DNA of 63,832 bases, filler included, from Globobulimina sp. (taxonomy: Eukaryota), in the NCBI GenBank assembly GCA_003354225.1. It is 55 parts of 55 records of this genome, joined end to end, with 100 filler letters (N's around TTAATTAATTAA, not from the genome) between each part and the next. Parts side by side here need not be neighbours in the genome. Positions count along the whole stretch, not along the records: positions 9,305 to 10,367 come from PIVH01024497.1; 54 more parts are not named here. The stretch is one strand, 5' to 3'. The notes beneath the pieces are model-generated. The model worked only from the letters and a program-made list of their open reading frames with translations, had not been told where the DNA came from and did not search any database. The position numbers and the translations under genes are program-made. Of this stretch, positions 1-63,832 are shown in pieces; position 1 is the stretch's first letter, and each line of letters starts with the position of its first letter.

Positions 1-650
1 AGGCACAGAATTTGATTTTTTTCTGGGAATAATATTATCCCATTCAATTTTATCAGGCATTTTATTGTCCATCATATTTATTATATTGATTGGTTTATTT
101 TGTGTTTTTATTTTAAAGTGTTTTTGTTGTGAATGATTGCATGATTTACACTTTCCTTTGTTCCATCGGGACGTACCTTCCATGAATTTGCTACATTTGC
201 AATTTATATGGTTACATTTTGTTTGTTTAACATGTTTGGATATGGTTGAAATAGATAGTTTCGGTGATTTTGAATGCTGTTTTATAAATTGTTCATTTTG
301 TTGAGGTGATGTAAAGTTAGCAGTGAGTGTTAAATCTAAATAAGGATTGGATGTTTGTGAAACAGTCGATGGTTTGGAAACTTTTTGCGGTGCTTTAGCT
401 TTGAGTTTGTGTTGTGATACAAATAATGAATTTGAACTTGTTCTTTTTTCTAATTCATTTGCATTGAAATGTGATGGGTTGGTATCGGTATTTGTTGATA
501 TTGATCTGTTTCTGGTTATGCTTGGGATAATTGCTTCTTTTATGAATTTGGATGCTTGCGAATATTTTATTCCTGCATATTTCTTGAATTGAGTAGCGCT
601 TGGTGTATGACCATGTTTCCGGGTGAATTCGTCAAACTTTGCTTGTAGAT
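1..650 (-). CDS. Hypothetical protein, internal exon with a Cys/His cluster
   Basis: Own translation, open to the contig end: KFDEFTRKHGHTPSATQFKKYAG...CNHINCKCSKF...CKSCNHSQQKH; CAG acceptor at 651-653. Confidence 0.5.
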
Positions 651-1063
651 CTGACATTGTTTAATATGTTTAAAGTTTTTTACTACAAAAGTAACCATAA
701 AAAATCTTTTGTTTTCCAAAAATCTCATCATGCGTGCAAGTCGACGTTTATTCTGCTGTGTCAAACAATCACAAACCATCTCCCGTCGTTCCTATTGTAA
801 GTATGCTTTGTTAACAATTTTAATACAAATTGGTTGATTTTACTAACTTCATTGTTTATGTTGCAGCTTACACCAAATTACTGCCATCACTATCTTATAC
901 TAACACACATTTCAAGCAAACCAATTTATTCCGATCATTTTGCACTTCATCAGCATCCTCATCCAATGATGATGCTAATGATGATGCTAATATAGAAACG
1001 AATGAATTTGAATCCGGATTAGAATCAGAACTAGAAACAGAAACAGAAACAGAGCCAATTCCA

Positions 1064-1163
1064 NNNNNNNNNNNNNNNNNNNNNNNNNNNNNNNNNNNNN
1101 NNNNNNNTTAATTAATTAANNNNNNNNNNNNNNNNNNNNNNNNNNNNNNNNNNNNNNNNNNNN
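1064..1163. other. Artificial contig linker N44-TTAATTAATTAA-N44 (first of 54; last at 62672-62771)
   Basis: Identical 100-bp unit recurs every 1161-1163 bp; the 12-mer has stops in all six frames. Confidence 0.99.
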
Positions 1164-2226
1164 ATATGCCTACGGTGCCCACCATTGACCCCACTCCGTC
1201 ACCAACCACCAATAGAAACGAATGTTATGGCTCGGATTATATATTTTGCTTTTTTATGGATATTTCGTTGAAAGAGTTTGTAACAATCATTGATGAGTCG
1301 ACTACGAATGCAGCAGCCATTGGCGTTGACGTAGTTTCATTTACGATCCCGGTGATTAATATTCCTGTCAGTGATGTTTTTGATATTACTTATATAATAC
1401 AGTGGAGACCCATCAATTATCCCTGTTATAATCCGGAGGTATCTCTCCGATACAAACCCATTGCACACCCGGCTGCAGTTCAAGTGTGGAAAGGAAATCA
1501 AACCCAAATCGGGTCGTGTTCCGCGGATAAAACCGATTGTTTAAATTATGAGGACTGTGCATTGGATGATAATTTAGATGTTGCTATAATTGATACGTAT
1601 GAATGGCATGGTATTAATTTAACAGAGCCAGCCCAAGCTACCGGGAGTTGCGCCGTTGCTCAACAAACGATAAGTATGGATTTTGAGGTGACGTTATGGT
1701 GTGATTTGGAACCAAATAAACCGGGGAACATAAAGCCTGCGTTTATTGATAGTGTGATTGAAGAGATTCAATGTAATGACAGTATTACATACAAATCAAA
1801 CGCAAATGGTGCCACTTCTAATTATTATAATGTGCGACTATCGCAATTGCAGTCCAATATCACTATTTATCTCTGTATATCTGAAGCAGACACATTGCTG
1901 ACTATAAATGAATGGAATGGGCACATTTATCATGAAAAATATATGCAAGCTCCGATATTTGATAATGTCTCATCCATTGCAGTGTTTGATGAGTTTACAA
2001 TGTGTGAAGAGGGCGATGGATATTACACAGAAGTAATTGATGAATATCTGATAGCTTCAAATGATTATTATTATGTCGGTGTGCTTGTCAATGGCAGCAT
2101 GATCGAAGGAAATAGTTACGAATATGCACTGGTATTAGAATGTAATAGTTACAATCCGCATGACATTGAGGCTGAAGCAGAACCAATTCAGTGTCATAGG
2201 ATACAGATATTTGCATCCATAGTATT
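1164..2226 (+). CDS. Extracellular/surface protein fragment with PT-rich linker
   Basis: ORF spans the contig; PTVPTIDPTPSPTT, Cys-containing and acidic. Confidence 0.6.
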
Positions 2227-2571
2227 NNNNNNNNNNNNNNNNNNNNNNNNNNNNNNNNNNNNNNNNNNNNTTAATTAATTAANNNNNNNNNNNNNNNNNN
2301 NNNNNNNNNNNNNNNNNNNNNNNNNNAAAAGGTGTGGATATGGGATGGGGCAAGGATGGCCTAACATAATATATACCAGCGATCCGATTCCCCGATTGTC
2401 GAATATTGGGGTTGTCCAACTTTTCTGTGATATCTTGAGTCGTTTCACCAAACTGCTCTTAATGTTATGTTTCATGATAGGGCATGCTGTTCTGAAGGTT
2501 GGCCTTGCCCTCAGGTTGACTGTAATCGACAAGTAAAATGAAAGTAAAAGAAAGGGAAAGTTAGTAAAGGT

Positions 2572-3351
2572 TTATAAAGAAAACATAATGGAAAAACAAG
2601 GGAATATCAATACACCAATAAAATAGGCCAGTACAAGTAAAGTGGACAGTAGTGGGCCAAGTATAGTAGTTACAGTAGAGTCGAAAACAGATAAAGAATG
2701 ATAGAGGCGACTGACAGGAGATGTTTGGGCGAAACTATTATGAACTGGGAAAGGGGTGACAGCCCAAGCATCTCGTGTCAGTATTACAAATAAATGCATA
2801 TTACACATAAAGTACATAGAGAAGTAAGCAAAGTGCATAGTACCACAAGTTATCACACAAAAGTACATCAAAGTGAGCAAATACATAGTGATATCGATTG
2901 CACATATGAACGTAAGTAAAGGAACAATAAATGCATATAAAAGTACATATGTTATCTCGCGGTCCTCCGCGACACTCCCGACGAAAAAGAATTGACGAAA
3001 GTGGCTTGGGTCACGAGAAAACATAAGTGCACACAAGAAACAAAAGTAAATAAAAGTATCATATAACGTTAGTTTACATCTTTGGCATATTTCATAGCCT
3101 TTGATAACCATCTGATGGGTGAGTGTTCCTAATGTGACATCCATTGAATCTCTGGAATCATCGGGTGGCCTTCTAGGTGGTCGAATAACCATGGAAGAGT
3201 CGGTTGTACCATCATCTCCAAATCCCATGCAAACGTGTGGCATGAATGCTACAAATAACAAAATTGAGAAGGCGATACCATAGGTAACATAATTGATGGG
3301 ATTGATGACCGAAGAAGTAGGGGAACCAACCGCAGGAAAAGGGGAACCCAA
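2572..3351 (-). CDS. Hypothetical multi-pass membrane protein
   Basis: 259-aa ORF with several hydrophobic segments; no family recognised. Confidence 0.35.
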   Translation of the reverse strand: MGSPFPAVGSPTSSVINPINYVTYGIAFSILLFVAFMPHVCMGFGDDGTTDSSMVIRPPRRPPDDSRDSMDVTLGTLTHQMVIKGYEICQRCKLTLYDTFIYFCFLCALMFSRDPSHFRQFFFVGSVAEDREITYVLLYAFIVPLLTFICAIDITMYLLTLMYFCVITCGTMHFAYFSMYFMCNMHLFVILTRDAWAVTPFPVHNSFAQTSPVSRLYHSLSVFDSTVTTILGPLLSTLLVLAYFIGVLIFPCFSIMFSL

Positions 3352-3491
3352 GGTTTTGAAAGTAGAATTGGCGCCCGAGGAAAAAGTAGNNNNNNNNNNN
3401 NNNNNNNNNNNNNNNNNNNNNNNNNNNNNNNNNTTAATTAATTAANNNNNNNNNNNNNNNNNNNNNNNNNNNNNNNNNNNNNNNNNNNNTA

Positions 3492-4463
3492 ATTATCGGC
3501 CAAGGCAATGTCGCTATTGATTGTGCCCGAATGTTAGCATCGAATCTAGAGAAGTTATCGAAAACAGATATCACGTGTCATGCATTAGAAAAATTAGAAA
3601 AGTTTGAGAAGCGCATCAAAAATGTCTACATCATTGGGCGGCGAGGCGCGGTGCAGTCGTCCTTCACAAATAAGGAGTTGAGGGAAGTTATAAAAGATAT
3701 GAAGGACGATTGCGTGGCGAGCTTGAATGCTGAAGAAATGCTCAAATCTGTGGAGAGCGAGGCCTCTCAAAAGGAAATAGGCGATTCACGCGCTGTGAAA
3801 AGGAAAATGAGCATCTTTGAGGGCGCAGTGTATGACGACTCGGAGAGCGTGGTTTTGAATGACAAGAAATGTGTTCATTTTCGCTTTTTATTGTCGCCCA
3901 TGAAATTTGTGGGTGATACTGAAGGGAGGGTCAAAAGTGTTGTGTTTGAGAAGAATGAATTGATTGGAAATGTCAATCAACAAAAAGCAAAAGGAATGAG
4001 TGAGTTTATTGAAATTGAGGCTGGATTGGTTTTGACTTCAATTGGATATAAATCTCAGTGCATCGATGATGAGAATGAGATTTTAAATAACTGGGATGCG
4101 TCCAAACATATTCTAAAGAATATAAATGGTAAAATCAGCGATGGATTGTATTGTTGTGGGTGGTTAAAACGTGGGCCATCGGGCATTATTGGCACAAATA
4201 TAGCCGACGCACAACAGACAGTTAAATCGATTGTGTCTGATTATGAAGAACAGAAATTTGAGAATAATAATGTAAACAGTTTGGAATCAGACGTGAATTT
4301 TCGAAAAATATTGCAAAATAAAAATATAAATTATGTTGATAAGAATGGATGGTTTAATATTGATCAGCATGAGAAAGATGTTGGTCATCAACGCGGAAAA
4401 ATAAGAGAAAAAATGACAAATATTGATGAAATGATCCAAATTGCCAATGGATTTGACATTTGA
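3492..4463 (+). CDS. FDXR: NADPH:adrenodoxin oxidoreductase (mitochondrial ferredoxin reductase), 5'-partial
   Basis: IIGQGNVAIDCARML, IIGRRG...FTNKELRE, HFRFLLSP, SIGYKS, GWLKRGPSGIIGTN, GKIREK. Confidence 0.93.
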   Translation: MIGQGNVAIDCARMLASNLEKLSKTDITCHALEKLEKFEKRIKNVYIIGRRGAVQSSFTNKELREVIKDMKDDCVASLNAEEMLKSVESEASQKEIGDSRAVKRKMSIFEGAVYDDSESVVLNDKKCVHFRFLLSPMKFVGDTEGRVKSVVFEKNELIGNVNQQKAKGMSEFIEIEAGLVLTSIGYKSQCIDDENEILNNWDASKHILKNINGKISDGLYCCGWLKRGPSGIIGTNIADAQQTVKSIVSDYEEQKFENNNVNSLESDVNFRKILQNKNINYVDKNGWFNIDQHEKDVGHQRGKIREKMTNIDEMIQIANGFDI

Positions 4464-4652
4464 TTTGACTTTTTAGGTTCACACTTCTAAACACTTCTTT
4501 TGTGATTGGCAAGGTTTTTGGGTCAGCTAGAGTGGTTTTCAACCTAGCATTCNNNNNNNNNNNNNNNNNNNNNNNNNNNNNNNNNNNNNNNNNNNNTTAA
4601 TTAATTAANNNNNNNNNNNNNNNNNNNNNNNNNNNNNNNNNNNNNNNNNNNN

Positions 4653-5364
4653 GCTGAAGTAAATGGTGATAAACAGGAAATCCTCTCTTTTTCGCAAATT
4701 GCTGTGCGAGCAATAGTTTGTGTTTTGTGAATCTTGTGCCTTCCGGGTATATATACCACATCCACGGAGTTAATAATGCATAATCGACACCGTCCACAAA
4801 TTTCTTACATAACTTAGCAATTTTTATTTTGTCAACATTCCAATTTCGATCCAAAGGAATAGCATTTGCTAAAGAACCGATCCATCCCTGTCCCGGTATT
4901 AAAATAAAAGCTCTTTTCATGAAAACAAATGATCGATGCAGCCTCATTAAATAATCAGAAATGGCGGCGAGTGCTATGGAATCGAAGGGTGAAGCACTAT
5001 GATTACAAATTAAAATTGAATTTAAATGAAAAATATCATCGTCCACATTGGTATCGGATACAACAAATCGAACATTTGTCCAAAATTCAAACATAAATAA
5101 ACAAAATTGTGCAAAGGAAAACCAAAGTATTGCTGATAAAAACCAAATTCTTCGTGCATTTGATAATGTGTTACCTGTTAAATATTTTACGAATATCCCG
5201 AGCAGGGCGCATAAAATTGATGTAAAGAAATAGATTGGGAGTATGAACAGATTCTGCAATACAAAACGGGTTGGGACTTGGAAATGTGTGTAGCATAAAA
5301 ATAATATACAGGGCCATGCGGATAAAACTAATGTTTGGATGATAAATGACAAAAAGGAACCCAT
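4653..5364 (-). CDS. Lysophospholipid acyltransferase (PlsC/LPAAT/LCLAT family), 3'-partial
   Basis: ILICNHS, LDRNWNVDK, IYPEGTRFT, YHHLLQ; N-terminal TM helices. Confidence 0.88.
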
Positions 5365-5455
5365 GATACGAGTGAGTTGATTAAAGCTAGGTGATACGAG
5401 TAAGAAATCAATTAAAAACAGCTTACAAATGTAACATATATTTTTTCATCTGCAT

Positions 5456-5713
5456 TCAAATTTTGCCAATTATTATTCGTGTTTCATAATATCCAGGGGA
5501 CATTTCAAGGATTTGTTCATCTTTATCAAAATATTTTGAATTAAATAATAAGGGTTTCTTAATATGAAATGGCGGATTGGCATCATCAACATATAAACAT
5601 TGATTATAATTATTAGATCCCCATAAATAATATTTGTTATCCGCTGTTTTAACAATATTATGATGTCCACCACATTTAATATCAATAATTGTTTCCTTTT
5701 TTAATGTTTCATT
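5456..5713 (-). CDS. RCC1-repeat protein C-terminus (not in ORF track)
   Basis: Own translation: IIDIKCGGHHNIVKTADNKYYLWGSNNYNQC...ILEMSPGYYETRIIIGKI*. Confidence 0.8.
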   Translation of the reverse strand, partial: NETLKKETIIDIKCGGHHNIVKTADNKYYLWGSNNYNQCLYVDDANPPFHIKKPLLFNSKYFDKDEQILEMSPGYYETRIIIGKI

Positions 5714-5815
5714 TGNNNNNNNNNNNNNNNNNNNNNNNNNNNNNNNNNNNNNNNNNNNNTTAATTAATTAANNNNNNNNNNNNNNNNNNNNNNNNNNNNN
5801 NNNNNNNNNNNNNNN

Positions 5816-5969
5816 AGCCGTTCATCACATTCATGGCTCGTTTACTCATTCCAATGTCCGGATGCACTTGTTTTAAAACCTTGAAAATATAAATATTGAA
5901 TGTCTCTTTTCTTTTTCTGTTATAATTTCGAGCTGCTGCGGGTGCTGCTGCTGCTGTTTTGGCCGACAT
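5816..5969 (-). CDS. H2B: Histone H2B, N-terminal part
   Basis: [33 protein letters not shown]. Confidence 0.95.
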
Positions 5970-6980
5970 TCTTAATTTAATTTAATTGCGATGGATATAT
6001 CGATGGATGGAATGGATGGAAATTGATTTAGTTTGGCTGAATTAAGAAATATATGTTTATGTTTGTTTTGGTGAATGGTGAAGAGATAATTTTATTCATT
6101 ATCTTTATTTTAATTCAAATAATTCATTATCCGCCATGTCTATGCTTGCGGCTTATTGGTCGAATGGAGAAACATTTCTTTTAAAATTATGATATTATAT
6201 ATTGTTAATTGAAATTCATATTGCTTGACAGATGACAGATGACAGATGACAGATGAATGATATCTCAATTTATTAATTATATTTGATCTTTGTCCCATTG
6301 ATAGAATACAATTTAATATAATATTAATGCAAATGAATGGATTGGGATTGAGATTGGGATTGAGATTGGGATTGGGATATAGATATTGTATGCCATGGCT
6401 TAAATATGTTTCGGCTTGAAAAAGCTCACACTTTCTTAAATCAATTAAGCATGGATCACAAAATAAATACAATATCGCACAACTCACAATATTTATCAAT
6501 ACAATACAATAACACATGCGTAACAAAAACGAATTGCGGAACTGTTTATGTACGATTTGTACTGAATGCACTACTATCATGCATCACAAAGGCAGTTTTA
6601 TGCAATATAGGATATATATTACAGACTATGAAATTTTGAATAGTTTTGAGATCGATCGAATTTTATTTCATTGATCCAATATCTCTATTAAGCAATTGCA
6701 AATATATTTGTTGTCGATCCATATCATTACACAACCATACGGTGGTATTTATTCGTTTACTCTGTTAAATATTGATTGTAGACTGAACAAATCAACTGAA
6801 ATTTATACAAAACGTACAGGTTAATTTAATTCAGATTTAATTTCAGATTTAATTTTATGTTATAATGGTCGTGTCGCANNNNNNNNNNNNNNNNNNNNNN
6901 NNNNNNNNNNNNNNNNNNNNNNTTAATTAATTAANNNNNNNNNNNNNNNNNNNNNNNNNNNNNNNNNNNNNNNNNNNNGA

Positions 6981-7682
6981 AATTATTGTTCATTCATAAC
7001 GCCATTAAACAAACCCAGACATGAGCAATATAGGAAATTCTTTGATTATTTTAAACATTATTTGTCATTCAACCAAAGTTACAAAATGCACAAAGACAAA
7101 CAGCAGAAACAGATTGTGGTAATCAACAGAATCAAAGAAAGAGCATTTTCGAATATAAATGAACTGTATAAAGTGTTACGAGTTACTTTTGGAGATCTGT
7201 ATGACATAAAAGTGGTATACTTTGAAAATATGGATTTATTTGAACAGATTGAGATGATTAATAATATTCCATCGGGTTCGTATTTTATAAGTACCCATGG
7301 TGCGAATTTGGTGAATTTAGTGTTTTTGAAGGAATCCATCAAAGTGAGCGTTGTGGAAATATGTCCGCCATATTTGCATTGTAAGGAACATTGCCAAAAA
7401 GGAATTTTATGTCCAGATTATTATTATAAACGCTTTCCGAATCTAAATTATTATGGATTAGCACAAGAATTTAAGCATTGGAACTGCTCTCAGCATTGTC
7501 ACAAATATGGAAAGGATGCAACAAAAAAGCATGTTAATTTTTCTGTGCCACTCAATGTGCTAAATACAATGATTGATGTTATTAACAAACCGTATGATAA
7601 ACTGTATAATATCAAAAAACATACATTTATTATGATTCGAAATGAGTCCATTCAGCATAACAAATGGCTCAAGAGAGCCTGA
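6981..7682 (+). CDS. Glycosyltransferase family 61-like protein, 5'-partial
   Basis: IVVINR...FENMDLFEQIEMI...ISTHGANLVNLVFL...VVEICP. Confidence 0.8.
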   Translation, partial: NYCSFITPLNKPRHEQYRKFFDYFKHYLSFNQSYKMHKDKQQKQIVVINRIKERAFSNINELYKVLRVTFGDLYDIKVVYFENMDLFEQIEMINNIPSGSYFISTHGANLVNLVFLKESIKVSVVEICPPYLHCKEHCQKGILCPDYYYKRFPNLNYYGLAQEFKHWNCSQHCHKYGKDATKKHVNFSVPLNVLNTMIDVINKPYDKLYNIKKHTFIMIRNESIQHNKWLKRA

Positions 7683-8441
7683 GAATTTCTCGTATTTTGA
7701 TTCTTGATTCTTGTCTTTTATGTTTTAATTGTGCATCTTTTTGAAGATTCGAAAGCATCAATTTGTATGTTTCCATAAATAGTCGTTCGATTCGTGGCCT
7801 TTTGTGTATAACATAATTTCAAATAACATACAACACAGTTGTGAAGTTTTGGCGCTGGTCAACACTTCATTTGTTTTTAAACTTTTTTAATCTTTTTGAA
7901 ACTTTTTGCAAATCTTTTGAGAGCATCGACGTTAAACCAATCTTTGTGAAACAAACGTTAGAAATCAGTTATCCCATCACCTAGGAACTGAATCCACAGA
8001 ATCTCGCGCGACTTGGCAAGAAATATCATGAATTAAGCATTNNNNNNNNNNNNNNNNNNNNNNNNNNNNNNNNNNNNNNNNNNNNTTAATTAATTAANNN
8101 NNNNNNNNNNNNNNNNNNNNNNNNNNNNNNNNNNNNNNNNNGGTCAGCGAAATGCAGTGATCGATGGGACAAATCTGACCGGTCAACATACGATATGATA
8201 TTCCTATAGTAATTTCCCTTTAGCTCTGCGGTCAGCATATTATTCTGACCAGTCAGATTTGACAATATCTGACGTGATTTGGTACCGATCAGATCATATT
8301 TGATGCATTTAATTAAGGTAATTATAACCTGACTGATCAGCTTATTTCCCTGACCAGTCAGCTATCATTCTTGACCGCACGTATCTGATATTTTATCACT
8401 ATAAATTTATTTGGGTAAAACATCAAAAAATAATTTGGAAT

Positions 8442-9204
8442 TTGGATCAAAACATATTGAGAAATGCTAAAAAAATATATAATGGAAAAAAGTTTGAAAG
8501 CAAAATATTTAATAATATGTGGTGTATTTCATTGTGTCCAAATGGAGAAACGGCGGAGTATATCGGAGCATGTATTGTTATTTTGAAATTATGCGCATTT
8601 CCATTGAATGTAAGTGCTATTGACGTTCAATGGAATTTATCCATTCAACAAATTAATTTTAAACAACAGTCAGTATCTCAATTGTATAAAATTGGAGATT
8701 GTAGTTCCGGATTAATAATAGGATCATTTAATGATTTTGTAAACGTGAAAGAAATGGACATAATGATTGATGTGTTAATATTAAAAGAATATGATTCGAA
8801 TAATAAAGAAATTGACATTAAATCAATGCAAAATGAAGAAGAAAAAAATGATTTTATGGATAATGTGAATGGAAAATTAGATTTATTATCAGCAAATATT
8901 CAAGAAAAAGATAAAGAAATTGAATTATTAAAAAATGAATTACGACACAATAATGTTGCAATAAAATATCAGTTTACGTTATTTGAGGCAAAAATTAAAG
9001 CACTTTCATCAAATTTTAATCAGAAAATGCAAGAAATGAGGTCAATGAATGAGATACAAAATGTTACCATCAAATCATTGAATGATCGGATAACAACAAT
9101 TTTTGAGGAAGAAAAAAAAGAAAATGAAAATGGGAATAAAAATGATATGCATAATAAATTACGTTTTTTTTTTGAATATGAATTAAATTTACCACAATAT
9201 TTTG
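8442..9204 (+). CDS. MATH-like domain + coiled coil + start of SAM domain (partial)
   Basis: FESKIF...WCISLCPNG...LKLCAFP; coiled coil; LRFFFEYELNLPQYF. Confidence 0.65.
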
Positions 9205-9305
9205 NNNNNNNNNNNNNNNNNNNNNNNNNNNNNNNNNNNNNNNNNNNNTTAATTAATTAANNNNNNNNNNNNNNNNNNNNNNNNNNNNNNNNNNNNNNNN
9301 NNNNG

Positions 9306-10256
9306 AATGCATATTTTGTAAACGAAATACATACAGAATGTGTTGAATTGTTTAAAAATATAAAATCATTCAATGATAAGATAGAGCCTGATCTATTAAC
9401 CTATAGATCGGTGTTGTTGTCATGCAGTAAAAGTGAACAATCTTTTGAGCTGAAACAAGAAATTCATGAATGCTTAAAAAATGCTGCAACAGCTCACTGG
9501 ATGTTGAATGATCCCACCATTCAATCAAACTTAATTGCAATGTATTCAGAACATGGAATGCTTGATGTTTGCCGAGAAATATTCAATCAACATATTGAGC
9601 TGAATGATGATGATAAACAAGCATTGGTTGTATGGAATGCAATGCTTCAGAATTACTGTCGGAATGGTTATTTACATCAAGCAAAAGTGCTGTATGAATC
9701 AATGAAAAAAAATTGTAACTTGAAAGCTGATATTTATACATATTCAATATTATTAACAGCATGCAGCCATTGCGACGATATGGAATACGCAGAGTATATC
9801 TGGTTGAATGAGATAAATGACATTGATATTAAATATCATTGTATTGTGATCTCAAATTTGGTGGATGCTTTTTCAAGAAACGGATATCTCCATCACGCAT
9901 TGGAATACATTCGGAAATATGAGGATATTGGATGCAATGTACCTCATCATCCAATGTGGAGAGCACTTCTAGGCGGAGCTGTTAAATGCAATAATATAAC
10001 AATGGCTCAGCATGTTTATGATGAATATAAACTGAGATTTAAGGATTCAATCAATTGTAAGGCAGCTACTAAGGCTACTTTATTATTGGCAAATTTATAT
10101 GCTTCCCATTCTAAATTTGATAAAGTTGATGAAATTAGAAATGGAATAATTGACAAATACAATGATAGTTGCCACCAAACAATCGGTTCGAAAGACTATT
10201 ATGAGGATGATTCATGTGAATTAGTATCAGAAAAAGAGTGTAGTGAAGTTTTTTGA
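9306..10256 (+). CDS. Pentatricopeptide repeat protein, PLS class with E1/E2 extension and no DYW domain, 5'-partial
   Basis: PDLLTYRSVLLSCS (L1), SNLIAMYSEHGMLDVCREIF (S1), VVWNAMLQNYCRNG (P2), DIYTYSILLTACSH (L2), SNLVDAFSRNGYLHHA (S2), MWRALLGG (E1), LLLANLYASHSKFDKVDEIR (E2). Confidence 0.88.
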   Translation, partial: NAYFVNEIHTECVELFKNIKSFNDKIEPDLLTYRSVLLSCSKSEQSFELKQEIHECLKNAATAHWMLNDPTIQSNLIAMYSEHGMLDVCREIFNQHIELNDDDKQALVVWNAMLQNYCRNGYLHQAKVLYESMKKNCNLKADIYTYSILLTACSHCDDMEYAEYIWLNEINDIDIKYHCIVISNLVDAFSRNGYLHHALEYIRKYEDIGCNVPHHPMWRALLGGAVKCNNITMAQHVYDEYKLRFKDSINCKAATKATLLLANLYASHSKFDKVDEIRNGIIDKYNDSCHQTIGSKDYYEDDSCELVSEKECSEVF

Positions 10257-10640
10257 GCAGTGTGTGGTGTGCAAGGATAAAATTTAAACTATGTGAGATT
10301 GATTGTAAAAAAAGCAAGTTTAAATTGTATTTAATTCACCATCCCCTTGGCCTACGTCCATCTACTCNNNNNNNNNNNNNNNNNNNNNNNNNNNNNNNNN
10401 NNNNNNNNNNNTTAATTAATTAANNNNNNNNNNNNNNNNNNNNNNNNNNNNNNNNNNNNNNNNNNNNTTTATACATGTTCGATTGTATGGTCATGTCATA
10501 ATAATATGTATAAATAACATTGTTTGCAGGTATGTTATTTGCTTCTAGTAGAGATCCATATTTTGCAGCTCTTTCTTTATGCTCTGTATACAACAAAAAA
10601 TCACGAATGGTGTATCGACTTTATGGCAAAAAAAGCAAAA

Positions 10641-11345
10641 TCAAATGGTACATATATAAATGAAAACAAAACAGCAAAATATTGTACCGACACACTGCCA
10701 TAAAACATGTTTCCAATTATCGTTAAACACACACGTATGGATTATTAATTCATTTATAATTATCGCTAATATGCCAGCGCCATCGTTGTCTGCTCTGTTG
10801 TCTATAAACTGCGAATTTGAAACATTTCCATAATATCCACTGCCGGAGTTCTTATACTGTGCGAAAGGAGCCATTATTACCGTGTGTCTGTGCCGTGTTA
10901 TTGACAAAAATGTTATCCTGCACAGTCATAAAATATGCATTCACTCCCACTTCTCCACCATAACCAGCTGCATTATTAACAAAGAAATTATCAGTGATGG
11001 ATGAATTTGTGCCACACCACTGATTTTTATCCTTCACCATCGCCAGAGAAATTACTGTCAAAATTGCATCCACTGATTTTTATGTCACATTCTTGCCCAT
11101 CTCTGGATATACGTTGGTATACGCTAATATTCCGCTGGATATTGCACCGCCTGATTGCAGCGCGGTATTATGCGCAAAATTACAGCCACACACTTTAAAC
11201 CAACAGTAAAAGGATTGCAGTGCACCGCCATGCGATAAAGAATTGATATTACCCACAAATGTGAGATGTATGCAGAAACTACGTTTAATCCAACGGCAGA
11301 TTGCGTGTTACTTATAAAGTCGCATAAGGTTATAAATAATGTCAA
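10641..11345 (-). pseudogene. Disrupted right-handed beta-helix (pectin lyase-like) repeat protein
   Basis: FVNNAAGYGG, FVNNTA and FIDNRADNDGAGI repeats split across frames, with stops. Confidence 0.55.
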
Positions 11346-12113
11346 GCCTTCAAGATCATCATAAAAAGAGGGAGATCATAATTGATTAGGAATTGTATTG
11401 CAATCAGACTAAATCAAAAGATTTGTGCAGGTTATAAATTCCCAATTTAATAATAACATCTGCGCAGTGATGATATTGTCGCAGGTGGCGCCATTACAGC
11501 ACAAATATTATTGTTTTCTTTATTCAAAAANNNNNNNNNNNNNNNNNNNNNNNNNNNNNNNNNNNNNNNNNNNNTTAATTAATTAANNNNNNNNNNNNNN
11601 NNNNNNNNNNNNNNNNNNNNNNNNNNNNNNGGCTTTGAAATACATATCACAGCACTCATAATCCATTGAGTAATGGTTATCTATCATTAATATGATTTAT
11701 CACTTTGTCCCGACGTATAACAGCATCAACTGCAGTAAAAATAAGTCATGTTTTTTTAATTTCTAACGAAATAATCAAGTACGTAGTGTACTTGAAATAA
11801 TGAGTATGTAAAGTAAAAGAAAAAAAAAGGTTCACACACAATACACAAGATAAATAAACTAGTTATCTTGCAATACAATACAATATATAACACAAAAGAA
11901 ATACGTATACATAACATTTACACAAAGAAATACGTACACATAACAATGTTCCTTTAGATTCATACAAAAACAAAATTTTATTATATTAAAACATTAATAC
12001 GGCAATATATTTAAAAATTTGTTTCATTAATTAAAAATTGTTACATCCTGTTAATTAATATATAAAAAAATTCTTTAAAATTATTTTCTGGCACAATTTT
12101 ATTATCTTCGCTA

Positions 12114-12692
12114 TTAATTAAACATTTTACATCCTGTTACAAGTACAACTGCATCAAAACTTTGTGTTGTACCATTTTTAAATGTAATATCACGTCCATT
12201 TCCATGAAATTGTTTTATTTCAGAATTAACAACATTAATATTACCTTTTTTAATAGCACTGATTGTCTCGACATCCATTAATGCAGCAATATTATTTTGA
12301 ATTAAACCTTTTTTATGAACAGTTATCCCATGTTTTGATAAATTCCCATAATATAAACGACATTTGATTTTATCTTCAATTTGTTTTATAATCCCCCGAG
12401 GTATCACAACTTGACCGCTCCGCACTAATAATGTAGGTTTTGCACCGTGCTCTAATAAATCGGATGTAATATCAGAAACAGTGTTGCTCCAAAAACCCAC
12501 AATCAACACACGTTTATTGCTCAAAGACAGATCTGTACAATTTGTATATTGCGACGAGTCAACAACCAAACCGGAGAATTTATTCATCTTCAAATCATTT
12601 TTTATTTTTTTCATTTTTTCATCAAATTCTTTATTATTTGTGTTTGATAACTTTGATTTGACCGCTTTTGTTTTCTTTAACGGTTTAATTGG
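12114..12692 (-). pseudogene. Flavin-containing monooxygenase fragment, degenerate and truncated
   Basis: FSGLVVDSSQY, KRVLIVG, TLLVRS, FDAVVLVTG; the GxGxxG motif reads GFWSNT; stop right after the ATG-type motif. Confidence 0.65.
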
Positions 12693-12793
12693 TNNNNNNN
12701 NNNNNNNNNNNNNNNNNNNNNNNNNNNNNNNNNNNNNTTAATTAATTAANNNNNNNNNNNNNNNNNNNNNNNNNNNNNNNNNNNNNNNNNNNN

Positions 12794-12984
12794 GAGGCAT
12801 CATTAGCTGCATCAGTATGGCAATCTCCACAACCGTTTACACCTAAGGTTCCAAGGTGAGCGCCATGGCTACCGCTGGTTAAGCCGCTTGCTTCTGATAC
12901 CTTGTGACAGGTCCCGCAAGCCGCACCATTAAGAGCACCCCAAGTGGCTGCAGTAAAAGAAGGCGTGGCATTTGTTCCATCAGA
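12794..12984 (-). CDS. Multiheme c-type cytochrome fragment (CxxxxCH/CxxCH-domain style), in frame with the 7TM ORF
   Basis: SDGT...TWG...CGTCH...SGSHGAHL...CGDCH; visibly more GC-rich than the upstream part. Confidence 0.7.
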
Positions 12985-13854
12985 AGTTGATATTTGAGGG
13001 GTTGATATCTGCGAAGACCGGGTGGCCATAACAACGTTGTTTTCCGTTGGTTCTAACTGCATATTTCTAACAATATTCTTTTCATCATTTGTCGAAAGTC
13101 CTCGCACAATAACTCCCTCAAAACATTTACAACAAAAATCACTGCATTTATCACACCGCAATGAACGAAAATGCTCCGGGTCCGCTGATAAAAATATTAT
13201 AAATAATGTGATGCCTTGGTTTGGCACAGTCAACAACTGGCCGGTCAATGGGAAAACGATCGATAATAAAAAGCTTACAATGGAGCAAGACACCATTGTC
13301 GTAATCAACATTGTTTGGTGTTTCATTAAATTAATTAATTCGGACTTAAATGCTTGTATTTCGCTATCTGATTTTGCCAATGATAAATATTTTAATAAGC
13401 CATACAATTTTTTTACAAATAAACAGCAAACAGTTACATTGCTCGAAAAAAACGCAATCATTATTACTGCCATTATTAATTTTGTTTCTTTGTGAATCAA
13501 TCCGCTCAAAGTGCAGCTGACCCCATTTCCGTTGGTATCGGCAGTGGCGGTGAATATATTTGTCGGTGGGATATGATTTTGAACCAACATCGCCGAGCCA
13601 ATGGTCATAGGAATACACCACATGCCACCAAAGAAAATAAGATAAAAATAATAGAAACATCGTGATAATCGAAATTGCGAATTAGCAAAGAGTTTACTTA
13701 ATCGATTGATGAAAAATGTTATAATCGCTAAATTATTTGTGGTATAGAAAATAATTCCTAATGCATTTAATACGTCGCATACAGGCTGTTGTGATGGTAT
13801 ACTATCTCCAAATATTGGTAATGCCGCTAAACGCAATAAATTGTTACAATGCAC
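12985..13854 (-). CDS. Orphan GPCR-like multi-pass membrane protein (partial)
   Basis: Several TM helices, Cys at the start of a TM3-like helix and in an extracellular loop, CCLFVKKL, Cys cluster after the last TM. Confidence 0.6.
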
Positions 13855-13956
13855 CANNNNNNNNNNNNNNNNNNNNNNNNNNNNNNNNNNNNNNNNNNNN
13901 TTAATTAATTAANNNNNNNNNNNNNNNNNNNNNNNNNNNNNNNNNNNNNNNNNNNN

Positions 13957-15019
13957 AGCCAGGATATTGCAATTTTTCTCCACAAATCATGCAGTTGTCG
14001 GTGGAATTTAATAGTTGTTTCAATATGTAGCTGATAATAATAATAAAAAAATTGTGTTCGAACATCAATGAAATCGCTTCCAATGCTTCATTCGGAGCTG
14101 TTATTTTATGGATTACTGATTCTGACTGGGTTTTGGTTAAACGCGGACACGGACCCAATGCGAACATCTTCTGCCTACGTTCTTTGGCTTTCTTTTTCTT
14201 TTCCATTTGCCGTTTTAGTGTATTTTCATCAATTTTCGATTCCTTTTCATCGATGTCTTGATCCTCAATGCCTGATATTTTGGATTCATTATCGACATCG
14301 ACTGCATTCTCATTTTTATTCTTATTCTTCTTCTTTTTATCTTTTTTCTTCTTTTTCTCTTTCTTTTTATCTTTCTTTTTATTTACATTTGTATGATCAT
14401 TTGGATTATTTAAAATATAATCGACCACAATGTCAGCATTGCCGTCATCTGTTTTAACAATGGCATTTTGTATCTGTTTCATAGTAAAACCCATTCCCAA
14501 ATCAATAATATCCATTACTTTCTTTTGATCCACTTTTACTTTGCTTCCAGCCTTTTTGCCCGAACCATATTCCAGTTTGAAATCTTCCTCATCATCCAAC
14601 CACATATCCATTCGCTCATAATCTTGGATTATATTACACGATTTCTCTAAATTTTGCCATACCTTATTTTCCATTTTAAAGTCAATATCGTCATATTCAT
14701 CATCATCATATTTACCTTCTTTGTCACCATGCCGTGAACCGCTGAAGTTCCACCATTTTTTATCGTTTTTTTTACCTTTCTTGCCATAATGTAACGGTTT
14801 TCTAATCGCTTCATATTGTGATACATACTGTGCTTTGATGCTGCTATCACCCAATTCTTCGCTGGCTGCGTCATAGCCCAATGCCTGCACTGCTAACTCC
14901 GCCACTTCGTATTCGATTTTATAAACCTCTGCCAACTGCCTTGTGCGTTGCTTCATGGTTACTTTTTCATATTTCTTTTTCTCGTTTGCTTTGCGTTGCT
15001 TCTCTGTGGCGTTGTTATT
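13957..15019 (-). CDS. UBA-domain protein with PARP6/8-like Cys region (partial)
   Basis: DLGMGFTMKQIQNAIVKTDDGNADIVVDYIL (UBA); FFIIIISYILKQLLNSTDNCMICGEKLQYPG. Confidence 0.55.
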
Positions 15020-15286
15020 NNNNNNNNNNNNNNNNNNNNNNNNNNNNNNNNNNNNNNNNNNNNTTAATTAATTAANNNNNNNNNNNNNNNNNNNNNNNNN
15101 NNNNNNNNNNNNNNNNNNNAAAAAACGGACGAATGTGTTTGCCAAAAACATAAACTATACAGGGAACGAGACGCATTATATGACGCTACGTCGAGTTTTA
15201 GTAATCGGCGCCATGGCAATAACTCAGATGCGATCACGCCGCAAAGTGAACTGAATGCGTGTTCCTCGCCGGTAATATCGTATCCT

Positions 15287-15991
15287 ATGGAGGCACATAC
15301 ACTTCCTATCACGAGTCATAGTCACTCATTGCATGTCAATAGCCATTCTTTGCAATTCCTAACCTCGCCCGCCGCCAGCAAATATTCGCAATTATCCACG
15401 CGCGCTGTCACCTATTCGCCTGCGAACCGTCCCCTATATCAGCGTTCGTGCGGCACCTCCGTCAGAGATGAATATTACATCGAATGCGATACAAACGTTC
15501 CAAATCTACCATCGCCGCATTGCTTGTTCAAACTGGATAGTAATTCGGAGGATAACTTCAATATCACTCCGTTCAATAAAAATGATGAGTATGTACAGAG
15601 GAACCCGACCATTGTCATCGATGACAGCGACCCCGAACCGGAGATTCTTGAGCAACATGAATCGCATTTGCTGGAAATGTATGTTGTACATTGTAAACAA
15701 AACTGTTTGTACATTGCAAAAAACGCATAAAAACATATTTGAAGTCCGGCATCATTGACAGCTGAAGAAAGTGGTGCTTGTTATTTGGAGGGAGAAGGTA
15801 TGAAAGTTTTGGAAGGGATGGATGTGGACGACAGTGATAATGACAGTATGCAGTTTCCCACCACACCGCCCATTTATAGGTTGTATATAAATGACAAAGA
15901 ATGGGATGTTCCTGTTAGTAATCCCAAGACGCCTTCACATCGATTGAGACAGCACTTATTACGAAATAGCAAGTTACAGTGTATAATTTGA
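15287..15991 (+). CDS. Hypothetical protein, 3' part with probable intron near 15679-15744
   Basis: Two ORFs separated by an AT-rich GTATGT...GAAG segment. Confidence 0.4.
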
Positions 15992-16531
15992 GCCCTCTTC
16001 AACTTTTTTTTTCTAAAATATTTTTAATTAAAAATAAAAAAAATTCCTTAGTCAATCTTTTTTTTTTGTTGTTTTAATTTTCTCTCTCTCTCTTTTTTTT
16101 GGTCTTGTTTTTTAATTTTTTTCTTCATTTTTTTTTTGTTTTGTTTTAATATTTTTTTTTTTTTCCTTTTGTATTTTTTTTGNNNNNNNNNNNNNNNNNN
16201 NNNNNNNNNNNNNNNNNNNNNNNNNNTTAATTAATTAANNNNNNNNNNNNNNNNNNNNNNNNNNNNNNNNNNNNNNNNNNNNAGGAATAACCACAATACA
16301 ATTTAATATGACGCACAATCAGCACTTTACTTTAAGATCACAAGTATTAAGTTTCAAGTGCAAAACTTTAATATAATTATAGGAATTATACAAATAATTT
16401 ACGGATTTACTCAACGTTGAAATGACTTGAAATCAATATCAAATACAAGAGCATATTTTGTCGCTTACAGTGATTATGCAATATGCATATATCGCAGCTC
16501 ATAATTATATGGATTATTATGAGTGCTAATT

Positions 16532-17345
16532 ATGGGACAGTGTGCAAGTGAAATCCCACCAGATCACAGACAGAATACAGAAAAACGTAAACCCAAACTA
16601 GAATATTCTGTATCAAAAGGCGTGGAATTGGAGGAAAAAGAAATTGTGATTCCAAATCAAATCGATTCACTAAACTCACCATTAAAAGAAATGACACAGG
16701 AAGATACTGACGAATTTAATATTAATGCGATTAAAAACGAACTAAAAGAAAGCATACATGGCTTGCAAAGAAAAATAGGCGTTTTATCACATGCAAACAG
16801 TGAATATTCCTCAGAGGATTCGTATATAGATTCGAATCAAATTGAGTTGGGTGAAATGATTAAAACTTGCAAAGATATTTTAAATTATGCCCAAGTACAG
16901 AAACATGATATGGATGAAATAAGAGAGCAAAAAATTGAGCTCGAAACACAATGCATTCAAATGAAAGCGGAGAGAGATGAATTATTTATGAAATCCGATT
17001 ATTATAAAAACGAAATCGAAACACTGCAAAACAAAATGATTGAGTCGGAGGCAAACAATTTATCCAATAAAGAAAGAATAAAAGATTTTGAGATTAAAAT
17101 GGATTTATACAAAGACATTATAGACACATTACAATCGACAGATATTCACAATGTAAATATATCGGAAATTGAAACAAAATTAAAACGAACATATGAAGGC
17201 ATCCATGTCCCTCGTAATATTAATGAGAAATTAAAAAATGAAAAATTGAAAAAAGCAGCAAATACTTTATACGATTTAATCTCAAAAAATGAAGAAATGA
17301 AAATTGAGTATGAAGATAAATTAAAACAAATCAAAAACGAAATGG
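16532..17345 (+). CDS. Coiled-coil protein with N-terminal MGxCxS acylation motif, 3'-partial
   Basis: MGQCASE start; E/K-rich heptads. Confidence 0.6.
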
Positions 17346-17445
17346 NNNNNNNNNNNNNNNNNNNNNNNNNNNNNNNNNNNNNNNNNNNNTTAATTAATTA
17401 ANNNNNNNNNNNNNNNNNNNNNNNNNNNNNNNNNNNNNNNNNNNN

Positions 17446-17921
17446 GTTGCATTTTTTCTTATAGTTCTCATCGAATCACCACCAGCTTGTAAATCTTGGG
17501 CTAAAAACCAACACTGAGCTCCAGCACCATTACAGGCATGGTGGCTAGTGATTGTGAATAATTTTTCTATGCAGCTGTCTTTATGCCCAAGTTTACTTTG
17601 CAAATCATCTACAATAACCACTTGCGCCTCATCCTCTGCCAGTGGACCAAGTACTAACATGTTCTTCTCATTTGGAGGTTCTTGGAAAAAGAATACTTCA
17701 CACTCTTCTGGTAAAGTTTCATCACGTATATCTCTGTACATTTTCTGCCAAGTTTCATAATAAATAACAACTCGTTTAAGTTTTGGTTTCGATGGGCAAA
17801 CATTTGTCCCCCAATTCTTCAAAGCTTTTGTAACTAGTGTTGTCTTTCCGGAGCAACTAGGCCCTACTACAAGAACTGAACTTGGAAAAGAGAGGTAAAA
17901 ATTTTCAACCTTCTCATACAT
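17446..17921 (-). CDS. A32/FtsK-like DNA packaging ATPase, 3'-partial
   Basis: Walker A VGPSCSGKTT, Walker B VVIVDDL, LFTITSHH, FLAQDL, RTIRKNA. Confidence 0.88.
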
Positions 17922-17966
17922 TATAACAAGTGCAAATGATACAAATTCAAAGTTATCTTTATTATA

Positions 17967-18506
17967 TTACTCAGTTTTTCTATCAAGAATCATTTTTTCA
18001 TAGTCTTTACATTTTTGCCCATCTGCAGTTCCTTTAAATTTCTTACAATCTATGAAAGAATTGTTTCCCAAATTAACTGTGTGGCCATATGTTTCTTGAA
18101 ACCATTCAAATATGTGTTTATCTCTGAGTATCTTTGATTTTTCTGGTTTTAACATCGACAAAATAGTGTCCAAGTCTTTCCCCATGCATAGATGATGGCC
18201 AAAGAAAATTGTATACAACCCGCAGACTGTAGTAAATTTAGATTGCAGCGCAGTGGGTATCATTTTAAAATCGTCTCCTGTCGCTTCAGCACAGAAATTT
18301 TCCAAATTGTAATAGTTTGGATGGTGGGCGAAAGTGTCAATGAAATAACTTTTATTTTGCAGGTCAACATAAAGTGAAACCCAGTGAGCACCGTCTTTGT
18401 AACTAGGATCGGTATTGAGAATTAGAAAATTGGGTTTATTTGGATCGATCATTGCAAGTGCATTTTTTGTAGTGTCAGGATTGAACAAACCACGAAAGTA
18501 AGGTTT
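17967..18506 (-). CDS. Adenain-like cysteine maturation protease, 5'-partial
   Basis: YFRGLF, ILNTDPSYKDGAHWVSLY, FIDTF, LQSKFTTVCGLY (His-Asp-Cys triad plus oxyanion Gln). Confidence 0.88.
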   Translation of the reverse strand, partial: KPYFRGLFNPDTTKNALAMIDPNKPNFLILNTDPSYKDGAHWVSLYVDLQNKSYFIDTFAHHPNYYNLENFCAEATGDDFKMIPTALQSKFTTVCGLYTIFFGHHLCMGKDLDTILSMLKPEKSKILRDKHIFEWFQETYGHTVNLGNNSFIDCKKFKGTADGQKCKDYEKMILDRKTE

Positions 18507-18613
18507 TANNNNNNNNNNNNNNNNNNNNNNNNNNNNNNNNNNNNNNNNNNNNTTAATTAATTAANNNNNNNNNNNNNNNNNNNNNNNNNNNNNNNNNNNN
18601 NNNNNNNNATATA

Positions 18614-19595
18614 CTAGAAAACGCGTCTTGCTTCGCAAGACCAAAGAACTTAATAGAAATGTAGAAAAGAGATAAATATAAATATATTTAATGTTGAAAA
18701 GTTCAACAAAATACGCGCGCGAACCTCAACATAAAGAAATCAAAAAATAATTAATTATTACCCGTCGATTAGTAGATATGTGAGGATCGGTGTAGTTGTT
18801 GCAGTGTTGTATAAGTAGAAGAAGATGTAGAAAAGAGATAAATATAAATATATTTAATGTTGAAAAGTTCAATCAAAAAATAATTAATTATTACCCGTCG
18901 ATTAGTAGAACCCGTCGATTAGTAGATATGTGAGGATTGGTGTAGATGGAGCAGATGGTGTGATGGTGTAGTTGGTGCAGAATAGCAAAAGCCAAATTAT
19001 TTTTTTCAAACAAAGAAATTATTTTTAACAATGTCACATAATCGGCGACAACGAAACTATGCGCAGCCAAAAAGCGCGCATCTATATCTATTGGGCGCTG
19101 TTTTGAACCGCGTACAACGGCGCCGTATGTAGAAATGAGAAAAATAAAATGTATTTAATGTAGAAAAATTACCGCATCTATATCTATTGGGCGCTGTTTT
19201 AAACTCGCGTACAACGGCGCCGCGTTGACGCGAAATTTGGGGCACAGATTAGTAGATGCCAATGGAAGATGTTCATATTTGCCGCAATCCATGATACCGT
19301 AGCCGTTTACCGCAACACCTATATCAAATATAAGAAAATTGGTAAACTGCGGGCAAAAAATTGGTAAACTGCGGTAATCAGCGGTAATACTGCGGTAATC
19401 CGCGGTTATCAACAAATAATCAAATTAATTTAATTTAATTTAAGCATTAATTTAAAAAACTAATGTCGACTGCTGGGATAAGGGAGTATACTGAACTTAA
19501 TAAAAAAACAATTAAATCGCTAACTCTCAAATTGACACTTTGTATAGCTTGTTCCACACACACACAGACAAACCACCGACGCATGTATAAGTAGA
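18614..19595 (-). mobile_element. Non-autonomous Helitron, apparently complete (982 bp)
   Basis: Minus strand starts A|TC and ends CTAG|T; perfect hairpin GTCTTGC-GAA-GCAAGAC at 18625-18641; internal direct repeats; no coding capacity. Confidence 0.75.
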
Positions 19596-19953
19596 TGGTT
19601 ATTCATTGTTTGTATTTGTAATAAAAGTTTGTTAAGAAACTACAGAACAGCAGCAGATACAGTCCTACTCGNNNNNNNNNNNNNNNNNNNNNNNNNNNNN
19701 NNNNNNNNNNNNNNNTTAATTAATTAANNNNNNNNNNNNNNNNNNNNNNNNNNNNNNNNNNNNNNNNNNNNTGAATTTCGTAGTTGTGTATACATTGACA
19801 AAAATACTAATGTAACCCAAAAAGATTTGTAATCTGTTTGTATGTCAACTGCCTGTTGTAAATTGTTGTGAATATAATATGTAGTGGTGGTAATAAAATT
19901 GTACATAAAAGACTTTTGTTCCTTCTCAATCATTATTGGTTTTTCTATCGGTC

Positions 19954-20265
19954 ATGAGTGGTCGTATATCTGAAAATTTACAACTCATACATGTTATCGC
20001 TGAACAGTTGAGTTTGCACGAAATAACTGGCTTGGTGCGAAATTTTGAAAAGTGCCACATTGATTTGTTTTCTGAAATTGCTTTTAATCTTGTTGGCAAT
20101 CCCGATTTTCAACTGTCAGCAGAAGACAAGGAAAAGTTCAAAAACTTTAAACCACAACTGCGTGTCATTATCAGCAAAACCAGTGCAAAGAACAGGCGAC
20201 AGAATTTGACCCCCAGGTTGACTAAAACTCTCAGTCAGCTCATCTTGTCATGTCACAACGCATGA
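19954..20265 (+). CDS. Maverick/Polinton small basic protein
   Basis: LFSEIAFNLVGN...LSAEDKEKFKNFKPQLRVI pattern; overlaps the next ORF upstream of integrase. Confidence 0.6.
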   Translation: MSGRISENLQLIHVIAEQLSLHEITGLVRNFEKCHIDLFSEIAFNLVGNPDFQLSAEDKEKFKNFKPQLRVIISKTSAKNRRQNLTPRLTKTLSQLILSCHNA

Positions 20266-20732
20266 TCTTAGTTGCCCAACCTGAATTTGATCGCCTAGTA
20301 CAGAAGATAGGCGAACCACAAGAAGAAACAATAATTGAGCCAGTGATCCATTCAGTTGAGCCAGATACCAATCCACACCTCTTGGAATTGCTGCCTCCGC
20401 GGTTGAAAACTGGTGCAGTTCAGCTACTGGCTGCATTTCGACATCGTTTTACTTCTGACCAATTCTCCTGGGACACAAAATCTGGTGAAGTGACAATCAG
20501 AGGAGAGAAAGTTCCAAACTCTAATATTACTGACATTATAGCAGTACTTTTGCAGCCCTTTCAAAAAACTGACATTAAGGGTATAGAGCAACTCATTTCC
20601 TTGTTGAAGGAGAGCAATTTCCCCAACCTCCTGATACGCAACAGAAAAATTCGCCAGTCACTTGTACCTGAGACCATACCAGAAGAAGAGGAACCCATAA
20701 AGAAAGTTCCATGGTTGAAATGGCCACACTGA
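20250..20732 (+). CDS. Maverick/Polinton conserved protein upstream of integrase
   Basis: FSWDTKSGEVTIRGEKVPNSNITDII...G...LKESNFPNLLIRN; C-terminal WLKW. Confidence 0.7.
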   Translation: MSQRMILVAQPEFDRLVQKIGEPQEETIIEPVIHSVEPDTNPHLLELLPPRLKTGAVQLLAAFRHRFTSDQFSWDTKSGEVTIRGEKVPNSNITDIIAVLLQPFQKTDIKGIEQLISLLKESNFPNLLIRNRKIRQSLVPETIPEEEEPIKKVPWLKWPH

Positions 20733-20834
20733 ATAGTTTGTTGGATGATTTGTATTATGACGAAAATAAAAAATCCTCTTTTCGTGGAGTTTTGCCATTG
20801 TACAGAGCAGCCAATGCACTCAATTCAGAAGTCA
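20720..20834 (+). CDS. Maverick retroviral-type integrase, N-terminus (not in ORF track)
   Basis: MATLNSLLDDLYYDENKKSSFRGVLPLYRAA resembles the LxxxYYD...SFxGxxxLYRAA start of c-integrases. Confidence 0.72.
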
Positions 20835-21637
20835 NNNNNNNNNNNNNNNNNNNNNNNNNNNNNNNNNNNNNNNNNNNNTTAATTAATTAANNNNNNNNNN
20901 NNNNNNNNNNNNNNNNNNNNNNNNNNNNNNNNNNGAAAATAAAAAAGTGAATAATGATAATGTGAAAGTTTACGATTTGTGGGAATTGCCATTTGTGAAC
21001 AGAAATGATTTTCATGTTTGGAGTGAAGTATTTCAATATGCATGTAAATGTATGAGTATTAGTATAGGATAGGATATTATTAGTAGATGGTAATAGTATA
21101 GGATAGTATTAGTATAGGATAGTATTAGTATACATAATTTACATTTATCATTTTTGTTTGTTTGTCAGATATCTCTCCTTGCACACACAAATTTATTTGT
21201 TTGCAAGAATAAAAAATTAAACATAATTATGATGACGGGCATGCACTAGCTAATCACCATATTCATCCAAATCATTATTTTCTCTTTTTTTCTTTTTCTT
21301 TTCCAATTTTTCCATTCAATCCGTGATGGCTTATCACCAATCTTTTCCTTCTTTTTTCCAATTTTTCCATTTAATTCGTGGTCGGCCAGGGGCACATCCC
21401 CTTCCTTCCTTCAATTTTTTTCAATTTTTTTGCTGTTTGTTGTTGTGGTGATAATGGCGATGCATTATGCCATCATCACAATAATCCAATAATTAATTTT
21501 CTCTTAATTTAGGTACTGAGTAGGCCATAAATAACGCGGTACCAATAAGCACTGCGTATGCCATATAAATAATATGCGGTACCAATAAGTACTGCGTAGG
21601 ATAAATAAGCCATAAATAAATACATTCCATTCCATCT

Positions 21638-21718
21638 TATCACCGTAGGATTCGAACCTACATCCATTTGGTTTGTGAACCATTCAAACCACTGCTCTGC
21701 CAATTGAGCTACCGAATG
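21638..21718 (-). pseudogene. tRNA-derived sequence (pseudo-tRNA or SINE head)
   Basis: A box TAGCTCAATTGGCAGAGC; T arm GTAGG-TTCGAAT-CCTAC; enlarged anticodon loop; acceptor stem does not pair. Confidence 0.6.
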
Positions 21719-22247
21719 CTTCCGAATGCTTTTTAATTGATTTTAAAAAAACTCGATTCATGAAAAAAGCAAATCGGGACGAGTCGATTTTAGATTGTCC
21801 CAAATGTGATTTCTGTTTCGTCGTCGAGACTTTTAGACTAAATTCTCTCGTAGAAATCATATTTAGGATCGCCAAGGAGACATTAAATGTAACGCTCCAG
21901 CGTGGATTAGATAATGATTTATTTCAATATAATAATCATCAAAAACAAGAAAGAATCATTGTAGTTTATGGACATTATTATAACAAAATATTTCAGANNN
22001 NNNNNNNNNNNNNNNNNNNNNNNNNNNNNNNNNNNNNNNNNTTAATTAATTAANNNNNNNNNNNNNNNNNNNNNNNNNNNNNNNNNNNNNNNNNNNNGAA
22101 GAGTGTCGTCGACCTCTAATATAAATTTTTCGCCTCAGAAAATATTGTGGATATTACCTGAAACACTCGAGTGTTGTAGCTCGCTTATTTGACATATCAA
22201 TAAAATTTGACGGAGACAAGCGAGAAAAGAAACTTTATTCAAAATTG

Positions 22248-22287
22248 ACTAATATTTCGGTCCAAATACGCGGACCATCATCAGAGT
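22248..22287 (-). ncRNA. Minimal hammerhead ribozyme (Penelope-type)
   Basis: ACU-CUGAUGA-U-GGUCC(GCGUAUUU)GGACC-GAAA-UAUU-AGU, sense to and ~195 nt downstream of the PLE stop. Confidence 0.8.
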
Positions 22288-22404
22288 TATCTGAAACGAC
22301 AATTGAACAAATATTACAAAAGCAGCAAGAAAAAAGAATCACTTACAATGAAATGGACAATATTATATGTAGTTTAAAATTGATGTTATGATAAAATAGG
22401 CAGA

Positions 22405-22513
22405 AATTGACAAACAGGTGACACACTAAGAACGTTTAGACTGGGCTACTAACTGGTATAAATTGACAAACAGATAACACACTATGAACGTCTAGACTGA
22501 GCTACTAACTGGA
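22405..22513. repeat. ~56-bp tandem duplication spanning the PLE stop codon
   Basis: aaattgacaaacag...gctactaactgg twice, with few mismatches. Confidence 0.8.
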
Positions 22514-23160
22514 CAAGAGAATTATTCGCCCAGCCTGTAGTAATATTGATTGTTTTAGCGGCATCAATGAGTAAACTTTCTTTGGCCAATAACAGGTCAT
22601 ATCTATTGTCTTTAGCAACTATCTCAGCGTCAAATGGATTGATATAATGTCCAAACTCAGATGAGTGAATAGCAATGGCATTATCTTTATTGTTTAATCT
22701 AACCGCGTCTTTGTGGTTCTTTAGTCGACACTTCACAGTTCTTCTTGTCTGACCAATATAACACTTATCACAGACAGTACAGTTTATTTTATAGATGACA
22801 TTTTTCTGATCATAATATTCAGTCTCTGGTGATCGTTTATAAAGCAAATGTCCAAGTGTTTGTTGTTTACGAAATCCAATGGATATGTTCCATCTCTTCA
22901 GGAAACCACTCAATTTACTACTTAAGCCAGGGACAAAAGGAATGACACATTTAGGTTTCTTAGGATCATCGGGTTGTTTTGAAACAGTAATGGGGTTCAT
23001 ACACATGTGGACACTGTTCACAGGATATGAACATTGTTGAAAAGCTTTGAGCAATATTTGATACTCATTGTTCCTTTTCACAGTATTTGAGGACACTTGA
23101 TAGGCACGCCTGGATAATGTATTGACAATTCCATATTTTTGACTAACAGGTTGACAAGAT
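22482..23160 (-). CDS. Penelope-like retroelement ORF, C-terminus with GIY-YIG endonuclease
   Basis: IPFVPGLSSKL, NVIYKINCTVCDKCYIGQTRRTVKCRLKNH, AIAIH...GH, KESLLI; open upstream to the contig end. Confidence 0.92.
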
Positions 23161-23302
23161 NNNNNNNNNNNNNNNNNNNNNNNNNNNNNNNNNNNNNNNN
23201 NNNNTTAATTAATTAANNNNNNNNNNNNNNNNNNNNNNNNNNNNNNNNNNNNNNNNNNNNTATTTAAAAATGTAAATAAAAATAAAGTAAGGAAATAAAA
23301 AA

Positions 23303-23791
23303 ATGAGTATAGAAAGTTGCTTATCCAATTTTGAAGACGGATATCGCCCAAATAGATTTCAAGTTGAAATAGACGGTGTTGATACAAAATTAAAATTTTT
23401 GTGTCGATCAGCAACAATTCCTTCTTCAGAAATAGGTGTAATAGATGTTCCATATCAAGGACTTTCTGTTCCTGTTCCTGGTGATAGACCGGGCGGTAGA
23501 ACATGGGAATTAGAAATATTTGCTGACACAAATTTTGCTGTAAGAAGTGATTTAGAATTGTGGCAGGAGTTAGTGAGACCACAAGAAATTCCTGGAGGAT
23601 TAAATGTTGTTGGAGCTATGAGGACAGCAACAGTTGATTTACTTGGAACAAATAATGAAATATTAAGAACATATAGAATGTTAAGATGTTGGCCTTCTGT
23701 TTTAGGGGAAATGGCTCTTTCGCACGATACAACAGATACGATTGCTATTTATCCTGTAACATTTACTTTTACCAGTTGGACAACTTTATAA
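23303..23791 (+). CDS. T4-like phage tail tube protein (gp19 family)
   Basis: RPNRFQVEI, FLCRSATIP, DVPYQG...PGDR, DTNFAVR..LELWQ, CWPSVLGEMALSHD, VTFTFTSW; AAGGA RBS. Confidence 0.9.
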   Translation: MSIESCLSNFEDGYRPNRFQVEIDGVDTKLKFLCRSATIPSSEIGVIDVPYQGLSVPVPGDRPGGRTWELEIFADTNFAVRSDLELWQELVRPQEIPGGLNVVGAMRTATVDLLGTNNEILRTYRMLRCWPSVLGEMALSHDTTDTIAIYPVTFTFTSWTTL

Positions 23792-23810
23792 TATAAAGGA
23801 AAAATAAAAA

Positions 23811-24323
23811 ATGCCAGTCTTTATAAGCCCGGAAGCAAAAATTACAGAAACTAATGTTTCAAATTTCACATCAAACCCAACAGCGAATAGAGGTGGGATG
23901 GTTGGTGAATTTGAGACAGGACCTTGTTTCGAATTAACAACAATAAGCTCAACCACTTCATTTGAATCAACTTTCGGTTTACCTGATTCAAATAATTATA
24001 AATATTTTTTCACAGGATGGAATTTTTTACAATATTCTAATAATTTGCAAGTTGTTAGAACAATAGGTAAAACTTCTCTTAATGCAGGAATGGCATTTAA
24101 ACAAATTGATGCCGCTGCACCAACACCAACTGAAGATACTATAACAAGATTAAATTCATCTGATGATCCTACGGTAAGTTTTTTAACTGATGATAAAATT
24201 AGTTTTTTTCATAAATATCCAGGCACAAAAGGAAATGATTATAAAGTTGGTGTCGCTAATTATGAAGATTTTGATCCAATTAAATTAACACATGGAGCAG
24301 TAACAAATGGTCCATTTCTTGTT
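23811..24323 (+). CDS. T4-like phage tail sheath protein (gp18 family), N-terminal part
   Basis: FISP...ETNVS, GGMVGEFETGP, FGLPDSNNY...NFLQYSNNLQVVR, KYPGTKGN; AAGGA RBS. Confidence 0.9.
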
Positions 24324-24423
24324 NNNNNNNNNNNNNNNNNNNNNNNNNNNNNNNNNNNNNNNNNNNNTTAATTAATTAANNNNNNNNNNNNNNNNNNNNN
24401 NNNNNNNNNNNNNNNNNNNNNNN

Positions 24424-25486
24424 ATTGTCGGAATTTATCCCAAATATTTGCGACTTCTTTGATAAATATATAAACTGCAATGGCACTGACAACAATATCG
24501 TAGATTGGGGCTCCTTTGAACAACGCCTGCAAATCACCAAAGTGGTCGATATCGAGGAAAGAATCTGGTCGCCGATGTTTGGTATTTGCGGCAATATCGA
24601 TGCCACCATTCAAAGTAAAACGAAACGACACTTATCTTCGTTGGAACGTCAGCATGCTAAAAATGGCAAATTGGCGCATACACAGAATCAAAATGATCCG
24701 AATGTTGATTTTTTGTGTAAGTTATTACCATTTGAACTCAAGACTGGTAAAGAAAACCCAATCTCGAAAATGAAGGCCAGGGCGCAATTGGCATTATATT
24801 CGTTGATGTTGGCGGACAGATATGACACCTCTACGGATGGCGGCTTTTTATATTATCTTAAAACCGGACATTTAATGGGTATCCCATTGCCGCATCAAGA
24901 GATTCGAGCATTATTAATACGGCGGAACTTCTTAGCAAAATATTTCAATTCGCATCCAAAAATTGATCGATATGAGGAAGCTGACGACATTAAGGAGGAC
25001 GTTAAGGACGTTAATAAACGCAAATGTAAACAGAAAGAGCTGCCAGAACTATTAACATTGCCTCAGAAGCGAGTGTGTTCGAATTGTTTTTCTAAAACAG
25101 AATGCTTTCTGTATCATAAAGTACAATGTTATAACAATAATATTGAAGATATTTGTAAGGAGAATATAACATCGACCACCATTTATAGCGAGCTTGTGAG
25201 CCATTTGAATGATACGCATTTGGAATATATGAATAAATGGATCGAATTAATTGATTTGGAGGAGACCTATTGTTTGGGCACAAGGCATGAAATCTGGGCA
25301 ATGGATTCAGTGAAAAGAGAATTAAAAAGTGGCAAATGTTTGGCAAATATGATTATATCTCATCATGAAATTGATCAATTTAAACATATTTATACATTTG
25401 TAAGACATCCCGATTATTATCAGCAGCATAGCAATAAATATCGCGCTGGAGGCATCAGCAAACATCCCTTTCATGGCGGCGACAAT
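24424..25486 (+). CDS. DNA2: DNA2 nuclease/helicase, nuclease region (internal fragment)
   Basis: DIEERIWSPMFGICGNIDAT, PFELKTGK, AQLALYSLM, LLIRRNFLA, CSNCFSKTEC Fe-S cysteines, WIELIDLEE. Confidence 0.93.
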
Positions 25487-25586
25487 NNNNNNNNNNNNNN
25501 NNNNNNNNNNNNNNNNNNNNNNNNNNNNNNTTAATTAATTAANNNNNNNNNNNNNNNNNNNNNNNNNNNNNNNNNNNNNNNNNNNN

Positions 25587-26127
25587 CTGACTTTTGAGGT
25601 TGTTGTGATGAGTGTGAGTTGTGTGAATTATATTCGGTCGATCTTGATTTATTATATGATTTATTATAATATGAGTTGTTTACTGTTTGTTGCTCATTTT
25701 GATTATTGTTAGAATTGCTATTATATCGCTTCGCATTTGTTGGATTGGTTGCTGTTTTTGAGTTATTTGAAGTATATTTGTTATATTTATTTTGTTTCAT
25801 ATCATCATTGGAATTATTTGGGTAATATTTGTTATATTTATTGCTTGAATTGGATTGTGTTAATGAATATTGTTTAGAATTATTATTATTATTTCCATTG
25901 TTTTTATTTATTTCGTTTTTGTTGAATCCATCGGATATTGGTCTTGCTGTCCTTGATGAATTTGACGATTTAGTATTGCTAATTTCATTTACTTTGTTAT
26001 TCATTCTTCTCGAACGTGATCGATGATTGTTATTCATTGTCGTCGCGTCACTCGATGTCGTATATGTTCTCAACGTGGAACCAAATGCAGTTTGTGAATT
26101 ATATGAACGAAATCTCCGATTTGCCAT
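25587..26127 (-). CDS. Asn/Ser-rich low-complexity protein, N-terminus
   Basis: ATG-initiated ORF open to the contig end. Confidence 0.55.
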
Positions 26128-26192
26128 TGTTTACGAACGGAAATTCCTAGTTTCGAGTTTTTAGCATTTTAAAAAAAATCATCAACATAACC

Positions 26193-26649
26193 ATGGACGC
26201 TACTTTATTGTTTCTGATGTCTACAATTTTGTTGATAGTGAATGCCAACACCGATGAAGAGCAACAAGGTTACTTTGTGCCAATTAATTACATATATAAC
26301 ACCATACAAAAAAACACTATAAAATAAAAACCAACCATTCAGCAATTGACTCATTTTACGACGAAACAACTGAATCTGACTGGATCATATTAGCAGGAGA
26401 CGTAATCGATGATTTTGCCTCTAAATGGGACGAAAATGAGAAATGGGACACCATCAATGAAGATGTTGAAACCCAAAAAGGTCATTATATCACACGAAAA
26501 TGTGAAAATATCTTTGGTAATGCATTATGTTTATGTCAATTTGAAAAATTAGAAAAAATCCATAATTGCCATAGTGGCGGCAAAAAAGAAACCAAAAAAC
26601 AACAACGTTTACGCTCCCGATATATTCGGCGCCAAAACGGCCCAAACCC
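26193..26649 (+). CDS. Secreted hypothetical protein, intron 26269-26342 (not in ORF track)
   Basis: Signal peptide MDATLLFLMSTILLIVNA; removing a 74-nt GT-AG intron gives a continuous frame (AIDSFYDETTESDWII...). Confidence 0.6.
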
Positions 26650-26796
26650 NNNNNNNNNNNNNNNNNNNNNNNNNNNNNNNNNNNNNNNNNNNNTTAATTA
26701 ATTAANNNNNNNNNNNNNNNNNNNNNNNNNNNNNNNNNNNNNNNNNNNNATCATTGTAATAAAGAGCAGAGCGATCATTATATCAGAACGGTTATT

Positions 26797-27645
26797 TTGC
26801 GGGACATAATTGGCTTTAAAAGCTGGCCATTGTGTGCTAAACCAAAATATAATCGTGCTTCTGACTGGGCGCAAGTTCCGGAGTTCCTGTGGGTATGGCT
26901 TACACATGAAATTAAACATGCAATATCCAAAAATGAGTTGTTTGTATCCGAGTGCCGAGATATTATTAAAAGTATTCAGATGAAACAGTATGACAGATTT
27001 GAACATGTCGCGGAAGTGTTGTATATATTAACAAATTATACGAATATCGACGACTCAGTGTATAGTTTCTTTAATTTCAAGGTTATGAGGGAGTTTTTGT
27101 TTCAACTCTTGAGTTCAACTGAGTATGGAGTGGTGGCGTGGCAGGTATTGGATCAAGAAATGAATGTTTTACAACGTGAACATATTAAGTGGTATTGGAT
27201 AGTTCATGGTTTTGTGAAAGAAATAAATTTACAGCCAAAAAATGGAAATGCATTGCAATCATTGATGAGTGTACCTACAGTTATTGTTGATGAATGTTAT
27301 CGATTTTATTATGATAAAAATGAACCATATTTTTTTTCATCAGTGCTAGATATTACATTGAAGAAAAGGTCATTGGTTACATGCGTTGAATCAAAATGTA
27401 ACTGGTTTAAATGGAATATGGTGTCATATTTGAGTGTTTTGAAAAAAAAAGAAGAAGGAAATATAGAAATTGCAAGATTACATTTGCAAATTGCAACCAA
27501 AACGTGTTGGAAAATAAATCAGTTATTTAAGGATGAATTGATTAAATTCAATAAACTCTATCGCAAAATTGTTCGTACACCAATCTTACAACCAATTTTA
27601 AATGAACTTAAAAATATTAATCCCAGAAATCACTGGGAAGAATAA
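26797..27645 (+). CDS. Hypothetical protein, C-terminal part
   Basis: 282-aa ORF; no family recognised. Confidence 0.5.
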   Translation: MRDIIGFKSWPLCAKPKYNRASDWAQVPEFLWVWLTHEIKHAISKNELFVSECRDIIKSIQMKQYDRFEHVAEVLYILTNYTNIDDSVYSFFNFKVMREFLFQLLSSTEYGVVAWQVLDQEMNVLQREHIKWYWIVHGFVKEINLQPKNGNALQSLMSVPTVIVDECYRFYYDKNEPYFFSSVLDITLKKRSLVTCVESKCNWFKWNMVSYLSVLKKKEEGNIEIARLHLQIATKTCWKINQLFKDELIKFNKLYRKIVRTPILQPILNELKNINPRNHWEE

Positions 27646-27771
27646 AAAATATTATTAAGCTGTTAACATTAATATGAATCTCTGCTGGATCTGGAAGTGA
27701 TTCTTAATTTAATTTATTTCTGTTTATTTTTCAGTTTTAAAAAAAATGATTCAATTTTGAAATGCATTTAG

Positions 27772-27805
27772 GGGTTGTTCTTATATTGCAATATAAGAAC
27801 AACCC
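27772..27805. repeat. 34-bp perfect palindrome
   Basis: GGGTTGTTCTTATATTG|CAATATAAGAACAACCC. Confidence 0.95.
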
Positions 27806-27912
27806 TTTATATNNNNNNNNNNNNNNNNNNNNNNNNNNNNNNNNNNNNNNNNNNNNTTAATTAATTAANNNNNNNNNNNNNNNNNNNNNNNNNNNNNNNN
27901 NNNNNNNNNNNN

Positions 27913-28111
27913 TTCCCCTCCCAAATTTTCCTGCCGAAACCGATGACGCAACCTTTATCCCGAAATCAGTATAATCAACCGACTCTTCAATGTGAGTACC
28001 AATATCCTCAACGTCAATCCCTTTTTCAACAAGATACTTTTTTATCTTCTCTTTTAATGAATAAGCAGCATGATCGCTTCCGATGATAATTGGCGTATTG
28101 TTTCCGGTCAT
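27913..28111 (-). CDS. rpiB: Ribose-5-phosphate isomerase B, bacterial, 3'-partial
   Basis: IIIGSDHAAYSLKEKIK...DIGTH..ESVDYTDFG..VA...GRG; TAAGGAG RBS. Confidence 0.93.
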
Positions 28112-28444
28112 TAATCTAACTCCTTATTTATTCATTTCGCCTTAAAAAAGTAATGTTTTATCACTTCCCCCAATACAACCTGTAAATATAAAATCAAATT
28201 TCAATAATCGCAATAATAAATTTATATTGATAGATCAAGATGCAAATTAAATAAATACAAATATTTCATCAAATCGGGTGAAAAAAAATAATAGGGCCCG
28301 CCAAGCGGGTTATTTTCGCCAGGTAGGAGAATAGAATTCGGTAGTCATACGAGTGGAAGTGAAAAAATAGGGCCATATCTATTCAGGGGGTATGTTCGTC
28401 TTTATAATTCTTTATTATTTGCAATGCTATAAACAAATTGTAAT

Positions 28445-28553
28445 GATTGAGGAATTGTGAATTCAAGAATTTAGGAATTGATTGTATTCTGTCATTTTAA
28501 AATGGAATATTCATTTAATCCCTGAATTCCTAAATTCCATAATTCCTAAATTT
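28445..28553. repeat. Intergenic inverted-repeat element built from GGAATT/AATTCC units
   Basis: gaatttaggaatt ... aattcctaaattc arms. Confidence 0.7.
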
Positions 28554-28685
28554 TTAATATTTTATTAACACCTTACAATACGAACCGAATACTTTTTGAT
28601 GACTATGAAGTACCCCCGGGAATGAATACGTTAAATCAGTTATCCGGGAGTCTCCTTTTCTAACTTGAAATCGCGGAGTATGACA

Positions 28686-28974
28686 ATGTCAAAAAAAATT
28701 CAAAAATTCAATCTGTCTGAAGGATATCTTGTTGTTGACAGGAAAAAATGCACGGGTTGCACAGTGTGTATGCATGCCTGTACGCTTGTACATGAGGGAT
28801 GCACGAACCTGTCATTTTCAAGAATCCAGATTGTTCAGGACTCCTTCAAACCCTATCCGGACGACATTTCTTTAAACATCTGCAGGCAATGCTCAAAACC
28901 TGATTGTGTAAACGCATGTCCCACAGAAGCTATGTTTGTTGACAGCAAAAACGGAAATGTACGGATCATTGATG
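28686..28974 (+). CDS. 4Fe-4S dicluster protein (DmsB/NrfC-type Fe-S subunit), bacterial, 3'-partial
   Basis: CTGCTVCMHAC, SRIQI, CRQCSKPDCVNACPTEAM; GGAG RBS. Confidence 0.9.
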
Positions 28975-29084
28975 NNNNNNNNNNNNNNNNNNNNNNNNNN
29001 NNNNNNNNNNNNNNNNNNTTAATTAATTAANNNNNNNNNNNNNNNNNNNNNNNNNNNNNNNNNNNNNNNNNNNNCTCAACAATA

Positions 29085-30136
29085 ATGTCGCTCACTAAAG
29101 CAGTCAAGTTTCGATTTCTAGCTGATCAATTAACACAATCTGAAATACATCAATTTGTTAATAAATTAGTAAATGGAAACAGTAACATTATTATCAAGGC
29201 ATTATTTAATCAAATATTAGATACAACAAATCAACAATCTGAGGCTGACAATATTAATAATACAATATCAAATATCATACAATCCCGAAAGAAAAAACCA
29301 AAACCGATTCCAAGCCATAATATTAAATTAGATCAATTACCAAAACAATCAATTGGTGTTACATCTTCATTTTTAGATCAAAATGATAATATTGCTTTTA
29401 GTAAAACAAATAGATGGATTTATTTAGGATGTAATTCCCCAAATTTATTACAAAAATTAGACTTAAAAGAAATTGAAAATTATTCATATATTAATTTCGG
29501 ATTATATCCATCTGTAAAAGATTTAACATTAAATTTAAACAAATTTAATGATGTAATACCTGCAATAAATAGTTTATCGGTAATGAATGGATTAGAAGCA
29601 ATTGAATTAAATGGAAAAGTAAAAAATGAGAATGAGTTTGTTATTGATAATTTTTTAGAATTTAAAGGGATATTAAATGTTGATAATATCACAAAATTAA
29701 GATGTTCAAATTTTGGAAATATTATTTTTCCAAATGATAAATGCATGAAAATATTGGCCAAATTTCCAAATGTTGAATATTTAGATTTGTACGCAGTTTA
29801 TGCTGTGTTGAATACTAAAACAATTAAAGATTTATACCCAAATTTAAAAGGTTTAAAAGTGTCTGGTGTTTATGAAACAGTGAGTCGATTACTAATAAAT
29901 ATATTTGGAAATAATTTAGATTTTTTAGGATTCACTCAATATGATAATAACTTTGATTATAATTTACAAAATACGAATTTTAGTAAATTAGAAGAATTAA
30001 AATTAGCGAGACCAACAATTAAATCAATGAGTGATATATTATTAACTGCTAAAAATATAAAAAAAGTTGTTATTGTATCAACTTGCAAAGGAAAAACATT
30101 TCTGACACCGAAAGCAACAAAACAAACAATGATAAC
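29085..30136 (+). CDS. F-box-like/LRR-like protein, 3'-partial
   Basis: LDQLPKQSIGVTSSFLD followed by LxxLxL repeats. Confidence 0.6.
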
Positions 30137-30409
30137 NNNNNNNNNNNNNNNNNNNNNNNNNNNNNNNNNNNNNNNNNNNNTTAATTAATTAANNNNNNNN
30201 NNNNNNNNNNNNNNNNNNNNNNNNNNNNNNNNNNNNTTTTAAGTGATAATTTAAAAAAGTTTTTAGAAATCACTGACATCAAAAAAAAATACTATAAAAT
30301 GATTATTAGTAGTTCATGAATTAATAAATATAAGTAAAATTTCACTGATTCGCTGGCTAGCCAGCGGGTACTTCACTTGTAACATATAATAAACAGATTT
30401 AATCTTCAG

Positions 30410-31298
30410 ATTTTAACATTGGATTAAAATTTTATTATTGGGAGCATTACAAAAATAAGCAAGAATATGTGGATAAGAAATACTGTGACATTAAGCAAGA
30501 AATATTAAATAATTCCATTTATAAATTGGATAAACGCAAATATGATATAATAATGAGAAAAGCAGAGAAATTGATAGATACAGCTTACGCAAAATCAATC
30601 AGAGCAGATTTTGTTAAAGATCACCATTATGGAATTGCGAAAGGTGTCAATATAGGACTACCAAATATATTTTCCATGCTTTTATATGTCGATCATCATA
30701 TTTTAGCGGAACATTTACTGAAAACATTTTGCGCGCAAAGGCCAAATGAACAGTTATTTTCAATCAAAAAAAGGCATCGCCAGTTTCGAAATTGGAGCTG
30801 TTTGTTGCGAGAAACTGTGGATTATTTTGGTGTCAACGCAAGTGAATTAAATTCGTGTTATGTTGGTTGTAAATATGTTGTTGCACCGTCAATATCATTG
30901 CGTTTACGATCAGCAACGTCAACCAGCAAACGGTTAGCAGTGGCAATGCGATTTATAAATGATATAAAAAATGGAATGATTCTGGAAATAAAACATAACG
31001 AACATGGCAGCAATGATATGAAGGGATTCGTATGTCACTGGCTAAGCAATTTTAGCGGGGAATATGAGGTGGTATTCATGGGAGGAAAACATACCATGCA
31101 AATCAGCTCAATTCGTAACGTGGCCACCAATGCCAATTTTGGAAATTATTTTGGTTGATTGTATTACTTTGATTTGATGTTAATGGGAATAAAAATATCA
31201 TGGATGGAATCGCAAGCAATCACAAATAATGATTATGAATTATTAAATGATATAATAACTAGGCAAACAACCTCGACATCAAAGACAAAGAATGCATT
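30410..31298 (+). CDS. ADP-ribosyltransferase-like protein, with in-frame TGA at 31156-31158
   Basis: TSTSKRLAVAMRF, GMILEI, WLSNFSGEYEVVFMGG; paralog of 34886-35946. Confidence 0.6.
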
Positions 31299-31398
31299 NN
31301 NNNNNNNNNNNNNNNNNNNNNNNNNNNNNNNNNNNNNNNNNNTTAATTAATTAANNNNNNNNNNNNNNNNNNNNNNNNNNNNNNNNNNNNNNNNNNNN

Positions 31399-31725
31399 TG
31401 TTTTCTTTCTGCCAATATCGCCGGTAAATGATGCTAAGGTCATGTTACTGGATGAACGATATGGCAGTGTGGATACCATGGTGGATGATCCACTCCCAAA
31501 AGATAAGTTAGATGACGCTCCTCGAGGTTCAGTATCAGTATCAGTCAAATTATTGGTATTTTGCTGTTGCTCTTCCTTTTGTATGCTTTGTGTTATGCAT
31601 AGATAGAAAATAATAGCCGTCAACACAAAAAAGCAAACAAAAACGATAGCGATTAGAATGGCTGGATTGATTTCATCATCCATTATCAGGTACGTTTTAT
31701 TCCAAATAGAAATAGTTACATTCAA
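31399..31725 (-). CDS. Single-pass membrane hypothetical protein, N-terminus
   Basis: AILIAIVFVCFFVLTAIIFYLCI. Confidence 0.5.
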
Positions 31726-31932
31726 TTGTCCGATCTGGAATCGCTATTTTATTCACCGGAACTATGATTTGCGTAATTGCGTCAGGATGGGAATTATAAT
31801 TAGCAGCTGTAATAGATGCATTGTTGACATTATTGAGATAGGGTGGGGGTGCCCCGGGTGATGGTTATGCTTTGCAAAAGATCGTTGATTGATTTATACA
31901 GAATTAAATATTCCCTAACAACAAACTATCAG

Positions 31933-32460
31933 TTAATGACTGTTAATTTTGTGGTTGAAGTGTTGATTTCTTTGTAATCTTTGCATTGAAATTGTAGTTT
32001 TATTCAATTCATTTCGTAGATTTTTATTTTCATTGAGTACTAATGTTTCTTTATTTTGATATTTCTGATTCAATGATTTCAAATTTTCAATTGTTTGATT
32101 CAAAGAATAAAGATCGTTTTCAGCGTTGCTTAATTTTTTTTTAATATTATTATTTTGAGAGTTAATATTTTTTTCTTGATTTGCGATATTTTGTATTTTT
32201 GTTTGCAATGTAATATTAGCAGTAATCAATGATTTATTTTCTGTTTGTAACTGATTGGTAATTTTTGTAAAATTATCAAATGTTTTTCTATTTTCTTCCT
32301 TCCATTTGGTTGATAATGATTCGTGTTTATTTATAATGTCTTTTGTTTTAATTTGTGAGCCATTGTATAAATTCTCTAAATTTATCAATTCGTTTTTATA
32401 ATTTTGTATGGTTGAAATGAATATATTTTCATTTTTATTTAATTTATTTGTTAGTTGTTC
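31933..32460 (-). CDS. Coiled-coil protein fragment
   Basis: Heptad N/K/Q/L-rich ORF. Confidence 0.5.
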   Translation of the reverse strand, partial: EQLTNKLNKNENIFISTIQNYKNELINLENLYNGSQIKTKDIINKHESLSTKWKEENRKTFDNFTKITNQLQTENKSLITANITLQTKIQNIANQEKNINSQNNNIKKKLSNAENDLYSLNQTIENLKSLNQKYQNKETLVLNENKNLRNELNKTTISMQRLQRNQHFNHKINSH

Positions 32461-32560
32461 NNNNNNNNNNNNNNNNNNNNNNNNNNNNNNNNNNNNNNNN
32501 NNNNTTAATTAATTAANNNNNNNNNNNNNNNNNNNNNNNNNNNNNNNNNNNNNNNNNNNN

Positions 32561-33622
32561 TTATTGGCGAGTTTGGTGTTAAGGAAATATTGCCTCCATC
32601 TGGTGGTCCGTGGGGTAGCTGTTACATTGATGACCAATACAAACAAACATTGGATCAAATATTTGGCACAGAATTGATGAATGAATTTAAAAAATGCCAT
32701 CCAAACATTTATATGCAAACGATTTATAATTTTCAACAATCAAAAATGTGCTTTGATGGCAAAAACAAGACTCATAATTGTCGGTTGCCTGGAGGTTTTA
32801 TTGCGTGGTTGGAGGATGATGCTAATATTGCTGACACAGAAGAATTTGTTGCATATTCTGTAATGAGCCAATCTGAGTTTAGATTATTTTCGTATATATA
32901 TGAATGTTGTTTGAGGCCAGTCAAAACTTTTTCTATTACAAAACACAACATGCATGATGTATATACACGAAAATAACATATGTTTTGCGGTATATAGTTT
33001 GGTGGAATTAAATGACGATATATTGCAATTAAGCAATATTGCATGGATATCTATGTTTGATCAGGTCATAGATCCCATAATAAAACATATTAAGATGTTG
33101 TTGAGCAAAGTAGTGATGATGCGAAACTGTAAATATTTGTGTTTAGTGGGAGGGTTATCGTGTTCACCATATTTTCGTTTGAAAATGCAAAATGAATTTG
33201 GACAAAAATCGAGATATAATTTGAGATTGATTATGCCGCATCGACCGCTATTATCTGTAGTTCAGGGCGCTGCATATTTTGGAATAACTAACAATTACAT
33301 CAAAGCAAGAAGAGTGGCTAAAACTTATGGTATCGGCGTTACTTTAACAGTTGCAAAAGCATTGAAAAGAGGAATTTCACAAAAATATATTGATAGCCAT
33401 AAATGCTATGACTCATATAATGGAACATTTAAAATCAATAATGGGTTTGGTGTAATTGTGAGTAAAGGAGATGAAATTTGGACAAATCAAGTAATAAAGA
33501 GACCTATGGCTAGACCTGGAATTGCCAGTCAATGTTCAATTAGAATATTGGCCATCAACGAAGTGAATCCTACAATATATAAACCAGAACATATTATAGC
33601 TCATTCAACGATGTATTTTGAC
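32561..33622 (+). CDS. HSPA12-like atypical Hsp70 (internal), intron about 32877-32997
   Basis: PPSGGPWGSCYID, LCLVGGLSCSPY, LSVVQGAAYFG, IKARRVAKTYGI. Confidence 0.85.
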
Positions 33623-34124
33623 NNNNNNNNNNNNNNNNNNNNNNNNNNNNNNNNNNNNNNNNNNNNTTAATTAATTAANNNNNNNNNNNNNNNNNNNNNN
33701 NNNNNNNNNNNNNNNNNNNNNNGTGCAATCAATGATAATTCAATTTAATATAATATATATTTTATTTTTATAATTCAAGTTATAATTACATTTATTTTAT
33801 ATATTTAGGTTCATCGATCAGTTTATCGCCTGCTGTCGACAATGCTTTTTTGTAACCTCCGTTGCTTTATCACCACACTATACATTAATTGCTACTTATT
33901 GCTGCCTAATTATTCTATTACCGCTGTGTGTGTGTCGTTTGATTTCTATTTTGTTTGGACAGTTTGTAAGATATTTTCTCTTTTTGAATGATGAGAAAAT
34001 GTTAAGATATTTATATTGTATATGTAAATAAATATGTGCATGCCGAATATTGTATATTTCCGTGAGCCTAAGATTCAAATGTGCTTCACATGTTTATTAT
34101 TACTCAAAAACTGTAACTAGTACC

Positions 34125-34784
34125 ATGTCACACTTAAATGTGTCCGACGACAGAACAAAACAACGATACAGTTCAGCGCCATATCCGGTAAAAGCAAAAA
34201 ATGGAATCAATATGCAAGCCGATGATAGCAAAGCGGAACATTCATCTGCATTTCCACGCACCTTTCAACACGGTGGATATTTGGATGTGCGAACCTCAGA
34301 CAAAAAACAATGGAAACGCAGATATTTTGTAGTGAATAATCATTTTTTATTATCCGCTGCCACGCCGCATGCCAAGAAGTTGGATCGTGTCATCCCTTTG
34401 GAGGGCTCCAATATTAAGTCAACCAACAAGTCTTCAGACATGACCTTCGAACTTTTTATACGGAAACATCAGTTACATTTTCGCGCCGCATCGCCAAAAC
34501 AGTGCACAAAATGGACCAACGCTATACAAAAAGCTTCGAAATTGAAAATTAAAGACATATATAGGTAAAAAAACTGCAAAATACATATTTATGCATGCGA
34601 TTGTGCGATATATATACATTAATACACAGGTTTTTATATACATTGGGAACGTCAGGAATGACCAAAGTGGTGGCAGCAAAGCACCGCACTTCCAACGAAG
34701 ACTCCGCCATAAAGATCATCGACAAGAGATTGTGCGATAAGAAGATGCTAAAAACAGAGATTCAAATCCTAAAAAAATTAGATA
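34125..34784 (+). CDS. PH-domain Ser/Thr kinase (CAMK-like), intron 34565-34629, 3'-partial
   Basis: GYL...WKRRYFVV...IPLEG...FRAAS...WTNAI (PH); spliced YRFLYTLGTSGMTKV...SAIKIIDK...LKTEIQILKKLD. Confidence 0.85.
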
Positions 34785-34885
34785 NNNNNNNNNNNNNNNN
34801 NNNNNNNNNNNNNNNNNNNNNNNNNNNNTTAATTAATTAANNNNNNNNNNNNNNNNNNNNNNNNNNNNNNNNNNNNNNNNNNNNG

Positions 34886-35946
34886 AATAAACTATCGATA
34901 AATTGTTGGGGCGATGTCATCTCAAAAGCACAGTCATTATTAAAAACGAGAAAAGCACGAATGTGCAAAGCCAATATTGGTCCTTTGGACGGCAATACGC
35001 ATTATGGACTAATTCGTGGTCAACAAATATCAATGAATCATATTGTAGCTCTATTGTTATATGCAAACTTTACGGAATTACAAAAAGAATTTACAGAAAC
35101 GTTCAGACCGAATGCTGCAGAAACAAACATTTTGAACGAGAGAGAGCGACGCAGTGCGTGGTATAAACGCCATTCTTACTGTCATTTTTGGAGCAAATAC
35201 TTGCGAGAATGCGTTGAGTGTTACGGTGTGGATTTAGATGAAGATATGAAAAGGAATAGGATGAGGAAGGCAGACATTCATTTCTATCATGGCATTAATT
35301 GTGTGCTGTTTTTCAAGAAGACAGTGGCTCGGTTTTGCAGTCCGCTCTCAGTGACACCCGAAATCGCAGTGGCACAGAATTTTAGTTCCGCCACCGGGCT
35401 GATACTACAGATCAAGGGCTATGAGAATTATTTGCGCCTATTTAATGTGTCGTGGCTGTCGGACTACACTGCGGAGAGCGAGCGGCTATTCATTGGTGGC
35501 TATAAGAGGTTGGCCATAGAGAGCATTATTAATGTGTCCACAGCGCATAATTACTTATTTTATATTAAAGCAATCAATAATTTGTTCGATTTGATACAAG
35601 GTTTTGAGAATGAATACCCGTTTGATAATCATATACTGTCTATTTTTAAAAAGTTGATATTTTATCAACAAAGTGCGTTTCAACAAAAATATGAAATACC
35701 AAACGAAATCACTGTTGGAGAGGACGAAGACGATGAAGTGAATGATGTGATCGATGAGGAAGTGTTGGCGAAGTGGTCATTGTCGATACCAGAATATATT
35801 AAAAAATTATTTTCAAACTGGTGCGAGAATACGCACAAATTGGTCACATTGAATATTGATCGGATAAATAATTTTGATAATTTAGGTAGTTATAAGAGAG
35901 TGAAGCATTTGTTTATAAATGAGGACAATGCGTGGTGTAGATTGGA
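34886..35946 (+). CDS. ADP-ribosyltransferase-like protein (internal fragment)
   Basis: HFYHGI, SPLSVTPEIAVAQNFS, GLILQI, VSWLSDYTAESERLFIGG. Confidence 0.65.
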
Positions 35947-36105
35947 NNNNNNNNNNNNNNNNNNNNNNNNNNNNNNNNNNNNNNNNNNNNTTAATTAATT
36001 AANNNNNNNNNNNNNNNNNNNNNNNNNNNNNNNNNNNNNNNNNNNNATAGTGATTATTTGCCATTATCATATTTATTTTCGTATTCCTATGATGTTGATG
36101 ATAAT

Positions 36106-37108
36106 ATCTGCGATAATGTTATGGAATAATCCGTATTACAAACGTCATCAATCAAATAATCACACAAAGTGATGATTATTTCATCTATCATTGATTCAAT
36201 ACATTCTGTTGTATCGCCATAATAATAATCATTTTTCAAAATAAAATCTGAATATATTTGAGCAGATTGAAATAAAAATAATAAAATATCATTGCTTGAT
36301 TCAATATTTCCATCATCTAAATAATTACTCAATATGTCTGAGAATAAAATACATTCATTATAGTTATACGTTGATGTCGTTAATGATATGTTACATTTTT
36401 TGCTGTACTCAACTTTGGTCGAAGTGGAATCAAACACTGCTCCAAAAACACTAAAATCACCAATGGGTAAAAGAGTGTTTTCAATAAATGATTGCGACAA
36501 CAATGAAGGACTAAACATATATTTTACATTATCATCAACATCATAGGAATACGAAAATAAATATGATAATGGCAAATAATCACTATCTGCTTCAATGGAT
36601 AAATCATAAAAAGTTGTAAATGCGTCAGTTAACGAATTATATTTTATATCATTGCATTGTGGGTTAATTGTAAACGAATTATTAATAATTATTGGTCCTC
36701 TGTTCACCGTGATATCAATGGACGAAGATCCATGGCCGATTACAGTTTGATTATTATTACTTTTATTCTGCACCACAAATAATTCAAATTCATAAATATT
36801 GCCGGGAGATAGAGAATTTTCGGACAATATTAAATTTCCATTGTCTTCAACATTCTGATTTATACCATTCAACAGTCCTAAATTGCTTTTTTCACTCCAC
36901 ACATAACTCACTGTGCTGTATTCATCCCCTTCCAATTCATTCCAATTTGATACATCCGCAATTAATCTCAACCTCTCATTCGAATTAATTTCCCGCGATA
37001 CCGCGGATATGGTCACACTTAAAATATTAATGCTATCCAATCTGTCTGTATTTGCTATAATATTTGCAAACATTGTGACAGAATCTTTACATTTAATCCT
37101 CGATGGTA
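36106..37108 (-). CDS. REJ (PKD/polycystin-like) domain protein fragment
   Basis: YVWS...LILSENSLSPGNIYEFELFV...ITVNRGP...INP...LPLSYLFSY...LLPIG. Confidence 0.75.
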
Positions 37109-37208
37109 NNNNNNNNNNNNNNNNNNNNNNNNNNNNNNNNNNNNNNNNNNNNTTAATTAATTAANNNNNNNNNNNNNNNNNNNNNNNNNNNNNNNNNNNN
37201 NNNNNNNN

Positions 37209-38270
37209 GGTGGCGGTGGCGGTGACTGCTACGGGTTCGGGCGTGAATTCTTTCTCTTTTTCTTGGTCAATGCGCTGTTGTTCGGCACGTAGCTGCGAGA
37301 CAGCAGCGGTGAAACCGGTTTTTAATTGGTCCTGCAACTGATCTTTTAATTGTGTGTCTGCCAAAACATCCAAATCGGCCACTTGCACACTGAAGAACTG
37401 CTCGGCTCTCGCCTTTCCAATCCGTGTTCGCCAAATCGAATGTCCTAAATCGGGGAAGATCATTCCCAATGAAAAGTCACTTAATATGGCCATCACCAAT
37501 GGTTTCTGCAATGGCAATGCGCCGTATTCGTACACGAATTCGTCGCCTACACTCATTTTAGTGATGGCGTGTTTGGGCATTAGATGGCAAGCAAGCAAAA
37601 ATTCTTTGTCAATGTCACCGATCCGAGACTCTGTTAAGGTTTTGCTCATTGCCGGTGGTGGAGGCGGCGGCTTACTGATTGTTTTTTTCTTAGCGGTAGC
37701 GGTCACTGCTTTTTTCATGCCTTTTGCCATTGAGCCAATGCCTTTGGCTCCGATGGAACCGATATCTTTGGCCACATTGCCAACGCCTTTGATGAGGCTT
37801 TGCGAGGATTTGGCCGCTTTTCCTTTTCCTTTTCCTTTGCTTTTGACTTTGCTGGATTTAGATTTCGGCGCTGATGCTCGATAATAGTGGCTGCTGCATG
37901 TCCAATCTGAGGGCATTATGTGGACCAAAAATCTGTCCACCCGGAGTCCGATGGTGGTGTAAACCGGAATTTTCTAAGCGAGACGTTTATAATAAAAATA
38001 AAAATTATAAAAAGCATATTAAACATACATACATACATTCCATTGGAACCTGGGAGGTTGACACAGAGACAAGGCATCGAATAATAGTTTGCCTGCAGAT
38101 AAATGCTGCGATTCCTTGGCATTTTGGTCTTCGTCGTCTAGATCTTTACATTTTGATTCATGCTTTACATTAACATTAATATTTGAGGTTTGGGTTTGCG
38201 ATCGCGAGGATTGCGCCGTAATGGAATATGAATTGCATGAATGCGACTGAGAGGGCTCGAAATCTTTGCT
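37209..38270 (-). CDS. Hypothetical protein (internal), intron near 37975-38036
   Basis: Two open frames joined by a GTATGT...TTAG intron; Lys- and Pro-rich insert. Confidence 0.5.
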
Positions 38271-38460
38271 NNNNNNNNNNNNNNNNNNNNNNNNNNNNNN
38301 NNNNNNNNNNNNNNTTAATTAATTAANNNNNNNNNNNNNNNNNNNNNNNNNNNNNNNNNNNNNNNNNNNNGGTCAATGTGAAGTCGACGTTATCAGCTGA
38401 TGAACTTGCACCAGGTTCAATCAATTGTATACCAGTATACTGCATGATTTTGATTAAAGT

Positions 38461-39204
38461 GTTGAAGAAAAACCTGTGGATTTTGAAAATTTAATCATGC
38501 CCACTTACATTTTAAAGGAAATCAAATTGAATATAAGCAATGGATGCTCAATATATATTTGCTCGACTCCAAAATCAATGTTACGCGAACTAATAAATGG
38601 TATGTTTTGTTGTTGCTTGGTGTATTGAATAGATATGTTTGTTTTTTAAGTATTTCCAAATATCAGATATTTCAACGATGTAAAAACAAGAAAAAAGAAT
38701 ATTAAACATAATGTTTTGGCAATTGTTGTGGTTCAAACTACAATGCAAGATATGATTGAACATTCAGTAAAAATCCAGCAAGAAAGAGATTTATGTTTGC
38801 ATATATTTTACAAAATATGTTACTTATTACGTGGATATTTGCAAAGCAAAAACAAAATGAATAAACATGGCCTGTGCAGTAATAATTTATTTATGGAAGG
38901 TGTGGATCCAATGAGTGGACAATCAATATTTAGTAAACCAGGACCAAGTATATACGACGAAGTTGATGGTGGCTCGAGATTGTTAAAATGGAAAACACAG
39001 CAAATAAAATATTGTGGAGTTTTATGTCATCCACATTATGGATCTCATATTTATCCAGCTTCAATATTTACAAATCATGAAATGGAAAATATTTTGCAAT
39101 TTTTCAATCAAATTGACTGTAAATCACTACTTCAATATGGGACAAAAAAAGTCACTGAAAATAAATATAACAAACGCAGTTTCAATCAAAAATGTTGTTG
39201 TTGA
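38461..39204 (+). CDS. MMADHC: Cobalamin trafficking protein CblD/MMADHC-like, intron about 38600-38650
   Basis: RELINVFP, QTTMQDM...ERD...F, DPMSG, SIYDEVDG, CGVLCHPHYGSHIYPASIFTN. Confidence 0.82.
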
Positions 39205-39612
39205 CATGCAATCGTTCCTTTTTATGGAAATTTTGCAGGAAAAAAATGGCAGCATCTTAGTTGTGCAAGGATCGAGGTCAAAAAAACTGTACTAAAGATC
39301 ACGATGTTAGATCGGTTGAAAAGTCGCTCATTTCCTCATCCTGATTATCTTGATTGGTCATACTACCATCATCAGAAATATGTTCATTTGATAGTATTAT
39401 CTGGCGGAAAAATAGTGGCGAACGTGAATATCNNNNNNNNNNNNNNNNNNNNNNNNNNNNNNNNNNNNNNNNNNNNTTAATTAATTAANNNNNNNNNNNN
39501 NNNNNNNNNNNNNNNNNNNNNNNNNNNNNNNNAGTGTACATTAATACACTCTGACCAATGATCATAAGGTGCATATTATATATTTACACCTAAACTGATA
39601 GACAATAAATTG

Positions 39613-39891
39613 TTAGCAAGGAAGTACATTTCCACCAAAATTGACTAACTGGTTGTATTGTGTTGGATGGATTTGACGAATGCCAGTTGTTTGAATATAG
39701 TGAGCGGCCAAACCATGATAATATTCTTTTTCATCATGGCTAATATTTTGCCAAATGAACACACCAAAATCAGATGACAAATACTCCATAAATGTATAGT
39801 CATCTCCTTCTTCTTTCCATTCGTCAGAAAGGATTTCGCAAAGTTTGGCCCAAAACTTGGCGGCGGCAATGGTGTATCCAGTTATTCTCAT
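39613..39891 (-). CDS. Small hypothetical protein, weak HMG-box-like tail
   Basis: GVFIWQNISHDEKEYYHGLA. Confidence 0.3.
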   Translation of the reverse strand: MRITGYTIAAAKFWAKLCEILSDEWKEEGDDYTFMEYLSSDFGVFIWQNISHDEKEYYHGLAAHYIQTTGIRQIHPTQYNQLVNFGGNVLPC

Positions 39892-40694
39892 CTTGATGAT
39901 TTTTCTGTTAAATAAAGAACGACCTATTATTGCAGATGAAATAATTTCATTCCATATTTATGTATAGTATTGTCAATGATCAATGACACATTGGATATTA
40001 GCAATCATTACTAATCAACCATCTGATCATAACAACATTATACATTCACTCGCTGAGTGACTTCATCATTGTATGAAAGTGAACTTTGATGCTGACACTG
40101 ACAAATGCAATCGAATCATCCATCAAATTTAATGTAAACTTACATGATTATTAATGTAAAAGTACTAAAATTTCCAACATTGTACTTATGTACTGCTAAC
40201 AACAGCCACTTACAATAAAATGACGCTAGCTACCTGACAATTTTATACATCGATTAAGCCAATACAATGGAAGGCAACTATGTTGTAGGAATAAAGAAAA
40301 ACAGCCCAATGAACAATACCCGTTGTGTCCACAGTTTTTAGACACTACCGGCAGATGGATCACCCTTCCGGTCACAGGAGAAGAAATTAAAGTTTGCAAC
40401 GCTTGTGCCTTGCATTGGAAAAATCATCAGGTCAGTTTTTAAAAATAATTTAAATATTATTTTCGTTGATTTTTTATTCACACTTTTTAAGGATTTGCGT
40501 CCCGAGAAGACACATAATAGGCAAAAGCAAACAAGGAATCGAAAAATGAAAGGCAGAGAAAGAAGAAAATCCCAAAACAAAGGAAGGAAGAAGANNNNNN
40601 NNNNNNNNNNNNNNNNNNNNNNNNNNNNNNNNNNNNNNTTAATTAATTAANNNNNNNNNNNNNNNNNNNNNNNNNNNNNNNNNNNNNNNNNNNN

Positions 40695-41756
40695 TAATTG
40701 ATGCAGCGTTATCTACTTCTTTAAGTTTGCGCTGTGGTCGTTCAGGCTGTCAAGGAGCGAATGTGTTTTGTCCCGCGGGAGATAGTTTATGTTTAATTGA
40801 ATGTTTAGGAATGGAATATTCTTGTCATGCAATGCAGATTATACAGTTGACGGAGACTTGGAACTCATATTTGAGTCTAACATGTCCTCCCGCAGTGTTT
40901 ACCGGCGCATGCACCAATATACGGTTTGAATGTGCTGCATTGGCTGGTACAGGTTCGTGAAATATTGGTTACAGCTCTTGTTCAATCTAATTAGCGGTAA
41001 AACGTTTGTTTTGTTTTCAGTTTTCTCTGTTGCTTTGTTTTCAGTTTTCTAAAACACTTAGAAACACAAGAAAACTGTTGCAAAACAAATGGTTTGTTTT
41101 GAATGAGTTGTGATGAATATATTGCATGCTATGTACAGGGGAGCAAACATATTATGATCCACCCAATCAATGTACACAAGAATTATGTTGTCCGTGGTCA
41201 TTGACGGCACCATCATTTTCACCAACAAAACTACCGAGTTCATCTCCGATTATCCAATCTATTCCAACTATGAGTCCTATCATAAACGGTAAAGATTCAG
41301 ATGACACTGGTATTTTAGACGGGGAGGATGATAAACAGTTATTTTATATTATTATTATTGTTGGATTTGTTGTGTTGGTTTTATGTGTTTGTGTTTGGGG
41401 AATTATATGGTTTAAAAAAAAGAAAACAAGGGAGAAATATGGAACAAATGATTCGAATGTAAGACATTCAAAATCATCAAAAAAGAGTAGTAATAATTAT
41501 AAATTTAATGATAATGTAAATGTGAGTACGAGTGATGTTAATATGCATAAATCATTAAATGCGCGGATACCATCGACCCAAAGACATTTAGAAATCGAGA
41601 AATCAATGGAATTGGAATTGCAATCAACAACACAACAAACTATTACAGATTATAATCCATCGCGTATACGTAAAATTGGTGGTGAAACGCATGCAAATGC
41701 ACAACAAAATACACAACAATTACGTTTAGCTGCTCTTGGTAATTATGGTTGGGATG
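40695..41756 (+). CDS. Cys-rich type I membrane protein with PT linker, intron near 40952-41138
   Basis: Cys-rich exon, APSFSPTKLPSSSP linker, TM YIIIIVGFVVLVLCVCVWGIIWF then KKKK. Confidence 0.65.
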
Positions 41757-42135
41757 NNNNNNNNNNNNNNNNNNNNNNNNNNNNNNNNNNNNNNNNNNNN
41801 TTAATTAATTAANNNNNNNNNNNNNNNNNNNNNNNNNNNNNNNNNNNNNNNNNNNNATATGAGATGCATTGCATTTCATTCACTTTAAATAACTTATTAT
41901 AAATCTAAATTTGCACTGTTTCTTATATAAAACTCCGAATGTATGTTACAGCAACAGAAAATTCAAGAATTTGTTCAAGAATTACGCAAAAAACTTCCAA
42001 CAATGGCATCCGTTAAGAAAAGTATATTTGATCAAAGTATATTTGCAAAGGAGAGGGGATTATAAATTAATATTACTTCAACGTCAACAAAAAAGGTCAA
42101 AACACAAAAACAAAAAAACATGTTCTTTACAAGAA

Positions 42136-42918
<783 letters not shown>

Positions 42919-43018
42919 NNNNNNNNNNNNNNNNNNNNNNNNNNNNNNNNNNNNNNNNNNNNTTAATTAATTAANNNNNNNNNNNNNNNNNNNNNNNNNN
43001 NNNNNNNNNNNNNNNNNN

Positions 43019-44080
43019 TATTTATTCGGCAATTGCTTCACAATCAACTTATACGTAGCCTCTTTATCATCAAATGAAGGGACATCAATACCTATATATT
43101 GTGTCTCGTATCCATTTAATGAGATAATCCCATCCTCATCAGCATGGAAGTCATAATCATACTGATTATAATTGACTAAATATGGAGAATTAGGTTGGAA
43201 TATATGTGCAATTCGGTTATATTCCACCTCTATCCATTCTTTTATATATTTCCCGGGTGTTTCCCACGGAGATATATTGTTATATACATTGCGCGATATA
43301 TGCTGCACCATCTTATTCAACTTCATTAATTGCTTAATATTGCAACAATTTACAGGTTTACTAATTTGATGCGGTAATATGTTCAAAATCTCATAACAAA
43401 AATGTATACACAATATATTACTAAAATAGTTATAAATGTTACTGTCACGAAACAAAAGTAATCCAAACGTGGCTAATAATTCACCAATGGGCGTTTTGTC
43501 TGAATTGCGAGGACTATCGTTATCAGCACTGCTTTCATCCGATATCATAAGGTCAAATAAATCAATTTCGATCTGGCTCTCTCGGCGTTGTTTAAATGCG
43601 TTCTCTGTCTTATCATCAGTTAATAGCAATGAATGTGCGTCATGGCCATTATTATTATCAATATCCGCATCGCCCCCATTACCATTACAGCGAGACCCGG
43701 AGGAATAATATTCGTCATCACTATCAATATAAAACTGATCCATCGCAAATTGATCTGTCTCAGTCGGCGTCGTGCTTTGTTGTTCCTCTTTCGCTGTTTT
43801 ATAATTACAGTAATCACTGCTTTTAATGGCGCCAATCTCGCCAATATCAGACATATCAAATAATTTATTTACATTTATATCCTCCCCTTCATCCATCATA
43901 ATTATCTGTTGTGATAATTTTTTGTTTTCTTCGATTTGTTGCTGGTACGTATCATCACCAACATCCATAAATAATTCGTCTGTATAAAATCGTTTACTTT
44001 GTAAACTTTGTACGGTTTCTTCTGCGCCAATTCCACACTCCTCACTTACAGCGATACTGTCCTTATCCATATCATTGCAA
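43019..44080 (-). CDS. Acidic hypothetical protein (internal)
   Basis: ORF spans the contig. Confidence 0.55.
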
Positions 44081-44182
44081 NNNNNNNNNNNNNNNNNNNN
44101 NNNNNNNNNNNNNNNNNNNNNNNNTTAATTAATTAANNNNNNNNNNNNNNNNNNNNNNNNNNNNNNNNNNNNNNNNNNNNAC

Positions 44183-44905
44183 ATTCTCAATAATATGCTG
44201 TCAAGTTCGTCGTTTTTGGATCTCCGCAAATATGACGACACTCCGCCAGATCCCACCATTGCTCCGTCCACTGACCCATTCCGATCCTACATTGTACCCA
44301 ACTTGCCATCCGACAATATTCCACCCAGCATTCCCGCATCCAACATACCACAATTCTCAGCTCGTAAAACTCGGTCGCAGAAATCCCTCGAAAATGTGCG
44401 GATCTCCACCATCAAACTGAGTTACCCAATCCGACCAAACAAAGAAGCACTTCCCTCTCAACCCGATACGAGCTTTGATACCACCTTCGATTTGTGTCAA
44501 TATGCTGTCTCTCCCTCCAAACCGTCCACATCTCAGTCAGCCGCCCCTTTTCGCTTTCCTTCCTTTATTGCCCCTACAGCAGCAACCAACATCTCTCCAA
44601 CCAATAACTCTCCAACACCAACCATTCGGCCCTCTGCCTCCACGCCATTGCCTATGCCCCAATCCATACCGCGCCCCAAAGTCAATGCGTCCCTTCGAAT
44701 CAATCAACTGAGAAAGAGGCGCAGACGCCGAAAAGCCACAAAACCAATAACTACTGCTACTCAACCAACACATTCAAGAGCTACAAGAGCTAACTCAAAG
44801 TTATCCCAACAATCAATCTCCCAAATCATTGACAAACATGAATTGGAAAGCAAGCGATTAAAATTGCTCAACAAGAAGAAGAAAGCCAAGAACAGGAAAA
44901 AATGA
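44183..44905 (+). CDS. Pro/Ser/Thr-rich protein C-terminus with basic tail, possibly the end of a Penelope-like ORF
   Basis: ORF with RKRRRRRK and KKKKAKNRKK; hammerhead downstream on the same strand. Confidence 0.45.
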   Translation: MLNNMLSSSSFLDLRKYDDTPPDPTIAPSTDPFRSYIVPNLPSDNIPPSIPASNIPQFSARKTRSQKSLENVRISTIKLSYPIRPNKEALPSQPDTSFDTTFDLCQYAVSPSKPSTSQSAAPFRFPSFIAPTAATNISPTNNSPTPTIRPSASTPLPMPQSIPRPKVNASLRINQLRKRRRRRKATKPITTATQPTHSRATRANSKLSQQSISQIIDKHELESKRLKLLNKKKKAKNRKK

Positions 44906-45176
44906 TATTGTACCAGCTTCCTGTCCATCCATTTATTACCTATTATCTTATTAATTGTATTTATTCCCTCTAAAAAATATATAGCCGTTTTATCCATTTC
45001 TTCCCTTCCCTCTCGTTCACAATTCATGAGGGGTTAGGTGTATTATTTTGGTTTTATTTTCATTTTGTATTATATATTGTATACTATATATTGTTCAGCC
45101 CATTTGTGTCTTATTTAGTGTGTGTAACTAAGATGTTTTTAGTTTGTTTTTTCAAAACAATTCTTAAATTTACTCC

Positions 45177-45216
45177 TTTCTGATGAAGGCCTCCTTTATG
45201 AGGTCGAAACGTCAAA
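45177..45216 (+). ncRNA. Minimal hammerhead ribozyme (Penelope-type)
   Basis: UUU-CUGAUGA-A-GGCCUC(CUUUAU)GAGGUC-GAAA-CGUC-AAA; canonical core and GUC cleavage triplet. Confidence 0.85.
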
Positions 45217-45430
45217 CATTGTAAATTAGATAGTTAGATCAANNNNNNNNNNNNNNNNNNNNNNNNNNNNNNNNNNNNNNNNNNNNTTAATTAATTAANN
45301 NNNNNNNNNNNNNNNNNNNNNNNNNNNNNNNNNNNNNNNNNNTTATCAATTTGCGGAACATGTCACGTACGGTTTTGTGGCTCTAACTAAGATTAAAACT
45401 TGCTTAAACAATTAAACGACTCCAACAACA

Positions 45431-46404
45431 TCAAGCACTTTTTGTGGACGAGACCATTTTCATTTGTGTCTTCCCTCGCATTGAAACTGCTAATTTATAT
45501 CCTCGGTCTGGCGCCACGTCATATGCTTTTCCATATTTCTCACCATTTATATCAAATGATAATTCATTACTTCTCAAATCTAAACAAACACCGATCACAT
45601 CACCTACACCACAGCAATACTTTCCATACTGTCCACCCCATGTATCATTTGAATATAATTTAGCATAATATCCAGAGAAACCATATGAAGTGTTTGATTT
45701 ACAAAAATAAGTATCTTTTAACTCTCGCCCTATTTCCTCAATACCAATATAAAAATCGCCGCCAACTGCTTCCTGTTTCAATTTCCAATAATATTTAAAA
45801 GACTGATCACAAATTGTCGCACCAAAAGCACTTCGGAAATTATACAGTTTGCAGCTTGTTTTGATAATATCAGCATCAATAACAATGTAGCTACCTTTTA
45901 AATTATCATCCCAACAATCTGCTAAATCAAATGTCCAATCTAAATCTGCTACACTTTCTTCATAACATTTTCTCATTACACATACACATCGGCCTATTTC
46001 TGACGCAGTAATCATATTTCCCATCGAACAAAAAACTTCTTTATTATTTTTCAACGCACCTCTTAATGATATAAACTTTTTTTGTTTACCAAATTTTTTA
46101 GCTGGTATATGTTGCTCTTTTTCTTCAGTACACCATCTCAAATCACTTAAACGTCCAAATGTTAATTATTTGACTATCATATCATAATTTTTTTTATTTT
46201 CTGCGCTTTGTTTCATTGATTTTTTATTTTCTGCAATATACTTTTGCTGCCATTTCTTTGTTTCATTGATTTGCTCTCGATTTGATGTTTCTAAATTGTT
46301 CAAATCATTGACTGTTTTGTCATGTGATTTGTTACAAGTAATGCTCATTGCTGTCAAAGTCTCATATTTTTGTTGCCATTTTTCAACTGAGCCTGTTAAA
46401 TTGT
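45431..46404 (-). CDS. Coiled-coil + SPRY/B30.2 protein, in-frame TAA at 46166-46168
   Basis: YYWKLK...FYIGI...GDVIGVCLDL...LSFDINGEKYGKAY...YKLAVSM. Confidence 0.78.
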
Positions 46405-46504
46405 NNNNNNNNNNNNNNNNNNNNNNNNNNNNNNNNNNNNNNNNNNNNTTAATTAATTAANNNNNNNNNNNNNNNNNNNNNNNNNNNNNNNNNNNNNNNN
46501 NNNN

Positions 46505-46963
46505 TCCAATACCAGCATTATTTATCAATATATCAATGGATGGAACAGCAAAATGTGCTTTTATGGATTCGTATTTGTCACTGTAATATTTTATATTTTG
46601 TTTTGTTAAATCCATTGGTAATACATAAATATCTGTTGCATGTATTGCATTTTGATATTTTTTAATGAGGCCAGATTTAATATTTTGCAATACATTTTCC
46701 CGTCGTGATGATATAATTAATTTGACACCGACTCGCAAAGATACTAAATAATCACACAATGCTTCACCTATTCCGCTGGATGCACCCGTGATCCATATGA
46801 GTCTGTTTCTAAAATAGGATGATTTTAGTGAACGAGGCATTAAATAGCCAGCTGTTTCCCAATCAGAGTCCATATAATGCCATCTATATGATTCATACAG
46901 AAATGTTGCAATTCCTAATGCAGGTAAAGCAGATAGAAATTGCTTGGTGGGAGCCCTGGCCAT
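46505..46963 (-). CDS. Short-chain dehydrogenase/reductase (DHRS7-like), N-terminus
   Basis: IWITGASSGIGEAL, LIISSRR, LPMDL, IDILINNAG. Confidence 0.92.
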
Positions 46964-48027
46964 TGTTTTTCACAGTTAAAAATCTGAAGCTGAATATCAT
47001 TTTATTTCTTTTTTCGTGCAATATTCAGAAACTTATAAATATTTACAAATGTTTGAATATATTTACAGATATTTTGCAAATAACAAATAGTGATTTTGAA
47101 ATAAATCCAATACAATCAACTTTATATGAATACACAACAAAGAAATCCAGACAAATAGCAGTGTGATTTGTGATTCATACCCATTTTCCATAATTTTTGT
47201 TATCATACAGCAATTCAATCTTATCGTAAAAATCTATTTTGTAACGGAAAAAACTGGTTTTTTCTCTTTAAAAACAGATTTTTACGATAAAGCAAAAATG
47301 CGTAATGCGCTCGATGTAAACTAGGATTTAACCTCAGAGAAGACAAGAAAGTTCGGTATGGAAAACAAAAAATTATATAATAATAATAAAAAAACAAATA
47401 TACTGTATTTAATTAAAACGAGAGGAATGTTATAAAAAAACAAATATTATTTATTACATTTTCAGTTTTTATAACAACAAGTTGTACGAAATTTCATATA
47501 CAATTCTAAATATAACTTTTTTGTTTGAAAAAAGTTATTTTTTTTGTCATCCATAAAAGGCAGTGANNNNNNNNNNNNNNNNNNNNNNNNNNNNNNNNNN
47601 NNNNNNNNNNTTAATTAATTAANNNNNNNNNNNNNNNNNNNNNNNNNNNNNNNNNNNNNNNNNNNNTATATGTAGCTACAAATTAATGCACGAATGATAA
47701 AACTATTCGCACTATCAATGAATTATTCGATCAACCAATCAACAAACAAATACGATCGAAATATAGGTTTTCACGCTCAATCAGGAACCGCAAAAATAGA
47801 AATCCGAGAGGTGTACTTGTTTTTGTACACAATAAATCCGATCGAAATAAAGTTTTTGAATGTACTAAAAAAAAAGAAATAATGAAAAATTGAAATAAAT
47901 CATAACCTAGAAAAACACACAAGGGAAAAAAAACTAAAAAAAAGCATCAAACAAATTCATACACAGTGAAAGAAAAATATATATATAAAATATACATAAA
48001 AACTTAAATAAAAAATTAATATCAATA

Positions 48028-48728
48028 TTACATATTTGATCTGGACTCACCAGCTGTTATCAACGACATCTTTTGCATTTCATCATCATCCCCAACATTC
48101 TTTTTATTTGCTGTACTCATTAACTTAACATTTGACGTTAACGAACAACCCGACACATCACTCACCAAATATTCGCTTGGTTTTCTAAACGTAATTTTCA
48201 ATGGTAATCGCTTTGCAAATTTATTAGCAAACATTTTCTGTATATTTTTACCGCCCAAATCTTCCACATTCTCATTTCCAAATTTTATAATTTTGCTCCC
48301 AACAATCACATTATTTTCGTCTGCAATGCTGTTGGAAACCACATCTTTAATAAAAATATTCTTTTTGTCGTATTTATTGGTAAACACCAAACCAAACGGC
48401 TGCCTTTCAAATACCACACAATACTCATCCTCCTCCAATTCATCCTCGATGCCATTGTCATTATTTTTAATTTGAATCAAGGTCATTTCTTGTGTCGCGG
48501 CGTCGGTCTGATCGTTTTGCTCAGATTTATGTTTATTTTTATCATATCGCCATTTCATAATCTTCACCAAAGCCACACAAATAAAGCAAAGGGCCGTGCC
48601 ACAAAGCATCACAACCAGCCAATTATTGGAATTGTTACCAAAATTCGAGATTAATATATTTGAACGACGCTCCTTACTATCTCCACCATCTTCGATCATC
48701 ACTGTCGACGACATGCCATCTGTTTGCA
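48028..48728 (-). CDS. Single-pass membrane protein with cytoplasmic PDZ-like domain, C-terminus
   Basis: TM, then FERQPFGLVF...IFIKDVVSNSIADENNVIVGSKIIKF...LPLKITFR. Confidence 0.75.
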
Positions 48729-48828
48729 NNNNNNNNNNNNNNNNNNNNNNNNNNNNNNNNNNNNNNNNNNNNTTAATTAATTAANNNNNNNNNNNNNNNN
48801 NNNNNNNNNNNNNNNNNNNNNNNNNNNN

Positions 48829-49641
48829 CAAATATTGCCCAAAATAATCGATCGTCGAGTAAATCGGGCGTATGGTTCCTTCTTTGACTGCCAATTTACA
48901 TTGGATTTTGATGATAATTCATGTATTATGTTTAAATGCGATGATATAATCCATCGAAATGCCATTGAATTTGAAGTGATTTTAAACAGACAAAAAATAT
49001 ATAATCCCTTACATTTTGATTCATCCGATGTATTTACAAATAATTTAGGAATTATTGTGGATTCAATTGAATATCGTACAGCAAAAAGAAACAATGTTCG
49101 TGAGATTCATATCTTATTTAATGCAAAAAAAAAGCATTTTAAATTATCAGAACTGGTTTTAAATTGCACCAAACCAAATAAACACAACACAATAAATCAA
49201 ACCATATCCGATGAAATAGCAACGTTTTTACAACCCCGAAACGATAAAATGGTTATAAGGACATATAGAAAAATATGGAAAGAGCTAAAAAAATATGAAC
49301 CTAAAAATGTAAAAAAAATTGAAAAACATGAAAAATTAATTAAAAAAATATATAATGAACAACAGTTAATTGCAAATAATGAAACAGAGATTGATTATGA
49401 TGATTCTGTGTTGAATTTATATCCAATACAACAATCTATGCATAATAATATAAATAATGGCCATGCGCTGTCATTATATCCTATTGGCATTGCCGGCATT
49501 GTGGTGGCGGATGAAAATAATAATAATTATAACAATCACGTGATAAAAAAGAAAGATTATGAAAAGATTTATTGTGATGTGGTCGTTAAATTAGGAGCGT
49601 GGAATACATTTACAGCAACTGCAAAGAAAAAGAAATATTAA
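48829..49641 (+). CDS. Hypothetical protein C-terminus (possibly HSPA12-like tail)
   Basis: PKIIDRRVNRAYG resembles the IxxRxxxxTYG motif seen at 33298-33333. Confidence 0.4.
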   Translation, partial: QILPKIIDRRVNRAYGSFFDCQFTLDFDDNSCIMFKCDDIIHRNAIEFEVILNRQKIYNPLHFDSSDVFTNNLGIIVDSIEYRTAKRNNVREIHILFNAKKKHFKLSELVLNCTKPNKHNTINQTISDEIATFLQPRNDKMVIRTYRKIWKELKKYEPKNVKKIEKHEKLIKKIYNEQQLIANNETEIDYDDSVLNLYPIQQSMHNNINNGHALSLYPIGIAGIVVADENNNNYNNHVIKKKDYEKIYCDVVVKLGAWNTFTATAKKKKY

Positions 49642-49795
49642 TCTTGCTGCGTTTAGATTGAATATTTAATGGCATTTGAAATTTTAATTTACACTTCAAC
49701 AAAAACAAAAACCTTCTACACTTACTAAACTTTTCACACATCTCCTTCTCCTCTTCGTTCGTTGTTAATAATAACATAAGAAATTGAAATTAAAA

Positions 49796-49890
49796 ATGGC
49801 CGATGAAGACGAATCAGCAGCCATCGTAATCGATAATGGCAGTGGTATGATGAAGGCCGGTTTTGCCGGCGACGATGCTCCGCGAGCAGT
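49796..49890 (+). CDS. ACT: Actin, N-terminus (not in ORF track)
   Basis: [31 protein letters not shown]. Confidence 0.95.
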
Positions 49891-49990
49891 NNNNNNNNNN
49901 NNNNNNNNNNNNNNNNNNNNNNNNNNNNNNNNNNTTAATTAATTAANNNNNNNNNNNNNNNNNNNNNNNNNNNNNNNNNNNNNNNNNNNN

Positions 49991-50486
49991 CAATAACTTC
50001 ACTGATTCTATCTTTACTAGATTTTTTCGGAGGCGACGAAGAAAATTTGTTAAGCAACTTTCTTTTACTAGCACGTTTAACAGGACTTCTTTTCTGCCTT
50101 TTAACATTTCTCGGACTGTTTGGAGGGCTTTTTCTCTTACTATCACGTTTTATAGGACTCGTTTTCTGTCTTTTCACATTCTTAGGACTGTTTCCAGAAC
50201 TTGCCGATCGTTTAACAGTACTTCCTTTCTGTCTTTTCAAATCACTCGGACTGTTTCCACCACTAGCCGGTCGTTTAGTACCACTTCTTTTCAATATTTT
50301 GGGATTCGGACTATTGCCAAAACTGTGAGATCGTTTTATACCATTTGTTTTCTTTCTATTTGAACTGCAATGGCTATCTCGAAAACTTAATGAACGTTTA
50401 AAAGTCTTCTTCCCACCTCTTTGCCAACCAATAGGACTAGTACCATGATTAAACGGAATAAACGGACTTCGTTTTATACCAACCAT
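49991..50486 (-). CDS. Highly basic SP-x-KR repeat protein, putative DNA-condensing protein
   Basis: Repeats of NSPxxxKRQKxSPxKR; N-terminal WQRGG. Confidence 0.6.
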
Positions 50487-51152
50487 TTTTAAAATAACAA
50501 TAAAAGTACAAATACAATCACAACAAATACAATTTAATATTCATTATGTCATAACATTTTCACTTTATTCATTCATAATAAATAAATAAATAAAACAAAA
50601 AACAACTAACTATGTCTGCCCCGGTGCGTCCCGGGTACACCTACGAAGTTGCGAAGACACTAGGCCTATCGTCAATTATATTATTTCTGTAGTTTACGGT
50701 CGATAACATACTTCACTGATAAAAATCAACAAAAACAACAAACTTTATGGGAGTTTAATAAAAAAATCAATTTATCGATTGATAACGACAATGAGGAATG
50801 ACCAGAAAATCACAGCAGAACAAAAAATTAATAAATATAATATATATCACGAAAAATTATCTGACTTTCTGTCCAAGTAGATTGCAAGAAGTCGAAATGG
50901 TCAAAAAATTCGGCATATACAGTTTTCTGTTTAATACAGAGATATACAGTATAGTATGTACCTCTTATCACGATTCTCTGATTCTTCATAATTTTTGGGA
51001 ACAATGTCATCATCAGCATCATCATTTTGTGGTGCTAAAGGAGCTGTACATTNNNNNNNNNNNNNNNNNNNNNNNNNNNNNNNNNNNNNNNNNNNNTTAA
51101 TTAATTAANNNNNNNNNNNNNNNNNNNNNNNNNNNNNNNNNNNNNNNNNNNN

Positions 51153-51784
51153 TTGTTTATACAATATTTCAAATCAGTCAACCAAACTTTATGTGCATTG
51201 CAATACGACGCACAAAGTCCAACAAAGCCAAACCCCGCTCCTAATTCTAACACATTTTTACCTGAAATGTTTAACATTTTGCTTATTGTATCATCATCAT
51301 TATTATGTTTATTATCATTATTATCATCATTATCATCACAGACAGAGAATGTATTACATTCTAATACTTTTGCAAATAAAATAGAAGTATCCCATAAAGT
51401 GTTTCCAGTATCACCATTTTGCTGCTTCATTGATTTTCTCATTTCCTTTTTTAAGTTATTATTTAACATATTTCCAATGTATAAGGCGTTATGATTTATA
51501 GTGAATTTACTTTTGTATTTACATAATGTTTTTAAACTCATTACCTCGTTGCTGTAGAGATACGGGAAATATTGAGTCAGATCAAATTGTCTGCCTGTTA
51601 TTGCCAATGGTAATTCCTTATTATTATTATTATTTTCTTTTACAGTTTGAATGATTATCCATTCTTTCTTTTCATAGTCATACTCTCGAACTGACCCATC
51701 ATGACTGACATGCCTTTTCCTGTCTCGTTTAGTGTTCATTATGTTTAAGATCAATAACAATATTACTAATAATATTGAAACCAT
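51153..51784 (-). CDS. Lysine methyltransferase (METTL21/family 16), 3'-partial
   Basis: DTGNTLWDTSILFA, GKNVLELGAGFGFVGL, VWLTDL. Confidence 0.9.
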
Positions 51785-52316
51785 TAAAAGCAGTTCACGC
51801 GCAGCAAATGGCTACTATTAATGAAACATTTTGTTCTCAAAGTCAGTAAAATCATGAATTTCAAAGTCAGCAAAATTCCGTATTTATTTTCTTTTGTACC
51901 AAACCAGGTTGCGTATACAATAAAAAATCAGGAGTCACGTTCACGCGAAAAAAAACCCCAAAATAATAAAATAAACAGGAATTCATTCACATTCACATTT
52001 AAAAACCATGTAATTATCTCCACAAACAAACAAAATATGGACAAAAAAATGGTATAAATAAATGGAATGAAAAACAATTGAGTGGATTGAAGAAAAAACA
52101 ATAGAAAACAAAAAAAATGAAACCAACATGACACCAAACACAGTAAAGAAAAATATGGACAATGAATAATAAACACATAAGATTGAAAAAAAATATATGA
52201 AATATGTAATATGTNNNNNNNNNNNNNNNNNNNNNNNNNNNNNNNNNNNNNNNNNNNNTTAATTAATTAANNNNNNNNNNNNNNNNNNNNNNNNNNNNNN
52301 NNNNNNNNNNNNNNAT

Positions 52317-53376
52317 CGAAAATCGTCGAAATTTTCTCAAAATCGTGGCAAATCGTCAGGTAAAAGGTACAGTATCGTTCCCTCTCATGTTACCTGTTGG
52401 AGATGCGGTGAAAAGGGACATTTTCGCAGTGAGTGCACTGTTATTCGTCGTGTTCCCTATCGAAAACACAAACATTCATTTTCAAGTGAAAATAATCGCC
52501 AAAACAGTACCCCAATCGTTGCTCAGAACATTCCTTGTGGTTCGAAACACATTGCAATGGATTCAGGAGTCAATGCTCATATGACATTTGATGGCAACAC
52601 TCTGTCAGGCTATAAGAAGTTCAATGTTCCCAAATTGGTGTCTTATTACAATGGTACCTATGCTACAGCTATTGGAACCGGTACTTTGACCCTACAAGTG
52701 ACACAAAGTAACATTGTTTCTTATATTTTGTTATCAAATTGCCTACATGTCCCTGAGTTGCCCTGTCATGTCATGTCAATCAGTACTTTTATGGCAAACA
52801 GTGGTTTCAAAGCTGAGTTTAGTGAAAATTCTGCTTCAATCATGTCCAAGTGTGGTCAAGTGATATTGTGTGGCCACAAAGTCAATGGTATATATCAAGC
52901 TGATGCAATGGTCGTGCATGCAGCACAGTCCAGTTCGGATCAGGAACATGGACAACACTCTTTTTTGTCGAAGTCTGATAGCTTGGCTTCAAATCTTTCC
53001 AAAGCTATAGTATTAGGTGACAAATCGTTCTATAATGCTGATAAATCGCAGATACTTTCAGGAGGAGCAAATAGCCTGGCCAGGATGCATTCTTGCTCAT
53101 CTGTGGATGTTGATCAGTGTCAAATGACAGGAGGAGGCAAACAGAAGCTTGCAAGCATCTCAGTTGGATGTAAAACGACCTCCCGTGATTCTGTCAAGTC
53201 ATGTCGCCAAAAGAAGACTCTCAGTTCAACGAAGTTGGTGGGGGCTGCCACAAATGGAGAGCAATCAACAGCCCCACAGATCGGTGACCAAGGTATTTTG
53301 TCTGATAAGAACTGTGCTGCTGTCTTTTCAGGAGAAACCGCTGATCAATCGTTGAAGTTGGGCCGTTCGTCCGCAG
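52317..53376 (+). mobile_element. Ty1/copia retrotransposon gag-protease fragment
   Basis: In-frame zinc knuckle CWRCGEKGHFRSEC, then DSGVNAHMT...GTGTL...LSNCLHVPEL...MSIS...G...NGIY. Confidence 0.85.
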
Positions 53377-53814
53377 NNNNNNNNNNNNNNNNNNNNNNNN
53401 NNNNNNNNNNNNNNNNNNNNTTAATTAATTAANNNNNNNNNNNNNNNNNNNNNNNNNNNNNNNNNNNNNNNNNNNNAGTGAAGATGATAATGATCCACCA
53501 ATAATTGATGATAGTGAACATTCAAGCGATCAAGAAGTTATTGACGAAATGATTAAAGAAAATCTATTAAGTAGAGTGTTCAATGAAGTGGAGGATATGG
53601 ATGTTGATGCATAAAATATTGAATCAAAGAAAATTTAAAAATATACAAGACATTTGTTTTGAATGACATGTGTTTTTTTATTGCTTTGATAAAATTTGAA
53701 TTTTTAATTTATTCAGACTTGTACTTTTTGTTGAACCTCTAGCAAACCATAACCTGCAGAAGCTAAATTTGTCTTGTACCTTGAGTATTAGACCCTGTCT
53801 TCTGAACCCATGCT

Positions 53815-53915
53815 TCTTGCCTCTGGGTCTATCTTGCCTCGTGATGTATCTTGGCTCTTTGTATATCTTGCCTCTTTGTATCTCTTACATCTATGTCTAT
53901 CTTGCCTCTGGGTCT
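53815..53915. repeat. Degenerate short tandem repeat (TATCTTGCCTCT core)
   Basis: Several copies visible. Confidence 0.7.
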
Positions 53916-54018
53916 ATCGCCCCGCAATGCAACTCTGTTGCCCCCTAATACATGTTCATATAATTAAAAACATATAAGTAGTGCTTTCTTATATCATTGA
54001 TTAATTTATGGGATATAA

Positions 54019-54515
54019 TAGTTGCGTATCTAAACTTTGCATATGTTGATCGCAAAGTGAAAGCGGTGTATAGATGACAGGCAACATTTTCATTTTCACT
54101 AAGTTTTAGTAAGCTGATACATCACTGATTAGTAAAATCTATACACCGCTTTCACTTTGCGATCAACTATTTTAATTTAGATACGCAACTAGAAAATAGT
54201 TTCCCAGAGGAAAATTTTAATGAAATTTCGCATAAGTCTATTTTAATTCGACTTATGCGAAATAGTTTCCCAGAGGAAACTTTAATATGTGCAAAAGTTG
54301 ATGATTGGCCACGATGTATAGATAAGATTATACAGAAATGTGTGTATTCAGAGCATAAATATATGAAATAAAGAAAAGAAGTCACAAGACATCAAACAGA
54401 TTTTAAATACTTGTCTTATGACTTGTTTTTTTTTTCTTTCACTTTTTTTTTTCCACCTACATATATGCATATCTCTACTGTATATATTATCGTGGCCAAC
54501 CATCAACTTTTGCAC
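54019..54515. repeat. Two adjacent inverted-repeat (MITE-like) units
   Basis: 31-bp perfect IR 54045-54075/54137-54167 with outer IR 54019-54034/54176-54191; second IR 54289-54315/54489-54515. Confidence 0.8.
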
Positions 54516-54641
54516 ATCTTAATTTGCAAGAGCTGATTNNNNNNNNNNNNNNNNNNNNNNNNNNNNNNNNNNNNNNNNNNNNTTAATTAATTAANNNNNN
54601 NNNNNNNNNNNNNNNNNNNNNNNNNNNNNNNNNNNNNNAAA

Positions 54642-54821
54642 GTACCCAATATACAAAAGTTAAAAAGTGGAAACATAAATTACAGTTCATTTTTCAAACA
54701 TCAGTCAAATGGTGTGCCAGTAGATATAGGTTTTATAACAGATACAAGTTTGATAGAACTTCCATTAATGAACTGTAAATTATGTTTCGACTTTTCGAGT
54801 TAAATATCGTATGTAGGGTAC
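54642..54821. mobile_element. MITE-like element with long imperfect terminal inverted repeats
   Basis: GTACCC...aaaagtggaaacataaattacagttcatt / aatgaactgtaaattatgtttcgactttt...GGGTAC. Confidence 0.6.
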
Positions 54822-54971
54822 ATTTGTACCCTGAACACATTGCTGCTAAGCATTTTTCATAATTCGAATTGCAAACACCTCTATATAAGGAACAATGATA
54901 ATACGTTTCTACGATACAATAATGAAACGGTACGTATATACATACACTGCTTACAAGTCCATAAAAACCTT

Positions 54972-55511
54972 ACCTCTTCCTCTCCTGGTTGTCCCGTCGT
55001 TCGGATTCGTACTTTGCACTGTGAACGTTTCTGGCAGGTCCATATTTCCTCTCCATTTTTGGAACGTTGACTCGTAAGGGTGAACGTAAAGCCTTCATGT
55101 ACAAAAACACGTCCATTTCGTTTGGTCGTTGCCATTTCTTGATTGCGAAAGGTAAAAGTGACGTTTTTGGACCATACAAAACTTTCGAATGACCAAGTGA
55201 AATATTTGTGACCCGAGTATGACCTTTATCTTACATAATACTAGTGCCACCTGCTGTGAAACAAAGCACTTTTGACGCGTAGACCCTATACGTGACATTT
55301 ATGGTCAGATTTACCCCTAGGCATATGCATAACTCTTTCTTTTGCGTGGAATGTGTTTGGACATGTCAATGGGTCAATATCTAAGTTAAAACAGCTAAAA
55401 TAACATTAAAATAACTTAAAATAACACTATAGCACGAAACGTCCCTTAGCACGAAACGGTCCAGTACGAAACGGTCAACACGAACTGGCCAGCACGAAAC
55501 GTCCTAGACCC
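54972..55511 (-). mobile_element. Mutator-like (MULE) element end with FLYWCH-type first exon (54972-55135)
   Basis: TTKRNGRVFVHEGFTF...IWTCQKRSQCKVRIRT then GTAAG donor; tandem AGCACGAAACGTCC repeats 55431-55504 ending at a GGG terminus. Confidence 0.68.
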
Positions 55512-55517
55512 GCAATT

Positions 55518-55665
55518 TAGACATGAGCACGGGCCTGAAAAAAACGGCCCGGCCCGTCAGCTGAACCCCACGGCCTGTGCCCGGCCTGACCCGTCGAAAA
55601 TGGAGCATCGGCCCGCCCGGGCCCGGCCCGTTTCCAAAATTTCAGGCCCGCGGCCCGGCCCGTTC
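55518..55665 (+). mobile_element. hAT-like transposon end with GGCCCG subterminal repeats
   Basis: TAGACATG start (compare Ac TAGGGATG); dense CGGCCC/GGGCC repeats. Confidence 0.55.
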
Positions 55666-55807
55666 AAAAAATGTCAAAATTTTCTACTAAGATTCTAAAA
55701 NNNNNNNNNNNNNNNNNNNNNNNNNNNNNNNNNNNNNNNNNNNNTTAATTAATTAANNNNNNNNNNNNNNNNNNNNNNNNNNNNNNNNNNNNNNNNNNNN
55801 AATATGT

Positions 55808-56725
55808 TTATTGTGTTTTATTTGCTACAGATTCGATTGGTTTAAATTCACCATCCTGATAAGTTTGAATTAAATATTGTTTAATATCCTCAGATTCAAA
55901 CATATCACTTCCTGTATTTGGATCAAGTAAAACAGGAACTTGTATCATACCCATTTTCTTTCTAAAAGCAGATATTTTACCATCATATTTCTCTTTAAAT
56001 TGCTTTCTTTTTTGTCTTTAGCCATATGCCACATTTCGTAAAATATAAGCAATCTCTAAGGATGATAATACCTCTCTTACTTTTTTACAATAAATCGACG
56101 GTTCCAAGCTCCAAAGTTCTAACATTTGTTTCGGTTTTTTCGAGGGAATACGCATTAAACCATGTTCCGGAAATGATCGTAAAATGGAAGAATAATATAA
56201 AAAAATAAACGATACTTTAGTCGAACCTAAAATATATGATCGAGTTTTAGATGCTTTATTACCGTACATTTTCCATAAATATTCAATAATATTATCAGCT
56301 TTGTACATAATTAACGGTTTATTATCGGCAGCAATGGTATTTTCATCCACTAATAATGGAAATGTACATTTCCCTGCGGCTAATTGTTTTGCTTCTGGTC
56401 TATAACGAGAGTCTTTTACAAATCCATCACTTTTAAACGTCTCGCGAGGACATGGAATTATAATCACATCTAAATCTAATACACATAATGTTTCGCGTAC
56501 TTTACGACAAAAGGGACAGCCTTCATACTCGTACAACTTTAATAATTTTTCTGGTTTGTTGCAATCTTTAACGCCATTTGCAACGTGGTATCCGGAAAAA
56601 AAACGAACTACAGATGCTGTAATAAATAAGGTGAATAAATCAAGATAATACCCAATAAACGGTAAATTGTAAGAAAATCTTAATATTGGCTCGATAATAC
56701 TAATAAACTGTGCTGAAACACGCAT
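55808..56725 (-). CDS. Tandem glutaredoxin/GST-N domain protein, in-frame TAA at 56018-56020
   Basis: LYEYEGCPFCRKVRE; second domain YCKKVREVLSSLE; frame continues after the stop as ...IQVPVLLDPNTGSDMFESEDIKQYLIQTY. Confidence 0.85.
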
Positions 56726-56962
56726 GGCAAACTACAAAATGGACAAAGATAAGATAACTAAAAATGAGTAGGTGATTGGGGTGAGGTTTTTTTACTCCAA
56801 ACGTGCCTTCACTAAGATTTGAATAAGGGAATGTTATGTTATTGAAGGGTAATAATTTAAAANNNNNNNNNNNNNNNNNNNNNNNNNNNNNNNNNNNNNN
56901 NNNNNNTTAATTAATTAANNNNNNNNNNNNNNNNNNNNNNNNNNNNNNNNNNNNNNNNNNNN

Positions 56963-58024
56963 AAATGTTTAAGTTGTAATATAATATTAAAATTTGAGGA
57001 TGTTCGCCATATTCGATTACAGGAAAAGGTGAAAAACTGCCATGGAGCGGTCATGGCTTGGCATGTCAAGCAAGAAACATTAGGTCTCAATTTCAGCAAA
57101 AACATGCTGCAGAATGCAAATAGACACTATTGCTGCAGTTGCAATTGCAGCCACATCACGCATTCGTGCGTGAGGGACATTGTTGATTCATGGTATGTCA
57201 CCTTATTAGTTTACGCAGTCATTTTATACGATTTAAGTATTTTCTTTTACGTCGAATCACATCGTTTGTTTTGGAACATTCCGGATGGAATCAAAGAGTA
57301 TGAATCAGACTTAGTGATTTATTTAACTTTGCTAGCTTTGACATTGTATTCCATTGAGATCATATTTCGCATTTATGGCTATGGCAAACACTTTGATGGT
57401 ACGCCGATAAACAATAAATATGATTTGAATAACTTTAGCCAGAAACACAGCAAATACTGCAGTTGTTGCGTTTGCTTCAAATACTTATATGGATATATAA
57501 CGCGTGGATGCATAGAATTTACCGATTTATTCATCATATTCTTATCATTCCTGCTAACCATCGTAGACATAATCTACGTCGACAGCAAATATTTACCTTT
57601 TTTCTACGAAATACTGCGTTTGCTACGCATAATAATGCGCATAATATTTCAGTTGTCATACACAGCAAAATGTATCCGTTTGATAGTGCGCGTAAACAGA
57701 CAGACTTACTTTGATGCTTCCTTTGATTTGGATTTATGTTATATTGTATACCCGCGCTATTTAGTAATGTCGTGGCCGTCGTTAGGCATTGAGTCGTTGT
57801 ATCGAAACCCGTTGGGCCGCGTCGCTAAATTCTTAAATAAATACCACGGCGATAACTACTTAATCTTTGATCTATGTCTAGAACGTTCCTACGATGACAT
57901 CTTGTTCAATGGCCGTGTGATGCGTTCGCGTGCCATGACGGACCACTCTGTCTGTTCCTTGTCGGATATGTTTGAGTTCGCCCAGTTGGTGCACCTCTTC
58001 TTGCAGCATAACCCCATTCATTGT
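56963..58024 (+). CDS. Voltage-sensing phosphatase (VSP/TPTE-like): voltage sensor + PTEN-type phosphatase, partial
   Basis: S2 YSIEIIFRIY, S3 FTDLFII, S4 LRLLRIIMRI; FDLDLCYI, MSWPS.GIESLYRNP...KFL...H, CLERSYD, DH. Confidence 0.88.
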
Positions 58025-58341
58025 NNNNNNNNNNNNNNNNNNNNNNNNNNNNNNNNNNNNNNNNNNNNTTAATTAATTAANNNNNNNNNNNNNNNNNNNN
58101 NNNNNNNNNNNNNNNNNNNNNNNNTTTTTTATGGTAGCATTTAACTATATATGCATGCATTTAAATTTTCGAAAAAAACTGGAGGTAACTGGAGGTTGGA
58201 AATGCCAAATGTCGATTTTTTTTAAAACGCATCGACAAAAATTCTATACATTTTGCACCCGATAGAATTTGGATAGCATCAGTATTGCGGAAGTTACAAG
58301 CATTTTGATTTTGGCGATTAGTCATCTATACTGACAAAATC

Positions 58342-58872
58342 TCAAACAAGTTCCATGTGCTTTTTAGCAATATCTGCTTTATCTGCTTTTTGAGGTTGTT
58401 GCCTCTGTTTCGATCGAACCTGTCTTTGATGATGCGGTGGAACTTGAGATTTGGTGCATATCTTCGTGATGATCTTATCAATTAATTCCTTCTTATTTCC
58501 TTGAGATGATATTCTAAGCGATTTACATTTTTTTTTCAAAAAAACGATGCTTTTTCTTAATAATTTCTCTCTTTCGTCGTGCTCTGTTTGTTGAGCTTTA
58601 TCCAGTTTGCATTTCATCATTTCGCTCAAATCGATTACTTTCATACTTGCGGTTACATTCAATGTCCTGTTTTTTGTTTGTTGCATATAATTTTCGTTGC
58701 ATATAATTTGTATATCACATACAAGTTTGGAAGAGATGCATTTTTTAATTTCTATGAGTCTAATTAATGAATAAACTACATTTAGATCCTTTATACGGGC
58801 TGCAGCGTTTTCAAATTCTGACCCAAAATTATTGTGGATTGATTTGATACATGTACGTGAAACGCCGACCAT
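58342..58872 (-). CDS. SAP-domain protein
   Basis: IVFLKKKCKSLRISSQGNKKELIDKI. Confidence 0.65.
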   Translation of the reverse strand: MVGVSRTCIKSIHNNFGSEFENAAARIKDLNVVYSLIRLIEIKKCISSKLVCDIQIICNENYMQQTKNRTLNVTASMKVIDLSEMMKCKLDKAQQTEHDEREKLLRKSIVFLKKKCKSLRISSQGNKKELIDKIITKICTKSQVPPHHQRQVRSKQRQQPQKADKADIAKKHMELV

Positions 58873-58964
58873 AATTTACACCTATTTTGTCCAGAAACGG
58901 TTCAAATATGTGACCATTAAAAAAACAAAGATCTATAACATAACAAAACAATAAATTATTATAA

Positions 58965-59186
58965 TTATTTAGCAGTATCTTGAATATTCGGAGCAAGAAT
59001 GGCCTGAATAGCTCCTTCAATTTGTAAATATTGCTGATTCTGAATTTGCGGATTTTTATTTTTCTGTTTATATTTTTGAATGAAAAGAAGAATTTTTTTG
59101 CGATGTCCTTTTTTGTGGATGGCCATATCGATTAAATCCTGCTCATTGATGCTATTTGTAATTGTAAGCATATCCTCATAGCCATC
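58965..59186 (-). CDS. SAM-domain protein C-terminus
   Basis: DGYEDMLTI...INEQDLIDMAIHKKGHRKKIL. Confidence 0.8.
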   Translation of the reverse strand, partial: DGYEDMLTITNSINEQDLIDMAIHKKGHRKKILLFIQKYKQKNKNPQIQNQQYLQIEGAIQAILAPNIQDTAK

Positions 59187-59936
59187 NNNNNNNNNNNNNN
59201 NNNNNNNNNNNNNNNNNNNNNNNNNNNNNNTTAATTAATTAANNNNNNNNNNNNNNNNNNNNNNNNNNNNNNNNNNNNNNNNNNNNTATTCAGTAGAGCC
59301 AAATCGTCAGGAATTGAAAGGGTCGAATTGCATTCGGGTTTTGTTAAACAAATTACTTTGATAATGGTCTTGATAGAGGACGCTATTTATTTTGGAATAA
59401 GAATGGTGAGATTGTTGATGCTGGGAAATACATGATTTGATATAAGCGAATTAATGATAAAGATAATAAATATCCATTTAAAATAAAGATGGAGATGTTT
59501 AGCAGTTCAGTTAAGCAAAGTTTTGCTGCAACAGATAATAATTTGGATGTAAATGCAGATGCTATGAGAAAATGGGCCAATGCTTTTTTAAAATGTTATT
59601 CTAATTTTGATGGGATTGAATGCAGAAATATTGTTGATGAGGACATATTGATTAAAGATTCAGTTCAAAATGAATATGATATTATCAATATATTGACAAT
59701 AAATTTCAAATTCAAAAAAAACAAATCACTAATCATAAAATCAAGAAAATTACACAAAATAAAGTAGAGATTACATTTACTGCAAACTTTGAAATTGATG
59801 CTAAAGAAACGCAAGCGAATGTAGTAATTGTTGCTTGCTTTGAATTGATATTGATTACAAAGCAGCACACGCAGATAAAGCCGAATTATAACATGTACAT
59901 TTTGTTGAAGAAAACTTTTTTACTGTTTTTGTCGCC

Positions 59937-60348
59937 ATGTCAGTTTGCGAAATAACAAACACAGTTGAGCCAAATGGAAGACGATTTGGACCATACGGAA
60001 ACTGGATGCTTTCATTCGTTGGTCAGACTCTGACAGATTCTAATTATAATATTATAAAATGGAGTGCAACTTTTGCTTTAGCCAGTACAACTGCAATTGT
60101 TTGTCGATTTGTGTATAAAGCAATTGTTGATCCAATTCATGTTATATGGGATCTTGTATGTTATCTTGCAATCGGATGTATGCGTATACTTTTATTATTT
60201 ATATCCTTATCCGAAATACCTAGGATGCGACTATTTTATCCTCTCATTTATTACCTTGTGAAGAACGTTTCTCTTCAACCAAACATCCAGACTATTTTGA
60301 CCAAATTGACGATGATTTTTCATTTGAAGAAGGTACTCCAAACACAAG
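59937..60348 (+). CDS. Membrane-anchored HAD/FCP1(NIF)-like phosphatase, intron 60156-60223, 3'-partial
   Basis: Splicing the 68-nt GT-AG intron restores HVIWDLDATILSS (DxDxT motif) after a TM helix. Confidence 0.7.
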
Positions 60349-60460
60349 NNNNNNNNNNNNNNNNNNNNNNNNNNNNNNNNNNNNNNNNNNNNTTAATTAA
60401 TTAANNNNNNNNNNNNNNNNNNNNNNNNNNNNNNNNNNNNNNNNNNNNTGAACATGGTCA

Positions 60461-60745
60461 ATCAAAAACAAATGCATTTTGTGTCTCCTTGCCCCACTCA
60501 TTCAAAAATATAAGGCAAAGTCTTGCAAATATTAGAAAACAAATGTATTTTGTGGCTCCTTGCCCCACTCATTCAAAAATATAAGGCAAAGTCTTGCAGA
60601 TATCAAAAAACAAATGCATTTTGTGGCTCCTTGCCCCGCGCATTAAAAATTATAAGAGAAAGTCGAGCAGATTTCAAATGGAAATACATTTGTGCCTCTT
60701 TGCCCCACGCATTGAAAAATATGAGCGAAAATCTTGCAGATTTTA
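60461..60745. repeat. ~71-bp tandem repeat, 4 diverging copies
   Basis: aaacaaatgcattttgtg.ctccttgcccc...aaaaatataag...tcttgcagat. Confidence 0.85.
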
Positions 60746-61181
60746 ATATCACAAATAACATGCGGATTTTATTGATTTTATTCCGATTGATAACTGGGCA
60801 GTCGACCTGCAATTGTCCATAGCAATCCGAATATCACAAATGAAATGCGTGTTTTATTCAATTGATTCAGATTAATAGCCGGCTGATACATCCTGTTGTC
60901 CATGTCCATACCAACAGCAATCAATTAAATCAAACACATATTTTATTGATTGTATCGTGATTGATATCAAGGTGGCTTGAGACACGCGTTTGCGCTCCCT
61001 ACATTCTGAAAATCACTGTCGTGCAAGCGATGGAGGACAAAGTCAAGTTTTTTTGATTAATCACATAATCTCAAGTTTTTCAAGCTTCAAGTGTCACTGA
61101 AGCATGTCACCAGTCTAGCAAACACAATCATTCGCATCGATCCCACAGTTCGCGCGCACCGTCACAGTCATTGATTTAATC

Positions 61182-61510
61182 ATGAATCGCAACAGATCTC
61201 ATTCCGTGAACATCATTGTTTGCTTTGCTTTTATTGTTACTGTTCTCAGCACTGACCTATTCTCGCCTGTCAAAGCGCATTCACACTCCAAAACAGCACA
61301 AATGAACACTAAAGTGTGGGCCAATCCCTTCCCACAAAAACATATGTTTCCAATGCATATTACGGCCATTATTCACAGTAATAAACCAAACAATAATCCA
61401 ACACTCCAAAAAATAATGAACGCAAATCCGAGTGAAACAATGATTGATTTTGTGGTTGAAACCGTTAATTTTGCTTCGTTTGCCCAAGATGGAATGGTGA
61501 CAATATATGC
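61182..61510 (+). CDS. Secreted hypothetical protein, N-terminus
   Basis: Signal-peptide-like IIVCFAFIVTVLS; open to the contig end. Confidence 0.4.
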
Positions 61511-61610
61511 NNNNNNNNNNNNNNNNNNNNNNNNNNNNNNNNNNNNNNNNNNNNTTAATTAATTAANNNNNNNNNNNNNNNNNNNNNNNNNNNNNNNNNN
61601 NNNNNNNNNN

Positions 61611-62671
61611 TTGTATCCGCATACTGGATCCCTTTGCCATGGCTTACATTTATTTGATGGATTGCCGCATGCGCACATTCTTCGTGATGTGAACATTATA
61701 TATAAAAATAAGTTGAATGTGCATAAGCTGCATAATACAAATAAAAATCTCCTATCTTGCCATTCATATACAAATGAGACAGTAATCCAAGCCACATTCC
61801 ATATTATTTGCCGATACCACGAATATATTGACCCAACAGCAGAATGTGCAGAATATCCATTACAATCAGCTCCATTTGGTAACGCTGATAATAATCCAGC
61901 AAATAAATACAATTCAAACTTATCTTCACAATTTATCATATTTGTTGTTTGGAATTTACTTCCAACCAAATTTCCAATCACCACAAAAAACATAAACTCA
62001 AACAACAGGCTAAGAATTAAAAAGAGTCCGCTAAAATGTATCCAAACCAAACCGCATAATACAATTCGCAAAATTGTGTCAATATATCGCCAGAAGACTC
62101 GGATCAAATATCTCCAGTTACAACATAATAATCTTTTATTTGTACAATGTTTCCTTTTCCACACTTTCCAAACACATTTACATTGAATATCTTTGGCCAA
62201 ACTTTGCGGTGTAAACCAATCTCTATCTTCTTTTACCTGAGCGTTGGAAATGGATATTAAGGAAAATAACTGTGATACGATAATAATAAAATGCACATTG
62301 GATATGCCAACTTTTAATATTACGTAAATTGATATCAATGCTTGCACTGAAGATTCGAATAATGCTTCAAGCAAAGATATATATTGTTGGATCCACGATG
62401 CTTCGTTCAAACCTAATGTCCAGCTTTGATGCAATATTTTAAATATTAATAAATCAAAAATTTGCAAAACGAAATCCCATTTATTACGACTGAAGAAAAA
62501 ATACAATGAAGCTGTAACAATGCGATACAATAAAAAACTCAGTAAAGAGGCGACAAATAAATTATTATAATTTATATCATAGGGATTGTCGTCATTTAAT
62601 TGCGATAAAGTGTAAAATTCAAATATGACCGCAATGTCAGATGACATGTCCGCAAAATGTGTTATTATTGG
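61611..62671 (-). CDS. XK-related multi-pass membrane protein (internal)
   Basis: HFADMSSDIAV, LLEALFESSVQALI, SQLFSLISI. Confidence 0.7.
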
Positions 62672-63568
62672 NNNNNNNNNNNNNNNNNNNNNNNNNNNNN
62701 NNNNNNNNNNNNNNNTTAATTAATTAANNNNNNNNNNNNNNNNNNNNNNNNNNNNNNNNNNNNNNNNNNNNGCCAAGTACATATTTCACTAAAGACCTCC
62801 GACAGAACGGTAGAGTCAGCGCAGCAATGTAATCATGTAACCTCAATAGAGCCGGGCGCTGTTTCATCAACTAGTGATACCGACTAACATGTATGTTTAC
62901 TTACAATAAAAACTTTTGCCACTTCGCAAATTAGGAAACCCATCACCTTCAATGTTGACTATTTTTAAACCGGACTCTTCCTTGCCACCACACAATTGAT
63001 GAGTACATGTATAGTTAATAGATCGGATGTGATCATTTAGAGAACCCTCGGGAACGGAAGAGAACAAATATCGTTCCAGTCCTTTTTTTAATTTCATGTC
63101 TATCTATAAGCAGGAAAATACTTTCAATATTGCTATACGTACTTGTATATAAATGGATTTGGATATATAATATATATATGGATATATAATTGGCTTACAT
63201 TGTCGATAAAGGTAAATGCTATAAATAATTCCGAATTTTATGCAATATAATGCAAAACATTCAAAAACGGTACGAAATACAGTATGTTATAAATGCACAT
63301 GTTATGAATGCATTGTTATGAAATACAGTATGTGTATGAAATGTGATGTGTATGTTATGAAATGAATGCAATGTGTATGAAATACAGCTAACAATGTTGA
63401 CTCAAAAAATCTGAATTACCATAACATCGTCAGTTTTGGCTAGGCAATTATAAAATACAACATACAATACAAGAACAAAAATATCAATGAACTAAAAAGA
63501 AATTTTTTCAAATCTACTTAGGGGTTGATTCGGTCGAATTCTTCATCACAATCGACGGGTGTCACTGG

Positions 63569-63769
63569 TCATGGCTTCCAGTCGGCTGGATAATTATCAT
63601 CATAACAATTTTGTATCAAATGGATGACGTGTGGATCACCAAATTCCAAGTAGCACAATTCTCCCAGCGTCATTTCCTCCAATGGATCGTTTGGTCCATG
63701 ATAGGGCCATCCATAGTCCCTGAAGATCTGTTCAAAACCAAAAGGAGCCCTTGTCTCAGCGTCGGTCAT
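63569..63769 (-). CDS. Small acidic hypothetical protein or exon
   Basis: Coding-like composition only. Confidence 0.25.
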   Translation of the reverse strand: MTDAETRAPFGFEQIFRDYGWPYHGPNDPLEEMTLGELCYLEFGDPHVIHLIQNCYDDNYPADWKP

Positions 63770-63832
63770 ACTCGTGTTTCTTCCTGGATACGGATCAGGA
63801 GAGAGTTGATCTGGAAAAAGTATTAAAAATGA

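Follow-up and report, generated by a model that had tools for sequence, protein, structure and literature searches.

The window analysed here is a stretch of 63,832 bases in which 55 separate contigs, each 1061-1063 bp long and ordered by falling length, are joined by N44-TTAATTAATTAA-N44 spacers. Because of this make-up, the sequence on either side of the PPR contig is not the genomic context of the PPR gene. The GC content of the contig (Table 1) is mid-range among that of the other contigs in the window (0.24-0.45), in agreement with the remark of an earlier note on this DNA that the composition matches the protist contigs. In the frame of position 9306, the contig is open from its first bases to a TGA, giving the 316 codons of protein P0001. 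The motif names P1, L1, S1, P2, L2, S2, E1 and E2 follow the nomenclature in use for such proteins, and their borders were taken from the alignment of P0001 to the synthetic protein 9kfx.

Table 1. Features of the PPR contig, in positions of the window (aa, residues of P0001; alignment, to 9kfx unless stated; model, AlphaFold2).
Feature	Positions	Strand	Remarks
Contig	9305..10367	.	independent 1063-bp piece with N44-TTAATTAATTAA-N44 on either side; GC 0.328
CDS, 5'-truncated	9306..10253	+	316 codons; C-terminal portion of a long PPR protein of the PLS class
P1, partial	9306..9392	+	aa 1-29; 9kfx alignment, P0003 alignment, model; first residues off the contig
L1	9393..9512	+	aa 30-69, 40 aa; insertion ahead of the last residue; alignment, model, motif HMM
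S1	9513..9623	+	aa 70-106; acidic 6-aa insertion near the end; alignment, model, motif HMM
P2	9624..9731	+	aa 107-142; best Pfam PPR stretch; fifth residue N111, last D142
L2	9732..9839	+	aa 143-178; alignment, model, motif HMM
S2	9840..9947	+	aa 179-214; 4-aa insertion; alignment, model, motif HMM
E1	9948..10064	+	aa 215-253; 5-aa insertion in the loop towards E2; alignment, model, motif HMM
E2	10065..10169	+	aa 254-288; final helix pair; alignment, model, motif HMM
Acidic tail	10170..10253	+	aa 289-316; predicted disordered; most variable part between strains
TGA stop	10254..10256	+	no difference reported in the contigs of four covering runs (three studies)
Post-stop stretch	10257..10367	+	111 nt to the contig end; without similarity to DYW-bearing relatives

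P0001 belongs to the PPR superfamily (PF01535/PF13041), as seen both in its Pfam scores and in eight modelled helix pairs. The Pfam PPR model matches with E 3.4e-18 and 65 bits (cut-off 25) and PPR_2 with 64.9 bits (cut-off 30); PPR_1 and PPR_3 match as well. In a phmmer search of PDB sequences the top match was 9kfx (E 6.5e-35), a synthetic PPR-DYW protein with a crystal structure that includes its target RNA. Residues 26-279 of P0001 are colinear with residues 236-467 of the 9kfx chain (phmmer, i-E 1.5e-11). This alignment spans the chain's last L-S-P2-L2-S2-E1-E2 and stops at the start of its DYW domain; 9kfx continues from there into the deaminase, whereas the window protein stops after an acidic tail of 28 residues. 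Relative to 9kfx, P0001 has extra residues in four motifs, about 5 in L1, 6 in S1, 4 in S2 and 5 in E1. An AlphaFold2 model made with 57 relatives as input has a mean pLDDT of 90.2 and a pTM of 0.86, with the eight helix pairs at the motif positions; residues 297-316 fall below a pLDDT of 50 and are predicted to be disordered. When Foldseek was run with this model, 9kfx came second, with a TMq of 0.65 and an rmsd of 4.1 across 289 columns. P-type and PLS-type PPR designs scored about equally in that search, so the fold alone gives no class.

The class is read instead from the order of the motifs. The alternating P, L and S motifs and the final P2-L2-S2 that mark the PLS class are present in the 9kfx alignment and in matches to motif HMMs built from relatives. 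Each of the L1, S1, P2, L2, S2, E1 and E2 HMMs matched P0001 once, in that order, although this test is partly circular because the HMMs come from the same family. In full-length relatives, the E1, E2 and S2 HMMs match once each, at the C-terminal end. In P0003 and P0004 the L2 HMM, too, matches nowhere but at the C-terminal end, whereas in P0019 and P0053 it has weaker upstream matches; the L1, S1 and P2 HMMs match repeatedly upstream. The architecture of P0001 is almost certainly PLS-E. The plant-type PLS-E order proposed in the earlier note is thus borne out by the colinear 9kfx alignment, the eight helix pairs and the ordered HMM matches, and the linker insertions that it regarded as atypical of plant members are those counted above. 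P1, which it placed at the start of that order, is indeed there, but only in part, since the 1063-bp contig ends within it.

The tail (aa 289-316) has 8 D/E among its 28 residues, and a PG box, H-x-E and C-x-x-C are all absent from it. Pfam gave no match of DYW_deaminase or E_motif to P0001 even at E<=10. We also searched the whole window by tblastn with four DYW proteins (P0018, P0019, P0011 and P0020) and two DYW-less ones (P0003 and P0004); nothing was matched past position 10235 of the contig, and nothing elsewhere. The features of the DYW subclass (PG box, H-x-E and C-x-x-C-H) are therefore absent from P0001 by Pfam, by tblastn and by comparison with its DYW-less orthologs. The short acidic tail without PG box or deaminase described previously is confirmed. 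Of the profile scan that had been suggested, the PPR models came out positive and the E_motif and DYW_deaminase models negative at E<=10. The tail was also considered as a remnant of an E+ region, and this was rejected because its similarity to the P0011 sequence beyond the PG box is too weak.

P0001 has no match to the Pfam E_motif (PF20431) that would place it in the E subclass by profile, and the same model finds little in its relatives: at E<=0.001 it matches no more than 4 of 58 sequences, namely 57 relatives and the query. With so few family members recognised, the E region has diverged from the plant-trained Pfam model. Homology of the two degenerate motifs after S2 to E1-E2 is nevertheless found in three ways: in the 9kfx alignment, in a family E-region HMM and in the positions of E_motif in paralogs. 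The HMM was built from columns 214-283 of the query (49 rows) and searched against the 93 plant-like proteins. In 15 of the 17 that have H-x-E, the best match of this HMM is found 82-115 aa ahead of that motif; P0021 and P0073 are the exceptions. In the paralogs P0018 and P0019, Pfam places E_motif at residues 395-462 and 917-956, the stretch that aligns to about residues 230-281 of the query. PF20431 is also present in all 11 named plant matches (21-26% identity) from a word-based search for longer proteins.

In PPR proteins, the code for RNA recognition is described as residing in the fifth and last residues of each motif (PMC7190159). At these two positions S1 has S and A, and S2 has S and H, which are non-canonical pairs; only P2 (N, D) presents a canonical, readable pair. 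The putative code positions R34, D69, N111, D142, S147 and R219 are common to the orthogroup described below. These shared residues fit an RNA target that is conserved among the orthologs.

To place P0001 among other proteins, a HMMER scan was run over 1.84 billion representatives. It returned 7471 matches at E<=0.001, and the analysis rests on the best 150 of the 7471. The best match among the 150 listed is P0003 (1187 aa, E 1.8e-120), which is 67% identical to P0001 over 284 aa. P0001 aligns to residues 902-1182 of P0003, and P0003 ends 5 aa later, just past E2. P0004 (1129 aa) is 53% identical to P0001, and P0170 (851 aa), which came from the word-based search for longer proteins, is 51% identical. 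An exact look-up named P0003 as Bolivina argentea and P0004 as Nonionella stella, both from EukProt. The two are 52% identical to each other, which indicates orthologs of different species and not one shared contaminant. P0003, P0004 and P0170 have no DYW domain, and all three end shortly after E2. The DYW-less form is therefore kept in orthologs. A protein search near the query's own length gave a single weak match (P0002, 22% identity). The earlier note had taken the gene to be about 317 codons as seen; this does not hold, as the orthologs have 1129-1187 aa. In full-length relatives the N-termini appear by eye to be basic and poor in acidic residues; the N-terminus of the query lies off the contig.

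The C-termini differ within the orthogroup. Four of its members, P0004, P0009, P0170 and P0008, have a short acidic D-L-F-E/Q-type motif after E2, at or close to the C-terminus. The query ends differently (..SEVF), and Bolivina P0003 is almost tail-less. The D-L-F-E/Q-type motif could be a docking site.

The best-HSP scores of the 150 listed matches fall into two groups, 57 at 106 bits or more and 93 at 88 bits or less. We refer to the 57 as the family. Names were looked up for 26 of the 57, and the 12 that had one are all foraminiferal (5 Bolivina argentea and 7 Nonionella stella); the other 14 are nameless ENA, Logan or MERC records, so that a wider taxonomic spread of the family is possible. 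Four of the 93 lower-scoring proteins were looked up as well, and they are three land plants (two Diphasiastrum and one Adiantum) and one nameless record. A FastTree analysis of the query-homologous region included 112 rows with the query, that is, 111 of the 150 matches; the other 39 were left out as their best HSP does not span query residues 30-240. A single branch (100*) separates 54 family rows from 58 plant-like rows. The groups were pre-defined by BLAST score and the tree is unrooted, so this branch speaks for separation from the sampled plants and not for the origin of the family. The query, P0003, P0004 and P0008, which are the orthogroup rows retained in the tree, form one clade (100*). 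The assessment that the gene is not land-plant contamination agrees with these results: identity is 21-29% to plant proteins and 67% to the Bolivina argentea ortholog, and the clades are separate. Judged by these comparisons, the family is sizeable and lineage-specific and includes DYW deaminases, and the gene is of foraminiferal type, not plant. A foraminiferal or retarian origin of the gene is highly likely.

Pfam DYW_deaminase matches 8 of the 58 scanned proteins (57 relatives plus the query; best E 3.9e-31), and these eight members are scattered over the family tree. In an alignment of 25 DYW proteins (16 of them plant-like), every sequence has the H and E of H-x-E, and C-x-D-C-H is almost invariant. 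Related foraminifera have DYW paralogs in which the catalytic motifs are intact. As to the DYW partners that the earlier note had proposed to look for, such paralogs exist in related foraminifera, and the window itself contains no other PPR or DYW sequence. The PG box is recognisable in some of the foraminiferal-type DYW proteins. It is often altered (e.g., G/A-I/V-S-E-I-D-I), with H-S-E and C-x-D-C-H kept. The C-termini of the foraminiferal-type DYW proteins (P0019, P0053, P0115, P0085, P0126 and P0183-P0186) read NYY, DRY, DCY, DNY, DYY, EFY or DFY, not DYW.

A search for short stand-alone DYW proteins gave five matches, four of which are of foraminiferal type (177-295 aa). Two of these, P0183 and P0184, start within or just ahead of L2 and look like cut predictions. 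P0185 (177 aa) and P0186 (200 aa) consist of part of E1/E2 and an entire DYW domain; each may be a stand-alone trans deaminase or a mere fragment of a longer gene. A complex prediction between residues 959-1129 of Nonionella P0004 and the DYW domain of Nonionella P0019 (945-1086), made without alignments or controls, gave no verdict (score 0.00).

The contig is contained wholly or partly in eight sequencing runs from three studies, none of which is listed as RNA. Contigs of four runs (X1, X2, X6 and X7; three studies) were compared with parts of the stretch; an RNA label for X6 and X7 is a guess. Two runs are at least 99% identical to the contig, and the two others, from one sample, represent a variant at 95-99%. 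No joints were seen over the PPR stretch in the contigs of the four runs. One X2 contig extends 191 nt further upstream, and one X1 contig 249 nt further downstream. The X6/X7 variant has an in-frame 12-nt deletion at 10058, in the E1-E2 loop. Fourteen substitutions are listed within the ORF between the contig and the run contigs. In aa 1-283 there are four silent changes and three conservative replacements (R90Q, I175V and L199F), and in the 33 codons of aa 284-316 there are two silent changes and four replaced residues, two changes in one codon being counted together. These are small counts, and they fit a constrained repeat region followed by a freer tail. The X6/X7 variant, which comes from another study, also has a cluster of changes at 10194-10213. 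Several of the run contigs begin with what appears to be sequencing-adapter sequence.

The closest architectural counterpart is the E subclass of land plants. Plant PLS-E proteins are established to bind RNA with one motif for each base and to mark a cytidine. E-type PLS factors of Arabidopsis are reported to specify organellar C-to-U sites and to recruit MEF8/MEF8S in trans (PMC9522420). The land-plant proteins have the same C-terminal order as the query, P1-L1-S1-P2-L2-S2-E1-E2, likewise without DYW. The query is also colinear with a plant-consensus synthetic PLS-DYW protein, and its nearest named plant matches carry E_motif. The differences are that the query is only 21-29% identical to them, has insertions in L1, S1, S2 and E1 and fails the Pfam E_motif model, and that the array of the foraminiferan protein is much longer, to go by the length of its orthologs (1129-1187 aa). 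MORF helper proteins are described as restricted to seed plants (PMC13386178); thus, any recruitment mechanism in foraminifera must differ from that of plants.

Outside plants, lineage-specific PLS- or LS-DYW families and mitochondrial C-to-U editing are described for Naegleria gruberi, Acrasis kona and Physarum polycephalum (PMC4758236, PMC4202320). As presented there, these resemble the foraminiferal family in being lineage-specific, plant-like PPR proteins whose sequences group by taxon and give no hint of recent transfer. They are described via their DYW members, whereas the query and its orthologs are DYW-less and end at E2, and the Physarum homologs are mostly of LS type (PMC4758236), in contrast to the P, L and S motifs of the foraminiferal family. 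Within Rhizaria, the supergroup that also contains the foraminifera, paradinids (Ascetosporea) are described as having massive mitochondrial editing and one to three PPR-DYW sequences, that is, a plant-type DYW deaminase; according to the same account, rhizarian mitochondrial C-to-U editing had never been reported before (PMC11946409). The paradinid PPR-DYW proteins are said to group with fungal ones, and the other paradinid PPRs to be P-type (PMC11946409), a comparison that we make by description only. Against their one to three sequences, the foraminiferal family comprises 57 representatives (50% clustering) among the best 150 of 7471 matches. The count of 31 DYW domains in Rhizaria given in PMC13386178 may already include foraminiferal ones.

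Foraminiferal mitochondrial genomes have only recently been described and are still puzzling. In miliolids a conserved cox1 frameshift is reported that would need a post-transcriptional fix (PMC10127745); the passages of that paper available to us contain no editing analysis and no mention of PPR proteins. In the literature searched, the foraminiferal PLS family is undescribed, nothing was found on foraminiferal or Reticulomyxa PPR or DYW proteins, and there is no report of C-to-U editing in foraminiferal mitochondria.

We propose that the contig carries the 3' end of a gene for an organellar site-recognition factor that works with a deaminase supplied in trans, and we put the probability of this reading at about 0.6. 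The contig would then represent the 3'-terminal 316 codons of a foraminiferan (Rhizaria) nuclear gene. The full product would be a PLS-class PPR protein of the E subclass, about 1100-1200 aa long, with an array ending in ...P1-L1-S1-P2-L2-S2-E1-E2. The protein is predicted to be imported into mitochondria, where its repeat array would lie along single-stranded RNA, one motif per nucleotide, and recognise a specific sequence. E1-E2 would come to lie over the nucleotides directly upstream of the target cytidine. As the protein itself lacks a deaminase, C-to-U deamination would be performed in trans by the DYW domain of another member of this lineage-specific family, either a PLS-DYW protein or a short DYW protein. 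The parts of this proposal differ in strength. The protein very probably binds RNA in an organelle, and there is a slightly better than even chance that it specifies editing sites together with a trans deaminase. The link of the gene to RNA editing is a well-founded prediction.

Alternatively, the protein could have a different job in the organelle, as a PLS RNA-binding protein that acts, for example, in transcript stabilisation, end processing, splicing or translation, with E1-E2 as the mere end of the array. A few plant PLS-E/DYW proteins do function in splicing or cleavage and not in editing; the query has no deaminase domain, there is none elsewhere in the window, and the literature searched has no foraminiferal editing. 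We nevertheless consider such a job unlikely, as almost every plant PLS-E protein characterised so far is an editing factor and as DYW domains whose catalytic residues are intact persist in 8 of 58 scanned members of the family, the query included. Furthermore, the protist PLS-DYW families that were followed up are all described as showing C-to-U editing (PMC11946409, PMC4758236).

It is quite improbable that the gene is a decaying relic, i.e., a gene of PLS-DYW origin whose deaminase has been lost and which is now non-functional or near loss itself. The ORF is open over 316 codons, the stop codon is unchanged in the contigs of four runs and the indel between strains is in frame. In addition, the DYW-less orthologs with 67%, 53% and 51% identity come from three or more further sources, of which two are transcript-derived. 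What would speak for decay is confined to the tail, which is the part most variable between strains (four replacement and two silent changes in 33 codons) and which, past a 10-residue gap, aligns weakly to the post-PG-box stretch of Bolivina P0011, a hint of a DYW or E+ ancestor. Contamination with land-plant DNA, or very recent transfer from a plant, can be given hardly any credence. Apart from this gene, the architecture is typical of land plants, and plant-to-protist transfers have been proposed for other lineages (PMC11946409, PMC13386178). Against this, identity to named plant proteins is only 21-29%, all 58 plant-like rows stand across the 100* branch from the query family, the GC content matches that of the other window contigs and the insertions in the motifs are common to the foraminiferal relatives.

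On the reading as a site-recognition factor with a trans deaminase, these protists may edit mitochondrial RNA as plants do. That foraminifera possess a plant-like, multi-factor mitochondrial C-to-U editing system, with a large PLS expansion and DYW-less E members served by trans deaminases, is a tentative extension that we hold to be somewhat doubtful. If true, a 'split editosome' would have evolved beyond the land plants and with no use of MORF proteins, in which the short acidic D-L-F-E/Q-type motif would perhaps be the docking site. A conserved DYW-less orthogroup would extend the division of labour between recognition protein and trans deaminase beyond land plants. From a large PLS family of foraminifera that comprises E-type as well as DYW-type members, C-to-U sites are predicted to emerge when DNA and RNA of a single strain are compared. 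Foraminiferal mitochondrial editing and a trans-deaminase arrangement outside plants thereby become directly testable.

Two other contigs, placed next to the PPR contig in the window, also contain ORFs. The preceding contig (8142-9204) has an ORF of 289 aa with many N, K and E residues, which does not close before the 3' end of the contig; the second half of the ORF is coiled-coil-like in appearance, and the ORF is unrelated to the PPR gene. At 10468-11530, the minus strand has several short ORFs (73-94 aa) with glycine/asparagine-rich, repeat-like stretches broken by stops, which may represent a gene with introns or a decayed gene.
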